DNA of 11,539 nt from an uncultured archaeon (lineage in GTDB: Archaea; Asgardarchaeota; Thorarchaeia; Thorarchaeales; Thorarchaeaceae), in contig CAZPWM010000102.1 in NCBI GenBank assembly GCA_964590575.1, forward strand, positions 1 to 11,539. The letters are read 5' to 3'. A model generated the notes under the pieces. The model was given only the letters and a program-made list of their open reading frames with translations. It searched no databases and was not told where the DNA came from. Shown here one piece after another: positions 1 through 11,539 of the stretch (the first letter of the stretch is position 1; each line of letters begins with the position of its first letter). The translations under genes and the position numbers were made by a program.

Positions 1-1
1 A

Positions 2-556
2 GCTTTTGCAGGTGGTTACCTATCATATCTGTTCGATGAGATTGCTTTGAAGGTAATCTTTGCTCTATTACTTGTCATTGCTGGATTAGTGATGCTTGCT
101 CCTTATTCTTACCAAGAGTCTGATATACTAGAGCATCGATTTGGTCAAGTCATTCTCACTACTGATGTGGGCGAGCTCGTCCTGAATCTTAAGATTGTAG
201 TGCCAGTCACATTGCTAACTGGTTTCTTCAGTGGTATGATTGGTGTTTCAGGAGGATCCTTCCTCGTCCCCATGCTCGTTCTTACCTGTGGTTTGCCTAT
301 GACGACTAGTGTGACCACTGCAACGCCGTTAGTTGCCACCTCGGCTCTAATGGGCTTCTCAGGTCATTTGTTTCAAGGTCACTTCAATCCATATCTGGCA
401 TTACCGCTTGCAGTCGTGACTGTAATTGGTGGCCTCATGGGTGGAAGGTTCGCTTTGAAATCGAAACCAAAACATCTCAAGCAGCTGTTTGCAGTTACAA
501 ATGTAATTGCCGCACTATTGATTGTACTCAACCTTCTCAGTGTCCTCGTGACTTAG
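2..556 (+). CDS. Sulfite exporter TauE/SafE family membrane protein (5' truncated by window edge)
   Basis: Frame is open from position 2 (AFAGGYLSYLFDEIALK...) into the 47..556 ORF. Contains the TauE-type repeat motif GFFSGMIGVSGGSFLVP and GGLMGGRFA...LKQLFA; several hydrophobic helices. Confidence 0.88.
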   Translation, partial: AFAGGYLSYLFDEIALKVIFALLLVIAGLVMLAPYSYQESDILEHRFGQVILTTDVGELVLNLKIVVPVTLLTGFFSGMIGVSGGSFLVPMLVLTCGLPMTTSVTTATPLVATSALMGFSGHLFQGHFNPYLALPLAVVTVIGGLMGGRFALKSKPKHLKQLFAVTNVIAALLIVLNLLSVLVT

Positions 557-593
557 ACAATCTGAGAAATCGAATCCAAAAGGATGTGAAAAT

Positions 594-1010
594 ATGGGAA
601 ACCAAATGAAAGATTTGACGGATTTATTGATAACCTGTGATTTGGAATATTTTGGCAAGTCCAAACACAAAGTGATGCCTCCAAACCTTGTAAAAATGGC
701 TGATGTGCTCCTATTGGATGTTCGTTCAAGAGAAGAGTTTGCATCACTATCAATACCCTTAGGACTCTACTCGAACATTCAATTCATGCATATTCCAATC
801 GATGAAATTCCTAACAGGGTTGATGAGATACCTTCAGAAAAGAACATAGTTGTGTTCTGTCCCTCGAATTTCAGATCAACACTAGTTTATGCCTACTTGA
901 AAATTATAGGATATGAAACAGTTCGAATTCTTGGTGGAGGTTACGGTGGACTAATTGATGCAGTCATGCCCGGGAAAGTCTACAACCATGTTGCTGGTCA
1001 TAACGTGTAA
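594..1010 (+). CDS. Rhodanese-like domain protein (sulfurtransferase)
   Basis: LLLDVRSREEF, HIPIDEI, IVVFCPSNFRS (active-site Cys loop), GYETVRILGGG are rhodanese-fold signatures; adjacent to TauE. Start could be 606. Confidence 0.88.
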   Translation: MGNQMKDLTDLLITCDLEYFGKSKHKVMPPNLVKMADVLLLDVRSREEFASLSIPLGLYSNIQFMHIPIDEIPNRVDEIPSEKNIVVFCPSNFRSTLVYAYLKIIGYETVRILGGGYGGLIDAVMPGKVYNHVAGHNV

Positions 1011-1048
1011 CATCTCGTTTAGGACTGTTTGATTATTGTGTGAAGAAT

Positions 1049-1120
1049 AGGCTAAGGGCGGGGTTGGCTAACGGGACCTTTCCCGAACCGTGCATTGTTG
1101 AGCACCCTTTTCATTTTTCA
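1049..1120 (+). repeat. Cassette-boundary repeat copy R1 (type A)
   Basis: AGGCTAAGGGCGGGGTTGGCTAACGGGACCTTTCCCGAACCGTGCATTGTTGAGCACCCTTTTCATTTTTCA; 29-bp core 1056-1084 is identical to R2 and R4. Confidence 0.95.
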
Positions 1121-1147
1121 ACCACTCACCAGTATTCCATACAGGAG

Positions 1148-1176
1148 TTTATATATCTACATCTACATATGTAGAT
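1148..1176 (+). promoter_or_regulatory. TATA box plus palindromic operator candidate for the vapBC operon
   Basis: TTTATATA at 1148-1155, followed by the perfect 16-bp palindrome ATCTACATATGTAGAT at 1161-1176, just upstream of ATG 1188. Confidence 0.65.
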
Positions 1177-1187
1177 TGTGAACCACT

Positions 1188-1436
1188 ATGACATCAAAGA
1201 CGATCTCTGTTACAGAAGACGTTTACAACCTCCTCCGAAAGATGAGATTGCCTGGAGAGAGCTTTGGCGAAACCATCACTCGACTCTGTAGACTCAAAAC
1301 ATCTCTTTCTTTGCGTCTGTGGGCAGAATCATCTGATGGCTGGAGTGATTTGACACCTGATGAAGAAGCTAGGCTCGAAGGCACACTTGAAACGATACGC
1401 ACCACTCTGCGTCCTGAAGAGGTAGATCTCGATTGA
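1188..1436 (+). CDS. vapB: Archaeal VapB-family antitoxin
   Basis: N-terminus KTISVTEDVYNLL...GESFGETITRL is typical of archaeal VapB (DUF217-like) antitoxins; acidic C-terminus; stop overlaps the TTG start of the PIN gene. Confidence 0.85.
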   Translation: MTSKTISVTEDVYNLLRKMRLPGESFGETITRLCRLKTSLSLRLWAESSDGWSDLTPDEEARLEGTLETIRTTLRPEEVDLD

Positions 1437-1840
1437 CATTCCTTGACACCACATTCCTTGTGGATATTCTAAGAAAGGACAATGCGGCAATCTCATGGCT
1501 GAATGATATGGAAGAACAAGCGCTGTACACCTCCGAGATTAATGTTTTCGAACTCTACACAGGTCTCTTTAGAATCTCAGAGAGTTCTAAGACGAAGCTG
1601 AAGAAGAGGACCTTTGAGCTCGAACAGCTTCTCTCTCGGATGGAGGTTGTTTCCTTTGACCGGAACTCAGCCATTGAGTCCGCAAAAGTTCTCTCTCTTC
1701 TGATGAGCAGAGGTGAACCTATTGGTGCTCGTGACATCATGATTGCTGGCACAGCACTCTCTAGGGGAATAAAACGACTGGTGACTCGTAACATCCGAGA
1801 GTTTCAGAGGGTTCCAAGTTTGAACACTGAGTCCTACTAG
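1433..1840 (+). CDS. vapC: VapC-family PIN-domain ribonuclease toxin
   Basis: FLDTTFLVD, SEINVFEL, DIMIAGTA, LVTRNIREF PIN motifs; 135 aa; coupled to the antitoxin via a TTGA overlap. Confidence 0.93.
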   Translation: MTFLDTTFLVDILRKDNAAISWLNDMEEQALYTSEINVFELYTGLFRISESSKTKLKKRTFELEQLLSRMEVVSFDRNSAIESAKVLSLLMSRGEPIGARDIMIAGTALSRGIKRLVTRNIREFQRVPSLNTESY

Positions 1841-1916
1841 ATTTATGCGGTCCAAGAACCATCACTTTGGAGTCAAATGACATTTCAATTGTTCATCATC
1901 TGAGAAACCTAGGTGC

Positions 1917-1990
1917 AGGCTAAAGGGCGGGGTTGGCTAACGGGACCTTTCCCTAGCCGCTCACTGTTGGGCACCCTTTCTCTTTTGCAA
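1917..1990 (+). repeat. Cassette-boundary repeat copy R2 (type A)
   Basis: AGGCTAAAGGGCGGGGTTGGCTAACGGGACCTTTCCCTAGCCGCTCACTGTTGGGCACCCTTTCTCTTTTGCAA. Confidence 0.95.
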
Positions 1991-2038
1991 TTGATAATAC
2001 TGAGCAGAGTATACTCTATCTTTGAAGACATTTTGGTT

Positions 2039-2578
2039 TTACTTTGACCTTCGTCGATATCTAACTAGACCGAGCAAGAAGTTCAGCATTGGTACTCTCT
2101 TTCTGTACTCTAGGTACGATTGTCCAAATTTCTCTACATTCGACTTGTCCTCAGAGTATGAATAATACACCACAATGAAAAACGGTACAATGCCCAGAAG
2201 AATTGTAATCCAGTATTGGGAGATAAACATCATTGCGATGATGGCAATCAACCAGCCTAGATAGAGCGGGTGTCTTACAATGCCATAGATGCCAGTATCA
2301 ATTACTACTGTTGTGTTGACCCAGCTCTTTCCTTCAGGTATATTCCCTTTCTTTGAGAGATCAAATCGAGGAACGCTCATCATTATGAGTCCAAGTATTA
2401 ACAACAACCATCCTGTATAGAGAAAGATATCGATGGAATAGATATTGTAGTAAAGAAAGAAACATAAAATGATTTCTAAAACAAATAGAATTCCACTGAT
2501 GGTCGAGATGACAAGTTCAGCTTTTGTAGGTTCCCAGGCTCTCGTATTCTCTGGTACTCCAGACTCCGATTCAACCAC
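2039..2578 (-). CDS. Isoprenylcysteine carboxyl methyltransferase (ICMT/PEMT) family membrane protein
   Basis: TGIYGIVRHPLYLG and SED...KFGQSYLEYRKRVP motifs; TM helices; TGGTGA SD upstream of the GTG start. Confidence 0.88.
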   Translation of the reverse strand: MVESESGVPENTRAWEPTKAELVISTISGILFVLEIILCFFLYYNIYSIDIFLYTGWLLLILGLIMMSVPRFDLSKKGNIPEGKSWVNTTVVIDTGIYGIVRHPLYLGWLIAIIAMMFISQYWITILLGIVPFFIVVYYSYSEDKSNVEKFGQSYLEYRKRVPMLNFLLGLVRYRRRSK

Positions 2579-2762
2579 GATTCGTCACCAGCTACTCAAA
2601 GAGTCTACACGAAGGATGATATAAATTTCGCAACATCGTGGTAACACAGGATCCTATTCCTACTGGTACAGGCGAAGAGAATATAGAGCAAATCAGTAAC
2701 TGGACGAGGTTATAAGGGTGGCTAAAAGTTACTTACAACCCGGTAGCTTCAGGACTGTAACT

Positions 2763-3395
2763 ATGATAGACCTTGATGTTGTGACTATGTTGACAGAAAT
2801 TGAATTATTCCCCGCACTTGAAATTGGATGGTTCAATGGATGGACCCTCTTGCTAGTATTGTACTTGGCATATGGTGTCTTGCTCCTCGTTTTCCCCAAG
2901 CATGTGGTGAAAAGACTCTACGAGTATAACAGGTCTAGTTGGAGTAGAAGACATCGAGTTTTTTATGTGACCGAGAAACTGCTGCTCGTAGTCTATATGA
3001 TTCTAGTAGTACTTTCTCCACTCAAGACTGATTCCTTTATTTTCATTCCCGGGATTATTTTCTTCTCTTTTGGTCTGACTGGTTTTATCATCGCGCTATT
3101 CAACTTCAAAAACACTCCACTCAATCAGCCAGTTTCCAGAGGGCTCTATAGAATATCACGCCATCCTCAGATACTCATGTTGTTCATTGCAGGTAGTGGG
3201 ATTGGTATTTCTATAGGCTCATTGCTCGTACTATTCATCCAAATATTTACCGCATTCCTCGGTCGGTCCAGAGTTCTAGCAGAGGAACAATCTTGCTTGG
3301 AACAGTATGGTGACCTGTACCGCGATTACATGAAAAGTGTTCCACGGTATCTTTTCATCAAAACGCGTGTCGAGGGTGCCAACTCTCTTTACTGA
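2763..3395 (+). CDS. ICMT/PEMT family membrane methyltransferase
   Basis: GLYRISRHPQ and AEEQSCLEQYGDLYRDYMKSVPRY motifs; TM helices. Start uncertain (GTG 2718, ATG 2763 or ATG 2787). Confidence 0.85.
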   Translation: MIDLDVVTMLTEIELFPALEIGWFNGWTLLLVLYLAYGVLLLVFPKHVVKRLYEYNRSSWSRRHRVFYVTEKLLLVVYMILVVLSPLKTDSFIFIPGIIFFSFGLTGFIIALFNFKNTPLNQPVSRGLYRISRHPQILMLFIAGSGIGISIGSLLVLFIQIFTAFLGRSRVLAEEQSCLEQYGDLYRDYMKSVPRYLFIKTRVEGANSLY

Positions 3396-3463
3396 CTGTG
3401 CTGATGACACGTTTGAGTTCTTAGATTATAACCTCGAATATCACTAGATGGACAAGAAGTACG

Positions 3464-3534
3464 AGGCTGACGGGGTCGGGTGAACAGGGAACTTTCACAT
3501 TCCGCACATTGTTAAGCACCCTTTCTATTTTACA
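3464..3534 (+). repeat. Cassette-boundary repeat copy R3 (type B)
   Basis: AGGCTGACGGGGTCGGGTGAACAGGGAACTTTCACATTCCGCACATTGTTAAGCACCCTTTCTATTTTACA. Confidence 0.92.
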
Positions 3535-3603
3535 TCTGTCAATCATGAATGAGTAGACTCTCCGATTCCCCATAGCTGAGTCAATCAACTCAATTCCAAC
3601 GAG

Positions 3604-3630
3604 ATTATAAGTAATTATCAACATTATAAG
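3604..3630 (+). promoter_or_regulatory. TATA-like direct repeat upstream of the RelE-type TA operon
   Basis: ATTATAAG occurs twice (3604-3611, 3623-3630), immediately upstream of the antitoxin start. Confidence 0.4.
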
Positions 3631-3641
3631 CCATGATAGAC

Positions 3642-3830
3642 ATGGGCGAAACAACCACTATTCCATTAACAAAAGAAACTCGCGATCTCTTGAAGAGATA
3701 TGGTCAGAAGGGAGAGACCTATGACGAGTTGATACGCCGCCTTCTTCAGGTTTCGGAACAGGTGGAATTTGCCAGAAGGCAGAAACGAATACTCGAGGAA
3801 GAGGAGTTCGTTCCACTTGACCAAGTATAG
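3642..3830 (+). CDS. Small antitoxin (RHH-like) of a RelE-type TA pair
   Basis: MGETTTIPLTKETRDLLKRYGQKGETYDELIRRLL beta-strand/helix/helix pattern, acidic tail EEEEFVPLDQV, overlaps the toxin start. Alternative start 3633. Confidence 0.82.
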   Translation: MGETTTIPLTKETRDLLKRYGQKGETYDELIRRLLQVSEQVEFARRQKRILEEEEFVPLDQV

Positions 3831-4098
3831 AGTTCTGCTCTCCCAGACCGCAATTTCACAACTGAGTCTACTAAATGCAAAACAGAAAAAGAGAGTTAAA
3901 GAAGCATTAGGAAACCTTGAGGATGATCCCTTCAGAAGAAGATCTGGTTCAGACATCAAGAAACTTGTGACTCCGGATGAGCCGCCTTTATACAGACTTC
4001 GGATTGGGGATTATCGAGCTATTTACTTTGTCGTCAATTATGAGGTTAAAGTCACTGAAATAATTCATCGAAGTAAAGGATACAGATGGCTGGAGTAA
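3817..4098 (+). CDS. relE: RelE/ParE-family toxin
   Basis: TTG start at 3817 after GAGGAG gives MTKYRVLLSQTA...DIKKL...LYRLRIGDYRAIY...IIHRSKGY, which are classical RelE motifs. The ORF-track start at 3769 is probably too long. Confidence 0.9.
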   Translation: MTKYRVLLSQTAISQLSLLNAKQKKRVKEALGNLEDDPFRRRSGSDIKKLVTPDEPPLYRLRIGDYRAIYFVVNYEVKVTEIIHRSKGYRWLE

Positions 4099-4124
4099 AT
4101 CCATCTCAGATAGATACGAAGTAA

Positions 4125-4197
4125 AGACTACCGGGCGGGGTTGGCTAACGGGACCTTTCCCTAACCGTACATTGTTGAGCCCCCTTTCTCTTTTGCA
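4125..4197 (+). repeat. Cassette-boundary repeat copy R4 (type A)
   Basis: AGACTACCGGGCGGGGTTGGCTAACGGGACCTTTCCCTAACCGTACATTGTTGAGCCCCCTTTCTCTTTTGCA. Confidence 0.95.
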
Positions 4198-4272
4198 TAG
4201 TCTGTCAGATGGATCTATACTATCTTTGACTACTCCCAATATTACTAACAACCAAGAAATTGGGAAGATAGT

Positions 4273-4914
4273 TCAAGATTCTTTACAAACGCGTTTTGGA
4301 AAGAGCATGCCCACTTCTTTTTGATATTCTACATAATCTCTCCCAAATTGGTCGATCAATACATCTTCCTCAGCCTTGGCTGTTGGATAGATTCCGATTA
4401 TTACAAATAACAATGGAATCAAGAGCCAATATGTTGACAGAACAAGTGCTAACCCAAAAATTATGCAAACATACGAGAAATAGAGCGGGTGACGAACTAT
4501 TCTAAAAGGTCCCGTAGTGATCAAAAGGTGATTCTCTAATGCTCCTGACGGGGCTGGTCGCACATATTTTCCTGCAACAATAAGGACCCAGTTGTAAATA
4601 AATCCACCAATGTAGAAAAATGTGAGGCCAACTATTTGGATATAGATATCAAATTCAAATGTGAATGTCATGATACCAAAGACCGCATAGTACAAATTGA
4701 GAAATGAGAAGATGATACCGGATATCCAAAAGAACCACATAAACAAAATTCCACTTACAAAAATCAAGAATACTGGTTTGTTATATTTCGCCTTCCTAGA
4801 TTCTGTTTCTTCTTTCTTATCTCTATGAAATCCTCTCCAATAACGTATAGAAGGAATCGTCATTGTGACTAGGGGCAATGAAAGGAGTATTGCAGTCCAT
4901 AATTCAGGTAACAT
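4273..4914 (-). CDS. ICMT/PEMT family membrane methyltransferase
   Basis: LITTGPFRIVRHPLY and AEEDVLIDQFGRDYVEYQKEV motifs; AGGTGA SD upstream; start ATG 4914 or TTG 4917. Confidence 0.9.
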   Translation of the reverse strand: MLPELWTAILLSLPLVTMTIPSIRYWRGFHRDKKEETESRKAKYNKPVFLIFVSGILFMWFFWISGIIFSFLNLYYAVFGIMTFTFEFDIYIQIVGLTFFYIGGFIYNWVLIVAGKYVRPAPSGALENHLLITTGPFRIVRHPLYFSYVCIIFGLALVLSTYWLLIPLLFVIIGIYPTAKAEEDVLIDQFGRDYVEYQKEVGMLFPKRVCKES

Positions 4915-5034
4915 CAATAACTCACCTAGATTATATGCTCATACTATTTTCCCCGAGATTGCAATCCTGTCAACCCTGAAGATAAACTTGTGTATATTTC
5001 ATACCTTTCTCAGTGATTTTATACTGATACGTAA

Positions 5035-5104
5035 AGACTGACGGTGTCGGGTGAACATGGAACCACACCTCCCTCACCTGTTGAGCACCCTTTTCATTTT
5101 GCAA
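5035..5104 (+). repeat. Cassette-boundary repeat copy R5 (type B)
   Basis: AGACTGACGGTGTCGGGTGAACATGGAACCACACCTCCCTCACCTGTTGAGCACCCTTTTCATTTTGCAA. Confidence 0.92.
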
Positions 5105-5160
5105 TTACCTGAAATCGAAAGACCCATATTTAATTTCAATGAGCATTGAAACGTTGTGGT

Positions 5161-5694
5161 ATGATGTCTGTATCTGACACAATACGGTTCAAGATGATTT
5201 CTTTCATGCATGGGACCTTGTATCACTTTTTCGTTGACCCAGCGAAATTACTACACGATGCTGGACTCGAATTGGGTCAGACTGTTCTCGAAGTTGGCTT
5301 TGGTCCTGCTTTCTTTACCCTCCCTGCGGCAAGGATTGTGGGCAGCCACGGTCGCGTCTATGCGATTGATATCAACAGAATGGCTATCGAGAAGTTGAAA
5401 CAGAAGATTGAGGCTAGAAATATAGCAAATATAGAGGTTAAAATGGTTGACGCGAGTGATACCAAGCTTCCTCCTTCTTGTATTGATACCGCATTTCTTT
5501 TTGGTGTGATTCATGCATTTGACGATATAGATTCGGTAATGCAGGAGCTACATCGAGTCTTAAAGGATGGTGGTATTCTGTCTATTCAGAAAGGCCGATG
5601 GTCAAAGGAGAGAATTGTCGCAGCTACAACCAAAAACGGGCTGTTTAGTATCAGGAGCAGCAAAGGGAGAGTTCTCAGATTTCGAAAAACCTGA
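5161..5694 (+). CDS. Class I SAM-dependent methyltransferase (UbiE-like fold)
   Basis: Motif I VLEVGFGPAFF, VYAIDIN, VDAS, ELHRVLKDGGIL; ATG at 5161 preferred over TTG 5146. Confidence 0.88.
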   Translation: MMSVSDTIRFKMISFMHGTLYHFFVDPAKLLHDAGLELGQTVLEVGFGPAFFTLPAARIVGSHGRVYAIDINRMAIEKLKQKIEARNIANIEVKMVDASDTKLPPSCIDTAFLFGVIHAFDDIDSVMQELHRVLKDGGILSIQKGRWSKERIVAATTKNGLFSIRSSKGRVLRFRKT

Positions 5695-5837
5695 CATCGG
5701 TATCAACCTCTCATCCATTCATATCGCAAATCAACTCAAGTCCGGTCATATTAATTGCTTCTTCCTTGAGTGCTCTATTGAAGTAGAGAGAAGTAGAGAC
5801 AGCGGGAATCGTGGTGCAATCGATAGGTTGCCCCGAC

Positions 5838-5894
5838 GCCATGGCGGAAACTTGCCCTGGCAGTTCACTGTTGAGCACCCTTTCTCTTTTACAA
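5838..5894 (+). repeat. Cassette-boundary repeat copy R6 (divergent 5' half)
   Basis: GCCATGGCGGAAACTTGCCCTGGCAGTTCACTGTTGAGCACCCTTTCTCTTTTACAA; 3' half conserved, 5' half has a different sequence but is still self-complementary. Confidence 0.85.
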
Positions 5895-5974
5895 CAGCTT
5901 CTCAAAATAGTGCAATTACCTGAATTGAGATACAATTATTTTCATGAATGTCATTAAGACAATAGGTCAATGAT

Positions 5975-6556
5975 ATGGGTTCCACACTCTCACCTATCTT
6001 ATTCACAGATCGGCTTGTTATCCGTTCATATTGTCTAGGCGACGAGAACTGGTACTACAAAATGAGTCAGAGAAACCATGCACACTTAGAGAGATACGAA
6101 CTAGATAATCCAGCAATGGCAATCAAGACTGAAGAAGACGCTACGAAGATGATAGCTGATCTTGTAGACGAGTGGCAGAAGGGTACTCATCACTTCATGG
6201 GAGTATTCCTCAAAGAGTCTGAGCAGTTCGTTGCTCAGATTTACATTGGTCTTGTGAATCTAGATGTGCCTGAGTTTGGAATTGGTTATTTTTCAGACGT
6301 TGAACATGAGGGTAAAGGATACGTGACAGAGGCTGTAAGTACAGTAGTTAAGATGCTTTTTGAGAGCTTTCATGCTCATCGGATTCGTATTGAAACTGAT
6401 GATACTAATCTACGAAGCATACGCGTTGCAGAAAGATGCGGTTTTGTGAGGGAGGGTCACATTCGAGAGAACAAGAAAAACCCTGACGGAACCTATTCTG
6501 GTACTTTGTACTTTGGACTATTGAGAAGTGAGTTTCTACCAAATCGCTCTTGTTGA
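5975..6556 (+). CDS. GNAT N-acetyltransferase, RimJ/RimL family
   Basis: TDRLVIR, EFGIGY, EGKGYVTEAV, NLRSIRVAERCGFVREG, YFGLLRSEF motifs. Confidence 0.92.
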   Translation: MGSTLSPILFTDRLVIRSYCLGDENWYYKMSQRNHAHLERYELDNPAMAIKTEEDATKMIADLVDEWQKGTHHFMGVFLKESEQFVAQIYIGLVNLDVPEFGIGYFSDVEHEGKGYVTEAVSTVVKMLFESFHAHRIRIETDDTNLRSIRVAERCGFVREGHIRENKKNPDGTYSGTLYFGLLRSEFLPNRSC

Positions 6557-6575
6557 GCCACCCTTTCATTTTGCA
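6545..6575 (+). repeat. Cassette-boundary repeat copy R7 (3' half only)
   Basis: CGCTCTTGTTGAGCCACCCTTTCATTTTGCA; overlaps the stop codons of both flanking convergent genes. Confidence 0.8.
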
Positions 6576-7405
6576 GCTTCGACATTTTCCCTCTCAATCA
6601 ATTCACCTACAGTAGCCCAGAAATAGGATGGATTCTCTGTATGAAGTCCATGTCCTGCATTAGGTATAAAGAGAAGTGGGAGCCGTGCATTTCTCACAAG
6701 CTTCTCAGATGAGTAAATACCCCTATTCTTCTCTCCGAAGATGAAATAACAATCAAAATCACGATGCGCTAGCAGTCTTTTCAGCAAGTTTCCCTTTACG
6801 GAAATTGGTGCTAAGTCTTTGCTGGACGCCCATATTGTGAATGGCCCTGCTTTTCGAAATGAAGAAACAAATTCAATCATATGCTCCTCTTGAGAATCTC
6901 CTAGTATTTTACCACAAATCGATTCAAAATCTTGTTGGAATTCTGAGAAGGACATCTTAGCGAATATAGACGAAAAGAATGCATCACCTGCATCAAGATT
7001 TCCTTCTAGATACAACAGCAGCTTGATTTTGGAATGAGGTGCATCATGATGAGCTAATAGTTCAATCAGCGAAACTGCTATTGGCCCTCCCATAGAATGA
7101 GCCAGTACAGAGAGTTGCTTGACATGTTCTCTCTCAAGGATAGCAATCAGGTACTTAGCTTGTTGGTCCATGGTATATGCTTCTGATGCATTACTCTTGG
7201 ATGAGTCCCCGTGACCTAGAAGATCTGGAATAATCCATGAGAACCTATCCAATGAATAGGTAGTGAAGTGTTTGAGAAACCACTTGCGACTATCTCCTAG
7301 TCCATGGATATAGAGATTCATCATGGGTCGGAGTGAGTTCGTATGAGCGTAATATACTATGGTCCCGAAGTCAGTTTCAAGACTCTTTGTTACTAAGCTC
7401 GTCAT
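6566..7405 (-). CDS. Alpha/beta fold hydrolase
   Basis: YIHGLG oxyanion motif, PDLLGHGDS, nucleophile elbow AHSMGG, C-terminal IPNAGHGLH catalytic His. Confidence 0.92.
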   Translation of the reverse strand: MTSLVTKSLETDFGTIVYYAHTNSLRPMMNLYIHGLGDSRKWFLKHFTTYSLDRFSWIIPDLLGHGDSSKSNASEAYTMDQQAKYLIAILEREHVKQLSVLAHSMGGPIAVSLIELLAHHDAPHSKIKLLLYLEGNLDAGDAFFSSIFAKMSFSEFQQDFESICGKILGDSQEEHMIEFVSSFRKAGPFTIWASSKDLAPISVKGNLLKRLLAHRDFDCYFIFGEKNRGIYSSEKLVRNARLPLLFIPNAGHGLHTENPSYFWATVGELIERENVEAAK

Positions 7406-7458
7406 AGCGCGATAATAGTGGCTTACTACTCAATTGGCTTTTTCTCTCTGGGAACTAG

Positions 7459-7530
7459 GAACTGATGGGGTCGGGTTAACAGGGAGCTTTTCCCTTGCCT
7501 GAAACTGTTGAGCACCCTTTTCATTTTTAG
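7459..7530 (+). repeat. Cassette-boundary repeat copy R8 (type B)
   Basis: GAACTGATGGGGTCGGGTTAACAGGGAGCTTTTCCCTTGCCTGAAACTGTTGAGCACCCTTTTCATTTTTAG. Confidence 0.92.
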
Positions 7531-7605
7531 GAAACGCTGATACCTCAGTACAGGCTTTTTGTAATTGCAAAACGAAAGTCTAATATTACTCATGACTCCA
7601 TCCAA

Positions 7606-7649
7606 TTATGAATCATGATGCATTAGAAATATCAGAACATGATTCGTAA
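7606..7649. promoter_or_regulatory. Inverted repeat upstream of the ferritin-like gene
   Basis: TTATGAATCATG (7606-7617) and CATGATTCGTAA (7638-7649): 12-bp arms, one mismatch, 20-nt spacer. Confidence 0.4.
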
Positions 7650-7672
7650 CTCTATAATAAGAAGTGTTGACA

Positions 7673-8173
7673 ATGGGAAGGAAAGGAACTGAAATAGTCA
7701 AAGCCAAGCTTGATGTCGATAATCTACTAAAACTACTAAACAAAGCATTTGCAGACGAGTGGTTAGCGTATTACCAGTACTGGGTTGGTGCAAAGATAGT
7801 CCAAGGGCCAATGAGAGGTCTCTTGGAGTCAGAACTAATGGAACATGCTGGTGATGAGCTTAGACACGCTGGGCTGCTGGTGGAGAGAATGATTCAGTTA
7901 GGTGGAACTCCTTTGATTAAGCCAGAGGATTGGTATAAGGAAACAAATTGTGGATATGAAACCCCATCAGATCCATCGGTTCGTGCGTTACTAGTCCAGA
8001 ATATCAAGGGAGAACAATGTGCAATAGAGGTCTATAACAAACTGGTTGAGATGACTGAGGGAAAGGATCCAATCACTCATAAGTTGGTTCTCGAGATTCT
8101 TGCAGATGAGGTTGAGCATGAAGAAGATCTTGAGGCTATTCTTGAGGATCTAAAAACACTTACCTCCAAGTAA
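7673..8173 (+). CDS. Ferritin-like protein, DPS-like (DPSL)/bacterioferritin-related
   Basis: Di-iron ligands ADEWLAYYQY, DELRHA, GEQCAI..Y, DEVEHEEDL; two cysteines (TNCGY, EQCA) as in DPSL 'thioferritin' proteins; ATG 7673 preferred over GTG 7664. Confidence 0.88.
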   Translation: MGRKGTEIVKAKLDVDNLLKLLNKAFADEWLAYYQYWVGAKIVQGPMRGLLESELMEHAGDELRHAGLLVERMIQLGGTPLIKPEDWYKETNCGYETPSDPSVRALLVQNIKGEQCAIEVYNKLVEMTEGKDPITHKLVLEILADEVEHEEDLEAILEDLKTLTSK

Positions 8174-8272
8174 GACTCAAAGAAACCTTAGGAATCCCGC
8201 TATCTATTTCCTAGTCAATCATTTAGTTGGCTTTCTATATATCATCCAAAAACTGACTAATTACGTTAGGTA

Positions 8273-9286
8273 TTAGAGGTGATGATTTCTTTTAACGCTC
8301 GTATTACTAAGTTCATAAAAAACATCATGTCCAACACGTCTTGTTTTGACGTATTCATTATTTTTTAGCTTATTCAATATGGAGATAACAATAGAAGACA
8401 TGACCCCCAACGAAATACAAATGTCGGAAATTCTACATGGTCTGCGTTTCAGAAGCTCCAATAATTCATGCTCAAGAACATGATGTGCTTTCCATTTCAC
8501 ATCCTTATTCCTAGCATCATGAATCCCATATATCCACAATCTCTCTGAACCAAGATGACCCTCAAGGTCCCGTCCAAACTCTAGTAGGGTTTTGTTTGGT
8601 ACCGGCTTGACTGTTCGTACAGCTGCAGGACGCCATGGTGTATAGATTTGAACGACATCGGGGTCCACTTCAATAATGCCATCTATAAGGGCTCTCCTTG
8701 GAGGGCCCTCCACATTCGTCAGACCGCTTGAATCTCTGAGTAACATGACCTCAAGTGCCAACATACCTTTCATTTCACTATGGATCTGTTTGATTCCATC
8801 TTGAATCTCATGAAGCTTGAATGTACCCTTCGCAGGACGGTTGATGCGTTTGAAAGTGTCCTCGTCCCCTGCATCATACTTTGCTGTTATAATATCAAAA
8901 TCCTTGATTCTTTTACGGACTTCTTTTCTCGGGAGTAAGGATGCATTTGTAAGAAGAACTATTGGCAATTCTTCTACAATATCACGGATTTCAGATTCAA
9001 TCAATCCGATATTCGGATTTAGAGTGGGTTCTCCAGTCCCTGAGAAAGTTAAAACATCAACAGTTTTCTGGTCCAATCTTTCTAGGGTCCTCTTAACATC
9101 CAGAATTATATCCTTGGTTGGTGGAATTTCATTCTGAACATCCTTCGGAGATGTTACATGTTTCTCAGTGAAACCAAGTTGACAATAAACGCAATTGAAG
9201 GTACACTTCTTTGGTGGTGTTGTTATGTCTACCCCCAAGGAACGTCCATAACGCCATGAGGCCACTGGACCATATGTGTATGTCAT
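8273..9286 (-). CDS. Radical SAM Fe-S oxidoreductase (COG0731-like) with probable C-terminal HTH-like extension
   Basis: YGPVASWRYGRSLGVD N-terminus, CTFNCVYC (CxxxCxxC), TFSGTGEPTL, LLTNASL; start MTYTY at 9286. Confidence 0.9.
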   Translation of the reverse strand: MTYTYGPVASWRYGRSLGVDITTPPKKCTFNCVYCQLGFTEKHVTSPKDVQNEIPPTKDIILDVKRTLERLDQKTVDVLTFSGTGEPTLNPNIGLIESEIRDIVEELPIVLLTNASLLPRKEVRKRIKDFDIITAKYDAGDEDTFKRINRPAKGTFKLHEIQDGIKQIHSEMKGMLALEVMLLRDSSGLTNVEGPPRRALIDGIIEVDPDVVQIYTPWRPAAVRTVKPVPNKTLLEFGRDLEGHLGSERLWIYGIHDARNKDVKWKAHHVLEHELLELLKRRPCRISDICISLGVMSSIVISILNKLKNNEYVKTRRVGHDVFYELSNTSVKRNHHL

Positions 9287-9328
9287 AGTTACACACATAC
9301 CTCTTCATTGTTCACATCTGTAGGCATC

Positions 9329-9616
9329 TCACTCCTGTTTTTGAATCTCTGACAAACGCTTCTCGACATTCTTTAGACTATCCTGAAGATTCCTGATTTG
9401 CTCTTCAAGAAGCCCTTTCTGACTCTGCAGAGCTTGCAGATCAGCACCTGTCGAAAATGCGGGGAATGCAGCGCCAACGCTTGGACGATATCCCATATAC
9501 CAACAAGAACCGCGTCCATAGAGCCAGCCGGGTCTCTCCCAAGGCGGTAAGTTTCTGAATGGCCCGTTTCCTGGCCATTGACCGCGACTGCCTGAGCGTC
9601 CATATCCTCCTCTCAC
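9329..9616 (-). CDS. DUF5320-like small protein (Gly/Arg-rich N-terminus, C-terminal coiled coil)
   Basis: GGAGGTGA SD before the GTG start; RGGYGRSGSRG N-terminus and LQALQSQKGLLEEQIRNLQDSLKNVEKRLSEI heptad coil; such proteins often neighbour Mrp/P-loop Fe-S genes. Confidence 0.7.
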   Translation of the reverse strand: MRGGYGRSGSRGQWPGNGPFRNLPPWERPGWLYGRGSCWYMGYRPSVGAAFPAFSTGADLQALQSQKGLLEEQIRNLQDSLKNVEKRLSEIQKQE

Positions 9617-9640
9617 TTATCTTCACCTCCTTCCTTCTTT

Positions 9641-10465
9641 TCACATCCCAATTTTATTGCTGAGCTGTTCAACAACTTGACCAAAAGCCTTGGCAGCCTT
9701 GGAGTCTGGATCCTCCACTACAAATGGAGTCCCTTTGTCAGAGAGGCTTATAATTCTAGGATCTAACGGCAAAGAGCCCAGATGATGAACTCCTAACTCA
9801 TCCGCCGCCTTCTGAGTCACTCCCTCCCCGAATAACTTGGTGGACTCTCCACAATGTGGACATACGTACTCACTCATATTTTCAATGATCCCTAAGATTG
9901 GTACTCCCATCCTCTGAACAAGCCGAATTGCTCTACGCGCATCAAGCACAGCCACCTCCTGCGGGGTTGATACAATAACAACACCATCAATCTCGGGAAT
10001 GGACTGGAGAATACTTAGGATTTCATCGCCTGTGCCAGGAGGAAGATCAACTATAATGATATCTAGCTCTCCCCACTTGACCTCGCTCAAGAACTGTTGA
10101 ATGGCTTTTCCAACAAGTGGTCCTCTCCACGCAACAGCATCATCAGCATTTTGAAGAAGAAATCCCATGCTCATCACTTTGAGATCAAGAGGACCTCTTA
10201 TCGGAATGATTGCATTATTCTCTACTTGAGGATGTTTTCCTTCTAATCCCAATAGTTTCGGCACATTTGGACCATAGATGTCAACATCAAGGATACCTGA
10301 TTTCAAACCCCTCTTTGCGAACGACACAGCCAAGTTCGTAGCAACTGTAGTCTTCCCAACTCCGCCTTTTCCTGAGAGTACAACAATCTTATGTTTCACA
10401 TCCTTCATATTCTCTCTAATTTCAGGAGAAACCATATCCTTAGCTTTTGAATCAGCTTTGGTCAT
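9641..10465 (-). CDS. mrp: Mrp/NBP35 (ApbC) family Fe-S cluster carrier ATPase
   Basis: VLSGKGGVGKTT, DVDIYGPN, WRGP, DLPPGTGD, VSTPQ, GIIENMS..CPHC motifs. Confidence 0.95.
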   Translation of the reverse strand: MTKADSKAKDMVSPEIRENMKDVKHKIVVLSGKGGVGKTTVATNLAVSFAKRGLKSGILDVDIYGPNVPKLLGLEGKHPQVENNAIIPIRGPLDLKVMSMGFLLQNADDAVAWRGPLVGKAIQQFLSEVKWGELDIIIVDLPPGTGDEILSILQSIPEIDGVVIVSTPQEVAVLDARRAIRLVQRMGVPILGIIENMSEYVCPHCGESTKLFGEGVTQKAADELGVHHLGSLPLDPRIISLSDKGTPFVVEDPDSKAAKAFGQVVEQLSNKIGM

Positions 10466-10521
10466 TTATGACACCTTCTCAAGATTGTTTCCAAATATTA
10501 CTCGTAATTGGAACAACCCTG

Positions 10522-10551
10522 TTTTATAATGAATCAAGATTCATTATAAAA
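10522..10551. promoter_or_regulatory. Perfect palindrome, candidate operator of the mrp operon
   Basis: TTTTATAATGAATC-AA-GATTCATTATAAAA: perfect 14-bp arms with TATA-like TTTTATAA on both strands, 57 bp upstream of the mrp start. Confidence 0.7.
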
Positions 10552-10602
10552 TCAACGGTGCGACAAAAAGTAGGACAGCATGTTTCTAAGGTATATTTTG
10601 AA

Positions 10603-10671
10603 AGACTCAAGGGTTAAGTGAACCAGGAACGACTATTTCCTGATACTGATGAGCACTATTTCATTCTACAA
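10603..10671 (+). repeat. Degenerate cassette-boundary repeat copy R9 (type B-like)
   Basis: AGACTCAAGGGTTAAGTGAACCAGGAACGACTATTTCCTGATACTGATGAGCACTATTTCATTCTACAA aligns colinearly with R5/R8 with many substitutions. Confidence 0.7.
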
Positions 10672-10721
10672 TTTTAGCTGGTCATCAGATTTTTATTAAG
10701 CGGCAGTATTTTTTATTCACA

Positions 10722-11129
10722 ATGTCCACTTCTGAAAACATGAATCAACCTGCTCATTCAAATGAACAATTAATGTTGTTTGAAGGAATAATAATTGGAA
10801 TCTATGGTAATTGGTTGATCACGCTTATTCAGCTAATCACATTCACATCTGCTCTGATTGTTCCTCAGATTATTCTGACTTTGGTGTCTTTACTAAGTCT
10901 AGTTCTCCTATTAGCACTTGGTGTTTTCGGAGGAAAATTCGAGAATCACTATGTTGTATTGGCACTGGCTTTTCTTCATTATTTTCCTCTATGTATCACT
11001 CTTGCACTTGAACGTCTTCTAATTCAGGATGCATTTTTCTTGGTGATTGGTGCTATCCTCTTTTTCATGATTTATATGGCCGAACATACACGCGCAAGAG
11101 CATCTGAACGAGCAAGACGTAGAAACTGA
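10722..11129 (+). CDS. Hypothetical membrane protein (~4 TM helices)
   Basis: 135-aa ORF with four hydrophobic segments and a basic C-tail; no family recognised. Confidence 0.7.
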   Translation: MSTSENMNQPAHSNEQLMLFEGIIIGIYGNWLITLIQLITFTSALIVPQIILTLVSLLSLVLLLALGVFGGKFENHYVVLALAFLHYFPLCITLALERLLIQDAFFLVIGAILFFMIYMAEHTRARASERARRRN

Positions 11130-11213
11130 ATTCATTATTAATTTCAAATTACAAGGAACTTGAGTGCAACTGATATAAGCAGTTGCAGAACCTGTTCAAA
11201 TGTAGTGTAGGCT

Positions 11214-11539
11214 ATGACGCAAGTGTTCTGGTCTGAGGAAATAGATCAGCTACTTACTTCACTAGATACAGGAATATCTGGCTTAACTTCAGACCAAGCA
11301 AAAGCAAGACTTCTTTCATATGGACCTAACAGACTCAAACCCAAGAAACGAACTGACTCGCTTTCACTTCTCTTGCGTCAATTCAAAAGCCCAATAATAT
11401 TGATTCTTTTGTTTTCTGCGACTCTTGCACTATTAGCAAGCGATAACATTGATGGATTGATAATTATCATTATCGTTCTTCTGAGTAGCACTCTTGGATT
11501 TTGGCAAGAACGGACAACCACGAACGCTATTGAGCAATT
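11214..11539 (+). CDS. mgtA: Cation-transporting P-type ATPase, probably Mg2+-translocating (3' truncated)
   Basis: Not in the ORF track because it runs off the window. My translation: MTQVFWSEEIDQLLTSLDTGISGLTSDQAKARLLSYGPNRL...LLRQFKSPIILIL...IVLLSSTLGFWQE, a Cation_ATPase_N signature (GLT...RL..YGPN, QFKSP, FWQE). Mg2+ specificity is a best guess. Confidence 0.8.
   Translation, partial: MTQVFWSEEIDQLLTSLDTGISGLTSDQAKARLLSYGPNRLKPKKRTDSLSLLLRQFKSPIILILLFSATLALLASDNIDGLIIIIIVLLSSTLGFWQERTTTNAIEQ

Follow-up and report, generated by a model that had tools for sequence, protein, structure and literature searches.

Tandem arrays of one- or two-gene units that carry accessory cargo and are separated by co-oriented repeats are known from integrons, which have an integrase (IntI), an attI site and a promoter (Pc). 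Their cassettes are mostly co-oriented and share a common promoter. The attC site, an imperfect palindrome, travels with the upstream ORF, forms an R''-L''/L'-R' hairpin and is crossed over at G|TT of its R' box, which has the consensus GTTRRRY. The repeats of the Vibrio superintegrons (VCRs) are attC sites served by IntIA, near-identical to each other and set in long chromosomal arrays with scattered toxin-antitoxin (TA) cassettes. Islands at the 3' ends of tRNA and tmRNA genes accrete by att duplication through a tyrosine integrase; their direct repeats are copied from a stable-RNA gene (3' part and flank), are co-oriented and stacked outward from the intact gene, and decay distally. The archaeal pre-16S processing stem, a leader-trailer helix with a bulge-helix-bulge (BHB) cut by EndA, is also relevant here. 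Clusters of attC sites without an integrase (CALINs) have been reported in Asgard metagenome-assembled genomes (MAGs; Ghaly et al. 2022, PMC9668308).

The locus described here functions to some extent as an integron does, without being one: its repeat is derived from a 16S rRNA trailer, its anchor is the 16S rRNA gene, the repeat's variable half goes with the downstream unit, the breakpoints are dispersed and no IntI/Xer, serine or Y1 enzyme was found next to an array. The tandem units, the co-oriented repeats, the accessory cargo and the better preservation of proximal copies are as in integrons and CALINs, and the long chromosomal array with near-identical repeats and scattered TA cassettes recalls the VCRs. 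In contrast to these, there is no IntI, attI or Pc and no recombinase was found, the repeat is an rRNA-derived trailer copy and probably not an attC hairpin, its variable part goes with the downstream unit instead of the upstream ORF, breakpoints range from -105 to +35 instead of falling at G|TT, and 37% of the ORFs lie on the opposite strand. Co-oriented copies of the 3' part and flank of a stable-RNA gene, stacked outward from the intact gene and decaying distally, are also what tRNA and tmRNA islands show; however, the target here is 16S, the units are 0.3-3 kb without an integrase, and there is no sharp common crossover. We know of no precedent for the 16S rRNA gene as a target of island accretion, and a literature search found none. 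The native copy is the 3' strand of a processing stem as in other archaea, but unlike in an ordinary stem up to 15 repeats of this strand follow the gene. The accessible text of a preprint on Tn7 in Asgard archaea (10.1101/2025.07.27.667033) makes no mention of rRNA, 16S or Thorarchaeota.

The window, i.e. the whole stretch of 11,539 nucleotides that was analysed, is a complete contig (C102) and forms the distal two thirds of a hypervariable cassette array that starts directly behind a Thorarchaeota (Asgard) 16S rRNA gene. Contig C73, which carries an archaeal SSU rRNA gene, overlaps the reverse complement of C137 by 55 nt exactly, and the latter overlaps C102 by 71 nt with one mismatch. The joined locus holds 12 copies of the repeat, starting ~77 nt behind the 16S rRNA gene, and the genes upstream of 16S are housekeeping genes. 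This order, 16S and then a first copy, is seen in G000, G029, G030, G028, G025 and G016 (four genera). When the genome was scanned, as the initial annotation had proposed, an nhmmer model of the nine window copies gave 12 matches in 3.4 Mb (nine on C102, three on C137) and beyond these one noise match (E 2.9), so the copies lie in one locus and nowhere else.

Searching the window for the core TGTTGAGCACCCTTT with at most three mismatches gives nine copies (R1 to R9), all on the + strand, with core starts at 1096, 1965, 3510, 4173, 5079, 5869, 6551, 7506 and 10647. Both the nine same-oriented copies and their spacings (869, 1545, 663, 906, 790, 682, 955 and 3141 bp) had been given correctly in the initial annotation. 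By chance 0.37 matches are expected, and ten were reached in 0 of 200 shuffles; a tenth match, which has three mismatches and lies at 6178 on the - strand, is no more than chance would give. In an independent assembly, Logan contigs of run X1 bridge R3, R5 to R8 and R9 in window order. Three joints in these contigs are at repeats, with sides of at most 30 nt, and were taken as repeat artefacts.

By its sequence the repeat is a copied 16S 3' trailer, made up of the 3' strand of the pre-16S processing stem and an oligo-T tract behind it. The module consists of a GAAGTA box, a variable branch, the core ACACTGTTGAGC, which pairs with the 16S leader, and the oligo-T tract, which is TTTTCATTTT or TTTCTCTTTT in the native copy. 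The leader segment GCTCAACAGTGTGC pairs 14/14 with the trailer segment GTACACTGTTGAGC, a perfect 14-bp helix, and five further predicted leader-trailer helices cover the rest of the repeat. All copies align to the native trailer. A canonical BHB motif was looked for in the predicted helix and not found. For all copies, the predicted pairing with the leader is -62 kcal/mol, against -38 for shuffled copies. In G030, 11 of 12 copies have the core variant CTGCTGAGC or CTGCTGAAC, matching that genome's own leader variant GCTCAGCAG; the array copies evolve together with the native copy. Among 135 copies from 19 genomes, anchored on that core, its conservation is 0.83-0.99 per position. The 16-nt core is far better kept than its surroundings, also in decayed copies (R7, distal G005 copies), of which core and T tract are the surviving part. 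Elsewhere in the genome the core, with up to two mismatches, occurs 235 times (256 expected), never with a T tract after it.

The repeat had also been described as structured, which is right in that it has a pairing partner, the distant 16S leader, but not for single copies, which fold no better than shuffles. The folding z is between -2.1 and +1.0 for the nine window copies and averages -0.49 for 134 copies (8% below -2), and the RNAalifold consensus has just eight weak pairs. A stand-alone structure, whether of DNA or RNA, was therefore given up. A C/D-box, K-turn or tRNA-like reading was dropped because type A copies have no boxes and ARAGORN gives no hit. The window has no tRNA or tmRNA genes, and an Rfam 15 search of it (E limit 10) overlaps the repeat with one RAGATH-7 match at E 5.2, i.e. 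noise.

Some copies in relatives are preceded by the last ~55 nt of the 16S (helix 45 and tail). We found 11 array-internal copies, in six genomes, that have this 16S end and the trailer hairpins without the 16S body, and the hairpins show compensatory changes. A regular expression had flagged 13 non-native copies, of which G016a_2350 and G034b_4922 were dropped since their alignment was not convincingly 16S-like. The 16S-like segment has its 5' limit at TCCGT|AGCGG in nine of the 11. No SSU rRNA gene was found on the G027 array contig.

Arrays are present in 22 of the 36 other genomes of family f1 and in none of the 24 genomes from the other families of the phylum. In a species-wide scan, 33 of 34 loci came from Thorarchaeota, Promethearchaeota or uncultured-archaeon MAGs. 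Copies follow each other at a median distance of 1265 bp, and most units (81 of 109) contain one or two ORFs. Orientation agrees within the contig for all 143 copies on 27 contigs, and none of 42 metagenome stretches (89 copies) is of mixed orientation. As the initial annotation had it, the cargo resembles that of integrons (TA pairs, GNATs, methyltransferases, here together with metal-resistance and detoxification genes) but lies on both strands, with 142 array ORFs on + and 84 on - (12 and 9 in this genome's locus).

Between genomes, copy pairs share the upstream flank in 56 cases, the downstream flank in 71 and both in just one, so the units assort independently, although all genomes are MAGs and chimeric joins at repeats could inflate the apparent shuffling. 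Unit order differs among relatives carrying common units. Two patterns had been named that would speak against gene shuffling, copies scattered in both orientations and identical gene order in relatives; neither is seen, since the copies occupy one locus in strict co-orientation and the units are reordered. The region downstream of the single G028 copy has nothing in common with the other arrays, so no "empty site" can be defined.

Breakpoints between close genomes were determined by inspection of the closest pairs, since at 80-88% identity an automatic finder (first 12-nt window with at least five mismatches) gave too much noise. They fall near -105, -55 to -42, -21, -5 to 0 and +15 to +35, counted from the core, i.e. 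over ~140 nt, and mosaic copies are present. The variable half of the repeat is more alike than at random in pairs that share the downstream unit, whereas pairs sharing the upstream unit look like random pairs. The earlier remark that no recombinase is in view holds for the window and for the remaining locus. PF00589 has no match in G000 (91% complete), G005, G027, G011, G014, G035 or G028; 16 of 41 family genomes have it, in each case away from the array contigs. Resolvase occurs in 8 of 28 genus genomes and Y1 in one of 28, none on array contigs. No array-borne integrase is seen among the window genes, nor among the 25 commonest Pfam families of each batch (of 57, 68 and 36 families).

Our main reading, to which we give a probability of roughly 0.6, is that the units of this 16S array are bounded by trailer modules and exchanged inside them, most likely by homologous recombination. 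Of the site-specific integron-like platform proposed initially, the co-oriented, bounded and shuffled units at one locus remain, while the 16S trailer repeat, the dispersed breakpoints and the lack of an IntI/Xer, serine or Y1 enzyme beside the arrays examined do not support site-specificity. Recombination within the repeated trailer, probably homologous, is favoured over integron-type capture. Each unit, mostly one or two accessory genes on either strand, is bounded by a co-oriented module, and units would enter, leave and swap through recombination inside the modules. Possible routes are Campbell-type integration of one-module circles, excision between direct repeats, and double crossovers between arrays of related strains. 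The driver would most likely be the general homologous recombination of the host, not a dedicated site-specific recombinase. A probable reason why the modules are kept is that they would also serve as terminators or insulators behind the strong rRNA promoter.

Some observations do not fit homologous recombination easily. The core conservation, even in decayed copies, would look like a protein recognition site, and the 16S-like segments, whose 5' limits cluster, hint at a defined site. At a length of 70-200 nt and a similarity of 65-90%, the modules offer little for homologous recombination to work on. A recombinase of an unrecognised type, or one on an unbinned element, could be involved. Among the 42 metagenome stretches there was no terminal overlap (a candidate for a circular cassette) and no circular contig, and no recombination intermediate was seen.

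More tentatively, the array could be a recombinase-independent (or novel-recombinase) counterpart of the integron, with the processing-stem/terminator module as a portable landing pad for module-bearing circles or fragments. These, in some cases bringing a functional 16S 3' end as well, would be captured, stacked and exchanged between lineages, and the captured units would be insulated from the rRNA promoter. In read-through transcripts, internal copies may also compete for the 16S leader, and rRNA maturation would then be tied to cassette content.

A true integron analogue, in which an unrecognised recombinase acts on the core CTGTTGAGCACCC and the 16S trailer is the attI equivalent, appears unlikely. 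The enzyme, encoded elsewhere or on an unbinned element, would insert and excise circular cassettes, and later gene conversion would have dispersed the breakpoints. The strict co-orientation, the small units with accessory cargo, the clustered 5' limits, the Asgard CALINs and a core that persists where all else is lost are consistent with it. The core GTTGAGC also fits the attC R' consensus, with GGCTAAC 24 nt upstream in type A, but the inner distance is too short for L boxes. Against it, array contigs carry no tyrosine, serine or Y1 recombinase and several array genomes lack any, the site was not found in viral contigs, and both the ~140-nt spread of breakpoints and the downstream linkage of the variable half differ from attC. 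The core conservation is already explained by the pairing of the native copy with the 16S leader and the concerted evolution of the copies.

Still less probable is an RNA or transcription element, i.e. copies kept to terminate or process transcripts from the rRNA promoter, or to pair with the leader, with shuffling as a by-product. Oligo-T is an archaeal terminator signal, and here it follows the processing-stem strand in the native copy and survives with the core in decayed ones; the predicted leader pairing is kept, and the compensatory G030 variant is common to the internal copies. However, this would leave the 16S-only placement and the unit differences between relatives unexplained, 84 of 226 array ORFs are on the opposite strand, and the core is at chance level elsewhere in the genome, without T tracts. 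Very improbable explanations are a dispersed repeat family (MITE, REP or another) and an artefact of MAG assembly: contigs often break at copies (e.g. the ends of C2 and C14 in G029) and all data are MAGs, but the genome has no copies outside one locus, mixed orientation is absent from contigs and metagenome stretches, the architecture recurs in 19 genomes that stem from many studies, six of the nine window copies are bridged by a second assembler, and identical unit-plus-module junctions recur in independent MAGs.

If exchange within trailer modules is correct, the archaeal group closest to eukaryotes has a gene-capture and shuffling platform built from the processing and termination signal of an rRNA gene, not from an integrase and its sites. 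The array is a defined hotspot of accessory genes in Asgard genomes (TA pairs, metal resistance, detoxification, methyltransferases) and a concrete, testable model of integrase-free cassette exchange. Integron surveys could overlook such arrays or miscall them CALINs. Partial 16S 3' ends inside arrays and contig breaks at copies affect assembly, binning and 16S linkage of Thorarchaeota MAGs.

The window begins within a unit (1..1039, +) that has the 3' part of a TauE/SafE-like membrane gene and a rhodanese gene at 594-1010 (Pfam Rhodanese). The 5' part of the former is on C137, the ORF, 286 aa when joined, runs across the C137/C102 overlap, and TauE was identified in a homologous unit. R1 (1040..1120, core 1096-1110) is of type A (GGGCGGGGTTGGCTAAC...) and is followed by a unit (1121..1908, +) with a VapB-like antitoxin at 1188-1436 and a PIN/VapC toxin at 1433-1840 (Pfam VAPB_antitox and PIN). 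Between R2 (1909..1989, type A with the GTTGGGC variant, core 1965-1979) and R3 (3454..3535, type B, GACGGGGTCGGGTGAAC..., core 3510-3524), a unit at 1990..3453 holds two PEMT/ICMT-like membrane methyltransferase genes, at 2039-2578 (-) and 2718-3395 (+). The next unit (3536..4116, +), a DUF7557 antitoxin at 3633-3830 with a ParE/RelE-type toxin at 3769-4098, lies between repeats in seven other genomes with other neighbours. R4 (4117..4197, type A, core 4173-4187) precedes another PEMT/ICMT-like membrane methyltransferase (4273-4917 in the unit 4198..5027, -), and R5 (5028..5103, type B, core 5079-5093) a SAM-dependent methyltransferase (5146-5694 in 5104..5812, +).

The 5' half of R6 (5813..5893, core 5869-5883) is of type C, which is what the native 16S trailer has in genera g3 and g4. 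The GNAT acetyltransferase behind it (5975-6556 in the unit 5894..6550, +), with homologous units in G027, G012 and G030, has its stop codon inside the core of R7. This copy (6536..6575, E 1.5e-9) is truncated to the 3' part, i.e. core and T tract; the GNAT and hydrolase genes converge on it, and it overlaps both stop codons. The alpha/beta hydrolase (6566-7405 in the unit 6566..7451, -) lies between repeats in G030 and beside a repeat in G027. R8 (7452..7530, type B, core 7506-7520) is followed by a four-gene unit at 7531..10598 with a ferritin-like gene at 7664-8173 (+), a radical SAM gene at 8273-9298 (-), DUF5320 at 9329-9616 (-) and an Mrp/NUBPL P-loop ATPase at 9641-10465 (-); the same block is found in G005 and G027. 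The distal copy R9 (10599..10671, GATGAGCACTATTT, E 3.2e-10) is degenerate. Behind it, at 10722..11539 (+), are a 135-aa membrane protein and the N-terminus of a P-type ATPase, and since the P-type ATPase lies between repeats in G027 and G029 this segment may be another unit and not flank.

Searching the window with the core TGTTGAGCACCCTTT, the conserved 3' motif of the repeat (at most three mismatches), gives starts at 1096, 1965, 3510, 4173, 5079, 5869, 6551, 7506 and 10647 for the nine copies, R1 to R9. The initial annotation had claimed nine co-oriented copies; nine are found, every one on the + strand, and its spacings (869, 1545, 663, 906, 790, 682, 955 and 3141 bp) are reproduced. By chance 0.37 core matches are expected in the window, and ten were reached in 0 of 200 shuffles. 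R7 consists of the 3' part only and R9 is degenerate. No Rfam family matches the repeat in a search of the window, and no tRNA genes were found there. A weak match to the CPEB3 ribozyme at 5665-5711 on the - strand (20.3 bits where the gathering score is 35; E 0.16) was taken as chance.

The window is the entire contig C102 of a MAG (3.4 Mb, 194 contigs, 91% complete). The clustering and common orientation seen in the window extend to the whole genome: modelling the nine copies with nhmmer recovers 12, nine on C102 and three on contig C137, co-oriented within each contig, and the sole other match is noise (E 2.9). The last 71 nt of the reverse complement of C137 equal the first nucleotides of the window (one mismatch), inside a TauE/SafE gene that forms a single 286-aa ORF across the overlap. 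Its first 55 nt equal the end of a third contig, C73, which carries an archaeal 16S rRNA gene. From these overlaps and the 16S gene on C73, the locus can be laid out as the 16S gene, a trailer of ~77 nt, the first copy and 11 more copies over ~17 kb. Upstream of the 16S gene are housekeeping genes (TatD, M1 peptidase, MFS transporter, class I tRNA synthetase). The 16S gene (C73, 13812-16104) reaches 2.3 kb owing to a ~800-nt insertion that encodes a LAGLIDADG homing-endonuclease-like protein (ORF at 14749-15588), probably an rRNA intron. Adjoining the native copy, which lies in the 16S gene's own trailer, the large first unit contains two paralogous glutamate dehydrogenase genes (C137, 1870-3162 and 4055-5305), an unknown ORF of 266 aa and a gene for a 356-aa protein that carries two winged-helix domains.

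Base pairing identifies the ~70-nt repeat as the distal portion of the native 16S 3' trailer. For the native copy, a leader segment 160 nt 5' of the 16S gene, GCTCAACAGTGTGC, forms a perfect 14-bp helix with GTACACTGTTGAGC, the conserved repeat core. Further leader-trailer helices (GCCTGTACTTC/GAAGTACGGGT, CCGTTA/TAACGG, CTCTGC/GCGGGG and AGCCA/TGGCT) lie over the remainder of the repeat. This pairing makes the repeat the 3' half of the processing stem of pre-16S rRNA. Single copies show no significant folding alone, in shuffle comparison or consensus folding, because the pairing partner, the 16S leader, is distant. Archaeal transcription is terminated by oligo-T tracts, and the tract directly 3' of the repeat, TTTTCATTTT or TTTCTCTTTT, is a putative terminator of this kind.

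Eleven array-internal copies in six genomes (four in G027, three in G029, one each in G022, G026, G012 and G034) reach further 5'. Besides two trailer hairpins they hold the final ~55 nt of the 16S gene, made up of helix 45, a hairpin insert of 30 nt that shows compensatory changes among the copies, and ATCACCTCCT. No 16S body lies ahead of any of the eleven, and an SSU gene search of the G027 contig found none. The 5' limit of the 16S homology clusters at TCCGT|AGCGG. Two more copies flagged by regular expression as carrying a 16S end were unconvincing on alignment and were dropped. The 30-nt hairpin sits at the extreme 3' end of the 16S gene, between GGATGG and ATCACCTCCT (C137, ~6735-6705, - strand), and owing to it the Rfam-based 16S end coordinate is off by 30 nt. 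It is also found in G029, G028 and array-internal copies, with compensatory differences among copies, and is absent from the native 16S gene of G030. G029 and G028 have an extra insertion of ~26-31 nt immediately ahead of helix 45.

A 22-nt pattern (at most two mismatches) is present in 22 of 36 other genomes of the family versus 0 of 24 from 17 other families of the phylum; a reversed control pattern gave one match. With each species represented by a single genome, an exact scan, in which about one chance match is expected, returned 34 loci, of which 29 are in Thorarchaeota MAGs (by title), three in Promethearchaeota, one in an uncultured archaeon and one in Kangiella. Viral contigs gave no matches. 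Metagenome contigs yielded 42 stretches with 89 copies, none of mixed orientation and with no terminal overlaps among the stretches. All 143 nhmmer matches, from 27 contig stretches in 19 genomes, are co-oriented within their own contig. In six genomes of four genera the first copy lies directly 3' of the 16S gene or a 16S 3' end, and in G029 two contigs overlapping by 55 nt give a 16S gene followed by 15 copies over ~40 kb. The best-scoring copies are near the 16S gene and distal copies decay.

Between the window copies the gene content of the initial annotation is borne out by ORF calls and Pfam families. The units are a VapB/PIN pair; two PEMT/ICMT-like membrane methyltransferases (2039-2578, - strand; 2718-3395, + strand); a DUF7557 antitoxin with a ParE/RelE toxin; a third PEMT/ICMT-like gene (4273-4917, - strand); a SAM methyltransferase; a GNAT; an alpha/beta hydrolase; and a four-gene block (ferritin-like, radical SAM, DUF5320, Mrp/NUBPL). 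The three PEMT/ICMT-like genes are thus spread over two units of one array, and two of them cluster together by BLASTP.

The 136 anchored copies are spaced by a median of 1265 bp, with quartiles at 819 and 2253. There is one ORF of at least 80 aa in 53 intervals and two in 28, and 142 array ORFs are co-oriented with the repeat and 84 opposed. The 16S gene and its upstream flank are syntenic across genera; the content beyond the first copy varies. Among copy pairs between different genomes, 56 have the upstream 400 nt in common and 71 the downstream 400 nt, with both in only one pair, so the repeat is almost always a synteny breakpoint. The antitoxin/ParE unit of the window recurs between copies in seven further genomes, where its neighbours differ, and the GNAT, hydrolase, TauE and P-type ATPase units likewise recur in relatives beside other genes. 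We scanned 101 representative array proteins of at least 140 aa from relatives. For each batch the cargo is read from its 25 commonest families (of 57, 68 and 36), so that rarer ones may be concealed; it includes methyltransferases, GNATs, PIN, radical SAM, P-type ATPases and a PFL-like enzyme, as well as HMA, ArsA, ArsR, MerB and an aminoglycoside-2''-adenylyltransferase-like family. Two TnpB-like (Cas12f1-like_TNB) ORFs within these arrays come from the same 25 commonest families per batch.

In an integron attC the variable half travels with the upstream ORF and crossover occurs at G|TT; neither holds for the repeat. Among 133 aligned copies, pairs with a common upstream unit (n=49) show above-random likeness only left of GAAGTAGAGGC, and pairs with a common downstream unit (n=61) from GGGTC onward. 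Breakpoints, placed by inspecting the closest genome pairs (88-94% flank identity), fall at about -105, -55 to -42 (n=3), -21, -5 to 0 and +15 to +35 (n=2) relative to the core. Mosaic copies combine the 5' part of type B with the spacer of type A, two variants of the repeat's 5' half. A strain in sequencing run X5 is 98% identical over the methyltransferase and GNAT units, yet has another spacer before 5079 and other sequence after R7. Copies are moreover homogenised within lineages: a unit of G025 is flanked by a single repeat type on either side, G029 has two types, and 11 of the 12 copies of G030 (the native one and 10 of 11 internal ones) carry CTGCTGAGC or CTGCTGAAC as the match to its leader variant GCTCAGCAG.

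No tyrosine recombinase (PF00589) was detected in G000 (the genome of the window), G005, G027, G011, G014, G035 or G028. PF00589 occurs in 16 of 41 genomes of the archaeal family, on array contigs in none. Of 28 genomes of the genus, 8 have a resolvase and 1 has a Y1 transposase, none on arrays. As a separate observation, PF00589, even of Xer type, went undetected in seven of eight tested genomes of the genus of G000 (G000, G001, G005, G011, G014, G017, G027), with matches only in G015, although all 14 control genomes match.

The dispersed breakpoints, the unit linkage, the homogenised copies and the lack of an array-borne recombinase together favour exchange of units by recombination anywhere within the common homologous module, from which co-orientation would arise automatically. 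Units could enter by Campbell-type integration of circles, be lost by excision between direct repeats or be swapped by double crossovers between the arrays of related strains, and gene conversion with the native trailer is a further candidate event. No recombination intermediate was observed. The homology between copies is short and imperfect, which argues against homologous recombination. A dedicated enzyme of a kind that Pfam searches would miss may be at work instead, given that the 16-nt core is extremely conserved and that the limits on the 16S side cluster. Chimeric joins at conserved stretches are possible, all genomes being MAGs whose contigs frequently end at copies, but Logan contigs of run X1, a second assembly, bridge R3, R5 to R8 and R9 in the order of the window with 0 to 1 mismatches, and identical unit-plus-module junctions in MAGs of different studies argue against a pure artefact.

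The original reading as an integron-like cassette array stands as to function and fails as to membership in the integron family, where four of the five defining features tested fail and the fifth, attC structure, speaks neither for nor against. Its underlying observation is confirmed and extended, and the array is best described as a 16S-anchored cassette array bounded by rRNA trailer copies. Integrons, mostly CALINs, have been reported in 75 archaeal MAGs, enriched in Asgard archaea (Ghaly et al. 2022, PMC9668308). Neither Thorarchaeota nor 16S comes up in the main text of that study; the 16S-anchored arrays may or may not be among those CALINs. In term matches to the literature on archaeal integrons, Thorarchaeota mobile elements and 16S stems, which are not proof of absence, no title or abstract among those listed describes an array behind 16S.

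A conserved stretch of ~30 nt (roughly AGTCAATCATGAATGAGTAGACTCTC) follows TTTTGCA at 3536-3575 of the window. It is also present in a subset of relatives' copies (for example the native copy of G029, and copies in G027, G012 and G016), mostly ahead of antitoxin genes, and may represent a promoter or an extension of the module.

Follow-up and report, generated by a model that had tools for sequence, protein, structure and literature searches.

Accessory-gene cassettes between copies of the 16S rRNA 3′ trailer in Candidatus Thorarchaeota

Introduction

An attC site carries inverse core sites at its ends, R″ (RYYYAAC) and R′ (GTTRRRY), which are complementary to each other, and forms an imperfect single-strand hairpin with L boxes and extrahelical bases. 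Asgard archaea have been reported to carry CALINs, clusters of attC sites that lack IntI (Ghaly et al. 2022; PMC9668308). Tandem inserts are described at the 3′ ends of tRNA and tmRNA genes, where those of the "additive" flexible genomic islands are closed by partial direct repeats (PMC7771536), and the inserts known as tycheposons in Prochlorococcus are presented as accumulating in tandem at tRNA-gene 3′ ends (bioRxiv 10.1101/2020.12.28.424599). Archaeal pre-16S rRNA is described as forming a leader-trailer helix that is cut at a bulge-helix-bulge by the splicing endonuclease (PMC7038931; PMC8339473).

The locus analyzed here belongs to an uncultured archaeon of the Thorarchaeaceae (GenBank assembly GCA_964590575.1), and the window is the whole analyzed stretch of 11,539 nt of contig CAZPWM010000102.1. 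A first-pass annotation had read the repeat at 1049-7530 as a possible new class of recombination site with attC-like ends. The analysis shows the repeats to be copies of the 3′ trailer that follows the organism's single 16S rRNA gene. In the pre-rRNA processing stem, this trailer is paired with the 16S 5′ leader, and it has a T-rich tail at its end. We found no published description of trailer copies separating swappable accessory-gene modules.

Array of Trailer Copies and Cassettes

Repeat finding and an nhmmer profile detect seven full copies and one right-half copy of the repeat between positions 1049 and 7530, all on the + strand, with neighboring copies 663-1545 nt apart. The right-box pattern has 10 matches in the 3.4-Mb genome and none in the reversed control, so the repeat is not due to chance. 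Its invariant box is CAY-TGTTGAGCACCC. Copies and cassettes follow one another in this order:

1..1048, + strand: cassette 3, continuing from contig C137, with the C-terminus of a TauE-like membrane protein (2-556) and a rhodanese (594-1010; Pfam Rhodanese)
1049..1123, + strand: trailer copy 4 of 11, type A left half, box CAT-TGTTGAGCACCC, T-rich tail (nhmmer 69.7 bits)
1188..1840, + strand: toxin-antitoxin cassette, VapB-like antitoxin at 1188-1436 (PF02697, 1.7e-9) and PIN toxin at 1433-1840 (PF01850, 2.5e-17)
1919..1992, + strand: trailer copy 5, type A, box TGTTGGGC (nhmmer 68.9 bits; leader-pairing ddG -20.3)
2039..3395, both strands: methyltransferase cassette, two divergent ICMT/PEMT-like membrane methyltransferase genes at 2039-2578 (−) and 2718-3395 (+) (PF04191, PF04140)
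3463..3537, + strand: trailer copy 6, type B, box TGTTAAGC (nhmmer 65.5 bits; leader-pairing ddG -20.7)
3633..4098, + strand: toxin cassette, DUF7557 antitoxin-like gene and ParE/RelE toxin (Pfam)
4125..4199, + strand: trailer copy 7, type A (nhmmer 68.2 bits)
4273..4917, − strand: cassette of a third ICMT/PEMT-like membrane protein (PF04191, 1.8e-9)
5032..5107, + strand: trailer copy 8, type B, degenerate left half (nhmmer 60.3 bits)
5146..5694, + strand: SAM-dependent methyltransferase cassette (PF13847, 3.2e-19)
5820..5897, + strand: trailer copy 9, type C left half with its own covarying hairpin (nhmmer 57.0 bits)
5975..6556, + strand: GNAT acetyltransferase cassette (PF13302, 2.1e-19)
6550..6577, + strand: copy 10, right box only (nhmmer E=0.19)
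6566..7405, − strand: alpha/beta hydrolase cassette (PF00561)
7457..7530, + strand: trailer copy 11, last of the array, adjoining the conserved flank (nhmmer 65.4 bits)
7664..10465, no single strand assigned: distal chromosomal flank outside the array, with a ferritin-like gene (7664-8173; Pfam), a radical SAM gene (8273-9298; Pfam) and an ORF at 9641-10465 that we take to encode an Mrp-type ATPase

These eight copies are the distal part of an array of 11 tandem, same-sense copies, which starts directly after the 16S gene and extends over contigs C73, C137 and C102; in this genome (G000), C73 overlaps at its end with the start of C137 in reverse complement, which in turn shares 70 nt at its end with the start of the window. 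The array ends at the ferritin/radical SAM flank, which is syntenic in two genomes of the same genus (L006 and L007). Similar arrays are found across the family (Candidatus Thorarchaeota), and all of the genomes compared are MAGs. In 8 of 11 arrays, copies become poorer with distance from the 16S gene, a weak trend that is individually significant in three arrays and was scored with a profile made from G000 copies; the terminal copies of L006 and L007 are degenerate. At 4125..4199, trailer homology continues left to ~4103 and takes in the hairpin that follows the 16S end. A small hairpin of the GGGA/TCCC type is kept in other left-half types, with a compensating change apparent by eye, and the stop codon of the GNAT gene (ORF 5975-6556) lies inside the right box of copy 6550-6577.

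The cassettes carry one to four accessory genes each and have a median length of 1.48 kb. The family cargo (Pfam, 150 cargo ORFs) is rich in toxin-antitoxin pairs and acetyltransferases, and the array of a relative includes mercury-resistance genes, so that the array acts like an adaptive store of genes. Over 80 cassettes, 106 of 167 ORFs lie on the repeat strand and 61 on the opposite strand; with these counts and the divergent pair at 2039-3395, the arrays do not have the co-oriented, mostly promoterless cassettes of an integron.

Pairing of the Repeat with the 16S Leader

At five loci in four genera, Rfam identifies an archaeal SSU rRNA immediately before the first copy and in the same orientation. 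The distance from the leader to the first box, ~1.7-1.8 kb on a single contig in G076, G077, G082, G084 and G093, agrees with a layout of the 16S gene followed by the array. Fourteen internal copies, a count that leaves out one probable chance match, reach left into the 16S 3′ terminus by 10 to ~75 nt, and one of these fourteen, in L013, carries a foreign 16S variant. Variable left boundaries of this kind, with the right boundary fixed at the T-rich tail, would also be produced if the copies were 5′-truncated retro-copies of the pre-16S transcript's 3′ end. Such an origin is scarcely credible, because the cargo has genes on both strands and divergent pairs with intergenic regions, cassette junctions carrying promoter and intergenic DNA are seen, the exchange points within the unit are mosaic, and the top cargo families include no reverse transcriptase.

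The 16S leader contains the exact complement of the right box. In cofolding, trailer positions 61-124 pair with the leader, and the 16S-proximal copy forms 12-14 bp of perfect pairing and further helices, ~55 bp in total, with covariation. The predicted leader-pairing ddG of eight scored G000 copies ranges from -8.2 to -24.3 (the latter for copy 1049..1123), compared with a shuffled mean of -3.3. Of four 16S-proximal trailers, only three pair best with their own leader, and the single minimum-energy leader-trailer cofold that was examined has bulges and no canonical 3-4-3 bulge-helix-bulge.

By our own tally over the family genomes, leader ..CAACAGTG goes with box TGTTGAGC in 52 of 54 copies (20 genomes), leader ..CAGCAGTG with box TGCTGAGC in 22 of 25 copies (8 genomes), and leader ..CAATG with CAT in 9 of 9 copies. 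The T-to-C change of the box is compensated in the 16S leader, not in the local arm. The true pairing partner of the GTTGAGC box is this leader, which lies ~2.5 kb or more upstream and shows compensatory changes. Because the copies retain leader complementarity and co-vary with the leader, inserts are predicted, in silico, to restore a functional 16S 3′ end.

The same complementarity and covariation, together with the T-rich tail and the retained GGGA/TCCC-type hairpin, might also be explained if distal copies were kept for a role at the RNA level, in leader pairing within read-through transcripts or as terminators or processing signals, and exchange were a side effect. This explanation appears improbable, since the cargo lies on both strands, the copies furthest from the 16S gene decay (including the terminal copies of L006 and L007), and concerted evolution through gene conversion accounts for the covariation equally well.

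Comparison with attC Sites

The first-pass annotation had proposed that the AAC and GTTRRRY motifs of the repeat lie in the paired, bulged arms of a short folded single-strand substrate for a recombinase. The GTTRRRY motif is present in all 8 window copies and 77 of 88 family copies, whereas a GGCTAAC, GGTGAAC or GGTTAAC box is found in 6 of 7 full window copies (absent at 5820) and the proposed AAC boxes in only 29 of 88 family copies; left-half types C, D and E have no AAC box. The short spacing that had been noticed is correct, with the AAC box 23-26 nt before GTT in the window copies, and the conserved outer flanks of these copies are real. An AAC lies 15-40 nt upstream in 58 of 88 copies versus 17.8 expected, but the strict form RYYYAAC is limited to 7 of 88 copies in a 45-nt range and reaches 12 of 88 in a 150-nt range versus 10.2 expected, which is the level of chance. 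One of 88 copies contains the exact complement of its own GTTRRRY, and L boxes and extrahelical bases are not identifiable.

In ~3 of the 7 window copies, we read the proposed arms in the fold of minimum energy. Nevertheless, both strands folded as ssDNA give z values of -1.58 to +1.26 against shuffles (10 copies), the median z of 88 family copies is -0.39 for the top and -0.37 for the bottom strand, and the duplex of left arm and right box has a median z of -0.46, with p<=0.05 in 10 of 88 copies, which speaks against the pairing of the proposed arms. The cargo of toxin-antitoxin pairs and GNATs is like that of chromosomal integrons. Even so, a short attC-like site, folding as ssDNA and cut by a tyrosine recombinase, is very improbable, and already largely refuted, because the folds are at shuffle level on either strand, RYYYAAC is at chance level, the box co-varies with the leader rather than with the local arm, no integron integrase was found in G000, only 106 of 167 ORFs are co-oriented with the repeat, and the exchange points are dispersed. 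The earlier statement that the repeat is not a canonical attC site agrees with the lack of an attC-like fold and of R″ above chance. To our knowledge, Rfam has no attC model; an Rfam scan of the window gave no relevant match.

Exchange Points and Recombinases

The repeat had also been taken to be associated with recombination, and this label is fair because it marks the cassette boundaries and because exchange among strains and genomes falls inside it. Cassettes reshuffle between genomes and are common to different genera. By blastn, the toxin cassette at 3633..4098 is found again at six other loci with different neighbors, and the GNAT cassette at 5975..6556 in L007 and L017; the hydrolase cassette at 6566..7405 recurs in L009 and L007, and in L009 it recurs as one unit with copy 7457..7530. 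The cargo upstream of copy 3463..3537 is also present in L006, where a type A copy follows it. Among cross-genome copy pairs, 26 have common upstream cargo and 22 common downstream cargo, whereas only one has both.

Metagenome contigs break or join within repeats; all those analyzed are short unitigs, whose sides at a joint measure 22-33 nt. Copy 1919..1992 has a joint and a loose end at 1955/1965, a contig of run X5 has a different left half directly 5′ of position 5079 in copy 5032..5107, and the joints that start at 1955 and at 3496 have their other side at 5869, within copy 5820..5897. We observed no excised circle and no gain or loss within one lineage. The exchange points are dispersed from -81 to +6 (~90 nt). 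Where the position relative to G|TT can be resolved, the exchange is 3′ of it. The left half travels with neither neighboring cassette (identity 0.64 in cargo-sharing pairs versus a background of 0.61), and simple one-crossover models therefore need added gene conversion.

Neither the integron integrase (TIGR02249) nor PF00589 has a match in G000 (91% complete). PF00589 is present in 16 of 41 family genomes and absent from G000, G014, G017, G028 and G035, all of which bear arrays, and one array-bearing genome without PF00589 is 97% complete in ~20 contigs. None of the 30 PF00589 matches in the 41 genomes is on a contig with a copy, and no recombinase is among the top-25 Pfam families of the 150 cargo ORFs. 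A recombinase could be encoded on unassembled or mobile DNA.

A dedicated site-specific recombinase acting on the right box as double-stranded DNA, with its crossover within the box, could account for the fixed right end and variable left end of the repeat. Such an enzyme might escape detection by PF00589 or be provided in trans by a plasmid or virus, and the rest of the trailer would be carried only to keep the 16S gene functional, as in tRNA-gene islands. The right box hardly varies, whereas the cargo has 70-86% identity, which could mean recognition by an enzyme, and in two informative cases the shared unit starts after TG(T/C)TGAGC and ends at ..GAGCACCC. In addition, right-box-only junctions such as 6550-6577 have only ~27 nt of homology, which makes them poor substrates for homologous recombination and a better fit to a site-specific enzyme. 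We nonetheless regard such an enzyme as rather unlikely, since the search above yields no candidate on array contigs or recurring in cargo, and no tyrosine recombinase in five array-bearing genomes. Furthermore, there are also exchange points at -43 to -81, in one case a type B left half runs directly into TGCT, and homologous exchange between diverged partners would likewise favor the longest identical stretch.

Model and Implications

We consider it reasonably likely that the trailer-copy arrays grow and reshuffle by recombination between copies, which is probably driven by homology. A resident copy would recombine with DNA that bears another trailer copy and stems from a relative or the array itself, possibly through Campbell-type insertion, loop-out, replacement or gene conversion. 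The commonest exchange zone is the invariant box, the longest stretch common to all donors. Each insert would bring or regenerate a leader-compatible trailer, and the 16S gene would never lose its processing stem because every insert supplies one.

More tentatively, Thorarchaeota may possess an integrase-free counterpart of the integron, in which the 16S trailer is a portable landing pad and each cassette brings a spare copy compatible with the leader. Modules would then be taken up, added to the stack from the 16S side and traded between genera through recombination anchored in homology, with rRNA maturation left intact. If this is true, genes are exchanged without a known integrase in the archaeal group closest to eukaryotes, and the flux of accessory genes is tied to an essential and highly conserved rRNA-processing element. 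It would also provide a testable explanation for the breakage of 16S-bearing contigs in these MAGs, and raises the question of whether some integrase-less attC clusters of Asgard genomes are rRNA-trailer arrays.

Relation to Known Systems

As in the tRNA-type islands, the inserts adjoin a structural RNA gene, a partial direct repeat of the 3′ part of the gene closes each of them, and small cassettes are exchanged even between genera. Unlike in those islands, the target is the 3′ end of 16S rRNA with its processing-stem trailer, no integrase was found in or beside the inserts, and the array is family-wide and reaches 11 or more copies, which co-vary with a distant leader.

Sedentary chromosomal integrons and CALINs resemble the trailer array in being same-sense arrays of short cassettes at one chromosomal locus, with cargo rich in toxin-antitoxin pairs and acetyltransferases and with cassettes common to several genera. 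The trailer array differs from integrons in that it has no intI, attI or Pc and starts at the 16S rRNA gene, and its repeat differs from attC in being a piece of the rRNA operon, with no attC-like fold, R″ or L boxes and with dispersed exchange. Finally, the 16S-proximal copy is the trailer of the archaeal pre-16S processing stem itself, whereas in this genome, unlike in the known stem, ten further trailer copies lie downstream with protein genes between them.

Copies of the repeat and the hairpin reading

The window is the entire contig C102 of a 3.4-Mb genome (G000; 194 contigs, 91% complete), in which copies of the repeat were located by a repeat search and by nhmmer, with a profile made from those copies. 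All copies in the window lie on the + strand, with a spacing of 663-1545 nt.

Copies of the repeat in the window (from repeat search and nhmmer)
1049-1123, + strand, full trailer copy
1919-1992, + strand, full trailer copy
3463-3537, + strand, full trailer copy
4125-4199, + strand, full trailer copy
5032-5107, + strand, full trailer copy
5820-5897, + strand, full trailer copy
7457-7530, + strand, full trailer copy
6550-6577, + strand, right-half-only copy

Outside the window, nhmmer found only three copies in this genome, all on contig C137, and the pattern of the invariant right box matched 10 times in the 3.4 Mb against 0 for the reversed control. The TGA stop of the GNAT gene (5975-6556) lies inside the right box of the copy that has no left half (window 6541-6577). 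Since in locus L007 this GNAT gene precedes a full copy, a deletion in the window has probably joined its end to the right box. A CRISPR array or a MITE was rejected: a spacing of 0.3-9.9 kb is unsuitable, and no pair of inverted arms turned up at the copies in the repeat search. The only Rfam match in the window, to CPEB3 (E=0.16), is a chance match, the tRNA/tmRNA scan found none, and a promoter and terminator scan with bacterial models gave a signal at shuffle level.

The first-pass annotation had called the AAC and GTTRRRY ends of the repeat attC-like and had proposed a possible new class of recombination site, used as a folded single strand and distinct from canonical IntI sites. The GTTRRRY box was confirmed in 8/8 window copies and recurs in 77 of 88 copies from the family, while the AAC boxes (GGCTAAC, GGTGAAC or GGTTAAC) occur in 6 of the 7 full window copies, 23-26 nt 5′ of GTT, are missing from the other one, and did not hold up in the larger alignment (29/88). 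The left half comprises at least five sequence types, several of which have no AAC box. Strict RYYYAAC is found in 7/88 family copies, and within 150 nt in 12/88, where 10.2 are expected; a single one of the 88 has a sequence exactly complementary to its own GTTRRRY. Folding as single-stranded DNA gave no support to the proposed substrate: z ranged from -1.58 to +1.26 against dinucleotide shuffles for 10 copies on both strands, with medians of -0.39 (top strand) and -0.37 (bottom strand) over the 88 family copies, and the duplex proposed between left arm and right box had a median z of -0.46, with p<=0.05 in 10/88 copies. It is very improbable that the repeat is an attC site.

The repeat as the 3′ trailer of 16S rRNA

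The minus strand of C137 opens with the 3′-terminal 144 nt of a 16S rRNA that Rfam identifies as archaeal, and the first copy of the repeat follows about 100 nt after the 16S end. The end of C137 overlaps the window start by 70 nt with one mismatch, and the 3′ end of contig C73, which holds the remaining 16S gene and its leader, overlaps the start of the reverse-complemented C137. Because the ends of the three contigs overlap, the locus runs from the leader through the 16S gene and 11 copies with their cassettes to a ferritin gene, a radical SAM gene and a further ORF, the joins resting on overlaps of 55 and 70 nt. This distal flank is syntenic in two genomes of the same genus.

All genomes analysed are MAGs. 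Rfam found a 16S gene in 5 of 20 loci scanned (four genera), each time directly upstream of the first copy and on the same strand, and in five further genomes one contig carries both the leader box and, about 1.7-1.8 kb away, the first right box. The genome G075, whose array seemed to lie on the leader's contig but 203 kb away, was dismissed as an exception: this sequence is scaffolded across 100-N gaps, and the part with the array opens with a 16S 3′ end immediately after one of them. We consider it settled that the repeat is the trailer of 16S rRNA.

Two insertions in the 16S gene were observed besides. One, of about 890 nt, lies outside the window in G000 (C73:14685-15577; L059:2750-3589) and is probably a homing-endonuclease intron, since it encodes a 279-aa LAGLIDADG-type protein (PF14528, 6.8e-14). 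The other, of about 30 nt, lies in the 3′-terminal helix between GGATGG and ATCACCTCCT in G000, G029 and G028 (L001:6731-6790, L002, L014); it is missing from G030 and G017, and a foreign fragment with the inserted form lies inside the G017 array.

Pairing of the trailer copies with the leader

The 16S leader contains the exact complement of the right box. When leader and trailer of G000 were cofolded, trailer positions 61-124, which span the whole repeat including the GGCT box of the first-pass annotation, were paired with the leader, forming about 55 bp of interrupted helix; a canonical bulge-helix-bulge was not seen in this one cofold. The predicted leader interaction of the 8 G000 copies scored was -8.2 to -24.3 kcal/mol, whereas the shuffled control averaged -3.3 kcal/mol and went no lower than -6.2 kcal/mol, and for 3 of 4 16S-proximal trailers the own leader was the best partner.

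Comparison across genomes shows a clear covariation of leader and right box, which the distal copies obey as well as the proximal ones.

Leader variants and agreement of the copies with the expected right box
Leader ..CAACAGTG; expected right box TGTTGAGC; 52/54 copies; 20 genomes
Leader ..CAGCAGTG; expected right box TGCTGAGC; 22/25 copies; 8 genomes
Leader ..CAATG; CAT expected before the right box; 9/9 copies; 3 genomes

The counts are our tally of pattern-match lists and include related genomes that are not independent; the G-type leader nonetheless occurs in three genera. Of the leader-pattern matches fetched, 17/20 were true leaders; among the 3 that were not, one was a trailer copy in reverse. 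Another twelve A-type leaders are counted by exact pattern match.

Distribution and cargo

Within the family, 24 of the 36 other genomes have the right-box pattern; in 24 genomes outside it, the pattern was matched just once, with one mismatch. A scan of public genomes gave 36 stretches (28 Thorarchaeota-titled, 4 Promethearchaeota, 2 uncultured archaeon and 2 bacterial, the last at chance level). Metagenome contigs yielded 32 loci with the repeat, all of them arrays; terminal overlaps were absent from 24/24 whole contigs checked, and therefore no free circles were seen. Samples with this strain come from salt marsh and sediment, and the 20 sequencing runs listed included no RNA run that holds it. 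The repeat was not found in viral contigs, where a longer pattern gave 0 matches and one match, inside a coding region, was attributed to chance.

Intervals between copies have a median of 1,476 nt (n=80, range 334-9,937), and 106 cassette ORFs lie on the repeat strand and 61 on the opposite strand. In 8 of 11 arrays, copies score lower the further they lie from the 16S side. The cargo of the window consists of VapB-PIN, an antitoxin-like gene with ParE/RelE, a SAM methyltransferase, a GNAT protein, an alpha/beta hydrolase and three ICMT/PEMT-like membrane proteins; these last are methyltransferase paralogues of one array, in two neighbouring cassettes (2039-2578, - strand; 2718-3395, + strand; 4273-4917, - strand). 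In a census of 150 of 178 non-redundant cargo ORFs, PIN (14), GNAT (9) and methyltransferases (5) were counted. One of the first cassettes that follow the 16S gene in G029 (L002:15239-17653) codes for a mercuric reductase (MerA-like, with HMA domain) and an organomercurial lyase (MerB-like). The first cassette after the 16S gene in L001 (5471-6541, + strand) encodes a protein of 356 aa whose only recognised domains are two of the winged-helix/HTH type; its gene adjoins two of the glutamate-dehydrogenase family. Large cassettes of two genomes hold a 580-aa ORF with a Cas12f1-like TNB domain (L009:11191-12933, L003:4674-6440), a TnpB-type RNA-guided nuclease that is probably cargo or an IS remnant and is worth attention as a possible helper.

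Exchange of cassettes and its probable mechanism

Among cross-genome copy pairs, the upstream cargo is common to 26, the downstream cargo to 22 and both to only 1, so that cassettes keep their identity and not their neighbours. Linkage of the left half to the upstream or downstream cassette gave only a weak signal (identity 0.64 vs 0.61). A match to the 16S 3′ terminus precedes 15 internal copies; one (L011) looks like chance, and the other 14 include 10 to about 75 nt of the 16S 3′ end. The internal copy of L013 carries a helix insertion that is missing from the 16S of its host, and therefore came from another lineage. T-type copies occur inside C-type arrays, adjoining cargo related to that of T-type genomes.

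Homology of the upstream cargo stops between -81 and -43 in most pairs, and that of the downstream cargo starts between -54 and +6 in 8/14. Polymorphisms resolved the upstream junction in two cases, and both junctions fall after TG(T/C)TGAGC, 3′ of the G|TT point that the first-pass annotation had asked about. One type B left half abuts TGCT directly. Contigs of four metagenome runs break or join inside repeats (1955->5869, 3496->5869, 1989->3595), and at 1965 and 5079 they carry foreign left halves; with sides of only 22-33 nt, these joints are weak evidence. One genome has a 245-nt mini-cassette with a type E copy that its 92%-identical relative lacks (L019:9342-9587 vs L020:3036), the right edge of the indel falling exactly at CAT|TGCTGAG.

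Junctions confined to the right box do exist, and they, with the extreme conservation of this box, make a dedicated enzyme acting on it a serious rival explanation, if an unlikely one. The integron-integrase model and PF00589 gave 0 matches in G000 (91% complete); PF00589 is present in 16 of 41 family genomes, is found in none of five array-bearing genomes, and has 0/30 matches on a contig with a copy. No recombinase is among the 25 commonest of 134 cargo families, and a search of large cassettes returned the TnpB-like nuclease, peptidases and MerA/MerB and no integrase. Homology-driven recombination between trailer copies is favoured, on the grounds of dispersed exchange points, mosaic copies, the co-transfer of donor-type 16S ends and the failure of the searches to find an enzyme. 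On this reading, exchange would fall most often in the right box simply for want of any longer stretch that all partners have in identical form.

Comparison with known systems

No description of 16S-trailer cassette arrays was found in the literature searched, including passages of PMC9668308, PMC11529989 and PMC7771536; the supplementary tables of the archaeal-integron paper (PMC9668308) might list such loci as CALINs. Without an integrase or an attC structure, the trailer array departs from the defining features both of tRNA-anchored additive islands and of integrons/CALINs. In its working, the array resembles both systems as portrayed in the portions covered, namely the tRNA-anchored additive islands of PMC7771536 and the sedentary integrons/CALINs of PMC9668308.
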